Source: Vicinamibacteria bacterium (GTDB taxonomy: Bacteria > Acidobacteriota > Vicinamibacteria > Marinacidobacterales > Marinacidobacteraceae). Taken from it: a DNA stretch of 64,000 bases. The notes under the pieces are model-generated. The model saw only the letters and a list, made by a program, of their open reading frames with translations, did not search any database and had not been told where the DNA came from. The position numbers and the translations under genes were made by a program. Of this stretch, positions 1 through 64,000 are shown in pieces. How positions within the stretch are numbered: the stretch's first letter is position 1; each line of letters starts with the position of its first letter. The stretch is from assembly GCA_963555995.3 (NCBI GenBank), contig OY821641.1:2784001-2848000 (forward strand), in the 5' to 3' direction.

Positions 1-219
1 CGGGTCCCGCTGGACGACGAAGTCCCGTGGACCGGTATGCGCCCGCTCACCCCAACCAGCGTTCCGCTGATCGGCCGGCCTCCCGGGCGGGACGGGCTGC
101 TCGTCGCGGCCGGCCACGGCATGCTCGGCTTCACCCAGTCCCTCGGCACCGGCCGACTGATCCAGCAACTCGCCGACCGCGAAGAGCCGAGCGTGGACCT
201 GGCGCCGTTCGCGCCGTAG
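1..219 (+). CDS. FAD-dependent oxidoreductase (D-amino acid dehydrogenase/DadA-like), C-terminal part, truncated by window edge
   Basis: Frame +1 is open from base 1: WTGMRPLTPTSVPLIG...AAGHGMLGFTQSLGTG...DLAPFAP, the typical DAO-family C-terminus. Confidence 0.8.
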   Translation, partial: RVPLDDEVPWTGMRPLTPTSVPLIGRPPGRDGLLVAAGHGMLGFTQSLGTGRLIQQLADREEPSVDLAPFAP

Positions 220-298
220 CGCTCGGAGCGCCGGCCTCCGGCTGCCGCGAAAATGCAGCCGTGCGCGATTGCCCAAGCGCTGTGATGGCGCTGCCGGC

Positions 299-457
299 TT
301 GGAACGCCGGCTTCAGCCGGCACAGCGGCCCGCAGGGCCGCGGGCTGTTCGTCGCCACCCGAGTGCATGGGCGCGCGCAGCCGAGCCATCCCCGCGACCG
401 GGGTCCGTCCCGCCGCCCGCCTGCGGCGGGCTGTGCCGGCTGAAGCCGGCGTTCCAA
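299..457. repeat. REP doublet (REPIN-like): inverted GGAACGCCGGCTTCAGCCGGC copies around a conserved spacer
   Basis: TTGGAACGCCGGCTTCAGCCGGCACAGC ... GCTGTGCCGGCTGAAGCCGGCGTTCCAA; homologous doublet at 12419-12575. Confidence 0.85.
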
Positions 458-611
458 ACGGTCCCCGCCACCCTGGGCCTCGGCGTCCCGGCCGCATTCT
501 GATGTCCGGGGGGTGTACAGGTGGACGGAACAGGACGGTTTCTCCCGAATGGGGGTGCGAGCGCAGCGAAACCCAACTGGCCAACGCACCCGGACGACGC
601 CGGGTAAGCGT

Positions 612-1223
612 CTATTCCGCCTCCGCGAGTGTCATGCGGCCCAGCGCCAGCACCGTGACAGAGCCGTAAACGCCACCGAAAAGGGCACCGAACAGCGGGC
701 TCTCGCCGTGGAGCCCCGCAAACGAGCCCACGAGCATCGTTACCAGCGCGCCTCCCAGGAAACCGACGGCGCAGCCCCCGGCGAGCCACATCGGACGGGA
801 GACGTGCCGTCGCAGGACCAGGGTGTGTGCGCGGAGGAAGGCAGCGACCCCAAAGACCAGCACAGCTGCCGCACCCAGCACCTCGGCTCCCAGCAAAGTC
901 AGGCCGGCCAGAGCGCCAAAACCGGCCGCAGCCCCCGCGGCCCCGCCGGCGGCACCCGCCGCCGGCCAGCGGGCGGCCCAGGCCACCCGGCCACGAAGCA
1001 CGAGCCACTGCGCGAGCGCCACTCCGCCGAGCGTCCCGCCTCCGGCCACCACGCCCACCACCGCCTCGCCGAAGACCGAACCCAGCGCCTCGTGCGCCGC
1101 ACCCCCCACCAGATAGGACAGCGGCCGAGCCACCGTCCCGGCTACCGCCATCCCGGCCGCACTGGCCAGGATCCAGCGAATACGGAACGCGCGGCCAGTC
1201 AACCCGACATCAGGATCGGACAC
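612..1223 (-). CDS. Hypothetical multi-pass membrane protein
   Basis: Hydrophobic Gly/Ala-rich segments (ALAQWLVLRGRV) in the 3' part of ORF 612..2783; GTG start at 1223 inferred. Confidence 0.7.
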   Translation of the reverse strand: MSDPDVGLTGRAFRIRWILASAAGMAVAGTVARPLSYLVGGAAHEALGSVFGEAVVGVVAGGGTLGGVALAQWLVLRGRVAWAARWPAAGAAGGAAGAAAGFGALAGLTLLGAEVLGAAAVLVFGVAAFLRAHTLVLRRHVSRPMWLAGGCAVGFLGGALVTMLVGSFAGLHGESPLFGALFGGVYGSVTVLALGRMTLAEAE

Positions 1224-1237
1224 GGCGAGGAAACCCC

Positions 1238-2674
1238 TCAGCGGACCTTCTCGGAGTAGTTCACCCCTACGTAGATGCGGGTCGCCGTGCCCTCGTCGTT
1301 CACCTGGAAGCGGACGAGCTCCCCGTGGGCGCCGAAGCCGTCGCTTTCGAGGCGGAAGACGTGGGGTTCGTCGGTGGGATTCAGGGTTCCCCGGGAGCGG
1401 TCCGGGTTCTCGGAGAGCGGGGAGAAGACCACCAGTTCGTCCTCGAGGCGGAGGACGCTGGTGTCTCCCCAGCGGTTCCGGTAGGTGCCGATGTAGATGT
1501 CCCAGGCGGCGTCGTACGCCGCCTTTTCTTCTTCTTCCTCCGCCAGGTGCGGGGCAACCCACTCGAACGCCTTTTCGACGAACCGGCCCGGGTTGCCGTC
1601 GCCGGCGTTCGTGAAGACCACCACGCCGACCTTCTCTTCGGGACTCAACTGCGTCTGGGTGCGGTAGCCGGGGTAGGAGCCCCCGTGGCCGACGAGGTCG
1701 CGGTCCTCGGTGTGGCGCACCGAGAAGCCGAGTCCCCAGCCGCCGGTCCACGAGGACTGGACCCAGTGGACCCGCTGCATTTCGCGCAGGGTGTTGGTCG
1801 CGAGCACCTTGTCGCTCTGGCGGTCGCGCACCCGCATCTGCCACTGCAGGAACCGGAGCATGTCGGGCACGCTGGACGAGAACCCGGTCGCGGGATCGAA
1901 GGAATGGGCGTCCACGAAGGGCATGGTCTGCCGGGACCCGTCCGCCATCCGCCGGCCGTATCCGGTGGCGAGGCGGCTCTCGTGGTCCGCCGGAATCGGT
2001 CCGACGCTCGTCGAGTCCATCCCGAGCGGCTCGAGGATGCCCTGGTTCACGAGTTCGGCGAAGGACTTCCCGGAAGCCGCCTCGGCCACCATCCCGGCCA
2101 GCGTGAAGCCCAGGTTCGAGTACTTCCACTTGGTCTCGGTCGCGTAGGTGGTCTCCTGGTCCGAGACCGTGTCGCGCACCGCCTCGGCCTCGGGGAACTC
2201 GAACTCGGTCCAGGCCGGGTGGATGGACTCCCGCGGCAGGCCGGCGGTGTGGGTGAGGAGGTGCCGCACGGTCACCGCCCGGGCCTCCGGATGACGGTTC
2301 TCGATGTCGAACCAGGGGAGGTGCTCGATGATGGGGTCGTCGAGACGAAGCGTCCCGGCGTCCCGCTCGCGCAGCACGCTGATCGCGGTGAAGAGCTTCG
2401 AGTGGGAGGCGATCCGGAAGATCGAGTCCTCCTTCATCGGCGCCTTGGGATCCAGGGAAGAGTGTCCGTAAGCCTTCAGGAAGACGACGTCCTGGTCGTG
2501 GACGATCCCGATCACGAGACCGACCCCCGAGTACTCGACCTGCGTGCGGACCCACTCGTCGAGCATGGTGATGCCGGCCCGGACCTTCGGGTCCGGGTGT
2601 TCGGCCCCGGCAGCGGGCTGGGCGGAGAGGAGGGCGGCGAGGACAGCGCCCGCCAAGGCGATTCGTCGGAGCAT
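1238..2674 (-). CDS. Serine hydrolase, beta-lactamase class C/AmpC-like family, with signal peptide
   Basis: SxxK (ASHSKLF), YxN (KYSNLG), LLTHTAGL and GHGG motifs; start MLRRIALAG. Confidence 0.9.
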   Translation of the reverse strand: MLRRIALAGAVLAALLSAQPAAGAEHPDPKVRAGITMLDEWVRTQVEYSGVGLVIGIVHDQDVVFLKAYGHSSLDPKAPMKEDSIFRIASHSKLFTAISVLRERDAGTLRLDDPIIEHLPWFDIENRHPEARAVTVRHLLTHTAGLPRESIHPAWTEFEFPEAEAVRDTVSDQETTYATETKWKYSNLGFTLAGMVAEAASGKSFAELVNQGILEPLGMDSTSVGPIPADHESRLATGYGRRMADGSRQTMPFVDAHSFDPATGFSSSVPDMLRFLQWQMRVRDRQSDKVLATNTLREMQRVHWVQSSWTGGWGLGFSVRHTEDRDLVGHGGSYPGYRTQTQLSPEEKVGVVVFTNAGDGNPGRFVEKAFEWVAPHLAEEEEEKAAYDAAWDIYIGTYRNRWGDTSVLRLEDELVVFSPLSENPDRSRGTLNPTDEPHVFRLESDGFGAHGELVRFQVNDEGTATRIYVGVNYSEKVR

Positions 2675-2688
2675 TCTCGTGAGGCCGG

Positions 2689-3882
2689 TTACCGGCGGAA
2701 GACGACGGCTCCGTCCACCAGAACGACGGCCGTCTTGGCGTAGGTGCCGATGGGATGCGAATCCCAAAGTACAACGTCGCCATCGAGTCCGACGGCGAGA
2801 CTCCCGATCCGGCCCTCCACTCCCAGGATCGCGGCGGAGTCCGCGGTCACCGCGCCGAGCGCGGCTTCCTGCGGGAGTCCATGCGCCCAGGCGACGATCG
2901 CTTCCATGGCGACCGACCGGCCGCGGGAGCCGAAGGTGGAGAGCGCGATCCGGACGCCGGCCTCGTGGAGGACGCCCGCCGTCGCGGGCGAGTGGCCCTT
3001 GAGTTCCATCGGGCCGCCGTCCCCGATCCCGATGACGGAAGGTCCGACCACCACCGGCACTCCCGCCTCGGCGAGCCGGGACGCCACCGCCGCCGCGCCG
3101 GCCGCCTGATCGAGGACCAGCCGCACGTCGAACTCACCGGCCACCCGGAGCGCCGTCTCGATGTCGTCGGGCTTGTTGGCGAGCATCCGGAGCGGGATTT
3201 CACCGGCCAGGAGGCGGCCCAGCACTCCTCCGGCCTCACCCTCGATGGCGTCCTCGCCCGCGCGGACCAGGGTGCTGCGGAAGTCGTAGATCATCCCCTG
3301 CCGGGTGGTGCGTCCGACCGGCGCCTCCCTTCCGGGCGCCGTGTCCCCGACAGCGGTCTCGCCGAAAGAGGCGGCCACCGCGGTCTCCTCGGCCACGATG
3401 GCGGTGTCCGCCGAGCCGGCCAGCTTCACCACGGCTCCGGTGCCGCCGATCAGCAGCCGCGGATCGGGGGCCAGATAGACCGCGGTGACGCCGGACTGGA
3501 GCCAGAGCGGAGCGAGACCCTCGGCGAAGCGGTCCACCGCGCGGAGCTGCGGGGCGACGGCGTCGCCGGCCTCGCCGGCCAGGCTGATCAGCGCGCCCCC
3601 GCCGGCGGGGCTGGTCCCGAGATACGTCTGCGCATCAATGAACCCGGGCGTGACCACCATCCCCTCGGCCGCGATCACGTCGGCGCCGTCGGGAAGCTCG
3701 ACGCCGGCGCCGACGGCGGTGATCTTCCCGTCCTCGATGACTACCGTCGCCCCGGCGAGGACCTCGCCGGTCCCGGTGTGGACCTCGCCGCCCACGATGG
3801 CCACCGCCTGGCCGGCGGCCAGACCCGGGCAGGCGAGCGCCAGGGCGAGGGAGATCAGCCGGCGGCGAAGGCGAACCATCAC
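2689..3882 (-). CDS. Amidohydrolase family protein with degenerate metal site
   Basis: TPGFIDAQTY where HxH is expected; GRIGSLAVGLDGDVVLW C-terminal motif; signal peptide. Confidence 0.85.
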   Translation of the reverse strand: MMVRLRRRLISLALALACPGLAAGQAVAIVGGEVHTGTGEVLAGATVVIEDGKITAVGAGVELPDGADVIAAEGMVVTPGFIDAQTYLGTSPAGGGALISLAGEAGDAVAPQLRAVDRFAEGLAPLWLQSGVTAVYLAPDPRLLIGGTGAVVKLAGSADTAIVAEETAVAASFGETAVGDTAPGREAPVGRTTRQGMIYDFRSTLVRAGEDAIEGEAGGVLGRLLAGEIPLRMLANKPDDIETALRVAGEFDVRLVLDQAAGAAAVASRLAEAGVPVVVGPSVIGIGDGGPMELKGHSPATAGVLHEAGVRIALSTFGSRGRSVAMEAIVAWAHGLPQEAALGAVTADSAAILGVEGRIGSLAVGLDGDVVLWDSHPIGTYAKTAVVLVDGAVVFRR

Positions 3883-5144
3883 CAGCCCTCCGGGACCACG
3901 TCGCCGAAGACGTTGAATCCGGTCGCGCGGTTGAAGACCTCCACCCCGTCCACGAACACCCGCATCACCAGGCTCTCGTACGCGAGCGGATCCTCGCCGC
4001 CGAGGATCACGATGTCGGCGTCCTTCCCCGGTTCGAGGCTGCCGATCCGGTCGTCCACGTGGAAGATGCGGGCGCCGTTCAGGGTGAGCGCCGCCAGCGC
4101 GTCCGCGTGCGACATGCCCTGCCGCACGAACATCGCCCCGGTGTGGCGCAGCCAGTAGGCGTGGCCGTCCGGCGGGTCCTGGTGGAACGCGACCAGGCCG
4201 CCGAGTTCCACGAGTTTCACCGGACCCAGCAGGTCCTCGCTCTCGCGGCTGTCACCGGGCAGGACGGGGCCGTAACTGACCGGCATCCCGAGTTCATGCA
4301 GTTCCTCGGCGAGTTCGAGGGTCGCGCCGCCGTGGTGGATGTAGGCGTCGAGGTTGAACCGGCGCATCAGTTCCATCGCGTGGCGCATCTGCTGCTCGGT
4401 GCTGGAGTGGACGCCGAGCACCCACTCGCGGGTGAGCAGCTTGCCGAGAGCCTCGTAGGTCAGGTTCCGCGGGGGTCTCGGGTTCGCGGAATCCGCCTCG
4501 TGGGCGGCGATGGCGTCGAGGTACGCCTGGGCGGCTTCGAGTTCGCCGCTCAGCAGGTCGAAGACTTCCTGCTCGGTCTCGGGGAAGCCGGGATAGGGCG
4601 TCGTGGCCCGGATCGCCATCTTGATGCCGGCGGGAGCGAAGAACATGTCCTCGACGGTGCCGCCCCGCGACTTGACGAGCACCGCCTGGCCGCTGTTGGG
4701 GCTGCGGCTGCCGGTGGTGATGTTCTGGGTGGTGATCCCAGAGGCCAACATCAGCGCAAAAGCGGGGTCTCCCGAGTCGAGCCCATCGATCGCCCGCACG
4801 TGGGCGTTGATCGGTACGGAGAGTTCGTTGTTGTTCGCTCCCGTCGCCGGGATGTTGAGCACCTTGAACCCGGTGTGGGAGTGGCTCTCGACGATGCCCG
4901 GGATGACGCTCATCCCGGTGGCGTCAATCACTTCGGCTCCGGCGGGAACCGGAACGCCGGCGCCCACCGCCTCGATCTTCCCGTCGCGGATCACCACCGT
5001 GCCGCCGGGAATCGGCTCGGAGCTGACCGGATAGACGAGCCCGCCGGTAATGGCGATCAGCCCCGGCTCGGGAGCGCCCGGGCCGCAGGCGGACGCGGCC
5101 AGCACCGTCCCGAGCCCGATGACGAGAGCCGCTCTCCCCTTCAT
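3879..5144 (-). CDS. Amidohydrolase family lipoprotein
   Basis: PGIVESHSH metal motif; RIGSLEPGKDADIVI; lipobox-like LAASAC. Confidence 0.88.
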   Translation of the reverse strand: MKGRAALVIGLGTVLAASACGPGAPEPGLIAITGGLVYPVSSEPIPGGTVVIRDGKIEAVGAGVPVPAGAEVIDATGMSVIPGIVESHSHTGFKVLNIPATGANNNELSVPINAHVRAIDGLDSGDPAFALMLASGITTQNITTGSRSPNSGQAVLVKSRGGTVEDMFFAPAGIKMAIRATTPYPGFPETEQEVFDLLSGELEAAQAYLDAIAAHEADSANPRPPRNLTYEALGKLLTREWVLGVHSSTEQQMRHAMELMRRFNLDAYIHHGGATLELAEELHELGMPVSYGPVLPGDSRESEDLLGPVKLVELGGLVAFHQDPPDGHAYWLRHTGAMFVRQGMSHADALAALTLNGARIFHVDDRIGSLEPGKDADIVILGGEDPLAYESLVMRVFVDGVEVFNRATGFNVFGDVVPEGW

Positions 5145-5236
5145 GGTCGCAGCCCGCGACTGTATCAGGGAGGTCCTTCCGGCCCCTCGGCCACCACCGG
5201 CCCGCGGGGCGGACCGTCGAGGCCAGCGGACCCGGA

Positions 5237-5311
5237 TTGCAAATGCGCTGTTGGATTCGTTGCAATAGTGCTACTGGCTTCGTTGCAAATGTGCGGTTGC
5301 GTTGTTAGCGT
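5237..5311 (+). promoter_or_regulatory. Three 23-bp direct repeats overlapping a putative sigma70 promoter (TTGCAA-N17-TAGCGT)
   Basis: TTGCAA at 5237, 5260 and 5283; -10-like TAGCGT at 5306-5311. Confidence 0.6.
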
Positions 5312-5347
5312 CTCTCCCGGCGAATCCCTTCGGAGCGCCGCAGCACC

Positions 5348-6613
5348 TTGCCGAAAGTCTGGAACTACCTTCCCCGAATCGTCGACCGCGAACTCGACGA
5401 CCGGCTCGCTTCGGCGGGGGCGGTCCTGCTGGAAGGCGCCCGGGCGTGCGGCAAGACCGAGGCGGGAAGGCGCGCCGCCGCGAGCGAAGTCCTGCTGGAC
5501 GTGGACCCGGCGGCGCGGGAAGCGCTCGCCGTGAACCCGGGGCTGGTCCTGGGCGGAAAGACGCCTCGGCTGCTTGACGAATGGCAGATCGCGCCCGTCC
5601 TCTGGAACCAAGTCCGGCGCGCGGTTGACGAGCGACGGGCGGCGGGCCAGTTCATCCTGACCGGGTCCGCCGTTCCGCCGGACGACGCGACCCGCCACAC
5701 CGGCGCGGGCCGGGTGAGCCGGCTGCGGATGCGCCCGATGTCCCTCGCGGAGCTGGGCCACTCCAGCGGCAAGGTCTCCCTGAGCGCTCTTCTCGACAAC
5801 GAGGCGCCTGCCGGAGAGGCCGCGCCGCTCCCCGTCGAGGAACTGGCCGAGACCCTGTGTGTGGGCGGCTGGCCCGGTCATCTCCGTTCCTCGGCGCGCG
5901 CCGCTTTGGTGGCGAACCGCGACTACCTGGAGGATGTCTGCCGGGTGGACCTCGCCAGGGTGGACGGCGTTCGTCGCGACCCCGAGCGGGTGCGCCGGGT
6001 TCTACAATCGCTGGCTCGCAACGTGGCCACCTCGGCGTCACTGGCGACGATCGTTCGCGACGTGAACGGCCCGGACGACTACCTCACGGGGCCTACGGCG
6101 GGCGGATACCTCGCGGCGCTCGAACGCCTGATGGTCGTGGAGGACCAGCCGCCGTGGGCGCCGCGGCTTCGTTCCCGTTCGCGGCTGCGGACCGCCCCCA
6201 AACGGCACTTTGTGGATCCGTCGCTCGCGGTCGCGGCGCTCGGCGCCGAGCCCAGGCGGCTGCTTGCGGATCTCGAGTGGTTCGGATTCCTGTTCGAGTC
6301 CCTGGCGGTCCGTGACCTGCGGGTGTACGCCCAGCCGGTGGGAGCGCGGGTGTACCACTACCGGGACAACACGAACCTCGAGGTGGACGCGATCGTGGAC
6401 GCCGGCCCGGGGCGCTGGGTTGCGTTCGAAATCAAGCTGGGCATGGGCCATGTCGAGGAGGCGGCCGCCAACCTGCTGCGGTTCGCGCAACGGGTGGACA
6501 CGGAGTCGGTGGGGAAACCCGCGGCGCTCGGGGTCATCGTGGGGAGCAGCCCCTATGGATACCGCCGCTCCGACGGCGTGTCCGTGATCCCCGTGGGCGC
6601 GCTCGGGCCCTGA
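5348..6613 (+). CDS. AAA_14 ATPase with DUF4143 (PD-(D/E)xK nuclease-like) C-terminus
   Basis: Walker A GARACGKT, Walker B LLDEWQ, ILTGS, PKRHFVDPSL, EVDAIV...FEIK. Confidence 0.9.
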   Translation: MPKVWNYLPRIVDRELDDRLASAGAVLLEGARACGKTEAGRRAAASEVLLDVDPAAREALAVNPGLVLGGKTPRLLDEWQIAPVLWNQVRRAVDERRAAGQFILTGSAVPPDDATRHTGAGRVSRLRMRPMSLAELGHSSGKVSLSALLDNEAPAGEAAPLPVEELAETLCVGGWPGHLRSSARAALVANRDYLEDVCRVDLARVDGVRRDPERVRRVLQSLARNVATSASLATIVRDVNGPDDYLTGPTAGGYLAALERLMVVEDQPPWAPRLRSRSRLRTAPKRHFVDPSLAVAALGAEPRRLLADLEWFGFLFESLAVRDLRVYAQPVGARVYHYRDNTNLEVDAIVDAGPGRWVAFEIKLGMGHVEEAAANLLRFAQRVDTESVGKPAALGVIVGSSPYGYRRSDGVSVIPVGALGP

Positions 6614-6748
6614 CGATCCGGGCCAACGGGCAGACCCTCGGGGCAACGTAGCGGGTGTCGTGATCGGAGGCGGCAGGTACCCCGGGGGTGAAGCTGCCGG
6701 TGACGCCGCATCCGCCGTTCGGCGCCCTGTAGGTAGAGTGGAGGCGGC

Positions 6749-7648
6749 ATGACGGGCGCGTGGGTCAACATGGACGGCTGGATCGGGCCGGCGCACGAGG
6801 CGCGGGTGAGCCCGGTGGACGCGGGGTTCCTCTACGGGGAGGCGGTATACGAGAACCTGCGGACGTACCGTCACGTCCCCTTCCTCTTCGTCCGGCACCT
6901 GACGCGGCTGCGGAACTCGGCGCGGTTCCTCGGGATTCCGTTTGACATCTCCGACGCGGAGGTCACGGCCCGGCTCCGAGCCACCCAGGAGGCCAGCCGC
7001 ATCGCCGGGGAACACTCGCTCCGGGTGATCCTGACGGCGGGACCCGCGGGCGGCGCGCCCTCCCTCATCATCTTGGTGCGGCCGCTGCCGCCTCTGCCGG
7101 TGGACCCGGAGCGGGAGGGCGTCGGGGTCCTCCTCTCGGACTGGGTCCGCGCCGCGCCGGGCGGGCTCCCCGCCGACGTCAAGACCACCAATCTGCTCGG
7201 GGCGCGGCTGGCGGTGCGGGAGGCGGAAGCGGCAGGGGCGCACGAGGCAGTGATTCGGGGGTCTCACGGCGATCTCGCCGAGGGGGCCACCTCGAACCTC
7301 TTCCTGGTGGAGGACGGCGAGATCCGCACGCCGTCGCTCGACGACGGCCTCCTCCCCGGCATCACCCGAGCCCTGGTGCTGGAGGTGCTCGGCGAACAGG
7401 GGATTCCCTTCCGCGAAACGACCCTCGAGCCGGGGCGGCTCGCCGTCGCCGCCGAGGCATTCCTGACCAGCTCCTCGCGCGAGGTGCTCCCGGTCACCTG
7501 GTCGGTGAAGGCCGGAACGCCGCGCCGGAGCATCGGGGACGGCGCGCCGGGTCCGCTGACGCTGCGCGCCCTGGCCGCTTACCGCCGGGCCGTCGCCCGG
7601 CTCCTCCCCGAATCGCTTCCCGCGCCCGAGCGCGGAGGCGCGCCGTGA
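6749..7648 (+). CDS. Aminotransferase class IV (PabC/IlvE-like PLP enzyme)
   Basis: DAGFLYGEAVYE, HLTRL, KTTN (PLP Lys), EGATSNLF, LLPGITR. Confidence 0.9.
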   Translation: MTGAWVNMDGWIGPAHEARVSPVDAGFLYGEAVYENLRTYRHVPFLFVRHLTRLRNSARFLGIPFDISDAEVTARLRATQEASRIAGEHSLRVILTAGPAGGAPSLIILVRPLPPLPVDPEREGVGVLLSDWVRAAPGGLPADVKTTNLLGARLAVREAEAAGAHEAVIRGSHGDLAEGATSNLFLVEDGEIRTPSLDDGLLPGITRALVLEVLGEQGIPFRETTLEPGRLAVAAEAFLTSSSREVLPVTWSVKAGTPRRSIGDGAPGPLTLRALAAYRRAVARLLPESLPAPERGGAP

Positions 7649-9642
7649 TCGAACTCGGACTCCTCGGCGACCTGGCCCTGCTGGTGGGCCTCGCGATCCC
7701 GATCGTGGCGCTCGCGCACCGCGTGAACGCTCCGCCGCTGCTGGGATTCGTGCTGGCCGGCGTGCTCGTCGGACCCGCCGGCCTCCGGTTGATCGCGGTT
7801 CCCGAAAACATCGAGACGCTGACGGAACTCGGCGTCGCCCTGCTGCTGTTCGCGGTCGGTCTCGAACTGTCGCTCTCCCAGGTGCGGGACTGGGCCCGCA
7901 TGGTGTTCGTGGGCGGCGGGGTCCAGGTGGGCGGGACGATCCTCGTCGTGGCCCTCGCCGCCACCCTGTTCGGGGTCCCGGCGCCCTACGCCCTCTTCTA
8001 CGGCGCGCTCGGCGCGATGTCGTCCACGGCGATCGTCGCCAAGACCATCGCCGACCGGGAAGAACTCGAAACGGAGCACGGCCAGGCTTCGATCAGCCTG
8101 CTGATCTTCCAGGACCTGTCCGTCCTGCCGCTGGTGCTGCTGCTGCCGCTGGTGGCGGGCTTTCAGGGCGACGCGGCCGCGGCCGCCGTCGGCGGACTGG
8201 TTCGCGGGCTGGTGATCGTGACGTTGCTGATCTTCGGCGGACGCCTGCTGGCGCCCTGGGTGCTCGACCGGATCGTGCTGCTCAAGGACCGGGAACTCTT
8301 CACCCTGTGCGTCGCGTTCTTCGGCCTGGGCGCCGCGCTCGTCACCCACACCGCGGGCTTTTCGCTGGCGATCGGGGCGTTTCTGGCGGGCCTCATCCTC
8401 TCGGAGTCGGAATACGGGGTGCAGGCCCTGTCCGACGTGCTGCCCTTCCGCGCCCTGTTCACGGGCGTGTTCTTCAGTTCGATCGGACTGCTGCTGGACC
8501 CGTCGGTCCTGTCGGGAAATCCCCTGCTCGTGATCGGGTTGGGAGTGGCGACGCTGGTGGTCAAGTCGCTGCTCGTCGCCGCCGGAGTGCTGGCGGCCGG
8601 CGGCCGGCTCTCCACCGCCCTCGCCGCCGGTGTGGGTCTCGGCCACGTCGGTGAGTTCGCCTTTCTGCTTGCGGCGGTCGGCGTCCCGCTCGGGCTGTTC
8701 CGGGGCGCCGACTACCAGTTGTTCCTGAGCACGGCGGTGCTCTCCATGATCGCCGCGCCGCTCCTGATCCGGGCCGGTCCGGCCATCGTGGAATGGGTGG
8801 ACCGGCGCCAGCCGCGCGACTCGCACCCGGACGGCGAAGCAATCCACGCCGCCGCGGACCACACGATCGTCGTGGGCTACGGGCTCGCCGGACGCTACCT
8901 GGCGCGGATGCTCCAGGCGGCGGGCATCGCCTGCATCGTGGTGGACCAGAACCCCGAACTGGTGCGCCGGGCGCGCGCCGACGGCATCCCGGCCCTCTTC
9001 GGGGACGGCACCCAGCCGGCCGTGCTCGATCACGTGCAGGCGCGCCGGGCGCGCACGATCTTCTTCACGATCCACTCGCCCGGCAACGAGCGCCGGGGGG
9101 TGGAGCTTGCGCGCGAACTGAACCCGGCGGCCCGGATCGTGGTCCGCACGCGCTACGTGCGGGCGATTGACGACCTGCTGGAGCTCGGCGCCAACGATGT
9201 CGTCGTCGAGGAGTTCGAGGCGTCGCTGGAACTCTTCGCCAAAGCGCTGGAAAGCTACGAAATCCCGGTCAACCGCATCTGGCGCGAACTCGAGTCCGTG
9301 CGCGGCGAGCACTACGGCCTGTTCCGCGGCCGCCCCCATCCCGATCTTCGCCTCGACACGCTGAAGCACCTCGGCATCCACAACGCGCTGGAGCTGGTGG
9401 AGGTCGAGACCACCGCCGCCGCCATCGGAGAGACCGCCTCCGTGATTGATCTCCGGAAGCGTACAGGGGCCATCCAGGTAGCCGTGGTCCGCGACGGCCA
9501 GCCCATCCATGAGCGGCAGGCCGAGACGCGGTATCGGGCCGGCGACACGGTGGTGCTGATCGGGGACCGGGCCAGCCTGGACGCCGCGCTCGAGCTGTTT
9601 CGGTCCCCGCGAGCCGGCGGTCCGCCGTCGCTTCCTTTCTGA
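7645..9642 (+). CDS. CPA2 cation:proton antiporter with TrkA-N/TrkA-C domains (KefB-like)
   Basis: LLFAVGLE, SSTAIV, LIFQDL, GEFAF; IVVGYG Rossmann-like motif and C-terminal RCK_C. Confidence 0.92.
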   Translation: MIELGLLGDLALLVGLAIPIVALAHRVNAPPLLGFVLAGVLVGPAGLRLIAVPENIETLTELGVALLLFAVGLELSLSQVRDWARMVFVGGGVQVGGTILVVALAATLFGVPAPYALFYGALGAMSSTAIVAKTIADREELETEHGQASISLLIFQDLSVLPLVLLLPLVAGFQGDAAAAAVGGLVRGLVIVTLLIFGGRLLAPWVLDRIVLLKDRELFTLCVAFFGLGAALVTHTAGFSLAIGAFLAGLILSESEYGVQALSDVLPFRALFTGVFFSSIGLLLDPSVLSGNPLLVIGLGVATLVVKSLLVAAGVLAAGGRLSTALAAGVGLGHVGEFAFLLAAVGVPLGLFRGADYQLFLSTAVLSMIAAPLLIRAGPAIVEWVDRRQPRDSHPDGEAIHAAADHTIVVGYGLAGRYLARMLQAAGIACIVVDQNPELVRRARADGIPALFGDGTQPAVLDHVQARRARTIFFTIHSPGNERRGVELARELNPAARIVVRTRYVRAIDDLLELGANDVVVEEFEASLELFAKALESYEIPVNRIWRELESVRGEHYGLFRGRPHPDLRLDTLKHLGIHNALELVEVETTAAAIGETASVIDLRKRTGAIQVAVVRDGQPIHERQAETRYRAGDTVVLIGDRASLDAALELFRSPRAGGPPSLPF

Positions 9643-9691
9643 GATTCACCGTCCCCGGCCTTCTCCGCCGGTGGTACATTCGCGGGTGGAC

Positions 9692-11977
9692 ATGTTCGCG
9701 GCCCTGCCCCGCGGAAGGGCCGCGGCCGGTGTCCTGCCAGCAGGAATCGCCGCGGCTCTTTTGCCGTTTCTGACCGTCGAAACGGCCTTCTCCCAGCAGC
9801 CGGTGGACTTCGAGACCGCGCGTCTCGACCGCCGCCTCCCGGCGGTGCGGGCGACCCGGACCATCCGGATTGACGGTGTCCTCGACGAGGACGAATGGGC
9901 CGGCGCTCCCGTCGCGACGGATTTCATCCAGGGCAACCCCAACGAGGGGATGCCCGCGACCTTCGCGACCGAGGTCCGGGTTCTCTACGACGACGAGTTC
10001 CTCTACGTCGGCGCGGTCGCCCACGACGACCCCGACGGACTGATCGTGAACGACCTCTCGCGGGACTTCTCGACCCGCGCCGGCGACATCTTCGGCGTCA
10101 CGGTGGACACGTTCCACGACCGGCGGAACGGCTACATGTTCGAGACGAACCCGGCCGGGGCGAAGTTCGACGGACAGGTCTTCAACGAAGGGCGCGAGTT
10201 CAATCGCGACTGGGACGGCGTCTGGTACGTCGAGACGCTCCGCACTGCCGGCGGCTGGCAGGCGGAGATGGCGATCCCCTTCAAGACGCTGCGGTTCCGT
10301 GAGAGCCCCGAACAGACCTGGGGCATCAACTTCCTGCGGCGGATCCGGAGGCTGAACGAGGACTCGTTCTGGGCGCCGATCCCCCGGTTCTTCAACTTCG
10401 CCCGCATCTCCTACTCGGGGACCATCGAGGGGCTCACCGGACTCCGGTCCGGGGGCCGGTTCAAGGTGACCCCGTACGCGCGGGCGGAGACGAGCCAGGG
10501 CCCCGCCGATTCCGACGAGGGAACCGTGAATTCTGCCGACCTCGGGGTGGACGCCAAGGTCCTCGTCGGTACCGGACTGAATCTGGATCTGACCGCGAAC
10601 ACGGACTTCTCCCAGGTCGAGGCCGACGTCCAGCAGGTCAACCTGACCCGCTTCAACCTCTTCTTTCCCGAGAAGCGGGACTTCTTCATCGAGAACTCCG
10701 GCATCTTCCGTTTCGGGGTCCCGAGCGATTCGAGGGTCACCCAGTTCCGGGCCGACTTCGGGCAGGCCTTCAACCCCGCCACTCTGCGCGCCAGCCAGAG
10801 CCGGGGCGACGACCTCTACCTGTTCTTCAGCCGGCGCATCGGCCTCTCGCGGACGGGCACCCCGATCCCGGTGCTCGGCGGGGGGCGGCTCACCGGACGG
10901 GCCGGCGCCTACGAACTCGGGGTGATGAGCATCCAGACCGGGGAACACGAGGACGCCCCTGGAACCGAGAACTTCACGGCCGTCCGGGTGCGCCGCAACG
11001 TCGGGGGCAACTCGGACGTGGGCGCCGTCTTCCTGAACCGGGAAACGGGGTCCGGGAGCGAACACTACAACCGCTCGATGGGCCTCGACGCCAACATCCG
11101 GCTCACCCCCGAGCTGGAGGTCAACTCGTTCTGGGCGCGGACCGCGACGCCCGGACTCGCCGGCGACGACCAGGCGGCGCGGGTGGCGGCGAACTACGAC
11201 GGCCGTCTCTGGCAGTTCCGGGGCGCCTGGACCCGGCTCGGGGACGACTTCAACCCCGAGATGGGCTTCGCCCCCCGGATCGGCGTCCGCCGCCTGCTCG
11301 GCTACGTCGGCTACCACTACCGCCCGTCCTGGTGGAGCGACATCGTGCGGGAGATCAATCCCCACTTCGAGTGGAACGACTACGTGAACTCCGACGGGGA
11401 GCTGGTGAGCCGCTACACCAACTGGCACGTCGGCTTCCGCCACCAGAACGGGGCGTTCTTCGAGTTCGGCTACAACGACAGCATCGAGAACACTTTCGCG
11501 CCGTTCCCCCTGCACCCGACCACCACGGTGCTGCCGGGCGAGCACCCCTACGACGAATGGTTCGTCATGCTGTTCTCGGACCCGAGCCGGCCGATTTCCC
11601 TGAACGGCCGCTACGACTGGGGAGGCTTCTACTCCGGGGACCGGAAGGCGTTGAACCTGAGCACGGTGGTCCGCGTCGGCGGGAAGCTGACCTCCTACAT
11701 CGGCTGGAGCCGGAACGACATCTCGCTCCCCGAGGGCGCGTTCGTCGCCGACCTGCTCACCGCCCGGGTCACCTACACCTTCACCACCACGATGTTCCTG
11801 AACGCGCTGATCCAGTACAACAACATCACCGAGGACTGGAGCTCGAACATCCGCTTCAACCTGATCCACCGGCCCCTTTCCGACTTCTTCATCGTGCTGA
11901 ACGACCGGCGCGACCCGATGGGCAACCGCCTCGACCGGGCGCTCATCGCCAAGTACACGATCCTGATGGACTTTTGA
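9692..11977 (+). CDS. DUF5916 protein with N-terminal CBM9-like sugar-binding domain
   Basis: IDGVLDEDEW, AEMAIPFKTLRF, NTDFSQVEAD...FFPEKRDFF, FFSRRIGL. Confidence 0.88.
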   Translation: MFAALPRGRAAAGVLPAGIAAALLPFLTVETAFSQQPVDFETARLDRRLPAVRATRTIRIDGVLDEDEWAGAPVATDFIQGNPNEGMPATFATEVRVLYDDEFLYVGAVAHDDPDGLIVNDLSRDFSTRAGDIFGVTVDTFHDRRNGYMFETNPAGAKFDGQVFNEGREFNRDWDGVWYVETLRTAGGWQAEMAIPFKTLRFRESPEQTWGINFLRRIRRLNEDSFWAPIPRFFNFARISYSGTIEGLTGLRSGGRFKVTPYARAETSQGPADSDEGTVNSADLGVDAKVLVGTGLNLDLTANTDFSQVEADVQQVNLTRFNLFFPEKRDFFIENSGIFRFGVPSDSRVTQFRADFGQAFNPATLRASQSRGDDLYLFFSRRIGLSRTGTPIPVLGGGRLTGRAGAYELGVMSIQTGEHEDAPGTENFTAVRVRRNVGGNSDVGAVFLNRETGSGSEHYNRSMGLDANIRLTPELEVNSFWARTATPGLAGDDQAARVAANYDGRLWQFRGAWTRLGDDFNPEMGFAPRIGVRRLLGYVGYHYRPSWWSDIVREINPHFEWNDYVNSDGELVSRYTNWHVGFRHQNGAFFEFGYNDSIENTFAPFPLHPTTTVLPGEHPYDEWFVMLFSDPSRPISLNGRYDWGGFYSGDRKALNLSTVVRVGGKLTSYIGWSRNDISLPEGAFVADLLTARVTYTFTTTMFLNALIQYNNITEDWSSNIRFNLIHRPLSDFFIVLNDRRDPMGNRLDRALIAKYTILMDF

Positions 11978-12011
11978 TCACTGTCCCGCGGCAGCGGGAA
12001 AGGAGAAAACC

Positions 12012-12401
12012 ATGAAGACCATGCTCGACCAGCACAAGGACACCGCCTATGCGCTCCTGCGCATCGTCGCGGGGTTCCTTTTCTTCTGCCACGGCGCGCA
12101 AAAGATCTTAGGGCTGATGCTCCGGGAGGGTCAGTCCCAACCCGCACTGATGTCCCTTCATGGTCTCGCCGGCGTCATCGAACTCGTCGGGGGACTAATG
12201 ATCGCCGCAGGATTTCTCACTGGAATCGCCGCTTTCATCTGCAGCGGCCAGATGGCTGTGGCCCATTTCTACAGTCACCAGTTTGCCGGAAACGGATTCT
12301 GGCCGATCCAGAATCGCGGTGAACTGGCGATCATCTACTGCTTCCTGTTCCTGTTCATCGCCATGGCCGGTGCCGGGAAGTGGAGCGTGGACAACCGCTG
12401 A
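12012..12401 (+). CDS. DoxX family membrane protein
   Basis: LLRIVAGFLFFCHGAQK, GQMAVAHF, NRGELA, GAGKWSVD; RBS AGGAG. Confidence 0.9.
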   Translation: MKTMLDQHKDTAYALLRIVAGFLFFCHGAQKILGLMLREGQSQPALMSLHGLAGVIELVGGLMIAAGFLTGIAAFICSGQMAVAHFYSHQFAGNGFWPIQNRGELAIIYCFLFLFIAMAGAGKWSVDNR

Positions 12402-12418
12402 GGGATCCCTCCCCGGGT

Positions 12419-12575
12419 TGGAACGCCGGCTTCAGCCGGCACAGCGGCCCGTAGGGCCGCGGGCGGTTTGTCGCTACCCCGGGTCCATTGGCGCGCGCAA
12501 CTGCGCCATCCCGGCGAATGATGCGGTCCCGCAGCCCGCCTTCGGCGGGCTGTGCCGGCTGAAGCCGGCGCTCCA
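12419..12575. repeat. REP doublet (REPIN-like), homolog of 299-457
   Basis: Inverted GGAACGCCGGCTTCAGCCGGC pair with a similar inner spacer, between convergent genes. Confidence 0.85.
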
Positions 12576-12613
12576 AGCCGTTCCGCCGTTTTCCTGACCG
12601 GCGGAGTGAGCAG

Positions 12614-13018
12614 TCAGCGCCGGCGGCGGCGCTGCCGCTGGATGACCTTCATCTGGTCCGGGTCGGTGACGCCGATGAACAACTGGTCATTCTCCTCCAT
12701 GACCTCGCCGGTGATCTGCAGGTTCCGTCCCTTGTAGCGCTTCATCGGGTCCACGCCCGTCCACAGGTGCATGTGGGACTCCGGAATGAGGGCCAGGAAG
12801 CCCGAGAGGAAGGAGATGTGAAAGCCGGACCCCTGAATCATCCGGACATCAACAGCCCGGCCCCCGACGGTGATCTCCTCGCCGACGTGCTCGGCGGTCA
12901 CGTCCCCGACCGCCACCACCTCGACCTCTTCCTCGGCCGGGGGATCCTGCGCCGACGCCACCGGGGCGATCAGGAGCGCGAGCGCGGCCGCCGCCGCGCG
13001 CCGGTTGCGGATTCTCAT
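12614..13018 (-). CDS. Secreted small OB-fold-like protein (paralog 1)
   Basis: Signal peptide ending ASA-QDPPAEEE; HVGEEITVGGR...YKGRNLQITGEV; Arg-rich C-terminus. Confidence 0.75.
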   Translation of the reverse strand: MRIRNRRAAAAALALLIAPVASAQDPPAEEEVEVVAVGDVTAEHVGEEITVGGRAVDVRMIQGSGFHISFLSGFLALIPESHMHLWTGVDPMKRYKGRNLQITGEVMEENDQLFIGVTDPDQMKVIQRQRRRRR

Positions 13019-13140
13019 GGCAGCCTCCTCGGCCGGCCCCTTCGCGGCGACGGACGGGAGAAAAACCGGCGAGGGCGGCGTACTCCCGTTATAGCAGCCC
13101 GTGACGAAACACGGGTGGTGTTCGGTCTGGCGTTGGGCCG

Positions 13141-13638
13141 CTAGCGGCCGGCGGAAACCACGGCGGCGTTCGACACCGCGGCCGCCGCCCTGATCGCTTC
13201 GGCCGGGTCCGGACCGCGCGGGCGCCGGCGGCGGCGGGTCCGGGGAACGATCTCGATCTGACTGCGCTCGCTGACGCGGATGTAAGGCAGTTCGCCCTGT
13301 TCCTCGATCTCGCCGGTGATCTTGATGATGCGCCCCCGGGCGTAGACCTTCACCGGGTCGGTCCCTTCCCAGTCACCAAGATCCTCCCGGGGGATGAACA
13401 CCCGGAAGGGGTAATCAATGTGGGTCCGGTCGAAGTGGATCGTGATGCCCTGGACGGGGTTGCTCTCGGTTCTGGCGATCCGTCCACGCACGACCAGATC
13501 CTCCCCGACGTTGTCGAGGGTGATCTCGTGCGCCTCCACGAACTCCTCCTCTTCGGCGGGAGGATCCTGAGCCAATGCCGGGGGAACGATCAGGAGCGCG
13601 AACGCGGCCGCAGCCGCGAGTGGTAAGCGGAATCTCAT
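13141..13638 (-). CDS. Secreted small OB-fold-like protein (paralog 2)
   Basis: MRFRLPLAAA...ALA-QDPPAEEE; NVGEDLVVRGR...GRIIKITGEI; RRRRR; RBS GGAGG. Confidence 0.75.
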   Translation of the reverse strand: MRFRLPLAAAAAFALLIVPPALAQDPPAEEEEFVEAHEITLDNVGEDLVVRGRIARTESNPVQGITIHFDRTHIDYPFRVFIPREDLGDWEGTDPVKVYARGRIIKITGEIEEQGELPYIRVSERSQIEIVPRTRRRRRPRGPDPAEAIRAAAAVSNAAVVSAGR

Positions 13639-13741
13639 GGCAGCCTCCTCGGCCGGCCCCTCTGCGGCGACGGACGGGAGAACCGCACTGGCCAGCCGGG
13701 GCCGGCGCACTGCTCTTTGTAACAAGACCTGCGCCCCCGAG

Positions 13742-14152
13742 TCAAAGGGGGAGCCGGGAGCGCCCGCCTTCGGGGCGCCCCTCTTTCCCCGCCTGACGGC
13801 GATAGTGCAGGCGCCGCGCGGCCCACGCGAAGGCGAAGAAATATCGGCGCAGTCCACTGGAGGAGTCCGCAGGCACGTCGGGATCAAGAAAGAGCCGACA
13901 GAACTCCTCACGGGCGCGCCGGATTTCCCGGGCCCGGTGGCCCCGCCAGCGCGCGTCGGCGCCGGTCAGGTCGAACAACTCCAGGGCCCTTGCGAAAGCG
14001 CCCTCGAACCGGCGGCTCGCGCCCGCTTCATGCGCCCGAATCGCGCGATCCACCTCGCTTCCCACGTTTCCGAGCTGCTCGACCAGTTCCAGTCGCGCCC
14101 AGCCCTCGCGGGCGGCCTGCTTGTGCAGCACTCCCGCGGTCTCGCTCCTCAT
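13742..14152 (-). CDS. Conserved hypothetical helical protein, partner of the DUF5674 gene
   Basis: EQLGNVGSEVDRA...ALELFDLT...EIRRAREEF; start overlaps the stop of the upstream gene (ATGA). Confidence 0.75.
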   Translation of the reverse strand: MRSETAGVLHKQAAREGWARLELVEQLGNVGSEVDRAIRAHEAGASRRFEGAFARALELFDLTGADARWRGHRAREIRRAREEFCRLFLDPDVPADSSSGLRRYFFAFAWAARRLHYRRQAGKEGRPEGGRSRLPL

Positions 14153-14538
14153 TCCGGAGGGACGAGTGAGTCCACCACGTCCCGGATGCGGGCGCGGACC
14201 TCGGGAGAGTCAACGCCGCGAGAGCGGTTCCCCTGGCTCGGGCGCAGGTTGATCATCGAGTCGAACTCGATCCAGCCGGCCCCGCGCTCGCCCGGATACA
14301 GATTGATTCCCCACAGATCCCACTGGTCCGAATCGTCCGCGAGGAGCACCGCCTCGTCGTCCGCATGGAGTTCCCCGCCGACTGCCATGACGCTGCGGGA
14401 AATGTCCACGACGGCCTTGATGAAATCTCCGAACTGCATCTCGGCCAAGCGCGCCAATTCTGCGCGGGAGATGCGGTCGCGAACAATTCGCCCGGTAGTC
14501 ACGGGGTCGGCTGGCCTCGTTCCGGCATCGTCCACCAC
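14149..14538 (-). CDS. DUF5674 family protein
   Basis: IKAVVDI...GGELHADDEAVLL...LWGINLYP...IEFDSMINLRP..GNRSRGV; start uncertain. Confidence 0.82.
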   Translation of the reverse strand: MVDDAGTRPADPVTTGRIVRDRISRAELARLAEMQFGDFIKAVVDISRSVMAVGGELHADDEAVLLADDSDQWDLWGINLYPGERGAGWIEFDSMINLRPSQGNRSRGVDSPEVRARIRDVVDSLVPPE

Positions 14539-14544
14539 CGGCCG

Positions 14545-15264
14545 TCAATGCAGCGTCTCGGAGCGCTTCCGTTCGTGCTCTTCGTAGTAGCGGTCGAAGC
14601 GCGCGCGGCGCCGCCGGCGCACCAGGTCGCTCCAGAGGACACCCAGGCGGGACCGGTATCGCGGAACCAGGCCGTCCCGCCGCAGCAGCACGTACCCCAC
14701 CACCAGCCCCCCGAGGTGGGCGATGTGGGACACCCCGTCGGAGGCCGCCGAAAGGGAGCCCGCCAGCGAAATGAAGCCGAAGAGGATCACCATGTGCCGC
14801 GCGCTCATCGGCAGGATGCCGAGCAGATAGACCTGCGCCGACGGGAACAGCAGGCCGAAGGCCAGCAGCAGCCCGTACACCGCCCCGGAGGCGCCGATGT
14901 GGAGCGCATCGAAGAACGCCGGCAGCGGCAGCAACGCGAAGAGTCCGGCCCCGACGCCGCAGAGCAGGTAGTAGCGGACGAAGCGGCGCCGTCCCCAGAC
15001 CTGCTCGAGCTGCGACCCGAACATGTAGAGGACGAACATGTTCATCAGCAGGTGGAACAGACCGCCGTGCAGGAACATGTAGGTGAAGAGGCGCCAGACC
15101 TGGAGCGAGAGCACCGCGGGCGGGTAGAGCCCGAGGAACACGGTGACCGCCGGGATCACAAGCTGGACCAGGTACACCCCGCCGGTGATCAGGATGAGCT
15201 GCTTGACGCCCTTGGGCATGGCTCCGCTTCCGAAGCCGATCGCGGTCCGGTAGCCCCGGTACAT
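14545..15264 (-). CDS. Rhomboid intramembrane serine protease
   Basis: WRLFTYMFLH, HLLMNM, GASG (catalytic Ser), AHLGG. Confidence 0.93.
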   Translation of the reverse strand: MYRGYRTAIGFGSGAMPKGVKQLILITGGVYLVQLVIPAVTVFLGLYPPAVLSLQVWRLFTYMFLHGGLFHLLMNMFVLYMFGSQLEQVWGRRRFVRYYLLCGVGAGLFALLPLPAFFDALHIGASGAVYGLLLAFGLLFPSAQVYLLGILPMSARHMVILFGFISLAGSLSAASDGVSHIAHLGGLVVGYVLLRRDGLVPRYRSRLGVLWSDLVRRRRRARFDRYYEEHERKRSETLH

Positions 15265-15269
15265 GGCGC

Positions 15270-18119
15270 CTAGGAAGCGCGCCGGGCCGCCGGCGCCGGT
15301 TCCAGGATGCCGCGGAGATAGCGCCCCGTCCAGGACCCGGCGTGCCGCGACACCGCCTCCGGGGTGCCGCAGACGACGAGTTCCCCGCCGCGCCCGCCGC
15401 CGTCCGGCCCGAGATCCACCAGGTGGTCGGCGGTCTTGATCACGTCCAGGTTGTGTTCGATCACCACCACGCTGTTCCCGGCGTCCACCAGACGGTCGAG
15501 CACCCGCAGGAGCCGGGCGATGTCGTCGAAGTGCAGTCCGGTGGTGGGCTCGTCCAGGATGTAGAGCGTGTCGCCGGTGGACCGCTTCGCCAGTTCGCGC
15601 GAGAGCTTGACCCGCTGCGCCTCGCCGCCCGACAGGGTCGGGGAAGGCTGCCCGAGCCGGATGTAGCCGAGCCCCACGTCCTGGAGCGTCTCGAGAATGT
15701 GGAGGATGCCGGGCTGCGACCGGAACACGGGGATCGCCTCGCTCACCGTGAGGTCGAGCACGTCGGCGATGGAACGGCCCTGGTAGCGCACCGTCAGCGT
15801 CTGGTCGTTGAACCGCCGGCCGCTGCACACCTGGCAGGTCACGAAGACGTCCGCCAGGAAGTGCATCTCCACCCGGATCACCCCGTCGCCCTGACAGTGC
15901 TCGCAGCGCCCGCCGGGCACGTTGAAGGAGAAGCGCCCCGGCTTGTAGCCCTGGGCGCGGGCGGCGGGAAGCGCCGCGAAGAGCGAGCGGATGCCGTCGA
16001 ACACCTTCGTGTAGGTCGCCGGATTCGAACGCGGGGTGCGGCCGATGGGGGACTGGTCAATGTCCACCACCCTCCCGACCCGTTCGATCCCCTCGATGTG
16101 GGAGTGCTTCCCCACCGGCCGTTCGGAACGGTGGAGCGCGCGGGCGAGCGCCCGGTAGAGCACCTCGTAGACGAGCGTGCTCTTCCCGGCGCCGGAGACC
16201 CCGGTGACGCAGGTGAGGGCGCCGAGCGGAATCGCCACGTCCACTTCCTTCAGGTTGTTCGCGCGCGCTCCCACGATCCGGATGGAATGCCGGGAGGGCC
16301 GCCGGCGCGGGGGCACGGCGATGTCGAGGTCGCCGCGCAGGTAGCGTCCCGTGAGCGACTTCGGCTCCTGCTGGATCTCCGCCGGCGTCCCGGTAGCCAC
16401 CACCTCCCCGCCGTAGACCCCGGCGCCCGGGCCGAAGTCCAGCACGTGGTCCGCGGCTTCGATGGTTTCCCGGTCGTGCTCGACCACCACGACGGTGTTG
16501 CCGATGTCCCGGAGCCGGTGCAGCGCCTCCAACAGCTTTCCGTTGTCGCGCGGGTGGAGCCCGATGGAGGGTTCGTCGAGGATGTAGATGACCCCGGTGA
16601 GCTCGGACCCGATCTGGCTGGCCAGCCGGATGCGCTGCGACTCTCCGCCCGACAGGCTCGGCGCCAGCCGGTCGAGCGACAGGTAGCCCAGGCCCACGTC
16701 GGCGAGGAAGCGGAGCCGGTTCCGGATCTCCTTCAGCAGTTCCGCCCCGATGACGAGCGCGGCGCCTTCCAGTTCGAGGTCTCCCACGAACCCGAGCGCG
16801 TCCTCGATGGACATCGAGGAGACGTCCGCGATGGTGTGGTCGCCCACGGTGACGGCGAGCGCCTCCGGCCGCAGCCGGGTCCCCCCGCACGCCCGGCACG
16901 CCCGGCTCGAGAAGAAGCGCGCGTAGTAGCGCCGCGCCCGGTCGGACGAGGTTTCCCGCATGCGGCGGGTCAGCAGGTTGAGGACTCCCTCCCAGAGCAC
17001 GTGCCGGGTACTCCGGTGGTAGCGGACCGTGATCCGCTCCCGGCCCGCGCCCTGGAGCAGGACGTCCCGCTTGCCGGCCGCGAGCCGCTGCCACGGCCGG
17101 TCGAGATCCACCGCGAAGCGCTTCGCGACCGCCCGGATCACGGTGGCCTCCCACCCGTCGCGCTCGGCGAAGCGCCCCCACGGCGCCACCGCGCCCTCGT
17201 TGACGCTCAGCCGCGGATCGGGGACCACCAGGTCCTCGTCCACCTCGCTGCGGGCTCCCAGCCCGTTGCACTCCTTGCACATCCCCTGCGGGCTGTTGAA
17301 GGAAAAGAGCTGTGGCGCGATGTCGGGGAAGCCGATCCCGCAGCTCGGGCAGCCGTTCTTCTCGGAGAAGATGCGGTCGCGGTCCTCGCCCTCGACCGCC
17401 GCGATCACGATGCCGTCGCCTTCGCGGAGCGCGGTCTCGACCGAATCGGTGACCCGCCCCCGCCACTCGTCGCCGGCCGGCTCCTTGCGGGTCAGCCGGT
17501 CCACGACGATCTGGACGTTGTGCTTCTTCCGCTTGTCGAGGGCGGCGGTCTCCTCGACGAGCTGGACCTCGCCGTCAATCCGGGCGCGGGAGAACCCCCG
17601 GCGCAGGATGTTCTCGAGGGTGGAGCGGAACTCGCCGCGCCGGTTCTCGAGGACCGGCGCCAGCAGCAGGAAACGGGCGCCGGCCGGCAACTGCGCCAGT
17701 TCCTCCACGATCTCCTGCGCCGTCTGCGGACTGACCGCGCGCCCGCAGCGCGGGCAGTGGGCCACGCCCACCCGGGCGAAGAGCACCCGCAGGTAGTCGG
17801 AGATCTCGGTGATGGTGCCGACCGTGGAGCGCGGGTTGTGGCTCGCCGACTTCTGGTCCACCGAGATGGTCGGCGAGAGCCCCTGGATCGTGTCGTAGAG
17901 GGGCTTGTCCATCTGCCCGAGGAACTGGCGGGCGTAGCTGGACAGCGATTCGACGTAGCGGCGCTGACCTTCGGCGTAGAGGGTGTCGAGCGCCAACGAC
18001 GACTTTCCCGACCCCGAAACCCCGCTCAGGACGACGAGGCGCTTCTTCGGAAGGCGAACCGTAATGTTCTTGAGATTGTGCTGCCGGGCGCCCCGCACCA
18101 CAATGTGATCGGGCTCCAT
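15270..18119 (-). CDS. uvrA: Excinuclease ABC subunit A
   Basis: GARQHNLKNI, two Walker A motifs (GVSGSGKS, GVSGAGKS), LSGGE signatures, Zn fingers. Confidence 0.98.
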   Translation of the reverse strand: MEPDHIVVRGARQHNLKNITVRLPKKRLVVLSGVSGSGKSSLALDTLYAEGQRRYVESLSSYARQFLGQMDKPLYDTIQGLSPTISVDQKSASHNPRSTVGTITEISDYLRVLFARVGVAHCPRCGRAVSPQTAQEIVEELAQLPAGARFLLLAPVLENRRGEFRSTLENILRRGFSRARIDGEVQLVEETAALDKRKKHNVQIVVDRLTRKEPAGDEWRGRVTDSVETALREGDGIVIAAVEGEDRDRIFSEKNGCPSCGIGFPDIAPQLFSFNSPQGMCKECNGLGARSEVDEDLVVPDPRLSVNEGAVAPWGRFAERDGWEATVIRAVAKRFAVDLDRPWQRLAAGKRDVLLQGAGRERITVRYHRSTRHVLWEGVLNLLTRRMRETSSDRARRYYARFFSSRACRACGGTRLRPEALAVTVGDHTIADVSSMSIEDALGFVGDLELEGAALVIGAELLKEIRNRLRFLADVGLGYLSLDRLAPSLSGGESQRIRLASQIGSELTGVIYILDEPSIGLHPRDNGKLLEALHRLRDIGNTVVVVEHDRETIEAADHVLDFGPGAGVYGGEVVATGTPAEIQQEPKSLTGRYLRGDLDIAVPPRRRPSRHSIRIVGARANNLKEVDVAIPLGALTCVTGVSGAGKSTLVYEVLYRALARALHRSERPVGKHSHIEGIERVGRVVDIDQSPIGRTPRSNPATYTKVFDGIRSLFAALPAARAQGYKPGRFSFNVPGGRCEHCQGDGVIRVEMHFLADVFVTCQVCSGRRFNDQTLTVRYQGRSIADVLDLTVSEAIPVFRSQPGILHILETLQDVGLGYIRLGQPSPTLSGGEAQRVKLSRELAKRSTGDTLYILDEPTTGLHFDDIARLLRVLDRLVDAGNSVVVIEHNLDVIKTADHLVDLGPDGGGRGGELVVCGTPEAVSRHAGSWTGRYLRGILEPAPAARRAS

Positions 18120-18412
18120 GGACTGTCCCGGGAGTCTAAAGGGAAGAGCACCCGCAGCGCCGGTCCAGACCAGCACCCACAGCGCCCGGAACGCCGATCC
18201 CCAGACCGGCACCCGCAGTGCTCCGCGCCGCGCACGTCACAACTCCACCCACCCACACGGCGTCCACAGCTTGGAACGCCGATCCCCTGTCAAGCGACAC
18301 CTAGTTTGGCCCAGATAAACGACACCTACTTTGTCACCCTGGAGAGCCTGTTTCGGCGGGGAAGGAGGGACGTTGGGGAGCGCGGCGGGAGCCCGGAGGG
18401 CGACCAGAGCGC

Positions 18413-19270
18413 TCACCGACGTCCCTCCTTCCCCGCCGGCGCCGCGGCGGGGGATGAGGCCGCCTCTTCCGGGAGGAGGAAGGATCGAGCGATCGTCTCC
18501 TGGCGCTCCCGGAAGCTCTGCTCCAGATCCCGCAGCCGATAGCTGCGGCCACGGATGTCGAGGACCACGCAGCGGTGCAGGAACCGGTCCAGGATCGCGC
18601 TCGCCAGCACCGCGTCCCCCGCCAGCACCTCCGGCCATTCCCGGATCGCCTTGTTCGTCGTGACCAGCACGCTCCCCCGCTCATGCCGGTCGTTGATCAA
18701 CCGGAACAGTTGACTCGCTTCCTTCGCGTCCAGGGCTTCGTAGCCCATCTCGTCGATGATCAACAGCGACGCCGACAGATACCGCCGGTTCCCCCGTGGC
18801 GTCGTCGACCCCTCATGCCGCTTCAGGGTCCGCAGCAACTCGTCCAGCCGGTAGAACGCCACCCGGAACCCGTTCTCCAGCGCCCGCATCCCCAGACCCG
18901 CCGCCAGGTGCGTCTTCCCCACCCCCGGCGGGCCCTGCAGCAGAACGTTCTGCCGCTCCCGGATCCAACCGCAGGTGCCCAACAGTTCCACCCGCGTCCG
19001 GTCCAGCGTCGGCTGGAAGCCGAAGTCGAAGTTCCCCAGGGTCCGTCCCAGAGGCAACCCCGCCATCCGCAGCCCCATCTCCAGCCGCCGCTGCCGGCGG
19101 AACTCCCTCTCCGTCTCCAGGACCCGAACCAACAGGCGATGCGCCGGCAGCTCCTCCCGCGCACACTCGGTCAGCAACTCGGACAACCGAGCCGATGCCT
19201 CCCGCATCCCGAGCTCTCCCAGGATCCGCCGCGTCCGGTCCAGGTCCAGGTCCACATCCATACTCACCAT
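18413..19270 (-). CDS. istB: IS21 helper ATPase
   Basis: FDFGFQP, GPPGVGKTHLA, LLIIDEMGY, TTNK..EW, AILDRFLH, GRSYRL. Confidence 0.95.
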   Translation of the reverse strand: MVSMDVDLDLDRTRRILGELGMREASARLSELLTECAREELPAHRLLVRVLETEREFRRQRRLEMGLRMAGLPLGRTLGNFDFGFQPTLDRTRVELLGTCGWIRERQNVLLQGPPGVGKTHLAAGLGMRALENGFRVAFYRLDELLRTLKRHEGSTTPRGNRRYLSASLLIIDEMGYEALDAKEASQLFRLINDRHERGSVLVTTNKAIREWPEVLAGDAVLASAILDRFLHRCVVLDIRGRSYRLRDLEQSFRERQETIARSFLLPEEAASSPAAAPAGKEGRR

Positions 19271-20517
19271 CGCGCTACCTCCGCCAGCGCCGCATACAGA
19301 TCCAGGGGACGTTCCTCCGGAGCCATCGCCCCGATCTCCTCCAGCCGACGCCCCATCCGCCCCAGCGGCGCCGGCGCGATCACCCGACCCGTCGAAGCCC
19401 CCTCGTAATGCGACAAGTCGCGCACAAGCAAGGAGTTGCCCTCTCGGGGATGCTCCGCCACCACCTCCCCGCGATCCAACACCTGCACCCGGCGCGCGCA
19501 CCGGCGCACCTCCACCCGGGTCCCCACCAGACGGAACGGCACCGACCAGCTCCGGCTGTCGAACGCCACCGTGCAGTCCTTCCGCACCGGCCGCAGCCCC
19601 ACCAGGTCGAACGGCTCCGGCAACCCCGTGCAGTCCCCCAAATACCCCTGCTCCTCCTCCCAACTCTCCAACACCCCGCGCCCCGTCGCCGGGCTCGTCC
19701 GGCGCGACTCCCACTCCAGCAACCGAGCGTCCGTCCACGCCTGCAACTCCTCCAGGCTCGACCACTCGCTCGTCGGCCCCGGACCCCAACCCCGCAGGTC
19801 CAGGATCCCTCGCTCCACCTTCCCCTTCGCCTCCGGAGACCGCGGCGGACAGGGATCGATGTGAAACCGCGCCTCCTCCGCATACCGCAAATAGGCCCGG
19901 TTCACCTCCCCCCAGACCCCCGCGCCGCGCACTATCGCCGTCTTCACGTTGTCCATCCGTACCGTCGCCGTCACCCCCTTCAGACGCACAAACGCCTGCC
20001 CGTGAACCCACAACCACGACAGCGTGTCCTTCAACGGGGACCACACCACCGCGCTCTTCCGCGAAAAGCTCAACCGCAGCGCAAACGCACTTACCCCCCG
20101 CCGGCCTCCAACCAGCATCCCCGGCGCCTCCGCCCAGTCCGCCTGCGCCTGCGCCCCCGGCGGCGTCTCCACCCGACGCCGCGCCCGTACCCGGCCCGGA
20201 CCCAACCGACGACGCAGATACCGCTGCACCGACCGCAGGCTCCCCACATACCCGTGCTCCGCCACCAAATGCTCGTGCAGCGCCGTCGCGTTCAAGGGCT
20301 GACCCCCCGCAAAGTCCGCGCACCACTCCCGGATCTCCTCCCCAAGCCTCGAAGCGCGCTCAACCTTCCCGCGACCGTCGCGCCTACCCTCCTCGCGACC
20401 CAGCTCGTAGCGAACCTGACGCTCGCTCACCCGCGCCGCCCGCGCGATCTCACGCCGGGAACAACCACGCTCCGAAAGCGCCCTGATCGTCATCCGAAGC
20501 TCCTTGCTGAGTGCCAT
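19264..20517 (-). CDS. istA: IS21 DDE transposase
   Basis: N-terminal HTH, ETPPGAQAQADW, DNVKTA, KGKVER, WSVP. Confidence 0.95.
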   Translation of the reverse strand: MALSKELRMTIRALSERGCSRREIARAARVSERQVRYELGREEGRRDGRGKVERASRLGEEIREWCADFAGGQPLNATALHEHLVAEHGYVGSLRSVQRYLRRRLGPGRVRARRRVETPPGAQAQADWAEAPGMLVGGRRGVSAFALRLSFSRKSAVVWSPLKDTLSWLWVHGQAFVRLKGVTATVRMDNVKTAIVRGAGVWGEVNRAYLRYAEEARFHIDPCPPRSPEAKGKVERGILDLRGWGPGPTSEWSSLEELQAWTDARLLEWESRRTSPATGRGVLESWEEEQGYLGDCTGLPEPFDLVGLRPVRKDCTVAFDSRSWSVPFRLVGTRVEVRRCARRVQVLDRGEVVAEHPREGNSLLVRDLSHYEGASTGRVIAPAPLGRMGRRLEEIGAMAPEERPLDLYAALAEVARW

Positions 20518-21063
20518 GGCGGTCCCCCTGAAGCGAGAACCGAAGCCTCAGCCAACGACGCAAACAGGTGACAAAGTTCGTGTCGTTTAAGCCCGATCTT
20601 TACCTGTCGTTTGACATCCCCAGACCGGCACAGCGGCGCTCCGCACCACGCACGGCGCAACTCCACCCACCCACACCGCGTCCCCGGCTTGGAACGCCGG
20701 TCTCCAGACCGGCACAGCGGCGCTCCGCGCCGCCCACGGCGCAACTCCACCCACCCACACGGCGTCCACAGCTTGGAACGCCGGTCTCCAGACCGGCACA
20801 GCGGCGCTCCGCGCCGCGCACGGCGCAACTCCACCCGCCCACACGGCGTCCACAGCTTGGAACGCCGGTCTCCAGACCGGCACAGCGGCGCTCCGCGCCG
20901 CGCACGGCGCAACTCCACCCGCCCACACGGCGTCCCCGGCCGGGAACGCCGGCCCGCCCGACCGGCACCGCCCGCCGCAGGCGGGCGAAGCGCACAATTC
21001 CCGCCACTCCCGAGGCGCCGTCGCCCCCGTACACTCTCCCCCCGAAAGGCCCATCACCCACCC

Positions 21064-21996
21064 ATGAACGACCCCTCCCCCATCGGCTACGACCAGCCGC
21101 TCTTCATCCAGCCCTTCGACCACCGGGGCAGCTTCACCAAGTCCTATTTCGGCTTCCGCGGCGCCCCGGAAATCTCACCCGCAAGCGACGGATTCGCCCC
21201 CGTGACGGCGGCGAAGAGCCTGATCTACCGCGGCCTCCTCCAGGCGATCGAGGGCGGGATTCCGAAAGAGCAGGTCGGCATCCTGGTGGACGCGCAGTTC
21301 GGCAGCCAGATCCTCGCCGACGCGGCGGCGCGGGGGATTCCGCGGGCGCTCTGCATCGAAAAGAGCGGCCAGTCGGTCTTCGACTTCGAGTACGGGGTGC
21401 GCTGGGTGACGCACATCCGCTATCACCGCCCGCAGATCGTGAAAGTGCTGGTGCGGCTGCATCCCGACGATCCGGTGGCCGACACCGCAGTGCAGCTCAG
21501 CCGGCTGCAACTGGTCTCCGACTACCTCCACGGCCCCGAGCGGCGCCTGTTCATGTTCGAGTTGCTCGTCCCGGCCACGACCCCCGAGGACAAGGGAGCC
21601 GGGGCCGCCTACGACCGGGAGCTGCGGCCCGGCCACATGGTGCGCGCCATCCAGATGATCCAGGACTTCGGCATCGAACCGGACATCTGGAAGATCGAGG
21701 GCGTGGACCGGGCGGAGGACGCCGAACGGGTCGCGGCGGCAGTCCGCAGCGGGCCGGGCCGGGAGCGCGTCGGCTCCATCGTTCTGGGAAGGGGTTCCGA
21801 CGCCGCCCAGGTCCACGAATGGCTCCGGGTCGCGGCCCCGGTGGACGGGTTCATCGGATTCGCGGTCGGCCGCACCAACTTCCGCGAGCCGCTCGGAGCC
21901 CACCTGAACGGCGAACTCGGCGAAGGGGACGCGATCGCGCAGATCGCCGCCAACTACCGCTCCTGCGTGGACACCTGGCGCGCCGCGCGGGGCTGA
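21064..21996 (+). CDS. DUF2090 family aldolase-like TIM-barrel protein (related to the IolC C-terminal domain)
   Basis: PFDHRGSF, GILVDAQFG, EKSGQ, PDIWKIEG, VLGRG, GFAVGRT. Confidence 0.88.
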   Translation: MNDPSPIGYDQPLFIQPFDHRGSFTKSYFGFRGAPEISPASDGFAPVTAAKSLIYRGLLQAIEGGIPKEQVGILVDAQFGSQILADAAARGIPRALCIEKSGQSVFDFEYGVRWVTHIRYHRPQIVKVLVRLHPDDPVADTAVQLSRLQLVSDYLHGPERRLFMFELLVPATTPEDKGAGAAYDRELRPGHMVRAIQMIQDFGIEPDIWKIEGVDRAEDAERVAAAVRSGPGRERVGSIVLGRGSDAAQVHEWLRVAAPVDGFIGFAVGRTNFREPLGAHLNGELGEGDAIAQIAANYRSCVDTWRAARG

Positions 21997-22038
21997 TCCT
22001 GACGAGGGTTGAATCGTGCAATCCAATCGCACTCCGTG

Positions 22039-23112
22039 ATGCTGAATGAACATACTCGCGGCATAGACGACATCGTAGCCATCCTCGGGCAGGACGCGGC
22101 CCTCCTGGAGCACCGATGTTCGGGCATCATGAAGTCCAGCCTGCACCTGCCGGGGCCGGATTTCGTCGGTCGCTGCGTCGCTCCTTCAGACCGGCCGGCG
22201 CGGGTGCTGACGAGCCTGCAGGCGCTGTTCGATCACGGACGCCTCGCGGGCACGGGGTACGTCTCGATCCTGCCCGTGGACCAGGGGATCGAACACTCGG
22301 CGGGCGCTTCGTTCGCACCCAACCCGGAGTACTTCGACCCCGAGCGGCTCCTGAACCTGGCGATCGAGGGGGGCTGCAACGCGGTGGCCTCCACACTCGG
22401 AGTGCTGGGCGCCTGCGCCCGACGCTACGCGCACCGGATTCCGTTCATCCTGAAGCTCAACCACAACGAACTCCTGTCGTACCCCAACTCGTACGACCAG
22501 GTCCGTTTCGCAAACGTCGAGCAGGCCTTCGACATGGGCGCCATGGGCGTGGGCGCGACGATCTACTTCGGGTCCGAGGAGTCGGAGCGGCAGATTCAGG
22601 AGGTCACGGCGTGGTTCCAACAGGCGCACGAACTCGGGATGTTCACCGTCCTCTGGTGCTATCTCCGCAACGCGGCGTTCCGGAAGGATGGGATGGACTA
22701 TCACACGGCGGCCGACCTGACCGGCCAGGCGAACCATCTGGGCGCCACGATCGGGGCGGACATCATCAAGCAGAAGCTGCCGGAGACGAACGGCGGCTAC
22801 CCGGCCCTCCAGTTCGGAAAGACCCACCCCAAGGTGTACGACACGCTGACGAGTGACCACCCGATTGATCTGTGCCGCTACCAAGTGGCGAACTGCTACC
22901 TGGGCAGGGTCGGACTGATCAATTCGGGCGGCGCGTCGGCAGGTGACAGCGATCTCAAGGAGGCGGTGAGGACCGCCGTCATCAACAAGCGGGCGGGCGG
23001 CATGGGCCTCATCTCGGGCCGCAAGGCCTTTCAGCGGACGATGCCCGAGGGGATCGCACTCCTGAACGCGATCCAGGACGTGTACCTGGCGCCCGAGATC
23101 ACGGTCGCCTGA
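22039..23112 (+). CDS. fbaB: Class I fructose-bisphosphate aldolase (DhnA type)
   Basis: [47 protein letters not shown]; start uncertain. Confidence 0.95.
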
Positions 23113-23139
23113 AACCACCGGAGGAGCGGGCGCTTGCCC

Positions 23140-23198
23140 GTGCGCGGCGCGAAGCGCCGCGTGTGCCGGTCTGGAGGAGACCGGCGTTCCAAGCCGGC
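23140..23198 (-). repeat. Single REP with auxiliary hairpin
   Basis: GCGCGGCGCGAAGCGCCGCG-TGTGCCGGTCTGGAGGAGACCGGCGTTCCAA between convergent genes. Confidence 0.8.
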
Positions 23199-23206
23199 GC
23201 GCCGTC

Positions 23207-24670
23207 TCAGGCGCGGGGCCGCGCCGCTTCCACCAGCTCCGCCACCCGCTCCACCGTTTCCTCGAGCGTGAGGTCGCTGGTGTCGAGGTGGTGGGCGTCC
23301 TGCGCCCGGCGGAGGGGGGCCACCGCCCGGCCGGAGTCGGTGTGGTCGCGGCGGCGGAGTTCGGACTGGACGGCGCCCACGTCGCGGTCTCCCTCGTCCG
23401 AGGAGCGGCGCCGGGCCCGGACCTCCGGCCGCGCGTCCAGAAAGACCTTCACCGGAGCCTCGGGGAAGACCACGGTGCCGATGTCCCGACCCTCGACCAC
23501 CCCGCCGCCCGCCGCGAACTGCCGCCAGCGCTCCACCAGGACCTCGCGCAGTTCGGGATGGACGGCGACCCGGGAGGCGCCGGCGGAAACGTCGGGCGCA
23601 CGGACGGCTTCGGACACGTCGTCGCCGTCGAGGAAGACGCGGCCTTCCGGATCGAGGATCACCCGGTAGGCAAGGGTCCTGAGGGACGGGCCCTCATCGA
23701 GATCCATGTCCTGCCGCATCGCCGCGAGCGCCACCGCGCGCACCGACGCGCCGGTATTGAAGTAGGCGAACCCGAACCGCTCGGCGACCGCGCGCGCCAC
23801 GGATGTCTTTCCGGACCCCGCCGGCCCATCAATCGCAACGACGAACGCCGCGGCCGCGGGCCGAACCGAGGAAGCCGGCGGTTCCGAGTCGGCCGGCTTG
23901 CCGGAAGCCGGCGTCTCCCCGGCACACCGCCGGATGAGGTCCCGCAGTTCCTCCACCTCCTCCCGGCTCAGTTTGCGCCAGCTCCCCGGGGTGAGCCCGG
24001 TATCCGCGAGGCAGCCGATGCGGGTGCGGTGCAACTCCAGAACGGGATGGCCCAGGACGCTCAGCACCCGCCGGATCTCGCGGTTGCGGCCGCCCCGGAG
24101 GGTCACCCGGAGACGCGCGCGGCGCTTCGACTCCGCCCGGTGCGGAAAGCGGGCGATGACCTCGACCTGGTCGAGCCGCAGCCCTTCGCCGTCCACCCGC
24201 ACGCCGCGCTGCGCCCGGTCGAGCACGTCTTCGGCGGGAAGCCCCCGGACGGTGGCGTAGTAGGTCTTCGGCAGCCGGTAGCGCGGATGCGTGACCCGCT
24301 GCGCCAGCTCGCCGTCGTCGGTCAGCAGCACGAGTCCCGAGCTGTTGCCGTCCAACCGTCCGACCGGCGCCAGCGAGCGGAACGAATGGGGCAGCAGATC
24401 CATCACCGTGGAACGGCGTCCCGGGTCCGAGCGGGTGGTCAGATGCCCGATGGGCTTGTTGAGGATCACGTAGCGCCGCGGCCTGCCGAGCTTCCGCAGC
24501 CGCGCTCCGTCCACCCGGATGTCCTGGAGCGCCGGGTCCGCGCGCACCCCGGGAACGCCGACCACCTCCCCGTCCACGGTGACCCGGCCCTCGGCGATCA
24601 TCCGTTCCGCGGCGCGCCGCGAGGCGATCCCCGCCGCGGCGATCAGTTTCTGGAGCCGCTCGGCGGTCAT
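23207..24670 (-). CDS. Fused rRNA pseudouridine synthase (RluB-like) and cytidylate kinase (Cmk)
   Basis: ERLQKLIA S4 domain and VGRLD catalytic motif; then IDGPAGSGKT, EGRDIGTVVFP, RRDHTDSGR..APL in one continuous ORF. Confidence 0.9.
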   Translation of the reverse strand: MTAERLQKLIAAAGIASRRAAERMIAEGRVTVDGEVVGVPGVRADPALQDIRVDGARLRKLGRPRRYVILNKPIGHLTTRSDPGRRSTVMDLLPHSFRSLAPVGRLDGNSSGLVLLTDDGELAQRVTHPRYRLPKTYYATVRGLPAEDVLDRAQRGVRVDGEGLRLDQVEVIARFPHRAESKRRARLRVTLRGGRNREIRRVLSVLGHPVLELHRTRIGCLADTGLTPGSWRKLSREEVEELRDLIRRCAGETPASGKPADSEPPASSVRPAAAAFVVAIDGPAGSGKTSVARAVAERFGFAYFNTGASVRAVALAAMRQDMDLDEGPSLRTLAYRVILDPEGRVFLDGDDVSEAVRAPDVSAGASRVAVHPELREVLVERWRQFAAGGGVVEGRDIGTVVFPEAPVKVFLDARPEVRARRRSSDEGDRDVGAVQSELRRRDHTDSGRAVAPLRRAQDAHHLDTSDLTLEETVERVAELVEAARPRA

Positions 24671-25317
24671 TCGGAGGCCCCGGCGCCGGCGGGATCGGCC
24701 CCGGCGCCCGGCTCCCCGGAGCCTGACTCCGCCGGAACGGGCGCGGCCGAGGCCGGCGTCTCCTCGAACTCGCGGAGCTTCGGCAGGTCCTCCAGCCGGT
24801 CCAGCTCGAACCGCTCGAGGAAGTCCCTGGTGGTCCCGTAGAGGAGCGGACGCCCGACGACCTGCTTGCGGCCCCGCGAGCGGACCAGGCGGTGCTTCAT
24901 GAGGGTGGTGACCACGCTGTGGGAGTTCACCCCGCGGATCTCGTTCAGCTCGGGCAAGGTGATCGGCTGCCGGTAGGCGATGACCGACAGCGCCTCGAGC
25001 GCCGCCTCGGTCAGCGCCTGCTCCCGCTTCGGCGCGATGAGACGCTCGATGGCGCCCTTCCATTCCACCCGGGTGGTGAGCTGGAAGCCCCCCGCGATCC
25101 GGGCCAGCCGCAGTCCGGATTCGAGGGCCGCGTACCGCACCTCCAGTTCGTCGAGGGCGGCGAGCACGTCCTTCACGTCGGTTTCGAGCACCTCGGCCAG
25201 ACGTTCCCCCGTGACCGGCGCCCCGTGGGAAAAGAGCAGCGCCTCCACCGCGGCCGCGAGCCGTTCCCGGTCCACGGCCGGCCCCGACCCCTCCACGCCG
25301 GCGGTTTCGGGGCTCAC
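24667..25317 (-). CDS. scpB: SMC-Scp complex subunit ScpB
   Basis: VEALLF, ALEALSVIAYRQPIT, IRGVNS, GRPLLYGTTRDFL..F.L..L.DLP. Confidence 0.95.
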   Translation of the reverse strand: MSPETAGVEGSGPAVDRERLAAAVEALLFSHGAPVTGERLAEVLETDVKDVLAALDELEVRYAALESGLRLARIAGGFQLTTRVEWKGAIERLIAPKREQALTEAALEALSVIAYRQPITLPELNEIRGVNSHSVVTTLMKHRLVRSRGRKQVVGRPLLYGTTRDFLERFELDRLEDLPKLREFEETPASAAPVPAESGSGEPGAGADPAGAGASE

Positions 25318-25327
25318 CGGGAGATCC

Positions 25328-26158
25328 TCAGTCGGCCGCCAGCCCGGCGATCCGGATCGGACCGAAGTTCTCGTCTTGGCCCACCGAAATGCGGCGTCGG
25401 CGCGCCAGTTCCAGGATCGCCAGGAACGCCGCGACCAGGGTTCCCCGGTCCACGTTGCCCTCGATGACCTCGAAGAGGAGTTCCTCGAAATCGTGCTCGA
25501 CGCCGGGCGGCACGGCGGCCTCGATGCGGCCGATCAGGACCGCCATGGAGATGCGGCGTTCGGGGATCGGCACCTGGGGCCGCGCCCGCGCCCGGACGAC
25601 GACCCGCCGGAAAGCCTCCACCACCGCGAAGAGGTCCACCTGCAGGAGGGTCTCCGGCTCGGCGCTCGCGGAGTCGCCATTCGCCGCTTCGCCCTCCACG
25701 AAACCGAGGGCGGGCTGGCGGACCCACACCGCACGGCGCGCCTCGAGGCTCTCCCGCAACTTGCGGGCGGCGTCCCGGTAGCGGGCGTAGTCCCGGAGCC
25801 GGTCCTCGAGCGCGGCCAGCGGGTCCGCCTCCGCTCCGGCGGCGGCCGGGAGGGGCCGGGGCAGGAGGCGGCGCGCCTTGATCCGGAGGAGCGCGGTCGC
25901 CAGCTTGAGGAACTCGGAGCCGACCCGGAGGTCCAGCATCTCGAGGAGTTCCAGGGTCTCCAGGTACTGCCGGGTGATGGACGCGATCTCGATCCGCAGC
26001 GGATCGGCCTGACCCTCGCGCACCATGCGGAGGAGCAGCTCCAGCGGGCCGTCGAAACCGTCCTCGGCGGGGGAGTCTTCGCCGGCGTCGAACCGGATGC
26101 GGAAACCCGGCCCGGGCGTCCCGAATTCGGTCTCCGGCTGGTAGAGGACCGCTTTCAC
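25328..26158 (-). CDS. scpA: Segregation and condensation protein A
   Basis: FDGPLELLL, ITRQYL, LLRIKARRLLP, FLAILEL...Q...FGPI. Confidence 0.93.
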   Translation of the reverse strand: MKAVLYQPETEFGTPGPGFRIRFDAGEDSPAEDGFDGPLELLLRMVREGQADPLRIEIASITRQYLETLELLEMLDLRVGSEFLKLATALLRIKARRLLPRPLPAAAGAEADPLAALEDRLRDYARYRDAARKLRESLEARRAVWVRQPALGFVEGEAANGDSASAEPETLLQVDLFAVVEAFRRVVVRARARPQVPIPERRISMAVLIGRIEAAVPPGVEHDFEELLFEVIEGNVDRGTLVAAFLAILELARRRRISVGQDENFGPIRIAGLAAD

Positions 26159-26161
26159 GGG

Positions 26162-27187
26162 CTAGCTGCCGGCGAGGGGGAGCCGGACCGCGGCGCGCAC
26201 CCGCTCCATGGTGGCGCGGGCCGCCTCGGACGCCTCGCGCCGGCCGGCGGCCAGGATGTCGTGCACGTCGTCGGGCCGCTGCTCGTATTCGCGCCGCCGC
26301 TCGCCGATGGGGGCGATCTCCGCGACCAGGTGGTCGGCCAGGGCGTTCTTGCACTGGATGCAGCCGATCCCGGCTGTCCGGCAGCCCTCGGCGGCCCAGT
26401 TCTGCGTCTCCCCGTCGGAGAAGATGCGATGGAGGTCGAACACCGGGCACTTCGCCGGATCGCCCGGGTCGCGGAGCCGCTTCCGCGCCGGGTCGGTCAT
26501 CATGGTCTTGAGCTTGCCGCGCACCGAACCTTCGTCTTCGGCGATGCCGATGACGTTGCCGTAGCTCTTCGACATCTTGCGTCCGTCCGTCCCCGGGAGC
26601 CGGGGCGACGGCGTGAGCCGGACGTCGGGTTCGGTGAGCACGTCCCCGTAGAACTGGTTGAACCGGCGGGCGATCTCCCGGGTGAGCTCCACGTGGGGCT
26701 TCTGGTCCTCGCCGACCGGCACCACGGCCGCGTCGTACATGACGATGTCCGCCGCCTGCAGGACGGGATACCCGAGGAACCCGTAGGTGTGGAGGTCCTT
26801 CTCCTTCAACTCCTTGATGAGTTCCTTGTAGGTCGGGACGCGCTCCAGCCAGCCGAGCGGCACCACCATCGAGAGCAGCAGATGGAGTTCGGCGTGCTCG
26901 GGCACCTGCGACTGGACGAAGAGCGTGCAGCGCTTTGGATCGAGCCCCACCGCGAGCCAGTCGGTGGCGATCTCGAGGGTGCTCGCCCGGAGGTCGCTCG
27001 TGTCCTTGTAGTCGGTGGTCAGCGCGTGCCAGTCCACGATGCAGTAGAAGGCGTCGAACTCTTCCTGCATCGCCACCCAGTTGCGGTACGCCCCCACCAG
27101 GTGCCCGAGGTGGGACGATCCGGTGGGCCGCATCCCGGAGAGGAGGCGCTTGCGCCCGCTGCGCGGTGACGTGTCCGTTTCTGCCAT
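26162..27187 (-). CDS. trpS: Tryptophan--tRNA ligase
   Basis: SGMRPTG..HLGH, GYPVLQAADI, PVGEDQ, KMSKS. Confidence 0.97.
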   Translation of the reverse strand: MAETDTSPRSGRKRLLSGMRPTGSSHLGHLVGAYRNWVAMQEEFDAFYCIVDWHALTTDYKDTSDLRASTLEIATDWLAVGLDPKRCTLFVQSQVPEHAELHLLLSMVVPLGWLERVPTYKELIKELKEKDLHTYGFLGYPVLQAADIVMYDAAVVPVGEDQKPHVELTREIARRFNQFYGDVLTEPDVRLTPSPRLPGTDGRKMSKSYGNVIGIAEDEGSVRGKLKTMMTDPARKRLRDPGDPAKCPVFDLHRIFSDGETQNWAAEGCRTAGIGCIQCKNALADHLVAEIAPIGERRREYEQRPDDVHDILAAGRREASEAARATMERVRAAVRLPLAGS

Positions 27188-27201
27188 GAAGCGTCGGGAT
27201 T

Positions 27202-29034
27202 CTACGGGCCGGGCGGTTCGTCGCCGGGATGGAGGCGGGCGTGCAGCGTCGCCGCCAGCGCCGGACCCACGGTTTCCGCGAGTTGGGCTTCGGAGGCTTC
27301 CGTCACCCGCCGCAGGCTCCCGAAGCGGCTCAGCAGCGCCTGCCGCCGCCGGGGGCCGATGCCGGGCAAGCCGTCGAGGGCGGAGCGGAGCGTGGCGGCC
27401 CGGCGGCTCTTGCGGTGGAAGGTGATGGCGAAACGGTGCGCCTCGTCCCGGGCGCGTTCGAGGAGATGGAGCGCGGGAGAGTTCCGGGGCAGCCGGAGCG
27501 GCTCCGGAGCGCCGGGCAGGAAGATCTCCTCCTCGCGCTTCGCGAGACCCGCGTGCGGGATGTGGGTGAGCCCGAGGTCGTGGAGGGCAGCGGCGGCCGA
27601 GCCGAGCTGGCCGCGCCCGCCGTCCACCAGGATCAGGTCGGGCAGTTCCTGGCCCTCGGTGAGCACCCGCCGGTAGCGCCGCAGCACCACCTCGCGCATC
27701 GAGGCGTAGTCGTCGGGCTTTCCCTTGACGGTGCGGATGCGGAACCGCCGGTACGCCGAGGGAAGCGGCTCGCCGCGCTCGAAGACCACCATCGAGGCCA
27801 CCAACTGGCGCCCGCCCAGGTTGGAGACGTCGAACGCCTCGATGCGGCGGGGCTCGGCGGGGAGTTGGAGGGCCTCCTGGAGCGCCCGGACGCGGGCGGC
27901 GGCCTTCCGTCCGGCTTCCCGGAAGTCGAGGTCGAACGCCAGCCGCGCGTTGCGGCAGACCAGGTCCACCATCCGGCGGCGGGCGCCCTTCACCGGGACG
28001 CGGATCTCGACCCGCCCGCCGCGTTTCTCGCCCAGCCAGTCGGCCACCAGCTCGCGCTCGGCGAAGTCGAGCGGCGCTTCGATCCGGGGCGGGGGCATGC
28101 GCCCCATCTCGTAGAACTGCTTCATCGCCGCTTCCACGAGTCCGGCGTCGTCCACCGGCGGCAGCTCCGAAAGCGAGAAAGTGTCCCGGTCCACCACCTT
28201 GCCGCCCCGGACCAGGAACACCTGCAACTGGGCGCGGTCGCCTTCCCGGTAGAGGCCGAACACGTCGCGGGCCTTGCCCTCGGCGGCGGCCATCTTCTGG
28301 CGGTCGTTCAGCTCGGCGAGCAGCTTCAGGCTGTCGCGCAGCCGGGCCGCCTCCTCGAAGCGTTCGGCCTCGGCCTCCTCGCGCATGCGCCGGGTGAGCG
28401 AGGTCGAGAGTTCGGTGGTCCGCCCGAGCAGGAAGAGCCGGGCGGCTTCGGAGGTCTCCCGGTATTCGTCCACCGAGCAGATCGAGTCCACGCAGGGCGC
28501 GACGCAGCGCCGGATCTGGTACTGGAGACAGGGGCGCGGACGCTTCCCGTTGAGCTGCTCGCGGCAGTTCCGGATCCCGAACAGCCGGTGCACGAGGCTC
28601 ATGCTCCGGCGGGCCAGGCTCGCCGGGAAATACGGTCCCGCGTACACCGCGCCATCCGTGCCGGCGCCCCGGACGATGTGGACCCGCGGGTACTTCTCGT
28701 TCATCGTCAGCCGCACGAGCGGCGGGTTCTTGTCGTCCCGGAGCAGGATGTTGTAGCGGGGCCGGCGGGTCTTGATGAGGTTGTTCTCGAGGTGCAGGGC
28801 CTCCCGCGCGGAGTCGGTGAGCACCACCTCCACGTCGGCGATCTGGGAGAGCAGGTTCCCCTTCCGGGCGTCGGGGGGCGGGGTGCGGAGGTGGGAGAGC
28901 ACCCGCGCCTTCACGGAGGCGGCCTTGCCCACGTAGAGCGTCTTCCCCTCCGCCGAGCGGAAGAGATAGACCCCCGCGCTCTCGGGGAGCAGGGCGATCT
29001 TGTTCTCAAGACCGGCAGGAAAACCGGCCGCCAT
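27202..29034 (-). CDS. uvrC: Excinuclease ABC subunit C
   Basis: GIY-YIG (GVYLF...LYVGKA), PRYNILLRDDK, IEAFDVSN, DGGRGQL, RDEAHRFA, HhH. Confidence 0.97.
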   Translation of the reverse strand: MAAGFPAGLENKIALLPESAGVYLFRSAEGKTLYVGKAASVKARVLSHLRTPPPDARKGNLLSQIADVEVVLTDSAREALHLENNLIKTRRPRYNILLRDDKNPPLVRLTMNEKYPRVHIVRGAGTDGAVYAGPYFPASLARRSMSLVHRLFGIRNCREQLNGKRPRPCLQYQIRRCVAPCVDSICSVDEYRETSEAARLFLLGRTTELSTSLTRRMREEAEAERFEEAARLRDSLKLLAELNDRQKMAAAEGKARDVFGLYREGDRAQLQVFLVRGGKVVDRDTFSLSELPPVDDAGLVEAAMKQFYEMGRMPPPRIEAPLDFAERELVADWLGEKRGGRVEIRVPVKGARRRMVDLVCRNARLAFDLDFREAGRKAAARVRALQEALQLPAEPRRIEAFDVSNLGGRQLVASMVVFERGEPLPSAYRRFRIRTVKGKPDDYASMREVVLRRYRRVLTEGQELPDLILVDGGRGQLGSAAAALHDLGLTHIPHAGLAKREEEIFLPGAPEPLRLPRNSPALHLLERARDEAHRFAITFHRKSRRAATLRSALDGLPGIGPRRRQALLSRFGSLRRVTEASEAQLAETVGPALAATLHARLHPGDEPPGP

Positions 29035-29086
29035 TTGAGCCGAATTGTAGGATGCGCCGCCCTAAGGAGCCGCCCGAGAAGAACCC

Positions 29087-30058
29087 ATGCCCCAAGCCAT
29101 CCGCATCCAGCAACCCGGCGGCCCCGAGGTGATGACCCTCGGGTCCGTCCCCGAGGCCGCTCCCGGCCCCGGCGAGGCCCTCGTCCGGGTGGAAGCCGCC
29201 GGGGTGAACTTCATTGACACCTACCACCGCACCGGGCTCTACGCCGTCCCGCTCCCGTTCACCCCGGGCGTCGAGGGCGCCGGGGTGGTGGAGGCGGTGG
29301 GGCCCGACGTCCCGGACCTCGCGCCGGGAGACCGGGTGGGCTGGGTGATGCAGATGGGCAGCTACGCCGAGGCGGCCGTGCGCCCCGCGGCGAAGCTGGT
29401 CCGGCTGCCCGAGGGAGTCACGACCACCCAGGCCGCCGCCGCGCTCCTGCAGGGGATGACGGCGCACTACCTGGTGCGCTCCACGTTCCGGGTGCAGTCC
29501 GGGATGCCGGTGCTGGTCCACGCCGCCGCCGGCGGCATGGGCCTGCTGCTCTGCCAACTGTGCCGGGCGCTCGGCGCCCGCGTGTTCGGCACCGTCTCGA
29601 CCGAAGCGAAGGCGAAGGCGGCGCGCGCCGCCGGCGCCGACCACGTGATCCGCTACACCGAGGAGGATTTCGCCGAGGTGATCCGGGAAGAACTCGGGGA
29701 CGAGGGACTGGCGGTCGCCTACGACTCGGTGGGCGAGACGACCTGGCGGAAGAGCATGAGCCTCCTCCGCCCGCGCGGGATGCTCGTCCTCTACGGCCAG
29801 TCGTCCGGACCGGTCCCCCCGGTGGACCCGCTGCTGCTGTCCCAGCATGGGTCCCTGTTCCTGACCCGGCCGACCCTCGGCGACTACGCGGCGACCACCG
29901 ACGAACTCCGCTGGCGCGCCGGCGAAGTGCTGGACGGCGTCGCCACCGGCAAGCTCCGGCTCACCATAGACCGGGAACTCCCCCTCGCCGACGCCGCCGA
30001 AGCCCACCGCCTCCTCGAGTCCCGAGCCACCACCGGCAAGCTCATCCTCCGCCCGTAG
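29087..30058 (+). CDS. qor: NADPH:quinone oxidoreductase (zeta-crystallin/MDR family)
   Basis: GVNFIDTYHRTGLY, LLQGMTAHYL, HAAAGGMG, GSLFLTRPTL, TTGKLIL. Confidence 0.92.
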   Translation: MPQAIRIQQPGGPEVMTLGSVPEAAPGPGEALVRVEAAGVNFIDTYHRTGLYAVPLPFTPGVEGAGVVEAVGPDVPDLAPGDRVGWVMQMGSYAEAAVRPAAKLVRLPEGVTTTQAAAALLQGMTAHYLVRSTFRVQSGMPVLVHAAAGGMGLLLCQLCRALGARVFGTVSTEAKAKAARAAGADHVIRYTEEDFAEVIREELGDEGLAVAYDSVGETTWRKSMSLLRPRGMLVLYGQSSGPVPPVDPLLLSQHGSLFLTRPTLGDYAATTDELRWRAGEVLDGVATGKLRLTIDRELPLADAAEAHRLLESRATTGKLILRP

Positions 30059-30078
30059 GGGCCCGGGACCGCCGGCCT

Positions 30079-30187
30079 GGAACGCCGGTCTCCAGACCGG
30101 CACGCGCGGTGCTCCGCACCGCGCACGTCGTGACCCCACCCTACTCTCGGTGACGCGTACGGGTTGGACCGCCGGCCTCCGGCCGGC
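30079..30187 (+). repeat. Two REP hairpins (GGAACGCCGGTCTCCAGACCGGC and GGACCGCCGGCCTCCGGCCGGC)
   Basis: Match to the window-wide REP family. Confidence 0.8.
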
Positions 30188-30189
30188 AA

Positions 30190-30604
30190 GCTCCCCGCAA
30201 TTGACCAGAGCTCCCCGCAATTGACCAGAGCTCCCCGCAATTGACCGGAGTTCCCCGCAATTGACCGGAGTTCCAGCGTGAATTGACCGGAGCTCGGGGC
30301 CCGAACTGACCGGAGTTCACCGTGGGCAGGCAGGAACCCGGCAAGCGCGCGGATCCGCCGAGGAGCCGGTCATCCCCCGGTAGATCGGCCCGAAAAGCCT
30401 GAAACCGGATCGAAAACCGGCGTTCCGGTCACGCGTGGAGATCCGGCTCCCGGCGAGCGCGCCTCCCGAACCGACCGCCACGGTTTGACCGGAGCTCGGC
30501 CGGAATTGACCATAGCTCCGATCCGAAATGACCATAGCTCGGCCGGAATTGACCGGAGCTGAACCTCGAATGACCGGAGTTCCAGGCCGGATTGACCGGA
30601 GTTC
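30190..30604 (+). repeat. Array of 12 AATTGACC(GG/AG/AT)AG(C/T)TC-consensus motifs in two clusters of six, period 20-23 bp
   Basis: TGACC at 30202, 30222, 30242, 30262, 30284, 30307 and 30486, 30507, 30529, 30550, 30571, 30593. Confidence 0.9.
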
Positions 30605-30624
30605 GCGCGCTGCGGCGCCGCCGC

Positions 30625-31338
30625 TCAGCCGCGTCGCTTCGGCCGGTGAATGACGACGTCGGAGCCGTCGAAGGTATGGACGGCGTCCGGTGCGCGCTCG
30701 CGGACGAGTTCGAAGCCGGGTGTGTCCGCCAGCAGGCGTTCCGGGTTGGAGAGGCGCCAACGGGTGATGCGTCGGGTCCTCCAGTCCGGGTGCGCCACCT
30801 GATACGGCGGGCCACCGTGCGGGGCGCCGTATTCGCGGCGGCTGAGGAACGCCGCCAGGGGGTCCTCGTCCAGCGTCGTCCAGGGAGGCGTTTCGCTGTC
30901 AAACTCGATGCCGATTTCCGTTCCCGGCCCCGGCGCGGCGAAGCGGATCCGTGAGGTGTCGCCCGGGGTCCCGGCGATGCTCAGGTGCAGCCCGGGGATC
31001 ACGCGGTAGGACTCGCGGAAGAGGCGGTTCGCCAGAAAGGTCAGCAACCGGTCCGGCACGAATTCCCGCAGGAACGTGACCCCCGGCTGCCCGTCTTCGT
31101 CCCGCACGTAGGTGCGGAGGTTGATTTCCGCAAAGTCCCGGTATCCGACGGCGGGCAGGCCCAGGACGTTCAGGTTGCGGAACCGGAAGGCGACCAGTGA
31201 CAGCCACGCCTCGCCGTCGAAGAGGTCGGCGGCGACCCCGGAGGGGACGAGCGGTGCGACATCCCGAGGGTCGGCCGTCCAGCTCCAGCAGGCCAGGTGG
31301 GTCCACCGGGCGCGGGCGAACACGGTGGTCACGGTCAC
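30625..31338 (-). CDS. DUF2071 (YqjF-like) protein
   Basis: ARWTHL...DLFDGEAWLSLVAFRF, FAEINLRTYV, GVTFL, YQVAHPDW. Confidence 0.85.
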   Translation of the reverse strand: MTVTTVFARARWTHLACWSWTADPRDVAPLVPSGVAADLFDGEAWLSLVAFRFRNLNVLGLPAVGYRDFAEINLRTYVRDEDGQPGVTFLREFVPDRLLTFLANRLFRESYRVIPGLHLSIAGTPGDTSRIRFAAPGPGTEIGIEFDSETPPWTTLDEDPLAAFLSRREYGAPHGGPPYQVAHPDWRTRRITRWRLSNPERLLADTPGFELVRERAPDAVHTFDGSDVVIHRPKRRG

Positions 31339-31418
31339 GTCCCTCGCCGCGGGTCAGGCGCCGCGGAACTACTCGGCTTCATCGTCTCGTGCGACTCCGC
31401 CCATGAGCACGGGAGCGA

Positions 31419-32039
31419 TCAGTTCGCGTTCGTGAACAGGAAGCCGAAGACCGCGATGAGGACGGTGATCAGGAGGGCGTAGGCCCCGATCATGATCTGT
31501 CCCAGGAGCTTCAACCCGTCGAGGCGCGCGACGATCACGTCCAGCTTGCGGTCCTGCTCGTCGAGCCGACGGTCGCGTGCGGCGCCGGCCGCAGCCAGGG
31601 CATCCAGCTTGCGGTTGCGCTCGTCGAGGCGGCGGTCGATGTCGTCAAAGCGGCGGTCGCGCTCGTCGAAGCGGCGGTCCATCTCGGCGGCGACGGCGTC
31701 CAACTTGCGGTCGAAGCGGCGGTCCTGCTCGTCGAACCGGCGGTTCTGCTCGTCGAACCGGCGGTTCATCTCCGTCACGAACGGCTGAAGCTGCTGGGCG
31801 CCGGTCTCCGAGATCATGGTGTGCATCCGCTTTTCCGCAGTATAGGCGAGCTTCGCCGCGACGCCCGCGTCCAGCAGAGCGTGGAAAACGGCGCCTTCCC
31901 CGGCGGGTTTCGGGGCGGCGTCCGCGCGAGGCGGCGCCGTCTCGGGCGGCGTGGCCGGTTTCGGTGGGGGTTCGGCGTCGGGCGGTAGCGGGGTGGGTTG
32001 AGGCATCGGGAACTCCTCCGGGAATGCGTCGGAGGACAC
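31419..32039 (-). CDS. Hypothetical coiled-coil heptad-repeat protein with C-terminal membrane anchor
   Basis: Pro-rich N-terminus, repeated RRFDEQD/RRFDERD heptads, hydrophobic tail. Confidence 0.75.
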   Translation of the reverse strand: MSSDAFPEEFPMPQPTPLPPDAEPPPKPATPPETAPPRADAAPKPAGEGAVFHALLDAGVAAKLAYTAEKRMHTMISETGAQQLQPFVTEMNRRFDEQNRRFDEQDRRFDRKLDAVAAEMDRRFDERDRRFDDIDRRLDERNRKLDALAAAGAARDRRLDEQDRKLDVIVARLDGLKLLGQIMIGAYALLITVLIAVFGFLFTNAN

Positions 32040-32206
32040 GGCGTCCTCCGCGAATTCCCTAGACGAGATTCCGGCCTGTTTTTTCCCACTTCAGGCGGAA
32101 ATGTGGAAAAGTCGAAGCGACTGTGCACATTCGCTGCCCGTCGCGATGGCAGCGCCGGCCTGAACCGCCGACCTCCCGCCGCAGGACGGACGAAATCGCG
32201 CAACGG

Positions 32207-32400
32207 CTTGGAACGCCGGTCTCCAAGAGGCGGGCTACCGGTGCGTGAGAGTTGGTGCCTCCCAACCGCGTAAAGGAAGGTCCGGGCGATAACGCCGGGG
32301 TCCAGTCGATATCGGGGATCGGCGCCGTCGTGAGGATGGATGGGGTCCACGACATGCGCGGCGCGGAGCGCCGCGCGTGCCGGTCGGAGACCGGCGTTCC
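32207..32400. repeat. Degenerate inverted REP pair
   Basis: CTTGGAACGCCGGTCTCC at about 32208 and GTGCCGGTCGGAGACCGGCGTTCC at about 32377. Confidence 0.7.
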
Positions 32401-32406
32401 CGGTGC

Positions 32407-33543
32407 TCAGTAGAGGCCGGGGACGATCCGGTACTTCACGCGGGCCTGGTACTCGGCCCACTTCTCGGGACCGTACTTCAGGGCGCAGTGCGCGTCGTCG
32501 TCCCACTGGCGGTAGATGAAGAACGAGACGACGAAGACGAAGTAGGTCCAAGCCCACGGATTCGTGAAGTGGCCGAAGATCAAGGCAATCGACAGCCCCA
32601 GGAATCCCTCGCCCAGATAGTTGAAGTGGCGGGCGACGCCCCAGAAACCGCTGCACAGGATCCTGCGGTCGCCGGCCTCGATGACCTCGGGCTCGATTCC
32701 CAGGAACTTGCGGTCGGGCCAGCGCTTGAAGGTGTACTTCTGCAGGTTGGCGCCGCGTGAGATGCCCCACCCGAAGAGGAACATGGCCACCGTCCCGATG
32801 AGCCAGACGTTCGTCCAACCCGGCGAGAATCCCGGGTTGGGGTGCACGGCCAAACCCCAGAGCGGCAGGATGAACATCCACCCATAGACCACGAGGCCGC
32901 CCCAGAACAGCTTGAAGCCGACGTTCTCGTGGATCAGGTCGTAGGTGTAGAGCTGGACGCGCTCGAAGATGAAGTAGTCGAGGACGTAGAAGGTGAAGAA
33001 GCCCGCGTACACGAAGACGCCGGGATTGGAGTCCTCGCCGAAGAGTTCGTAGTGGTAGGCGGCCCCGGACAGGGCGTTCAGCGAGAGCATCGTTCCGCCC
33101 ACGACGTAGAACCACATCTTCACGTCGAAGCGGTGGCCCCAGAACTGGAGCTCCTGCGCCCGTCCGAACCACCACGCCAGGAACCGACTCTTGACCTTGC
33201 CTTCCGGCTGGCTGAACACCGCCAGGATCGTGAGGACGATGGTGAAGACCGTTCCGCCGGCGACGGCGTAGAGGGAGGACCGGTAGAACCAATCCCGCGG
33301 CATCCCGGTGAGCTCGAAGGCCCAAACGATGAGCGCGATCACGAACACCAGCAGGCCGTTCAGGCGGTACCTGCGGGGTTCCCCCGTCTCCGGAGCGATG
33401 ACGTAACCGGGAACCCACCGTCCCGGCAGGATGAGCTGCGCCAGGAAGAACGCCGCGAAGACCACCAGCGGGGTGAAGAACCCCAGGATCTTCTCCGTCC
33501 CGGAAAGCTCGAGCAGGTGGCCGATGCCGAGCCACTCGATCAT
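32407..33543 (-). CDS. ERG4/ERG24-like sterol reductase family membrane protein
   Basis: YRLNGL, FDVKMW, YDLIHENVGFKLFWG, GANLQKYTFK, SGFWGVARHFNYLGE, DDAHCALKYG..W..Y...V.YRIVPGLY. Confidence 0.88.
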   Translation of the reverse strand: MIEWLGIGHLLELSGTEKILGFFTPLVVFAAFFLAQLILPGRWVPGYVIAPETGEPRRYRLNGLLVFVIALIVWAFELTGMPRDWFYRSSLYAVAGGTVFTIVLTILAVFSQPEGKVKSRFLAWWFGRAQELQFWGHRFDVKMWFYVVGGTMLSLNALSGAAYHYELFGEDSNPGVFVYAGFFTFYVLDYFIFERVQLYTYDLIHENVGFKLFWGGLVVYGWMFILPLWGLAVHPNPGFSPGWTNVWLIGTVAMFLFGWGISRGANLQKYTFKRWPDRKFLGIEPEVIEAGDRRILCSGFWGVARHFNYLGEGFLGLSIALIFGHFTNPWAWTYFVFVVSFFIYRQWDDDAHCALKYGPEKWAEYQARVKYRIVPGLY

Positions 33544-33628
33544 GACCGAATCCCCCTTCCCCAGTGACCCGGTCACACTCGGACCTGGACACGGAGGCGA
33601 TCAATTACACACTACGCACGGGGGAGGA

Positions 33629-34345
33629 ATGACCCTTGTCGACCGAAACGCAGCCATGATCGCCGCAGGGCCGCACTGGGGATATGGGGGCGGGCTCGGC
33701 CCTGACCACTGGGGTTCGCTGGACCCGGGGTTCGCCGTGTGCAGCAACGGCCGGGAGCAGTCGCCGATTGATCTCACGGGCGCCGAACGGGAAGCCCTGT
33801 CCGAGATCGGCTTCGAGTACGCGCCGAGCCAGATCTCCATCGGGAACAACGGCCACAGCATCCAGGTGGACTACCAGGCCGGGAGCGGCATCGTCCTCGA
33901 CGGGACGCGTTATGGACTGGTCCAGTTCCATTTCCACCACCGGAGCGAGCACACCGTGGACGGCGCGGACTTTCCGTTGGAGCTGCACCTGGTCCACGCC
34001 GACAACGACGGGGCGCTCGCCGTGGTCGGCGTGTTTCTCGAGGAGGGCGCCGCGAACGAAGCCCTCGCTCCGGTCTGGCGTCACCTGCCGGCGAAGGCGG
34101 GACCCACCGCATTGGTGGCGGGGACGGTGGACGCGGCCGCGCTCCTGCCCGAACGGCGGACGACCTGGCGTTATGCGGGGTCGCTCACCACGCCGCCGTG
34201 TTCGGAGGGCGTGTCGTGGCTGGTGTTGACCGAGCCGGTGACGGCCTCGCGGGAACAGATCGAGGCGTTCAGCGCGGTCTTCCCGGTCAACAACCGGCCG
34301 GTGCAGCCGCTGAACGGGCGGCGGCTGGTGACGGACGCGCGCTGA
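33629..34345 (+). CDS. Alpha-class carbonic anhydrase
   Basis: HWGY, QSPIDL, NNGHS, QFHFH..SEH, ELHLVH, GSLTTPPCSEGV, NNRPVQPLN; RBS GGAGG. Confidence 0.95.
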   Translation: MTLVDRNAAMIAAGPHWGYGGGLGPDHWGSLDPGFAVCSNGREQSPIDLTGAEREALSEIGFEYAPSQISIGNNGHSIQVDYQAGSGIVLDGTRYGLVQFHFHHRSEHTVDGADFPLELHLVHADNDGALAVVGVFLEEGAANEALAPVWRHLPAKAGPTALVAGTVDAAALLPERRTTWRYAGSLTTPPCSEGVSWLVLTEPVTASREQIEAFSAVFPVNNRPVQPLNGRRLVTDAR

Positions 34346-34379
34346 GGGGCGGATTTCGACGGGCTGGCGAACGTCGCGA

Positions 34380-34600
34380 CGTGCGCGGTGCGGAGCACCG
34401 CGCGTGCCGGTCTGGAGACCGGCGTTCCAAGCCGGGGTGCCATCCGGCTGAGCCGCGTGGTGCATTTCGCCCGCTGCGCGGGCGGTGCCGGCTGAAGCCG
34501 GCGTTCCGAGGCGGGGTGCCAGCCGGGCAAGCTTCCCTACGCGCTCTGCGGCCCTGCGGGCCGCGTGCCGGCTGAAGCCGGCGTTCCAAGCCGGCGGCGC
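34380..34600 (-). repeat. Cluster of three REPs of two subtypes
   Basis: GTGCCGGTCTGGAGACCGGCGTTCC at about 34404; GTGCCGGCTGAAGCCGGCGTTCC at about 34485 and 34565. Confidence 0.85.
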
Positions 34601-34647
34601 GGCGAGAGCTGGTGGCGGTGTGAGGCCGGCGCTCCGAGGCGCGTCCC

Positions 34648-36921
<2,274 letters not shown>

Positions 36922-37007
36922 TTAGACACGGAAACGCGAATTCAGGCCAAGTACGCTTGTAGATGGGCGTGGAGTGATTTCTGCTGCCTCGCCGTCTGGA
37001 GAAGAGC

Positions 37008-38567
37008 ATGAGACACCATCCCCGCCAAGCCCTGGTCGGCTGCATCGGCGCCCTCTTCCTGGCCGCCGGCGCCGCGGCGCAGGACCCCTACCCGGTGGAC
37101 CGGGGGATGGTCGCGAAGATCCGGGAGGAAGGACTCCACCGCTCCCAGCTTCCCGACACCCTGTCCTACATGACCGACGTGCTCGGCGGCCGGCTGACCA
37201 ACTCGGCGGCGATGGACCGGGCCCAGCGGTGGGCGCTCGAGGAGATGGCCGAGATCGGGCTCGTGAACAGGGTCCGCGAGCCCTTCATGAACTACGGGGC
37301 GAGCTGGGACAACGAGTACTTCTCGCTGCACATGCGGGAGCCGTCGTACCAGACGCTCGTCGGCTATCCCATCGCCCACACGCCGGGGACCGAGGGTCCC
37401 CGGACGCTGGAGGTCGTCATCGCCGACGTGCGGACGCGGGGCGACTTCGACGCCCTGCGCGGGAAACTCCGGGGGAAGGCGGTCCTCTCGACGCCTCCGG
37501 CGGCGGTGGACCGGACCCGCTTCGCCACCGGGACTCCGGAACGCACCGACGAGCAGATGGCGCAGCTCGCCGCGAACGTGCTGCCGCGGTTGGCTGCGGA
37601 CCCGCTCTTCACGAGCGAGTACGCGGACCTTCCGCCGCACCCGGACGTCCTGAGCCCCGTCGAACGACTCGAGTTCTACGTCGCCGAGGGAGCCGCCGCG
37701 GTGCTCGAGTCACGGAGCGGCTGGCCGGGGGCGGTGCGCGGGTTCGCGCGCCCCGGCGCCAAGGTGGACATGTGGGACCGGGAAGCCACGCTGTCGTCCG
37801 TACCGATCGTCGCGGTCACCCCCGGGCACTACAACCGGATGTACCGGATCCGGCGGCGCGAGGTCCCGGTCACCATCGAGCTGGAGGTCCGGAACCGGCA
37901 CGGGGAGGCGGCGAGCGAGGCCCGGAACGTCCTCGGCGAGATCCCGGGGACCGACCTCGCCCACGAGCTGGTGATGCTGGGCGCCCACTTCGACACCTGG
38001 CACGCGAGCCCGAACGCCAGCGACAACTCCTCGGGCGTGGCGGTGATGCTGGAGGCGATGCGCATCCTGAAGGCGGTCGGCGCCGAGCCGCGCCGGACCA
38101 TCCGGGTCGCGCTCTGGTCGGGGGAGGAGCAGGGCATCTTCGGGTCGCGGGCCTACGTCAAGCGGCACTTCGGCGATCCGGAGACGGGGACGAAACCCGG
38201 TTACGACAACGTCTCGGCGTACTTCAACCAGGACTACGGCCCGGGCCGCTACCGGGGCGTCTGGCTCCAGGAGAACGAGCACGTGCGGCCGATCTTCGAG
38301 GCGTGGATGGCGCCCTTCGACGACTTCGGAATGACGACGCTGGCGCCCGCCAGCGTGGGAAGCACCGACCACGTGGCGTTCGACGACGCCGGGCTGCCGG
38401 GCTTCCAGTTCCTGCAGGCGCGGGTGGGCGGCACCGGCGGCCACACGAACCTCGACTTCTACGACACCCTGCCGATTGATGACCTCAAGAAGAACGCGGT
38501 GGTGGTGGCGGCATTCGTCTACCACGCGGCGATGGCCGACGAGAAGCTGCCGCGGAAGGGAAGGTAG
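37008..38567 (+). CDS. M28 family metallopeptidase, secreted
   Basis: GAHFDTW, SDNSSG, WSGEEQG, STDH, HTNLD; signal peptide. Confidence 0.9.
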   Translation: MRHHPRQALVGCIGALFLAAGAAAQDPYPVDRGMVAKIREEGLHRSQLPDTLSYMTDVLGGRLTNSAAMDRAQRWALEEMAEIGLVNRVREPFMNYGASWDNEYFSLHMREPSYQTLVGYPIAHTPGTEGPRTLEVVIADVRTRGDFDALRGKLRGKAVLSTPPAAVDRTRFATGTPERTDEQMAQLAANVLPRLAADPLFTSEYADLPPHPDVLSPVERLEFYVAEGAAAVLESRSGWPGAVRGFARPGAKVDMWDREATLSSVPIVAVTPGHYNRMYRIRRREVPVTIELEVRNRHGEAASEARNVLGEIPGTDLAHELVMLGAHFDTWHASPNASDNSSGVAVMLEAMRILKAVGAEPRRTIRVALWSGEEQGIFGSRAYVKRHFGDPETGTKPGYDNVSAYFNQDYGPGRYRGVWLQENEHVRPIFEAWMAPFDDFGMTTLAPASVGSTDHVAFDDAGLPGFQFLQARVGGTGGHTNLDFYDTLPIDDLKKNAVVVAAFVYHAAMADEKLPRKGR

Positions 38568-38579
38568 CGACCCGGTTCC

Positions 38580-38623
38580 GCGGGCCTGCGGCCCGCGGGT
38601 GCCGGTCTGAAGACCGGCGTTCC
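38580..38623 (-). repeat. Single REP
   Basis: GTGCCGGTCTGAAGACCGGCGTTCC between convergent genes. Confidence 0.75.
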
Positions 38624-38626
38624 CTC

Positions 38627-39904
38627 CTACTTGCTCCTCTCCCGGCGGTAGGCGTCGGCGAGGAGTTCGATGGGGTGGGCGACCTCCGCAGCCAGGCCGG
38701 CGCGGCGGGCGCCCTCGGCGAGCTGGAGCTGGCAGCCGATGTTCCCGGTGGCGATGAGGTCGGGATCCGCGGGAGCGATGTTCGCCATCTTCCGGTCGAG
38801 GACCGCCATCGAGGTGTCGTGCCGGGTCACGTTGTAGATCCCGGCGGAGCCGCAGCAGCGCTCCGGGTCACGGACGGTGACGAGCTCCACGCCGGGCAGG
38901 CTGCGGAGGATCTGGAGGGGCTCCTCGCGGACCTGCTGGGCGTGGAAGAGATGGCAGGGCGCGTCATACACCACCCGCAGCGGCGTCTCCCGGGGGCCAG
39001 CGGCGGGCGGCCGGCAGCCGCTCTCCGCGAGGAACGCCGAGACGTCCGTCACCCGCCGGGAGAAGGCGCCCGCGGGCGGGCCGGCATCCAGCAGCTCGGC
39101 GTATTCCGACAGCGCGGCGCCGCAGCCGGCGGCGGTGGTCACCACCGGGAGGTCGTCCGGAAACGCCGCCAGGTTCCGGCGCGCCAACCCCCGCGCCAGC
39201 TCCGGCAGCCCGGCGTGGAGATGGAGCGCGCCGCAGCAGCCCTGGGTTTTGGGAATCACCACTTCCCAGCCGTTCCGGGTGAGCGCCTCGATCGCCGCCC
39301 GGCTGGTTTCCGGCCGGAGATGCGGGGCGACGCAGCCGAGGAAGAGCGCCACCGTCCCGCGCGCCTCCCCGCCCGGGGAGACCCGCGCCGGGAAGCGCTC
39401 GCGCGCCGGGACATCGGGTAGCAGCCGCTCCCGCGCCGCGAGCCGCGGCGCCAGCCGGGCCAGCACCGGTTGCACGAGCCGGCGAAGGCCGATGCGCCCG
39501 GTGAAGCGGAGCAGCCACATCGCCGCTCCCAGGACCACGGGCCGGGCCACTACCACGCCGAGCGCGAGCCGTTTCAGCATCCGTACCCGGCGCGGCTCGA
39601 CCTGCTCCTCGCCGAGCAGCCCCCGGACTCCCTCGACGATGGCGCCGACTTCCACTCCCGCCGGACAGACGCTTTCGCAACCGCGGCAGGCGAGGCACTC
39701 GTAGAGGTCCTCGGCCAGGCCGTCGCTGGCGGGCAGCCGGCCCTCCAGCAGGGCGCGGGCGTTGAAGACCTGCCCGCGCGGGGCGAGGGACTCCCGCGGC
39801 GCGTTCTCGTAGGCGGGACACGCCGGCAGGCAGAGGCCGCAGTGGACGCAGGCGAGCGTCTTCTCGTAGATCCGGAGCGCTTCGCCGCCGGTCGGTTGGG
39901 TCAC
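38627..39904 (-). CDS. glcF: Glycolate oxidase Fe-S subunit-like protein
   Basis: CVHCGLCLPACP, CLACRGCESVCP, two CCG domains. Confidence 0.88.
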   Translation of the reverse strand: MTQPTGGEALRIYEKTLACVHCGLCLPACPAYENAPRESLAPRGQVFNARALLEGRLPASDGLAEDLYECLACRGCESVCPAGVEVGAIVEGVRGLLGEEQVEPRRVRMLKRLALGVVVARPVVLGAAMWLLRFTGRIGLRRLVQPVLARLAPRLAARERLLPDVPARERFPARVSPGGEARGTVALFLGCVAPHLRPETSRAAIEALTRNGWEVVIPKTQGCCGALHLHAGLPELARGLARRNLAAFPDDLPVVTTAAGCGAALSEYAELLDAGPPAGAFSRRVTDVSAFLAESGCRPPAAGPRETPLRVVYDAPCHLFHAQQVREEPLQILRSLPGVELVTVRDPERCCGSAGIYNVTRHDTSMAVLDRKMANIAPADPDLIATGNIGCQLQLAEGARRAGLAAEVAHPIELLADAYRRERSK

Positions 39905-39939
39905 GAGAGGAATCTACGCGAATCGCGGGTTGGTGTCCC

Positions 39940-41118
39940 TCAGAACGGCATCCGGCCGGGGGCCAGGGTCCCGGCGGGGTCGAGGGCCGCCTTGATGCGG
40001 CCCGAGAGCGCGGCGACCGCCGCGGACGGGCGTGGGTGGAAGACGGGGTGGTCCCGCTTCCAGTCGCCGGGAGCGGTCTCGACGACGGCGGAGATGTCCG
40101 GCTCCTCCTGAAGAGCGCCGAGCGCCGCCTCGAAGTCCTCCGCCGGGACACTCGCGATGGCGCGGCGCTGATCGGGGAAGGCGAACGGAGGGCCGAAGGC
40201 GGCGAGTCTCCAGGCCGTGCGCAGCAGGGCCCCGGGAGGGCCATGGACGGCAAGGCCCAGCGTCCCGTCCCGCTCGGGCGCCACCGCGGGGAAATCACGG
40301 ACCCCCGCCCAGAACCCGTCCTCGTCGGGACCCTCAAGGATCTGGAGGCCCCCTCCCGCGGCCTTCGCCATCCCGCCGGGCGACATGGCCGCCTCCTCTC
40401 GCAGTCCCTCGAAACGAACCGCCAGGCGAAAACCGCCGTCTTCCGGGAGCCCGGGGAGTCCCGTTCCCGGAGCCACCACCGCGACGGCCGCGGGAACCGG
40501 CGCCGCGGCGGCGGCCGCCAGCACCCGGTCGGCGAACCCGTCGGCCGAGTCGGAGACCGGGAGACTCGCGACGACCGTCCGTGAGGCCTCCGGCAGCGCG
40601 CGGAGGCGCAGCGTGACCCGGGTGATCGCCCCCAGAGTCCCGAGCGAGCCGGTGAAGAGCTTGGTCAGCTCGTAGCCGGTCACGTTCTTCACGACGCGTC
40701 CGCCGGAACGGATGCGCGTCCCGTCGGCGAGCACCGCGGAAAGGCCGAGCAGCAGGTCCCGTGGCCGCGAACCGGGGACCACCCGGAAACCCGGATCTCC
40801 CGCGGCAATCACGCCTCCCAAGGTCGCCCGCTCCGGGAGCGGTGGATCGAGCGCGAGCTGTTGGCGGTGGGGCGCGAGTTCACGGTTCAGCGCTCCGACG
40901 GTCGTGCCCGCCCAGGCCTCGACGGTCAGGTCGCTGACGTGGTGCTCGATCACCCCCGACAGCCCCCGGAGGTCCACGATCCGATCGGCCCGCGCCGGGG
41001 CTCCCAATCCCAGGCGGGTGCCGCCGCCCCGGAGGACCACCGCTTCACCCGCCCCGGACGCCGCCGCGAGCGTCCGGGCCACGTCCTCTTCGCTCGCGGG
41101 GGCCGCCGTGCCGGCCAT
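39940..41118 (-). CDS. glcE: Glycolate oxidase FAD-binding subunit
   Basis: GGGTRL, ATLGGVIA, SGGRVVKNVTGYEL.KLF.GSLGTLG, ALDP. Confidence 0.88.
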   Translation of the reverse strand: MAGTAAPASEEDVARTLAAASGAGEAVVLRGGGTRLGLGAPARADRIVDLRGLSGVIEHHVSDLTVEAWAGTTVGALNRELAPHRQQLALDPPLPERATLGGVIAAGDPGFRVVPGSRPRDLLLGLSAVLADGTRIRSGGRVVKNVTGYELTKLFTGSLGTLGAITRVTLRLRALPEASRTVVASLPVSDSADGFADRVLAAAAAAPVPAAVAVVAPGTGLPGLPEDGGFRLAVRFEGLREEAAMSPGGMAKAAGGGLQILEGPDEDGFWAGVRDFPAVAPERDGTLGLAVHGPPGALLRTAWRLAAFGPPFAFPDQRRAIASVPAEDFEAALGALQEEPDISAVVETAPGDWKRDHPVFHPRPSAAVAALSGRIKAALDPAGTLAPGRMPF

Positions 41119-42566
41119 CAGATCCAGGCGCCCGGAATCGCGGCGACCCGGCCGGGCATGCCGCTGTCCGGAAGGGTCGCCCGCGGCTCGCCGCAACCGG
41201 CGCGGACCGGAAGGATCTTTCCGGGGTTCAACAGCCCGTGCCGGTTCCAGGCGTCGCGGACCCGGCGCATCGCTTCGAGGTCGTCCTCGCCGAAGAGGAG
41301 ATCGAGCGAGTCCCGCTTCTCGACCCCCACCCCGTGCTCGCCGGAAAGCACCCCGCCGAGCCGCACGCAGAGGGAGAGCAGCTCGTGGCTGGCGGCCATC
41401 ACCCGGGCCTTCTCGTCGGGGTCGCGTCCGTCGTAGGAGATGCAGGGATGGAGGTTGCCGTCGCCGGCGTGGAACACGTTCGCCACCCGGAGGTCGTGCC
41501 GCCTGCCGATCCGCTCGACCTCGGCGATGGCCTCGGGGAGGGCCGAGCGCGGAACCACCCCGTCCTGCACGTAGAGATCCGTCGAGATCCGGCCCATGGC
41601 TCCGAAGGCGAACTTGCGGCCGCGCCAGAGCAGTTCGCGCTCCGCCGCGTCGCGCGCCACCCGGATCTCGAGCGCCCCGCACTCCTGGAGGATGCGGTCC
41701 ACGTCGGCGCGCTGGCGGGCGACCGCCGGTTTCGCGCCGTCGAGTTCGAGCAGCAGCACCGCCCCCGCGCCCTTCGGGTAGCCCGCTCCGATGCCGGCCT
41801 CGACCACCTCGATGGTGGCGGCGTCGAGCATCTCCATCGCCACCGGAACGGTGCCGGCCGCCACGATGCGGGAGACCGCCTCGCAGGCGGGCACCAGTCC
41901 CGCGAACGGCGCGAGGAGGGTCTCGACGGTCTCCGGAACCGGGAGAAGCCGGACCGTCGCTTCGGTGGCGATCCCGAGAGTGCCCTCGGAGCCGACGAAG
42001 AGCCCGAGCAGGTCGTAGCCGGCGTCGTCCTCGGAAAGAACCACGACCTCCCCGTCGTCGAGGACCACGGTGACCGACAGGATGTGCGAGGTAGTGGCCC
42101 CCAGCTTGAAGCAGTGCGGCCCGCCCGAGTTCTCGGCGATGTTTCCCCCCAGCGTGCACGCGGACTGGCTCGACGGGTCGGGAGCGAAGAAGAGTCCGTA
42201 TGGGGCGGCGGCCCGCGAGATTTCCAGGTTGACCACCCCCGTCTGGCAGCGCGCGGTCCGCTCTCTCGAGTTGATCTCCAGGACCCGGTTCATCCCGGCC
42301 AGGGAGATCACCACCCCGCCCTCGATGGGGGTCGCCCCCCCGGAGAGGCCGGTCCCGGCCCCCCGCGCCGTGAACGGGACCTTGGCGGCGACGCAGGCCC
42401 TGACCACCACGGCGACCTCGGCGGTGGAACGCGGGAGCGCCACCGCCTGGGGAGCGCTCCGGTAGGCGGTGCTCCCGTCGCACTCGTAGGGAAGGGTGTG
42501 CTCCGGGCGCAGGAGGAACCCGTGTTTCCCGAGGAGCGGGCGGAGTTCAGCGGCGAGGGCTTCCAT
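41118..42566 (-). CDS. glcD: Glycolate oxidase subunit
   Basis: RGAGTGLSGGA, PDPSSQ..CTLGGNIAENSGG, HAGDGNLHP, GEHGVG. Confidence 0.92.
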   Translation of the reverse strand: MEALAAELRPLLGKHGFLLRPEHTLPYECDGSTAYRSAPQAVALPRSTAEVAVVVRACVAAKVPFTARGAGTGLSGGATPIEGGVVISLAGMNRVLEINSRERTARCQTGVVNLEISRAAAPYGLFFAPDPSSQSACTLGGNIAENSGGPHCFKLGATTSHILSVTVVLDDGEVVVLSEDDAGYDLLGLFVGSEGTLGIATEATVRLLPVPETVETLLAPFAGLVPACEAVSRIVAAGTVPVAMEMLDAATIEVVEAGIGAGYPKGAGAVLLLELDGAKPAVARQRADVDRILQECGALEIRVARDAAERELLWRGRKFAFGAMGRISTDLYVQDGVVPRSALPEAIAEVERIGRRHDLRVANVFHAGDGNLHPCISYDGRDPDEKARVMAASHELLSLCVRLGGVLSGEHGVGVEKRDSLDLLFGEDDLEAMRRVRDAWNRHGLLNPGKILPVRAGCGEPRATLPDSGMPGRVAAIPGAWI

Positions 42567-42737
42567 CGGGGGCGGGGTCAAACCGGCGCGGATTCACGGG
42601 CGCGGGCGCCGGTGGAAGTATCCCAGCCCCGGGGCCAAGGCCGCCGTACGGGTCCGGTTGTGCTTGGTATACTCGCTCTCCGCCTGCTCGCGAAGGTCTC
42701 CGACCGGCGCCGAGCGGCTCGGGTCAAGGAGTTCACG

Positions 42738-43241
42738 ATGCAAAGCGTACTGACGCAGCCGCCTGTCAAAGCCGCACCGGCGGAGTCCACGGAAGAGGTG
42801 GTCCGGGGACAGATGAAGATCATGCATCGCACGTTGAAGGTGGTGACGGATTCCCGTGTGGAACTGCACAACATCAGCGACCGCGTGCGGGATCAGGTCC
42901 GGGCATCCGGGATCAAGGCAGGTTTTCTGATCCTGTCCAGTCTCCACACGACGACCGCGCTGTTTCTGAACGAGTTCCAGGCGGCCCTGATGGCCGACCT
43001 CACCGAGTGCCTCGAGCGCCTGGCGGGCCCGGAAGACGGCTACCTCCATAACTGCGAGGACTGCTCCGACTGCGAGCGGAAGAACGCGGACGCCCATCTC
43101 CGGGCGACGCTCCTGGGCCACAACGTGACCGTCCCGATCCACGACGGAGAAATCAGCCTCGGCCAGTGGCAGAGCATCCTCTTCGCCGAACTGGACGGAC
43201 CGCGCGACCGCACGGTCACGGCGCACCTGATCGGCGTCTGA
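42738..43241 (+). CDS. YjbQ/UPF0047 family (secondary thiamine-phosphate synthase) protein
   Basis: HTTTAL.LNE, NADAHL, LGQWQ.ILFAELDGPR; RBS AAGGAG. Confidence 0.9.
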   Translation: MQSVLTQPPVKAAPAESTEEVVRGQMKIMHRTLKVVTDSRVELHNISDRVRDQVRASGIKAGFLILSSLHTTTALFLNEFQAALMADLTECLERLAGPEDGYLHNCEDCSDCERKNADAHLRATLLGHNVTVPIHDGEISLGQWQSILFAELDGPRDRTVTAHLIGV

Positions 43242-43281
43242 TCCAGGCGCCTCCGACGAGTCAGCCCGGCGCGAGCCGGAG

Positions 43282-44010
43282 ATGACGGCGCCCACGGAAC
43301 CTGCCGCCTCCGGCCCCGCCGGGCCGTCGGTAGCGATCGTCACCGGCGCCAGTCAGGGGATCGGGGCGGCCACCGCGCTGGCGCTGGCGAGGAAGGGGTT
43401 CGGGGTCGCCCTGGCGGCCCGGCGGCCCGCCGGCCTCGTCGCGACCGAGAACCGGATCCGGGAAGCGGGCGGCTTCGCTTTCGTCGCTCCGACGGACGTC
43501 ACCGAACGGGATCAGGTGAGCGAGCTGGTGGCGGAGACCGAGCGGCGCTTCGGTCCCGTCGCACTGCTGGTGAACGCCGCCGGCGCCGTCCACCGCGCCC
43601 CGCTGACTTCGACGTCCGACGCCGACTTCGACAGCGTGGTCGGGGTCAATCTGAAGGGCGCGTTCCTCTGCACCCGCGCCGTGCTGCCCGGCATGATCGA
43701 GCGGCGGCAGGGCCGCATCGTGAACCTCGCGGCCATGGCCGGACGGATCGGCGCGCCGCGGCTCGCGGTCTACTGCGCCTCCAAGTGGGGTGTCGTCGGC
43801 CTGACCAAGGCGTGCGCCGAGGAACTGCGGCCGGCCGGAGTCTTCGTCTTCGCCGTCTGCCCCGGATCGGTGGATACCGAGTCCTATCGGGCCGCCATCC
43901 CCGGCGCCAAACCGAGGGCCACGCCCGAATCGGTCGCCGAAGTCATCGCCTGGCTCGGCACCGAGGCCCCGGCCGCGATGAGCGGGGCCGTGGTGGACGC
44001 ACCCGGGTAG
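43282..44010 (+). CDS. Short-chain dehydrogenase/reductase
   Basis: TGASQGIG, NAAG, YCASK. Confidence 0.92.
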   Translation: MTAPTEPAASGPAGPSVAIVTGASQGIGAATALALARKGFGVALAARRPAGLVATENRIREAGGFAFVAPTDVTERDQVSELVAETERRFGPVALLVNAAGAVHRAPLTSTSDADFDSVVGVNLKGAFLCTRAVLPGMIERRQGRIVNLAAMAGRIGAPRLAVYCASKWGVVGLTKACAEELRPAGVFVFAVCPGSVDTESYRAAIPGAKPRATPESVAEVIAWLGTEAPAAMSGAVVDAPG

Positions 44011-44035
44011 GAAGCGAATCGCCGCGTTTCCCACA

Positions 44036-44392
44036 GCTCCGACGCGGCCCCCTACCGACCACGGATCACGGCCTGGACGGCGGTGCCCCACGCCGAGGCG
44101 AGAACCACCTTCCCCCGTGCAGTCACGACGGGCGCGGCGCGGAGCGCCGCGCGTGCCGGTCTGGAGACCGGCGTTCCAAGCCGGCGCGGCGCCTCCGCTG
44201 GGGAGCGCGCTCCGACGCGGCACCCTGCGGAACCCTGATCACGGCCTGGACGGCGGTGCTCCATGCCCAATTGAGAGCCATCTTCCCCCGTGGAATCGCG
44301 ACGGGCGCGGCGCGGAGCGCCGCGGGTGCCGGTCTGGAGACCGGCGTTCCAAGCCGGCCCGTCGCCTCCGGTGGTGAGCGCGCTCCGACGCT
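44036..44392. repeat. Two 173-bp tandem units, each containing a REP
   Basis: GATCACGGCCTGGACGGCGGTGC at 44064 and 44237; REP at 44153 and 44326. Confidence 0.85.
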
Positions 44393-44794
44393 CTAGAGGG
44401 TCTTTACGGTCTCGGGCTGGATGTAGTAGGCGACCCGTACTTCGTCGGGACGGCGCCATTCGTAGCGCTCGGTCCCGATGTACTTCCGGGCGAGGCGGTC
44501 GATTCCGTCCTCGGCGCCGTCCTCGGTGACCTTCACCACCCGGCCCCGGATCATCAGCGCCTTGAACGGGTCGTCGGGGTGGGTCGCCGAGAGGGCCACC
44601 CGCGCGTCGCGCTTGATGTTCTTGTCCTTGACCCGCCCGGCCGCCGAGTTGACCACGATGAGGTCCCCGTCGGTCTCCGCCCAGACCGGGGAGACCTGGG
44701 GACTGCCATCGGCCATCAGCGTGGCCAGGTGGACGTAGCAGCGAGTCGCCAGGAACTCCCGGACCTCGGGAGAGAGGGTGTTGGTTCTAGGCAT
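44393..44794 (-). CDS. PPOX-class (putatively F420-dependent) oxidoreductase
   Basis: LATLMADGSPQVSPVW, KDKNIKRDARVAL, IDRLARKY. Confidence 0.88.
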   Translation of the reverse strand: MPRTNTLSPEVREFLATRCYVHLATLMADGSPQVSPVWAETDGDLIVVNSAAGRVKDKNIKRDARVALSATHPDDPFKALMIRGRVVKVTEDGAEDGIDRLARKYIGTERYEWRRPDEVRVAYYIQPETVKTL

Positions 44795-44812
44795 TCCTGG
44801 TTCTCCGCAGAG

Positions 44813-45889
44813 TCAGTTCGACTCGTTGATCTCGCGCTCGATTTCGGCCACCAACTGCTCGAACGACACCGCGCCGCCGACGTACCGGCCGTTCACGAAC
44901 ACGGCGGGAGTCCCCGTCTGTCCCAGCGCCAGGGCGGCTTCCAGATCGGTCTGCACGCGCTCGTAACTGCTGCCGGAGTTGAGGCACTGCGCGAACTCCT
45001 CCGTGTCCAGGCCGACCAGCCTGGCGTGCTGCTCCAGGCCGTCGAGCGAGATGTTGTCGTCCGCCCACAGCGCGTCGTGGTACTCCCAGAACTTCCCCTG
45101 GTCTTCGGCGCAGACGGACGCTTCGTGCGCCTTCTGGGCCATCGGATGCATGTTGCGCAGCGGGAAGTGCCGGAACACCAGCCGGACCTGGCTGGCGAGG
45201 GCCTCGTCCTCCCGGAGCCGGTTGATCGCCCCGTCGAAACGCCGGCAGAAAGGACACTCGAAGCAGGAGAACACCACGAGTTCCACCGGTGCGCTGTCCG
45301 GGCCGAGCGTGGCGTGACCCGCGGTTTCGATGGCGACCCGATAAGCGGGTACCTTCAGGTCCCATTCGGCTTCGCCCAGCAAGCGGTTCCCCTCGAGTTC
45401 GATGTTCCGCGTCATCTTCTGGTTGGCGATCTGCCGGCGGAGGTCGGTCGCGATGTCCTCGAGCGGCCGCCCGATCTGCTGGCGGTTCTGGTTGTAGACG
45501 TACTGGAGTTCCTCGTCGCTGACTTCCGGTAGGCCGATCTCCTGCGTGTAGTACTGGTTCAGGGTCATGCCCTTTTCGGTGGCCGCGGCGAGCAGCAACT
45601 GCTCGCGGGCAGCCCGCACCGTGCCTTGCTCGAGCAGGTTGTGGGTCTCGGTGTAGTAGTCGCTGCGGAGCTGGGCAAGCTGGGAGATGTCCCGGTCTCC
45701 CAGATCGTCGAGCGTAATCTCCTCGCCGTTCAGGACCCCGAGCACCTCGGAGTCCACGGTGTCGGGGAGCAGCGAGTCGGAGCCTCCGGCCTGACCACCG
45801 GAGCCGGCCACGGCTCCACCGCAGCCCGCGAGGGCAAGCAGAGCGGCGCCGGCAAGACACGGCGCCACCTTGACGAAGAACGTGCGCAT
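44813..45889 (-). CDS. DsbA-family thioredoxin-fold lipoprotein
   Basis: Lipobox LAGC; FECPFC, FRHFPL..H, GTPAVFVNG. Confidence 0.9.
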   Translation of the reverse strand: MRTFFVKVAPCLAGAALLALAGCGGAVAGSGGQAGGSDSLLPDTVDSEVLGVLNGEEITLDDLGDRDISQLAQLRSDYYTETHNLLEQGTVRAAREQLLLAAATEKGMTLNQYYTQEIGLPEVSDEELQYVYNQNRQQIGRPLEDIATDLRRQIANQKMTRNIELEGNRLLGEAEWDLKVPAYRVAIETAGHATLGPDSAPVELVVFSCFECPFCRRFDGAINRLREDEALASQVRLVFRHFPLRNMHPMAQKAHEASVCAEDQGKFWEYHDALWADDNISLDGLEQHARLVGLDTEEFAQCLNSGSSYERVQTDLEAALALGQTGTPAVFVNGRYVGGAVSFEQLVAEIEREINESN

Positions 45890-45950
45890 CGGGGATACCT
45901 CGTGGTCGGGCGAAGGGGTCGGACGTGCGCCGTGTTGGCGCCGGACCGCT

Positions 45951-46430
45951 CTACTGCGATTCGCCCGAGCGGGTAAGGATACTTCGCCCGGCCGGGCTCT
46001 CCACGAGGAGCGTGTAGGGCCCGTCGTTCAGCAGCGAGACCTCCATCATCGCGCCGAAGCGGCCGGTACTCACCGGAACCCCGAGCTCCCGCAAACGGGC
46101 GCAGAACGCCTCGTAGAGCGCCTCGGCTTCCGGTCCCGGGGCGGCGCGGGTGAAGGACGGGCGCCGCCCCTTGCGGCAGTTCCCGAGCAGGGTGAACTGC
46201 GACACCGCGAGCACTTCCCCGCCGATTTCAAGCACGCTCCGCTCGGGCTGCCCCTCGGGAGCCCGGAACATCCGGAGCCCGGCGATCTTCTTCGCCAGCC
46301 AGGCGGCGTCCTCAGCGGTATCGGTTACGGACACCCCGAGCAGCACCAGCAGCCCCTCGCCGATCTCGGACACGAGTTCGCCGTCCACCGAAACCGAGGC
46401 GCGGGAAACCCGCTGGACGACCGCAATCAT
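45951..46430 (-). CDS. dtd: D-aminoacyl-tRNA deacylase
   Basis: VVQRVSRASV, SQFTL, GRRPSF, FGAMMEV.L.NDGP. Confidence 0.97.
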   Translation of the reverse strand: MIAVVQRVSRASVSVDGELVSEIGEGLLVLLGVSVTDTAEDAAWLAKKIAGLRMFRAPEGQPERSVLEIGGEVLAVSQFTLLGNCRKGRRPSFTRAAPGPEAEALYEAFCARLRELGVPVSTGRFGAMMEVSLLNDGPYTLLVESPAGRSILTRSGESQ

Positions 46431-48169
46431 CCCGGGATGCCACGTGGCGGGCCGTCGCCCGCCCCCGGCGCGATGCCGTAGGCCCGGAGCAGGTCCGAGA
46501 CCGTGACGACCGCCTCGAGTTGATGGACATCCACCCGGCTCACCACGGGCAGGGTGTCCATGCGGATGCGGCCCATGGTGGCGAGGACGTGGTCAATGGG
46601 CTGGTCGGCGTGCGCGTGCGGGAACTTCCGGCCGCGCACCAGGTCGCCGAGGCGCTCCTGGTCCTGCCCCCAGGCGTGGAACCGCTCCAGCTCGGCGAGC
46701 GTGATCAGCCCGGAGATGCGGTTGCCTTCCGCCACCGGCCAAGCGCGCTTGCCACTGAGCGCCACCCGCTCGATGGCGTCCTCGACGGTGAGACCCGGCG
46801 GGAGCAGCTCCCGCGGCGGGCGCATGGCCGCGCGGACCACGGGATGCGGCTCCTCGTTCTCCGTCGAGGGGAGCTGGATCCCGTCCTGGGCCGCCAGCGC
46901 CTCGTAGACGGACACCCGCTGGAGTCGCCGGGAGACGAAAAACGAGGTCAGGTTGGCGATCATCATCGGCACGATGACGGCGTAGCTCTGGGTGATCTCG
47001 AAGATCATGAAGACCGACGCCATCGGCACCCGGAGGATTCCGGCGAAGGCGGCTCCCATACCCACGAGCGCGTAGGGGCCGGGTCCGGACGCGAAATCGA
47101 ACCACTGATCGGCCAGGCTGCCCACCACTCCGCCCAGCATGGCGCCGAGAAAGATGCTGGGGCCGAAGATCCCTCCCGCATTCCCGGAGGCGTAGGCGAA
47201 GACGACCAGCGCCAGGTGGAGGGCCAGCAGGACCGCCATCGTTCCCATGGGCAGTTCCCCGGCGAGCGCCTCGCCGACAGGGCCGTAGCCGACCTCGAAG
47301 AACCCGGGGAGCAGCACCCAGGCGGCGGCCACCGCGAGGCCGCCGAGCGCCGGCTGGAACCAGCGGCTCGACACCGGAAGCCGCCGGAACGCGGCGCGCA
47401 GCCAGAGGAGCGCGCGCACGAAGCCCACCGACATCAGCCCGCCGAGCACGCCGAGCACGGCGTAGATGAGGAGTTCCGCCGGATGGCCGAGTTCGTAGGC
47501 GGGAACCGAGAACAGCGGTTCGTCGCCGAGCGAGAGGCGCAGCACCAGCCAGCTCGCCACGGCGCTCAGGACGACGGACCCCAGCACCCGGGCGTGCAGG
47601 TCGCCGACGATCTCTTCGAGCGAGAACAGGATCGCGGCGATCGGGGTGTTGAACGCGGCCGCGATCGCCGCCGCGGTGCCGACGGGCACCAGTTGCCGGC
47701 GCTGTTCGGTATCGAGTTTCAGCGCCTCGCCCACCGAGGAGGCGATCCCCGCGCCGATCTGGGCGGACGGACCCTCGCGGCCCAGCGGGATGCCGCTCCC
47801 CAGCGTGAGCACCCCGCAGAGGTACTTGCCGAAGGGCACCCGGAACGGGATGCGTCCGTCCTTCGCGACGAGTGCGGCCTTGGTCTGCGGAATGCCGCTG
47901 CCCCGCGCGCCCTCGAACCAGCGGACCATCAGGAAGCCGGCGGCCAGCGCCCCGAGCACCGGCGCCGCGAACCGGGCCGCGCCGAGCGCCGGGCCGTGAA
48001 CCACGATGTCGGCGAGCCACTCGGTCACCACGATGAAGGAAACGATGACGCCGCCGACCAGGGCTCCGATCCCGAGATTCAGGCCGGTGAAGAAGCCCGG
48101 GCGATGGAAGACGTCGCGGGTGGAGAGGATCTCGACGACGCGGGACAGGCGGACGCGCACGCCGCTCAC
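46427..48169 (-). CDS. CLC chloride channel/H+:Cl- antiporter with CBS domains
   Basis: GSGIP, GREGP, AAFNTPI, GGIFGP; C-terminal CBS pair. Confidence 0.93.
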   Translation of the reverse strand: MSGVRVRLSRVVEILSTRDVFHRPGFFTGLNLGIGALVGGVIVSFIVVTEWLADIVVHGPALGAARFAAPVLGALAAGFLMVRWFEGARGSGIPQTKAALVAKDGRIPFRVPFGKYLCGVLTLGSGIPLGREGPSAQIGAGIASSVGEALKLDTEQRRQLVPVGTAAAIAAAFNTPIAAILFSLEEIVGDLHARVLGSVVLSAVASWLVLRLSLGDEPLFSVPAYELGHPAELLIYAVLGVLGGLMSVGFVRALLWLRAAFRRLPVSSRWFQPALGGLAVAAAWVLLPGFFEVGYGPVGEALAGELPMGTMAVLLALHLALVVFAYASGNAGGIFGPSIFLGAMLGGVVGSLADQWFDFASGPGPYALVGMGAAFAGILRVPMASVFMIFEITQSYAVIVPMMIANLTSFFVSRRLQRVSVYEALAAQDGIQLPSTENEEPHPVVRAAMRPPRELLPPGLTVEDAIERVALSGKRAWPVAEGNRISGLITLAELERFHAWGQDQERLGDLVRGRKFPHAHADQPIDHVLATMGRIRMDTLPVVSRVDVHQLEAVVTVSDLLRAYGIAPGAGDGPPRGIPG

Positions 48170-49884
48170 CCTACCGGCCGCTCCGCGCCGCGGCGGGCGA
48201 CGGCGCCCAGCCCGAGGCCCGCCGCCACCGTGACCGCCGTCCCGATCAGGTTGTAGTACAGGTAGGAAACACCCTCGACGCCGAGCGCCCGGGGGACCAG
48301 GTCGGCGGCCCAGACGGCGGCGACGCCGGCGAGCACCGCCGGGAAGGCGCGGCGGGCGCCCCGGTTCGGGAAGACGGCGGCGAGGACGAAGGCCCCCAGG
48401 ATGGGGCCGTAGAAGAAGGAACCCACCCGGTTCACCGCCTCCACCGCGGACCCGAGCCGTCCCATGTACAGCGCGGCCCCGGTAGCGACCGTGCCCCAGA
48501 ACAGGATCCCGATCCGCCCGGCGATCAGGTCATGCCGGTCGGATGTCGGACCGCGAAGGAAGCGGTTCCGGAACCGGCGGTAGAAGTCCACCACGCTGGC
48601 CGTCGAGAGCGCCGACAGTTCCGACTCCACGGTGGACATCGCCGCCGCCAGCACGGCGATGAGGATCAGGCCGACCACCCCGGGGGGGAGCTGCGTGAAC
48701 ACGAAGGTCGGGAACACGTGGTTCGTGTCGCTCCAGGGTTCGCCCTTGACCTCGGCCGCGGTGCGCACCGCCTCGGCGCGGGTCTCCTGAAAGGCCAGAT
48801 CGGCCGCCACGTAGCGCTCCCGGAGCAATGCCTCGGAGGAGCCCCCGTCCGCCTCCGCGTAGTCGAGGGCGGCCGTGCGGCGGTCGGTGAAGGCGGTCTC
48901 GTAGCGCGCCTCCATGGCCGCCATCGCCTCGGGCTGGGCCGCCCGCGTCTCGGCAAGCGTCACCGGGTCGAAGAGCACGGGCGGTCTCTCGAACTGGTAG
49001 AAGACGAAGAGGAGCGCCCCGGTGAGCAGGATCACGAACTGCACCGGCAGCTTGGCGAACGCGTTGAAGATCAGCGAGAGCCGGCTCTCGCGGAGCGAAC
49101 GCCCGGTGAGGTAGCGCTGCACCTGGCTCTGGTCGCAGCCGAAGTAGGAGAGCATCAGGAAGAGCCCGCCGAGGAGCCCCGTCCAGACGGTGTAGGTCTG
49201 GCGCGGGTCGGTGTCGAAGGACAGGGTCTCGAGGCGGCCGGTGGACCCGGCGAGCCGGAGCGCCTCCCCGAGGCCGACCTCGTCGGGCAGCCCCCAGATG
49301 ACCGAACCGAGGCAGAACAGGATGCCGAGCAGGATGATCAGCATCTGCCAGGTCTCGACCCACATCACGGCCCGCATCCCGCCGAGCGCGGTGTAGAAGG
49401 TGGCGAAACCCCCGATCAGCAGGATGGTCATCGTCGCGTCGAGCGAGAAGACCACCGAGAGGACCACCGACGGCGCGTAGATCACCACCGCCCCGGAAAG
49501 CGCCCTTCCGAAGAGGAAGAGCAGGCTGGTGAGGGACCGGGTGTGCGGACCGCAGCGCTGCTCCAGGTACTCGTAGGCGGTGAAGACGCGCGCCCGGTAG
49601 AAGAGCGGCACCAGGGTGACGCACAGGATCACCATGGCGATGGGCAGGCCGAAGTAGATCTGGATGAACCCCATCCCGTCCACGTAGGCCTGGCCGGTCG
49701 TGCCCACCAGCGTGATGGCGCTCGCCTGGGTGGCCATCACCGAGAGGCCCATGGCGTACCAGGGCATGGAGCGGCGCGCCAGGAAGTAGTCCTCGAGGCC
49801 CCGGTTCCCCCGGCCCGTCCAGTAGCCGACGGTGATGATCAGCCCGAAGTAGGCCGCGACCACGATCCAGTCGAGGAACTGCAA
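48166..49884 (-). CDS. Sodium:solute symporter
   Basis: YFLARRSMPW, SVMATQASA, GGMRAV, DQSQVQRYL, AAAMST. Confidence 0.93.
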   Translation of the reverse strand: MQFLDWIVVAAYFGLIITVGYWTGRGNRGLEDYFLARRSMPWYAMGLSVMATQASAITLVGTTGQAYVDGMGFIQIYFGLPIAMVILCVTLVPLFYRARVFTAYEYLEQRCGPHTRSLTSLLFLFGRALSGAVVIYAPSVVLSVVFSLDATMTILLIGGFATFYTALGGMRAVMWVETWQMLIILLGILFCLGSVIWGLPDEVGLGEALRLAGSTGRLETLSFDTDPRQTYTVWTGLLGGLFLMLSYFGCDQSQVQRYLTGRSLRESRLSLIFNAFAKLPVQFVILLTGALLFVFYQFERPPVLFDPVTLAETRAAQPEAMAAMEARYETAFTDRRTAALDYAEADGGSSEALLRERYVAADLAFQETRAEAVRTAAEVKGEPWSDTNHVFPTFVFTQLPPGVVGLILIAVLAAAMSTVESELSALSTASVVDFYRRFRNRFLRGPTSDRHDLIAGRIGILFWGTVATGAALYMGRLGSAVEAVNRVGSFFYGPILGAFVLAAVFPNRGARRAFPAVLAGVAAVWAADLVPRALGVEGVSYLYYNLIGTAVTVAAGLGLGAVARRGAERPVG

Positions 49885-49902
49885 GGCGAGGAGATCCGTC
49901 CC

Positions 49903-50040
49903 TCAGGGCGCGAAGATCCGGGAGAACACGAAGAGGAGGACGTAAACGGAGAACGCGGTCAGGAGCACCGCCGCGTAGAGCCGCCGCCAGGAGCGGAAGA
50001 ACCCGCCTGGGGAGGGGGGCTGATCGGAAGGCGTTTCCAT
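49903..50040 (-). CDS. Small single-TM protein upstream of the SSS transporter
   Basis: METPSDQPP...FFRSWRRLYAAVLL...FSRIFAP. Confidence 0.7.
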   Translation of the reverse strand: METPSDQPPSPGGFFRSWRRLYAAVLLTAFSVYVLLFVFSRIFAP

Positions 50041-50153
50041 CGGTGCTCCGGCGGAGTCCCCGCTAGACTCACTGGTCGAGCCGGGCGCTGACCGGCCCGG
50101 GCGCGGAGATTCTAGGAGGACTGGCTCTCGAATCCCCTGAGGAGAGCGCGGCA

Positions 50154-52906
50154 ATGACGACTTCACGACCGGCGCGGCGGTTCGCGCTTCGACCTCTGAC
50201 GCTTCTGGCGGCAGCGATCGTCGCTGTCGGCGCCGCCACGGCGCCGGCCCAGCTTCGGCCCCTCGCCGAGGACCGGGGCGCCACCGGCCTCGGACTCGCG
50301 CTCCGCAAGATCGGGAGCGGCGTTTCGGTGCTGACCATCGTGGCGCACCCGGACGACGAGAACAACGCCCTGCACGCGCTGCTCAGCCGCGGCCTGGGCG
50401 CCCGGGTCTCGCTGGTGAGCCTGACCCGCGGCGGCGGCGGACAGAACGAGATCGGGCCCGAACTCTTCGACGGGCTGCGCATCCTGCGGACCGAGGAACT
50501 CCTGACCTCCCACCGGCTCGACGCCGTGGAGCAGTACTTCGGCATGGTCTCCGACTTCGGCTACTCCTTCAGCGTCGAGGAGACCCTCGAGAAGTGGGAC
50601 GAGGAGAAGACGCTCGGCGAGGTGGTGCGGATGATCCGGACGTTCCGTCCGGACGTGGTGCTCACCCTGCCTCCCTCCGGGACCGGCGGCGGCCAGCATC
50701 ATCAGGCGACCGGAAGGCTCACCCACGAAGCTTTCGATGCGGCGGGAGATCCGGACCGGTTCCCCGAGCACGCCGGACTCGGCCTGCTTCCCTGGCGTCC
50801 CGTCCGCCTGTTGGTCGGGGGCGTCGGGGGCGGCGCCGCGGCCGCTACGGCGGAGACCGTCCGCATCGAAACGGCCGTCTGGGATCCCCTGCTCGGCCGC
50901 ACCTATGCGGACCTCGGAGCGGAGGCGCGCTCGGCGCACCGCTGCCAGGGGATGGGCCAGGTGCGCGGCGGGCCGACCGGGTTCCCCTCGGTCCTCGCCG
51001 AGACCCGCGGCGCGGAGGACGGGACGCCGCTCGGCGCGGAGGGCGCCGACGGCCTGTTTTCCGGGATTCCGACGGGCCTGGAAAGGCTCGCTGACTTCGT
51101 GTCCGGCAGCCCCGAGGCGACCGCGGAGACCCTGTCCCGGCTAACGGCTCTCCGGGAGGCCGTGGCCGAGGCCGCGGAAGCGTTCTCGGCGGTCGCACCC
51201 GCCGACACGCTCCCGGGTCTCCGGAAGGCGCTGACCGCAGCGCGCGGCCTGCGCCGGGACGCGCTTCCCGACGGGCTGACCCCCGGCAGCCGAACCGAGA
51301 TCGAGCACCGGATGGCGCCGCGGGAAGCCCAGATCCAGGAAGCGACCGCGCTCGCCCACGGCCTCGTGGTGGACGCGGTGGCGGACACCGGAACGGCCGT
51401 TCCGGGCGGCCGGTTCGGCGCCCGGGTCTCCGTTCTCGGGGGACCGGCCGAAGCAACGATCACCGGAATCGGAATCGAGATTCCGGATGGCTGGCAGGTG
51501 CGCCAGACGACCTCGGCGGCGGACGCGACTCCGCGTCCCGGACCACGCCGGCACCCCCTGCCGCCCCCGATCGGCCCCGGCGACCTCCCTCTCGAGACGA
51601 GCGCGAGCCGCCCGCTCCGCGCGGAGTTCGGGGTCTCGGTGGCGGAGAACGCCGCCCTGAGCCGCCAGCCCTGGCTCGACGACCCCGGCGCGGACCGCTT
51701 CGACCCGCTGTCCCCGGAGCTGTTCGGCCTGCCGGCCCGGCCGCCCCAGTCATGGCGCGCGTTTCCTTCGAGTCCGCCGGCGTTCCCGTCGAGATCTCGA
51801 CGCCGGTCGAGTACCGCTACGAGGGGCCCTGGGTGGGAACGGAAAAACAGAAGGAGGTCTCGGTGCTGCCGCTCGCCTCGGTGGCCGTGTCGCCGGAGAT
51901 CGTCGTCTTTCCCCGGGGGCAGAACCCCCGCCGGCTCAGCGTCTCCGTCGTCTATCGCGGGGACGGAGCGGCGGCGTTCCAAGCGGCGCTTCAGGCCCCC
52001 ACGGGGTGGACCGTCACCCCGGAGAGCGTCCCGGTCTCCTTCTCCGGCCCCGGTGAGGCCCGGGTCGAGTTCGAAGTGAGCGCCCCGGCCGCAGCCGCCG
52101 ACGGCAGCTACCGGCTCGCCGCTTCGGCGCGGCCCGCGGCGGGCGGCGACCCCTTCACCGAGACCGTTCAGGAGATCGCCTACCACCACATCGAGACGCG
52201 CTACCTGTTCCGGCCGGCGGAGGCCGCGGCGCGGGTGCTGGACGCCACGGTGGCCCCGGTCCACGTCGGCTACGTCGAGGGGGTCGGGGACGAAGTCGCC
52301 GAGGCCATCGCGCAGCTCGGAGTGCCCCTGACCTTCCTTGACGAAGCGGCGCTCGCCGAAGGGGACCTCTCGCAGTTCGACACCATCGTCCTCGGGGTGC
52401 GCGCCTACCTGGCCCGCCCCGACGCGCGGACCCACAACCAGCGTCTCCTCGACTACGTCGCCGGAGGCGGGACGCTCCTCGTCCAGTACAACAAGTTCGA
52501 GTTCAACGCCGGACCCTGGGGGCCATATCCGATTTCGGTCGGGCGGGGCCGGATCACCGACGAGGACGCCCCGATGCGGGTCCTGATTCCGGATCATCCG
52601 GCCTTCACCGGGCCGAACCGGATCGGGGACGCCGACTGGGCGGGCTGGGTGCAGGAGCGCGGGCTCTATTTCCTGGCCCCGGGCGGGGACCCCGCCTACC
52701 GGGACCTCCTCGCCTCCGAGGACCCCTTCGAATACAACGCCGGAGAGAAGCGCGGCATCCTGGTGGAGGCCCGCCACGGCGAGGGCCGCTGGCTCTACCT
52801 CGGCCTCGGGCTCTGGCGGCAGCTACCGGCCGGCACCCCCGGCGCCTACCGCCTGCTCGCGAACCTCCTCAGTCTCGGCCACCAGCTGGCGGCCACCGAC
52901 CAGTAA
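50154..52906 (+). pseudogene. PIG-L/LmbE deacetylase with NEW3/glutamine-amidotransferase-like C-terminus, split by a 1-bp frameshift near 51745
   Basis: AHPDDEN, LTRGGGGQN, HHQ in ORF 50154..; the expected C-terminal half (GDEV..., LVQYN, WVQERGLY, GAYRLLANL) is in another frame, 51752..52906. Confidence 0.75.
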
Positions 52907-52979
52907 TAACAACGGGAACGGGCCGGCTCCCCTCGATTCCTCGATTCCGGCCGTCCCCGCCGGCTACCGGGCCCCCCGC

Positions 52980-54392
52980 TCATTGCGACGTGCCGGGAAC
53001 GGCCGCGGAGTGGAGGTCCTCCAGCGAGTGCCACCGGTCGTCGCGCGCCCGCGACGGGGGCTTCTTGCGTACAAAGAAACGGCGGCCGACGCTGGCGCCC
53101 CGGCTGTTGGGATAGTGAGCCAACTTGCCTTCGAGTTCCGACTCCAGCGCGCGCGGCGAGCGCACGGTGCCCCACTTGCACTCCCCCAGGTCCGTCCAGC
53201 CGTCGGCGCGCAGGCCAACGACATCTATCTGCGCTTCCGGACTCCAGAACTCGCCGATCTCGAATCCGGCCGTGACGCCTTCCCGCCGGTAGAGGACGGG
53301 AAGCGCTTCCCGGCAGAGGCGCTCGAAGCCGCCGCCGAACCAGCCGTCGAGATGCGGCGCGATGCGTTCCGCGAACGCGAGCCGCGGGCCAGCGCTGCGG
53401 ATGAGGCTGTGGTTCGGGAACACGAAGCGGAACCAGAACCGGAGCAGGGGGTCGTCCATCGCGAAGCGGACCGCCTTGTGGTTCACGCGCCGGCCGTCGA
53501 GCGGGTAGCCCCGCTCGAGGTAGCCGAGTTCGACGAGCTGCTGGAGGTAGTAGTGGACGTTCCGTTCCGCGAGTTGCGTCGTCCGGACGATCTCCCCGAC
53601 GGTCGAGCGCCCGGAAGCCACCGCGAACAGCACCGCCTGGTACGGAGCCAGCTCGCGCAACTCCTCGCGAAGGAGGAACGTCGGTTCGTGGAACAGGGGG
53701 GCGAACTCGTCCAGCAGATGATCTCGGATATTCTGCGCCACCGAACGCGAATCGTCGAGGCAAAGGAGGTACTGCGGCAGCCCGCCGACCAGAAAGTACG
53801 CCTTGGCGCGGTCCACGAGCGACCAGCGGGGATGGAACAGGGACGCCTCTCGGTAGCCGAAGGGCCGCAACCGGATCTGCGCGGTGCGGCGGCCGAAAAG
53901 GGGACTCCTGCTCCCCAACACCTCCCGTTCCATGAATCCCAGATAGGAACCACACAGGATCAGGACCACATTGCCGGCGGCCTTCCAGTGTCGGTCCCAG
54001 CAGCGCTGGAGATCCGCGACGATGTCCGGACTGGCGCCCGCAGTCCACTGGAACTCGTCGAGCGCGACGACCAGCTTGGTGCCCGGATGGGCCACGCCCC
54101 ATTGCTCGACCACGGTGAGCAGGGCTTCCTCCCAGCCCGAAACGCGCAGGTTGGCGAGCAGCGGCATGCCGAGGGTACGGGCCGACTGGTCAAGGAACTC
54201 GCGGATCTGGAGGCCCGCGGGCGCCTGCCTTCCCAGGAAATAGACGCCCGGACGGTCCGCCATGAAGCGGAGGATGAGTTCACTCTTGCCGACGCGGCGC
54301 CGGCCGTAGATCGGAATGAACTCGGACCGCGAAGACGAGAACGCCTTCGCCAGCCGATCGAGTTCGACCGCGCGGCCGACAAATCCCACCAT
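52980..54392 (-). CDS. Archaeal-type AAA ATPase with wHTH and DUF234/PD-(D/E)xK domains
   Basis: FVGR..EL, YGRRRVGKS, LDEFQ, ILCGS, DPLLRFWFRFV, IDVV...GECKW; alternative starts up to 54419. Confidence 0.9.
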   Translation of the reverse strand: MVGFVGRAVELDRLAKAFSSSRSEFIPIYGRRRVGKSELILRFMADRPGVYFLGRQAPAGLQIREFLDQSARTLGMPLLANLRVSGWEEALLTVVEQWGVAHPGTKLVVALDEFQWTAGASPDIVADLQRCWDRHWKAAGNVVLILCGSYLGFMEREVLGSRSPLFGRRTAQIRLRPFGYREASLFHPRWSLVDRAKAYFLVGGLPQYLLCLDDSRSVAQNIRDHLLDEFAPLFHEPTFLLREELRELAPYQAVLFAVASGRSTVGEIVRTTQLAERNVHYYLQQLVELGYLERGYPLDGRRVNHKAVRFAMDDPLLRFWFRFVFPNHSLIRSAGPRLAFAERIAPHLDGWFGGGFERLCREALPVLYRREGVTAGFEIGEFWSPEAQIDVVGLRADGWTDLGECKWGTVRSPRALESELEGKLAHYPNSRGASVGRRFFVRKKPPSRARDDRWHSLEDLHSAAVPGTSQ

Positions 54393-54398
54393 TCCGCG

Positions 54399-54469
54399 AG
54401 TATCCATCGGGATCGTCATTTTGTCAAGTCGTGTTTAGGGAAATCATGTTTAGACAAGTCGTGCTTGGA
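54399..54469 (-). promoter_or_regulatory. Three 15-bp direct repeats overlapping a putative TTGACA-N17-GATACT promoter
   Basis: CAAGTCGTGTTTAGG / GAAATCATGTTTAGA / CAAGTCGTGCTTGGA at 54425, 54440 and 54455; minus-strand TTGACA at 54427-54422. Confidence 0.65.
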
Positions 54470-54603
54470 GAGCCTCCGGTGACCTCCGGAACGGCGCTTC
54501 CGGCGACGTCTCGCCCGCCGCCATCCGGCTCGCATACCCTTCCGTGCGCGGTGACGACGCGAGAACTCCTGGAACTGCCGCGGTGCGGAAGGCGTCCCGG
54601 CCG

Positions 54604-56049
54604 ATGAAGCGCGAGCGGATCGGACTCGTCCTCGGGCTGGCCCTGCTGGTCGGCATCGCCGTCGTCCCGATCCCGGGCATCCCCGACGAGGCGCGCCGGA
54701 TGCTGGCGGTGGCCGCGATCATGGCCACCTGGTGGGTCACCGAGGCGGCGCCGCTGGCGGTGACCTCCCTGTTGCCGCTGGCGCTTCTGCCGCCCTTCGG
54801 GATCACGAGCGCGGCGGGGGCGGCGGCGCCCTACGCGAACCACCTCGTGTACCTGTTCCTCGGGGGGTTCATGATCGCCCAGGCGATGCAGCGCTGGAAC
54901 CTGCACCGGCGGATCGCGCTCCGGACGGTGATGGCGATGGGCAGCTCGCCTCCCCGGCTGGTGCTCGGCTTCATGGTGGCGTCCGCGCTCTTGTCCATGT
55001 GGGTCTCCAACACCGCCACTACCGCGATGATGATGCCGATCGGCGTGGCCGTGATCGCGGAGATCTCGCGGGCGGTCCACGGGCCGAAGCGTCCCGCGCC
55101 GGGGGAGTTCCCCTTCGCGGTGTGCCTGATGCTCGGTTGCGCCTACGGCGCCTCGATCGGTGGGTTCTCCACCCTGATCGGCACGCCGCCGAACGTGTTC
55201 CTCGCGGGCTTCCTCAGCGAGCAACTGGACATCCAGATCAGCTTCGTGCGCTGGCTCGCCTTCGCGATGCCGCTGACCGTCCTGTTCCTTCCCCTGACCT
55301 GGCTCTGGCTCACCCGGGTCGCGTTTCCGATCCGGATCAAGGACATTCCCGGCGGCCGGGAGCCGGTCCGCGCCGCCTACCTAGCGCTCGGTCCACTCTC
55401 CACGCCGGAGAAACGGCTCTCCATCCTGTTCGGGGCCACCGCTCTCGCCTGGATGTTCCGCCCGGTCTGGACCGGGTTCCTGCCGACCGGCGGGCTCATC
55501 ACCGATTCCACCATCGCCATGGCGGCGACGGTCCTCGCCTTCCTCGTCCCGGCCGGGAACGGCTCCGGGGAACGCATCCTCAACTGGGAGTGGGGGGTGA
55601 AGATCCCGTGGGACGTACTGATCCTGATCGGCGGCGGTTTCTCGCTCGCGAACGGTCTGGAAGTGAGCGGGCTCTCGCAGTTCCTCGGCGACCGTCTCGC
55701 CGGCGCCTCGGCGCTGCCGCTGCCGCTCTTCGTGATCATGGTGGTGGTCTTCATCATCCTGCTGACGGAGCTGGCCTCGAACCTGGCCTCGACCGCGATG
55801 ATGGTTCCGATCCTGGCGGCTGTCGCCGCCGGCGCCGGAATCCCGCCGCTGATGCTGCTGCTTCCGGTAACGGTCGCCGCCTCCTGCGCGTTCATGCTGC
55901 CGGCGGCCACCCCGCCGAACGCCATCGTGTTCGGGACCGGTCACTTCACGATCCCCCAGATGGTGCGCGCCGGCATCGGGGTGAATCTCATCGGCGCGGT
56001 CCTCACCTGCCTGTTCGCGGTCTTCTGGGTACCGGTGGTGTTCGGGTAG
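54604..56049 (+). CDS. DASS/SLC13 sodium:dicarboxylate or sulfate symporter
   Basis: WWVTEA.PL, SMWVSNTATT, GTPPN, AFMLPAATPPNAIV. Confidence 0.93.
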   Translation: MKRERIGLVLGLALLVGIAVVPIPGIPDEARRMLAVAAIMATWWVTEAAPLAVTSLLPLALLPPFGITSAAGAAAPYANHLVYLFLGGFMIAQAMQRWNLHRRIALRTVMAMGSSPPRLVLGFMVASALLSMWVSNTATTAMMMPIGVAVIAEISRAVHGPKRPAPGEFPFAVCLMLGCAYGASIGGFSTLIGTPPNVFLAGFLSEQLDIQISFVRWLAFAMPLTVLFLPLTWLWLTRVAFPIRIKDIPGGREPVRAAYLALGPLSTPEKRLSILFGATALAWMFRPVWTGFLPTGGLITDSTIAMAATVLAFLVPAGNGSGERILNWEWGVKIPWDVLILIGGGFSLANGLEVSGLSQFLGDRLAGASALPLPLFVIMVVVFIILLTELASNLASTAMMVPILAAVAAGAGIPPLMLLLPVTVAASCAFMLPAATPPNAIVFGTGHFTIPQMVRAGIGVNLIGAVLTCLFAVFWVPVVFG

Positions 56050-56071
56050 CGACGACTAGCATTCCTCTTTC

Positions 56072-56755
56072 ATGGCCGCACCGCGCGAAGACCGTTTCAC
56101 CTCCCGGCTCTGGGCCGGGATCGAGCCGATCTACTCGGAGATCCTCCGCCACCCCTTCCTGGACGGGCTCGCGGACGGAACCCTGGACCGCCAGGTCTTC
56201 CGCTTCTACGTGATCGAGGACGCGCTCTACCTGCACGAGTTCGCGCGGGCGGTCGCCATCCTCGGCGGGAAGGCTCCGCACCCGGACATCACCGCGGCGC
56301 TCTGCGGCGACGCGGTGGCGACCATCGAGGCCGAGCGCGAACAACTCGGGCAGTTCCTGACCGAGCTGGGTGGCTCCCGCGAGGACCTCTTCTCCCGCCA
56401 GCCAGCGCCCACCAACCGCGCCTACACGAGCTATTTCCTCGCGCAGGTCCACGCGCAGCCCTTCCACGAGGGGCTCGCGGCGGTCCTGCCCTGCTACTGG
56501 ATCTACGCGGAAGTCGGCAAGGAACTGCTGCGTCGGCCGCCCTCCCCCGACCCGCTCTTCCAGCGCTGGATCGAAAGCTACGGCAGCGAGGAGTACGACG
56601 CGGTGGTGCAGCGGGTGGTGCAGCTCACCGACGACGTCGCCGAGGGTCTCGGCGCCGACGCCCACCGCGCGATGGCCCGGCACTTCGCCATGAGCTCCCG
56701 CTACGAGTGGATGTTCTGGGACATGGCCTGGCGCCAGGAAGCCTGGCCCCTGTAG
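56072..56755 (+). CDS. tenA: Thiaminase II / TenA
   Basis: HPFL..LADGTL, YVIEDALYL, LPCYWIY (catalytic Cys), YEWMFWDMA. Confidence 0.9.
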   Translation: MAAPREDRFTSRLWAGIEPIYSEILRHPFLDGLADGTLDRQVFRFYVIEDALYLHEFARAVAILGGKAPHPDITAALCGDAVATIEAEREQLGQFLTELGGSREDLFSRQPAPTNRAYTSYFLAQVHAQPFHEGLAAVLPCYWIYAEVGKELLRRPPSPDPLFQRWIESYGSEEYDAVVQRVVQLTDDVAEGLGADAHRAMARHFAMSSRYEWMFWDMAWRQEAWPL

Positions 56756-56789
56756 CGGCGCGGTGACGCCCACCGTCCGCATGGCGCGC

Positions 56790-56842
56790 CGGCTTGGAAC
56801 GCCGGTCTCCAGACCGGCACCGCGGTGCTCCGCACCGCGCAC
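56790..56842 (+). repeat. Single REP with auxiliary hairpin
   Basis: TTGGAACGCCGGTCTCCAGACCGGCAC-CGCGGTGCTCCGCACCGCG between convergent genes. Confidence 0.85.
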
Positions 56843-56861
56843 GGCGCGGTGTTGACCCGCC

Positions 56862-58223
56862 TCAGCGGATCCAGACCGTCTTCCGGTTGGTGAACTCGAT
56901 GAGGCCGTCCGGGCCCAGCTCGCGGCCGAAACCGCTGTCCTTGGTGCCGCCGAAGGGCACCCGGGGGTCCGACTTGGTGATGCCGTTCACGAAAACGGCG
57001 CCCGATTCGATCTGCGGCACGAGCCGTTCCGCGCGCCGCGGATCGGAAGTCCAGAGCGAAGACCCGAGTCCGTAGTTCGTCCGGTTGGCGATCTCCACCG
57101 CCTCGGCTTCGTCCGCGAACGGGATCACCGTCGCGACCGGCCCGAAGAGTTCCTCGTCGGTGGCGGGCGCTCCCGCCGGCGGCGCGGCCAGAATGCCGGT
57201 CGCGGAGAAGAACCCGCGTTCCGGCGCGGTTCCCCGGTGGAGGAGGTCCGTGCCGGCGCGGACCGACTGCGCGACCTGCTCCTCCAGACGGTCCCGGAGG
57301 TCTTCCCGGGCCAGCGGGCCGACCGCGGTCTCGGAGACGAGCGGATCGCCCACCACCGTTTCCCGGAACTGCGCTTCGAAGACCGACAGAAACGAATCCA
57401 GCACCGTCCGCTGCACGAGGAAGCGTTTGGCGGCGATGCAGCTCTGGCCCGAGTTGATGAGCCGCGCCCCCGCGCCCGCGGTGGCCGCCTCCTCCACGTC
57501 ACAGTCCTCGAACACGATGAAGGGATCGCTGCCGCCGAGCTCGGCGACCATCGGCTTGAGGTGGCGGCCCGCGACCGCGGCGACCTCGCTGCCGGCGCGG
57601 GAACTCCCGGTCAGCGTGACGCCCCGGATCCGCCGGTCGGCGATGCAGGAAGCCGCCTGCTCGTTCGTCAGGAAGAGGTTCTGGACGAGCCCTTCCGGAG
57701 CTCCCGCCTCCCGGTACAGCTCGACGATCCGGAGCGCGCACTGCGGCACCGACGGCGCGTGCTTCAGCAGCATCGTGTTTCCGGAGATGAAGTTGGGCGC
57801 GGATACCCGGATGACCTGCCACAGGGGGAAGTTCCAGGGCATGACCGCCAGGATCGGCCCGATGGGGTCGTAGCGGACGTAGGCGTCGCTGCCGTCGGAG
57901 GGGTAGCGGCGCGGCCGGAGCGACTCCTCCGCGGTCTCGGCGTAGTGCCGCGCGACCCACGCGCACTTCTGCGCTTCGGCCACTCCCTGGGCGAGCGGCT
58001 TCCCCATCTCGAGCGCCATGAGCGCCGCCAGGTCGTCCGCCTGCGCCTCGAGAAGATCGGCCAGGCGCTCGTTGACCGCGCATCGCTCCGAGAACGGGGT
58101 CCGGCGCCAGGCGCGGAACACGGCGTCGGCGCGGGACAGGGCGGCGTCCACCTCACGCTCGGCCGCCGTCGGGAACTCGGCCACCAGCTCCTCGGTGGCG
58201 GGATTCAGGGACCGGTAGAGCAT
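56862..58223 (-). CDS. NAD(P)-dependent succinate-semialdehyde dehydrogenase-like aldehyde dehydrogenase
   Basis: MPWNFPLWQ, LTGS, ELGGSDP, NSGQSCIAAKR, EELFGP, PFGGTK.SG.GREL. Confidence 0.92.
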   Translation of the reverse strand: MLYRSLNPATEELVAEFPTAAEREVDAALSRADAVFRAWRRTPFSERCAVNERLADLLEAQADDLAALMALEMGKPLAQGVAEAQKCAWVARHYAETAEESLRPRRYPSDGSDAYVRYDPIGPILAVMPWNFPLWQVIRVSAPNFISGNTMLLKHAPSVPQCALRIVELYREAGAPEGLVQNLFLTNEQAASCIADRRIRGVTLTGSSRAGSEVAAVAGRHLKPMVAELGGSDPFIVFEDCDVEEAATAGAGARLINSGQSCIAAKRFLVQRTVLDSFLSVFEAQFRETVVGDPLVSETAVGPLAREDLRDRLEEQVAQSVRAGTDLLHRGTAPERGFFSATGILAAPPAGAPATDEELFGPVATVIPFADEAEAVEIANRTNYGLGSSLWTSDPRRAERLVPQIESGAVFVNGITKSDPRVPFGGTKDSGFGRELGPDGLIEFTNRKTVWIR

Positions 58224-59425
58224 CAGCGGCTGCCGCCCGGCGGGTGAAGGCGGTTGTACTTCGCGCCGACCTCCAGCAGGTCCTCGATCGAGATGGCCTC
58301 CCGGGTGTTCCCGTTCCTGCCGGCGACCGTCGTGGCCTTGAGCATCGAGTTGTAGACGGCTTCCTCGGTAGCCTCGATCGCCGCCTGGAAGAGCGGCGAC
58401 AGCCGGTCGCCCCGGAGGACGGCCCCGTCGTCCACCGGAGACTCGCTCCGGAATCCGGTGCGGAGCGACTCCGCGGAGGAGAAGGCGATCACGAAGTCGC
58501 CGCTCCCGTGGGACGAGGTGGCCCCGGTGCGGGCGAGACCGAGCATGACCCGCCGCGCCAGCCGGGTGAGACCGAGCGAGCGGATCGGGGCGTCGGTCGC
58601 GACCACCATCATGATGGACCCGTCCGGGTTGTCGAGGGAGTCGCCGTCCGCCGCGCCGTCGCCGCCCCGCAACTGGTCCCGCAGGTAGTAGCGGTCCAGT
58701 TCCTCGCCGACCGGGATTCCGTCCATGACGAGAACGCCTCCGTAGTTGCTCTGGACCAGCGCCCCGACCGTGTAGCCGCCGAGACTCTCGGGCAATCGCC
58801 GCGAGGAGGTGCCGATCCCGCCCTTCCAGCCGAACGCGGACGTTCCCGTGCCGGCGCCCACCGCTCCTTCCGCCACCGGTCCCGCGGACGCGGTGCGGAT
58901 CGCCTCCAGCACGTGGTTTTCCTTCACGTGGAGTCCCCGGATGTCGTTGAGGAACCCGTCGTTGGTTTCGCCGACGAGCGGGTTCACCGAGCGCACGTTC
59001 TCGTTGCCGGGGAGGCCGAGGGTGTAGGTCACCACGGCGCGCGCCGCATCCCAGACCGACAGGGTGTTGGTCAGCACCACCGGGGTCTCGATGGTCCCGA
59101 GTTCCACGACCTGGGTGGACCCCGCCAGCTTGCCGAAGGCATTCCCGATATGGACGGCGCCCGGGACCTTCTCCTGAAAGACGTTGCCGGCGTGGGGCAG
59201 GATCGCGGTAACCCCGGTGCGGATGTGGTCCCCCTCCAACAGGGTCACCTGCCCGACGAGGACGCCGGGAACGTCGGTGATGGCGTTCAGCGGTCCGGGA
59301 TCGAGGACTCCCGGCGACAGGCCGATGTCCCGGGCCCGGGGGCGGGATTCGCCCTGCCCGAGGGCGAGCGGGACGGCGAGCAGGCAGGTGGCGAGGGCCG
59401 CCGGGATGCGGTGGACGTGTTTCAT
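58223..59425 (-). CDS. P1/DmpA-family aminopeptidase (peptidase S58)
   Basis: GPLNAITDVPGV, TGVTAILP, GETNDGFLND, GAGTG, KGGIGTSSR, DGSIM, GSGDF; RBS GGAGG. Confidence 0.92.
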   Translation of the reverse strand: MKHVHRIPAALATCLLAVPLALGQGESRPRARDIGLSPGVLDPGPLNAITDVPGVLVGQVTLLEGDHIRTGVTAILPHAGNVFQEKVPGAVHIGNAFGKLAGSTQVVELGTIETPVVLTNTLSVWDAARAVVTYTLGLPGNENVRSVNPLVGETNDGFLNDIRGLHVKENHVLEAIRTASAGPVAEGAVGAGTGTSAFGWKGGIGTSSRRLPESLGGYTVGALVQSNYGGVLVMDGIPVGEELDRYYLRDQLRGGDGAADGDSLDNPDGSIMMVVATDAPIRSLGLTRLARRVMLGLARTGATSSHGSGDFVIAFSSAESLRTGFRSESPVDDGAVLRGDRLSPLFQAAIEATEEAVYNSMLKATTVAGRNGNTREAISIEDLLEVGAKYNRLHPPGGSR

Positions 59426-59537
59426 CGGAACCTCCGGATTCGGGAGCCTCTGGGAAGAGCCCCGGAGGATACGGGAAGCGTTCGGCCTCTCGACAGCACG
59501 GAACATTCTCGACGCCGGGTTCGTAGGCCCCACCGTC

Positions 59538-60341
59538 ATGGTTCACCGGAATGCGTGCGGCCGCGGCTTGGGCCGCCGTCCTCTCGCACTGGTGTTCGGG
59601 GCGTTTGCCGTAGCCGGGTCCGCCAACTGCGCCGTCCCGTTCCAGACCGAGCCGAATGTCGAGGAAACGGAGACGTTCACCGAACCGTTCGCGGCGGGAG
59701 CGCTTCTGGATCTCAGAAACATCCACGGGCGCGTGGCGGTAACTTCGTGGGACCGGGACGAGGCGGAAATCGTGGCGCGGAAGGTGGGGCCGGGCAGCGC
59801 GGCGCTCGCGGACATCCGGATCGAGGTCAACCGTTCGTCGCGCGGACTCCAGGTCCGCACGCGCTACCCGAAAAAGGGCCGGATGTGGGGGCAGCGGTAC
59901 GGCAGCGTCCACTATTCCATCCGGCTGCCGGAGAGCGCCGACCTCAGGATCTCGACGGTCCACGGACCCGTCGAGGTGGCCGAGTTCGCGGGCGAGCTCG
60001 AGGCGCAGACGGTCAACGGTTCCCTCCGCCTGACGGGGCACCGGGGGAGCGTGAACGCCAAGACGGTCAACGGGCGGATCGATTGTGAACTCGAGAGCTT
60101 CGGCGAGGGCGAAAGCCTCTCGCTCCGTACCGTGAACGGCCGGGTCCGGTTGACCCTCGGGCCCGAAGCGAGAGGCCGGGTCGATGCACGGGCAATCAAC
60201 GGTCGAGTGATCATGGAGCTCGCCGATCTGGAGCATCTGGACACCCCCACCCGCCGCCACAAACGAGTGCAGGTGCGTGACGGTGGCGGCGAGTGCCGGG
60301 TGCGCACCGTGAACGGGACCATCCACGTCACGGACGACTAG
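59538..60341 (+). CDS. DUF4097 beta-strand repeat protein
   Basis: Repeated TVNG/TVHG motifs; N-terminal signal-like segment. Confidence 0.82.
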   Translation: MVHRNACGRGLGRRPLALVFGAFAVAGSANCAVPFQTEPNVEETETFTEPFAAGALLDLRNIHGRVAVTSWDRDEAEIVARKVGPGSAALADIRIEVNRSSRGLQVRTRYPKKGRMWGQRYGSVHYSIRLPESADLRISTVHGPVEVAEFAGELEAQTVNGSLRLTGHRGSVNAKTVNGRIDCELESFGEGESLSLRTVNGRVRLTLGPEARGRVDARAINGRVIMELADLEHLDTPTRRHKRVQVRDGGGECRVRTVNGTIHVTDD

Positions 60342-60350
60342 CCAGGCGAG

Positions 60351-60537
60351 CTAGCAGCCTGTGGCAAAACCCACGCGGCGTTCGACGGGCGATGCATCCC
60401 GGCTGAACCGCGCCTCTACGAGGCGCTCATCGTTGCGTTTCGGTCGGAATACACCCGGTATTCCTCCCTCACGCGCCTTGTCAGCCGGGCGCCTCGCCCG
60501 TCTCGGCGCTCACGTGGGTTTCACCACAGACTGCTAG
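60351..60537 (+). mobile_element. 187-bp MITE-like structured element, copy 1
   Basis: Terminal IR CTAGCAGCCTGTGGCAAAACCCACG / CGTGGGTTTCACCACAGACTGCTAG; core shared with 62652-62838. Confidence 0.75.
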
Positions 60538-60684
60538 GCGCGGAACCGGAGCTACCGCCTGACGCCCGGACCGATCCTTCCGGCAGCGGAACGGCTCGCA
60601 CGGAAGTGCCGGAGCGAGCGCCAGCAACCAGCAAGGGCGAACCCGCTGTCGCCCGGTCCGCCCACCGGGTATAAACCCCGCCCT

Positions 60685-61707
60685 ATGGTCCGACTCGTAC
60701 ACGCTGGCGCCGCCTCGCTCATTCTTGCCCTCGCTGCGCAGGCGGCGGCGCAACCGCCCCCGGAGGTCCACCTCATCGGCACCGGGGGCACCATCTCCGG
60801 GGGCGCGGGCGGGCCGCTGAACGCCGGCGACCTCCGCGCCGCGCTGCCGGGCCTCGATTCCGTGGCTTCCGTCACCACCGAGGACTTCGTCCGCATCGGA
60901 AGTTCCCGGATGCATCCGGAACTCCAGTTCCAGCTCGCGGAGCGGATCGGCGCGGTCTTCGCCGAGCGGCCGGAACTGGCCGGGATCGTGGTGACCCACG
61001 GCACCGACTCGCTCGAGGAGACCGCGTTCCTGCTGGACCTCGTGCTGCCGTCCGGTCGTCCGGTCGTGTTCGCCGCCGCCCAGCGCCCGCCCCGGTACGA
61101 GGACTCGGACGGGCCGCGCAACCTGCTCGACGCGATCCGGGTCGCCGGTTCGGAACGAGGTCGCGGCCTGGGCGTGCTCGTCGTCCTGAACGGCCAGGTC
61201 CACGCCGCGCGCGAGGTGAAGAAGACCCACTCCATTGCCCTTCACGCGTTCGCCTCCCCGGACACCGGGCCGGTCGGCGCGGTGGACGAGGGGACGCTGC
61301 TGCTCTTCACGACTCCGGCCCGCCGCCTCCACCTTCCCGCCGCGCGCGTCGAGCCGGAGGTGGAACTGGTGCGGCTCACCGCCGGCGGCGGCGCCACCTC
61401 GATTCGCGCGGCGGCCCAGGCTGGCGCCCGGGGCCTGGTCGTGGAGGTGTTCGGCCGCGGCAACGCACCGCCGCCGGTCGCCGAGGCGGTGGATGCGGCG
61501 ATTCAGGCCGGCGCGGTGGTGGTGTTCGTGACCCGCACCGGGGCCGGCCGGGTGGTGCTCTCGGACGCCCAGCGGGAGCGGGGAATCCTTTCCGGGGGGG
61601 ACCTCGACGGCCTGAAGGCCCGCATCCTGCTCACCGTGGCGCTCGGCGCTGGACGGACCGCCGAAGAGATCGGCGCAGCCTTCTCGAGGCTGTCGGGCGC
61701 CGGGTAA
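60685..61707 (+). CDS. L-asparaginase/glutaminase family protein with signal peptide
   Basis: TGGTIS, THGTDSLEETA, SDGPRNL, FGRGN, KARILL. Confidence 0.92.
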   Translation: MVRLVHAGAASLILALAAQAAAQPPPEVHLIGTGGTISGGAGGPLNAGDLRAALPGLDSVASVTTEDFVRIGSSRMHPELQFQLAERIGAVFAERPELAGIVVTHGTDSLEETAFLLDLVLPSGRPVVFAAAQRPPRYEDSDGPRNLLDAIRVAGSERGRGLGVLVVLNGQVHAAREVKKTHSIALHAFASPDTGPVGAVDEGTLLLFTTPARRLHLPAARVEPEVELVRLTAGGGATSIRAAAQAGARGLVVEVFGRGNAPPPVAEAVDAAIQAGAVVVFVTRTGAGRVVLSDAQRERGILSGGDLDGLKARILLTVALGAGRTAEEIGAAFSRLSGAG

Positions 61708-61729
61708 CCGGGGGCTCCGCGGCGGTTGG

Positions 61730-62650
61730 TCAGCGGAGCACGAGGCGGAGGGGCGGCCCCTCCCCGCGGGAGAGAACGACGGCTTCCGACGGCTCGAGCG
61801 TGACGACGGTGTAGTCCCCGACCCGGTCGCCGACCGCGACCAGGGTGGTCTCTCCCCGGTAGAAGAGGGCGGCCCGGACGGGAGTGCCGACACCGACGTC
61901 CACGAAGCCGTGGAGCTCCGGAGTTTCGGAGCGCGGCTCGGGCGGCGAGGTGGCCGTGTCGGGAGGCCGGTCGGGCAGGTCTTCCACGCCGTGATCCACC
62001 GCGGGCCCCGGCTCCGCCTCGACCGGCCCGGCGGCGGCCAGGGAAGCCGCCGCGTCCGGCCCCGGAACCGTCTCCAGCCAGGCGGCCAGTGCCTCCAGCC
62101 GCGGATCGTCCCCCAGCCGGCCCGCGTCCGCCGCCGTGAACGCCGCCGCCGGATCCGGCCACAGGACGAGAACCGACGCGGTGAGCGTGCCGAGGCCGCC
62201 CCGGACCCCGAGGGTCGCCCGCTCGACGCGGAGCGGCCATCCCCTCCCCTCCACAGCGGCCAGGAACCGCGACAGCGCATCGGGATCGCCCAGCGCCGTG
62301 ACCCCCGCCTCGGCGCCCAGCTTGCCCTCCGGGGGACGAACCAGTGGCTGGAGCCGGAGCTGCGAGAGGTCCACCCCGCTCACGCCGGCCGTCCGCACCA
62401 GGAACTCGCGGGTCCCCGCGGCGCTCGTGGGTGGCGGGGCCCGGCCGGCGAGCCGCTCCGAGACCCGAAGCAGGCGTTCGCGCCGCTCGCGTTGTTGCGC
62501 CGTCTGGACGCTCTCCCGAGCCGACCGGGTCTGCAGGTCGAACGCCGCGGCCAGATCGGTCGAGGAGTGCCTCGCCTCGCCCCAGACGAGCCAGGCGAGC
62601 GAAACGGACAACAGCGCGAGCAGAACCCGGAGGCGGAGGCGTTGGTCCAT
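61730..62650 (-). CDS. PilO/GspM-like protein with a PilP/GspC-like C-terminal beta domain
   Basis: N-terminal TM and coiled coil, central alpha/beta region, then VAVGDRVGDYTV; position downstream of pilM/N-like genes. Confidence 0.55.
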   Translation of the reverse strand: MDQRLRLRVLLALLSVSLAWLVWGEARHSSTDLAAAFDLQTRSARESVQTAQQRERRERLLRVSERLAGRAPPPTSAAGTREFLVRTAGVSGVDLSQLRLQPLVRPPEGKLGAEAGVTALGDPDALSRFLAAVEGRGWPLRVERATLGVRGGLGTLTASVLVLWPDPAAAFTAADAGRLGDDPRLEALAAWLETVPGPDAAASLAAAGPVEAEPGPAVDHGVEDLPDRPPDTATSPPEPRSETPELHGFVDVGVGTPVRAALFYRGETTLVAVGDRVGDYTVVTLEPSEAVVLSRGEGPPLRLVLR

Positions 62651-62651
62651 G

Positions 62652-62838
62652 TCAGCGGCCGATGGAGAGAGTGACGCGAGCACCGAGAGCGGCGAGGCGC
62701 CCGGCTGACAAGGCGCGTGAGGGAGGAATACCGAGTGTATTCCGACCGAAACGCAACGATGAGGGCCGCGAAGCGGCACCGTTCAGCCGGGATGCATCGG
62801 CGTTCGAATGCCGCGTGACTCTCTTCATCGGCTGCTTA
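62652..62838 (-). mobile_element. 187-bp MITE-like structured element, copy 2 (inverted relative to copy 1)
   Basis: Terminal IR (minus strand) TAAGCAGCCGATGAAGAGAGTCACGCG / CGCGTCACTCTCTCCATCGGCCGCTGA; near-identical core to copy 1. Confidence 0.75.
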
Positions 62839-63372
62839 CCGGCGTATGGCGAGTTGAGCGGTGATGCGGACCAGCGCCGTTCCGTCCGTCTGCCGGGTTT
62901 CGCTGATGACCTCGGTCGAGAGCACGGAATCGTGGCCCGCCAGCTCGGAAAGGAAGGCGGCGACGGCCGCCGCCGAGTCGGCGTCGGCCGCGATGACCGT
63001 CTCGACCCGGCCCGGCCCGGCGGCGGGCCGAACTTCGACACCGGCGACCCGGATTCCGGGCGGGGCGGTTCCCCGCACCGTGTCGAGGGCGACGCTGATG
63101 TCGGGGGCGTCCAGCACTCCCGCGAAGAGGAGGGCGGCCGCCTCCCGAGCCCGGGCCGGCTCGAGCGCCGGCGCAGGGGCCGCGGTTCCCGGCGTGGAGG
63201 AGGCGCCGGGGCCGGAAGACCCGGTGGCCGCGAGGTCCGCCCGCGTTCCCAGGAGCGACGCGCCACCCCAGAAGGACATCAGGAGCCCTCCCACGATCAG
63301 CACGTCGAGGGCCCGCAGGAATCCCGGCCGGGCGCCCTTCCCGAGTTGAATGCCGGCCGGTATGCGAGCCAT
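62836..63372 (-). CDS. PilN/GspL-like protein
   Basis: Single N-terminal TM, then PPGIRV..V and AVAAFLSEL, a PilN-like pattern. Confidence 0.55.
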   Translation of the reverse strand: MARIPAGIQLGKGARPGFLRALDVLIVGGLLMSFWGGASLLGTRADLAATGSSGPGASSTPGTAAPAPALEPARAREAAALLFAGVLDAPDISVALDTVRGTAPPGIRVAGVEVRPAAGPGRVETVIAADADSAAAVAAFLSELAGHDSVLSTEVISETRQTDGTALVRITAQLAIRR

Positions 63373-63373
63373 G

Positions 63374-64000
63374 TCAAGCCTCGGAGACGGCGACGGGGGT
63401 CGGGTGGAGCGGCGCCGGCCGCTCGCCGGCCCGCCGCAGCAGCGCGGCGAGCGCTCCGTCCGTCACCGGAGATACTGCGGGAGTCCCCCCGCCTTCCTTG
63501 GCGTCCCGGGCCTCCACCGGCGGAGGCCCCGCCGAGCGCACGAGATCGGCGACCGCCGCCGCCCCGTTGCCCAGGATCGAGACGGCGTGGCTGCCGCCCT
63601 CGGTGGCCCGCCGGACGGCCAGCGCGGGAGGATCCGGGTCCAGGGCGGCGCGGAGCTTCATCCGGAAGCCCGTGAGACGTTCGCCCGACGCGGTGGCGAG
63701 AACGAAATGGCGCCGATGGAGCAACAGGAGAAGACGCCGGTCCGCCTTGCCCGCGGCGCGTCCCAGCCACTCGGGAAGATGAGCCAGACTCGTGGCGTCC
63801 ACCCACCGCACCCGCAGCCCCGCCGCTTCGGCGGCCGCCTCGTACTGCTGGGCGACCGGCGAACCCGTCACCGCACCGAGCACGGACCGGCGTCCGAAGG
63901 CACCGGAGGCCAGCGTTCCGAACCGGAAGCGCCCGTCGAGTTCGGACGGAGACGGCGCCGAAGTCGTGGCCAACCCCCGGACGAGCTCCGAGCGGAGCCG
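63374..64000 (-). CDS. PilM-like protein, C-terminal part, truncated by window edge
   Basis: QQYEAAAEAAGLRVRWVD resembles the PilM actin-like fold segment; operon context. Confidence 0.5.
   Translation of the reverse strand, partial: RLRSELVRGLATTSAPSPSELDGRFRFGTLASGAFGRRSVLGAVTGSPVAQQYEAAAEAAGLRVRWVDATSLAHLPEWLGRAAGKADRRLLLLLHRRHFVLATASGERLTGFRMKLRAALDPDPPALAVRRATEGGSHAVSILGNGAAAVADLVRSAGPPPVEARDAKEGGGTPAVSPVTDGALAALLRRAGERPAPLHPTPVAVSEA

Follow-up and report, generated by a model that had tools for sequence, protein, structure and literature searches.

The DNA analyzed here, referred to as the window, is a 64,000-nucleotide stretch of the genome of a Vicinamibacteria bacterium (G000 in our set) and contains an array of twelve short boxes between the convergent 3′ ends of two genes. 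On the left, a zinc-binding dehydrogenase gene (qor; 29087..30058, + strand) is the fixed anchor of a variable site and is followed by a REP-like hairpin repeat (30070..30141, no strand assigned), which is abundant throughout the genus and neighbors the array while lying outside it. The left cluster (30199..30318, + strand) has six boxes, at 30202, 30222, 30242, 30262, 30284, and 30307 (spacings 20, 20, 20, 22, and 23 bp), and the right cluster (30483..30604, + strand) has six more in the same orientation, at 30486, 30507, 30529, 30550, 30571, and 30593 (spacings 21, 22, 21, 21, and 22 bp). Between them lies a spacer with phased A/T tracts (30319..30482, no strand assigned); the clusters are 179 bp apart start to start, with ∼168 bp between boxes. 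To the right, a DUF2071 gene (30625..31338, − strand), which has no listed match at this site in relatives, and a small coiled-coil gene with 21-bp coding repeats (31419..32039, − strand) are accessory cargo. A previous description made from the letters of the window (the sequence-only reading) had listed the twelve boxes with these spacings and a gap of about 170 bp, the convergent flanks, and the preceding REP hairpin, all of which are borne out. The first three 20-bp intervals, which it read as duplications, are a recent tandem (slippage) expansion.

The window array is real and evenly phased. Three runs of a single study (possibly the source) yielded short-read contigs that match 30219–31463 with 0–1 differences and no gaps, and a contig from a second study covers 30340–30461 with four substitutions and no gap; on this agreement, an assembly error was rejected. 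All twelve boxes are intact. Several stop codons fall in all three forward frames and the spacing is no multiple of 3, in line with the earlier view that the array is not coding. A coding repeat or broken gene was also rejected on the lack of a modulo-3 pattern and on frames that differ between copies.

Other repeats occur in the window, including tandem REP-like 84-bp units (four copies) and a 173-bp duplication (20620–20968 and 44036–44391), and an A/T-rich 23-bp repeat (2.5 copies; 5237–5294) that is unusual for a 70% G+C genome. The window also carries an ERG4/ERG24-family sterol reductase gene (32407–33576), and a squalene synthase-like gene lies at locus L501; from these two genes, the organism may make or modify sterols.

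Elements with boxes of this type, called window-type here, recur elsewhere. A search of G000 with a weight matrix of the twelve boxes turns up clusters at some ten sites, and a paired-box pattern matches 8 of 28 family genomes, namely G000 and 7 of its 27 relatives, so the array is not unique to the strain. Since the reversed pattern, used as a control, has no match in any of the 28 family genomes, and the paired-box pattern matches none of 400 other genomes of the phylum sample, the array is not a product of chance. Among the matches listed for GTDB contigs, several element-bearing contigs are titled Vicinamibacteria or Candidatus Marinacidobacterium and one is titled Gammaproteobacteria. A loose three-box scan of GTDB contigs gave at least 118 loci, mostly unrelated tandem repeats, and a metagenome scan gave at least 114 stretches, with about 8 family members among the matches listed and the rest unrelated. 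Loose three-box scans of viral contigs (37 loci and 7 loci) likewise returned mostly unrelated tandem repeats, and no copy of the two-cluster element was seen in them.

Three loci in G000 show unusual arrangements. At L142 (G000:C1:679392-682420), about ten head-to-tail units of ∼300 bp, each with REP-like hairpins and one or two window-type boxes, run into a cluster; these units are a putative REP-driven amplification of boxes. There is one weak Y1 transposase match in the genome. At the adjoining L143 (G000:C1:682346-682850), arrays of two different box types overlap in opposite orientation, and at L147 (G000:C1:2969475-2969850) boxes on both strands form palindromes that are unlike the other elements.

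Across copies, the period and the spacer length are kept and the linkers diverge, which supports the proposal of the sequence-only reading that the array is a protein-binding platform, with boxes predicted to lie on one face of the DNA. The 226 within-cluster spacings phase at 10.5 bp (R 0.75, from copies that are not independent). In 14 of 43 cluster pairs, a few of the 43 being spurious pairings, the box-to-box gap is 188–191 bp, usually with a step of 31–32 bp and then steps of 19–22 bp on either side. Five non-redundant paralogous 189-bp spacers align in register without gaps at 43–64% identity, and a sixth, from another genus, is 24–35% identical; the spacers have no codon-position pattern. 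Both spacers and flanks are G+C-rich, with A/T present as short phased tracts, and the A/T signal averaged over 26 spacers peaks at 9.9 bp (power 11.5 versus 2.5 at 10.5 bp), keeping its phase along the spacer. An A/T period shorter than the helical repeat favors, by DNA geometry, a left-handed coil. One report states that phased A-tracts may promote a mode of supercoiling (PMC4060949). The window spacer has a best A/T period of 9.8 bp (p 0.023 against 300 random genome segments); at 179 bp, it neither aligns to nor fits the profile of the 189-bp class, so the window copy has diverged. None of 43 window-type spacers contains an IHF-like site.

If the array is not coding, might it act as RNA or as a site of recombination? 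The window copy alone folds better than shuffled sequences (z −2.8 and −3.7), but an alignment of seven elements holds no conserved structure (consensus −15.6 kcal/mol over 323 columns, with an unfavorable covariation term) and Rfam returns one chance match (E 1.9) and no family, so the repetitive noncoding RNA suggested earlier is not supported. A recombinase attachment site would be in keeping with an element that lies behind an integrase gene (L041) and with two 86%-identical elements that bracket a SIR2 plus Schlafen-ATPase cassette in G002 (L121:4007-10646); in G001, the cassette occupies a different site (L135) and is followed by an element. Yet integrase number does not track the element in five genomes, there is no sharp crossover point between spacer halves, and the combination expected of a tyrosine-integrase att site, a linked integrase with a conserved crossover core, was not found. 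We consider a structured RNA or an attachment site extremely unlikely. No sigma-70 promoter-like site was found either, and the partner is probably not the protein resembling sigma region 4 that had been proposed.

The site behind qor is a hotspot: depending on the relative, it is empty or is occupied by HipA modules, ATPases, or restriction genes. A full element is present there in G013, a collapsed one in G001, and a long array of a related box in G009. The neighbors of window-type elements at other loci, whose listing the sequence-only reading had proposed, are rich in toxin-antitoxin and defense families (Pfam; 115 of 178 picked ORFs): HipA, HicA, ParDE, BrnA, PIN, and HepT, together with SIR2, AlbA_2, DarT, MmeI, and AIPR. 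Set against a control, the picture is less striking. By NCBIfam, a different library from the Pfam used for that list, four of the five loci that bear the gene have a mobile or defense neighbor; for orphan arrays with other boxes, the figure is 2 of 12, versus 1 of 20 control gaps, and such arrays lie mostly among housekeeping genes.

In an all-against-all comparison, one and the same convergent flanking gene turned up beside elements at unrelated sites. Of 38 two-cluster elements, 9 have this gene or a remnant within 900 bp, in each case convergent and on that one side, and the other 29 have no gene nearby. A gene or remnant of this subfamily sits beside an element in 7 of the 8 array-positive family genomes; G004 has window-type arrays without a close subfamily gene, and the nearest subfamily relatives in array-negative genomes (2 of 20: G041 and G016) have other helices and other boxes. 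In G000, the candidate cognate gene (G000:C1:1819743-1820627) is intact, encodes 294 amino acids, and lies about 1 Mb from the window. Thus, the earlier label of orphan stands locally and fails genome-wide, where a likely cognate gene exists.

The predicted protein begins with amphipathic helices, which a proline linker joins to a winged helix of the Fic-like_C type. In the AlphaFold model, residues 31–147 form a long helical hairpin with generic fold matches, the linker is disordered, and the winged helix (213–292) is confident. Residues 28–54 are cationic and amphipathic (hydrophobic moment 0.5–0.64), and the protein has no segment of transmembrane strength. Pfam, Foldseek, and Atlas all point weakly to a Fic-like_C identity for the winged helix: the match to PF21247 scores 20.8 bits against a curated cut-off of 27, Foldseek ranks the Fic protein 4rgl first (E 0.02), and the Atlas neighbors are PF21247 clusters at 0.77–0.78. 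For the N-terminal part, an Atlas search returned unnamed clusters (0.79–0.82). A viral fold search gave nothing at E 0.001, PADLOC had no match, AlbA_2 nuclease and HATPase_c_4 domains are absent from the protein, and longer fused forms of the gene were not found, which is weak evidence. Of 26 protein-family members, 9 match Fic-like_C weakly (Pfam), and no member matches a Rep initiator family, the only matches being to Fic-like_C and weak HTH families. The partner is therefore probably a Fic-like_C winged-helix protein and not the Rep or Par protein expected from the earlier comparison to iterons and parC.

The protein family occurs in 21 of 28 genomes. G000 has six paralogues, each of which adjoins an array with a different box (6 of 6), and each box type also has orphan arrays elsewhere. 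In an unbiased scan of G000, 18 of 20 phased arrays fell into the box classes of the six paralogues. One array with 31–33-bp phasing (L482, G000:C1:114454) has a box unlike all six; its presumed partner gene is missing or lost.

Could the window copy be a functionless relic, left after deletion of its gene and now subject to slow decay and slippage? The 29 elements without a gene nearby, the slippage expansion of the first three intervals, and the single clusters to which elements have collapsed at orthologous sites (L048 versus L049, and L131 versus L122) would all be expected of relics. Since the genome retains an intact cognate gene, all twelve boxes are intact, and the five paralogous 189-bp spacers have stayed in register, we judge this explanation to be very unlikely.

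Pairing of gene and array extends across the protein family. An array is present at 54 of 66 distinct loci across relatives, at least two of the 54 (L416 and L419) being probable mis-assignments. With the rest of the protein taken into account, box and recognition helix have a partial rank correlation of 0.29; scanned along the protein, the correlation is highest over the helix (0.32) and over the basic arm (0.31) and is near 0 over most other parts. The pairs are not independent, and shared descent explains part of the co-variation. Three separate clades of a FastTree tree, computed with the recognition helix left out, combine a helix bearing Asp1 and Asn4 with the window-type core. In G000, only the paralogue at 1.82 Mb has this helix, and a box next to it shares an identical 15-base stretch with the first two window boxes. 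One box type can take the place of another at orthologous sites, as at carB-patB (L488 versus L122 and L131). By these comparisons, box sequence tracks the predicted recognition helix. In six species (L393, L394, L395, L396, L399, and L410), the family gene precedes the same protease-like gene, and at least four different helix-box pairs occupy this site.

Adjacency, co-variation, and the shared helix make the window array most likely a docking platform for the paralogue ∼1 Mb away. We infer that docking by the cognate winged-helix protein is very probable. The winged helix would bind each box on one DNA face, and the clusters, together with a bendable spacer, would assemble several copies of the protein into one wrapped complex.

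More distant relatives extend the pattern. A profile search gave 1,564 hits, and the long ones inspected are Schlafen (AlbA_2)-HATPase proteins that end in the same winged helix. Searches of plasmids contributed little more. Of 39 linker repeats detected just before this domain, 28 have a period of 7 residues (21 bp) and 3 a period of 14 residues. In the four Schlafen-type genes analyzed at the DNA level, protein identity between neighboring repeat copies is 41–50%, conservation at third codon positions equals that at the other two, and rare A-ending Leu, Gln, or Val codons make up 18 of 26 in the repeats versus 18 of 316 elsewhere, a count that is inflated by tandem origin, with the bias visible in each of the four genes. 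These repeats look conserved as DNA, and we read them as putative boxes for the very protein that they encode, with the reading frame imposing the 21-bp period. At L474 (G277), a stand-alone small winged-helix gene has 4-residue (12-bp) repeats before the domain. A gene resembling the small coiled-coil gene of the window (31419..32039) follows the family gene at L400.

Prokaryotic Schlafen HisKinase-HTH proteins (PMC13056530) and the PF21247 Fic proteins share the C-terminal winged helix and a defense-island setting with the family described here. The gene here differs in having no nuclease or ATPase, and its boxes lie outside the reading frame. In the passages covered here, HisKinase-HTH fusions are 19.2% of 5,930 Schlafen proteins, only two of seven tested Schlafen systems gave defense, neither of them a HisKinase fusion, and no DNA array is described for these proteins (PMC13056530).

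What might docking accomplish? One possibility is regulation, in which the protein represses its own and accessory genes either by covering a promoter or by acting as a block to transcription; orphan arrays would then serve as insulators or be left-overs. Across the family, arrays lie upstream, downstream, on both sides of, or inside genes, with up to 40 copies. At 46 loci, they are just upstream of the family gene and often stop a short way ahead of an A/T-rich stretch; 8 of these 46 have an IHF-like site nearby versus 36 of 3,000 random segments (at most one mismatch to the consensus), and boxes inside Schlafen genes could act as roadblocks. Window-type arrays, which lie behind a stop codon or between convergent genes and have no promoter-like site, fit regulation poorly, as do arrays of up to 40 boxes, which exceed an operator, and an amphipathic N-terminus that it leaves unexplained. 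Although a serious contender, regulatory docking is on balance unlikely. By eye, in two-cluster arrays upstream of the family gene at L402 and L413, a spacer match to the IHF consensus directly precedes the gene-proximal cluster.

Another possibility is a centromere-like tether, in which the protein anchors array DNA to the membrane through its amphipathic helices and so organizes or segregates the locus. R1 parC-ParR (PMC2241845), c-st tubC-TubR (PMC6009700), and the ParR-parC families of C. perfringens (PMC9426499) are plasmid and phage centromeres with binding proteins. Like them, the system here has a split direct-repeat array on one DNA face, a candidate cognate protein, and specificity diversified between families; the direct repeats are phased, and the gene lies beside the array family-wide (54 of 66 loci), although not at the window copy. 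Resemblance of split arrays with private specificities to parC and tubC (PMC2241845, PMC6009700), the cationic amphipathic segment, and the conserved spacer length would all suit a tether. However, no motor NTPase adjoins the gene: ParA, ParM, and TubZ are absent from 115 neighbors (Pfam) and 68 neighbors (NCBIfam), and no replication or recombination gene, recombinases included, was found as a constant neighbor. Unlike parC and tubC, the array exists in many copies dispersed over the chromosome, with periods of two and three turns and a spacer near 189 bp, and its predicted partner combines a Fic-like_C winged helix with an amphipathic N-terminus. Many unrelated specificities on one chromosome, a gene that is often broken, and Schlafen and Fic relatives without amphipathic helices further argue against a tether, which we regard as decidedly improbable. 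At L144:6273-7139 (G000 near 709.8 kb), an ORF reads as ParA-type-ATPase-like, with a small gene downstream, ∼2 kb from degenerate boxes.

We favor a reading in which the window array may be the orphan DNA half of a two-part module, a dock that holds the distant protein sequestered; taken as a whole, its chance falls just short of even. The sequestering role in itself is a tentative proposal, somewhat below an even chance. The complex could serve as a DNA "antitoxin" or guard, with the N-terminal part kept inactive until the DNA is lost or degraded. This part would be the effector, made of cationic amphipathic helices here and of a Schlafen nuclease or Fic enzyme in distant relatives, and orphan arrays might be extra sinks left at insertion hotspots. 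Sequestration is favored because the same domain joins different effector-like parts, arrays are found in every position and may reach great length, specificities diverge rapidly, and arrays outlast their decaying genes; the frequent toxin-antitoxin and defense neighbors lend support. Against it, a simple sink needs no fixed spacer length, the protein lacks a PADLOC match, and the HisKinase fusions tested elsewhere gave no defense (PMC13056530). The decoy array of the sequence-only reading would be retained in a modified version in which what it soaks up is the cognate protein. A broader version, which we consider possible but doubtful, is a widespread class of "DNA-antitoxin" guards, in which Fic-like_C winged helices would tie varied effectors (membrane-active helices, Schlafen nucleases, or Fic enzymes) to private phased arrays beside or within their genes and let them go on degradation of the chromosome or loss of the module; orphan arrays such as the window copy would then immunize the cell against incoming modules that share their specificity.

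Known systems offer partial parallels. Iteron origins (P1, F, and RK2) have boxes every 20–22 bp and a winged-helix reader, and extra arrays titrate the protein; the system here is alike in box spacing and predicted reader and, as we propose, in titrating extra arrays. It differs from iterons in that there is no Rep family match, no A/T-rich unwinding region beside the boxes, and no location on a replicon. Type III toxin-antitoxin systems and retrons use a repeated nucleic acid to keep an effector inactive, whereas here the repeat would act as chromosomal double-stranded DNA, with no conserved RNA structure and no reverse transcriptase. No described protein-array system of such a kind was found in the literature searched, which contained few subscription journals. 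The protein-array system is real, conserved, and undescribed; its function is predicted only.

These findings turn an orphan repeat into a testable protein-DNA pair and provide a natural recognition code from ∼50 pairs. They also suggest what the winged-helix tail of a common class of bacterial Schlafen proteins may do, and why the linker has 7-residue repeats: these would be binding sites for the protein within its own gene. If sequestration is correct, the arrays would represent a new way in which bacteria sense the loss of their own DNA.
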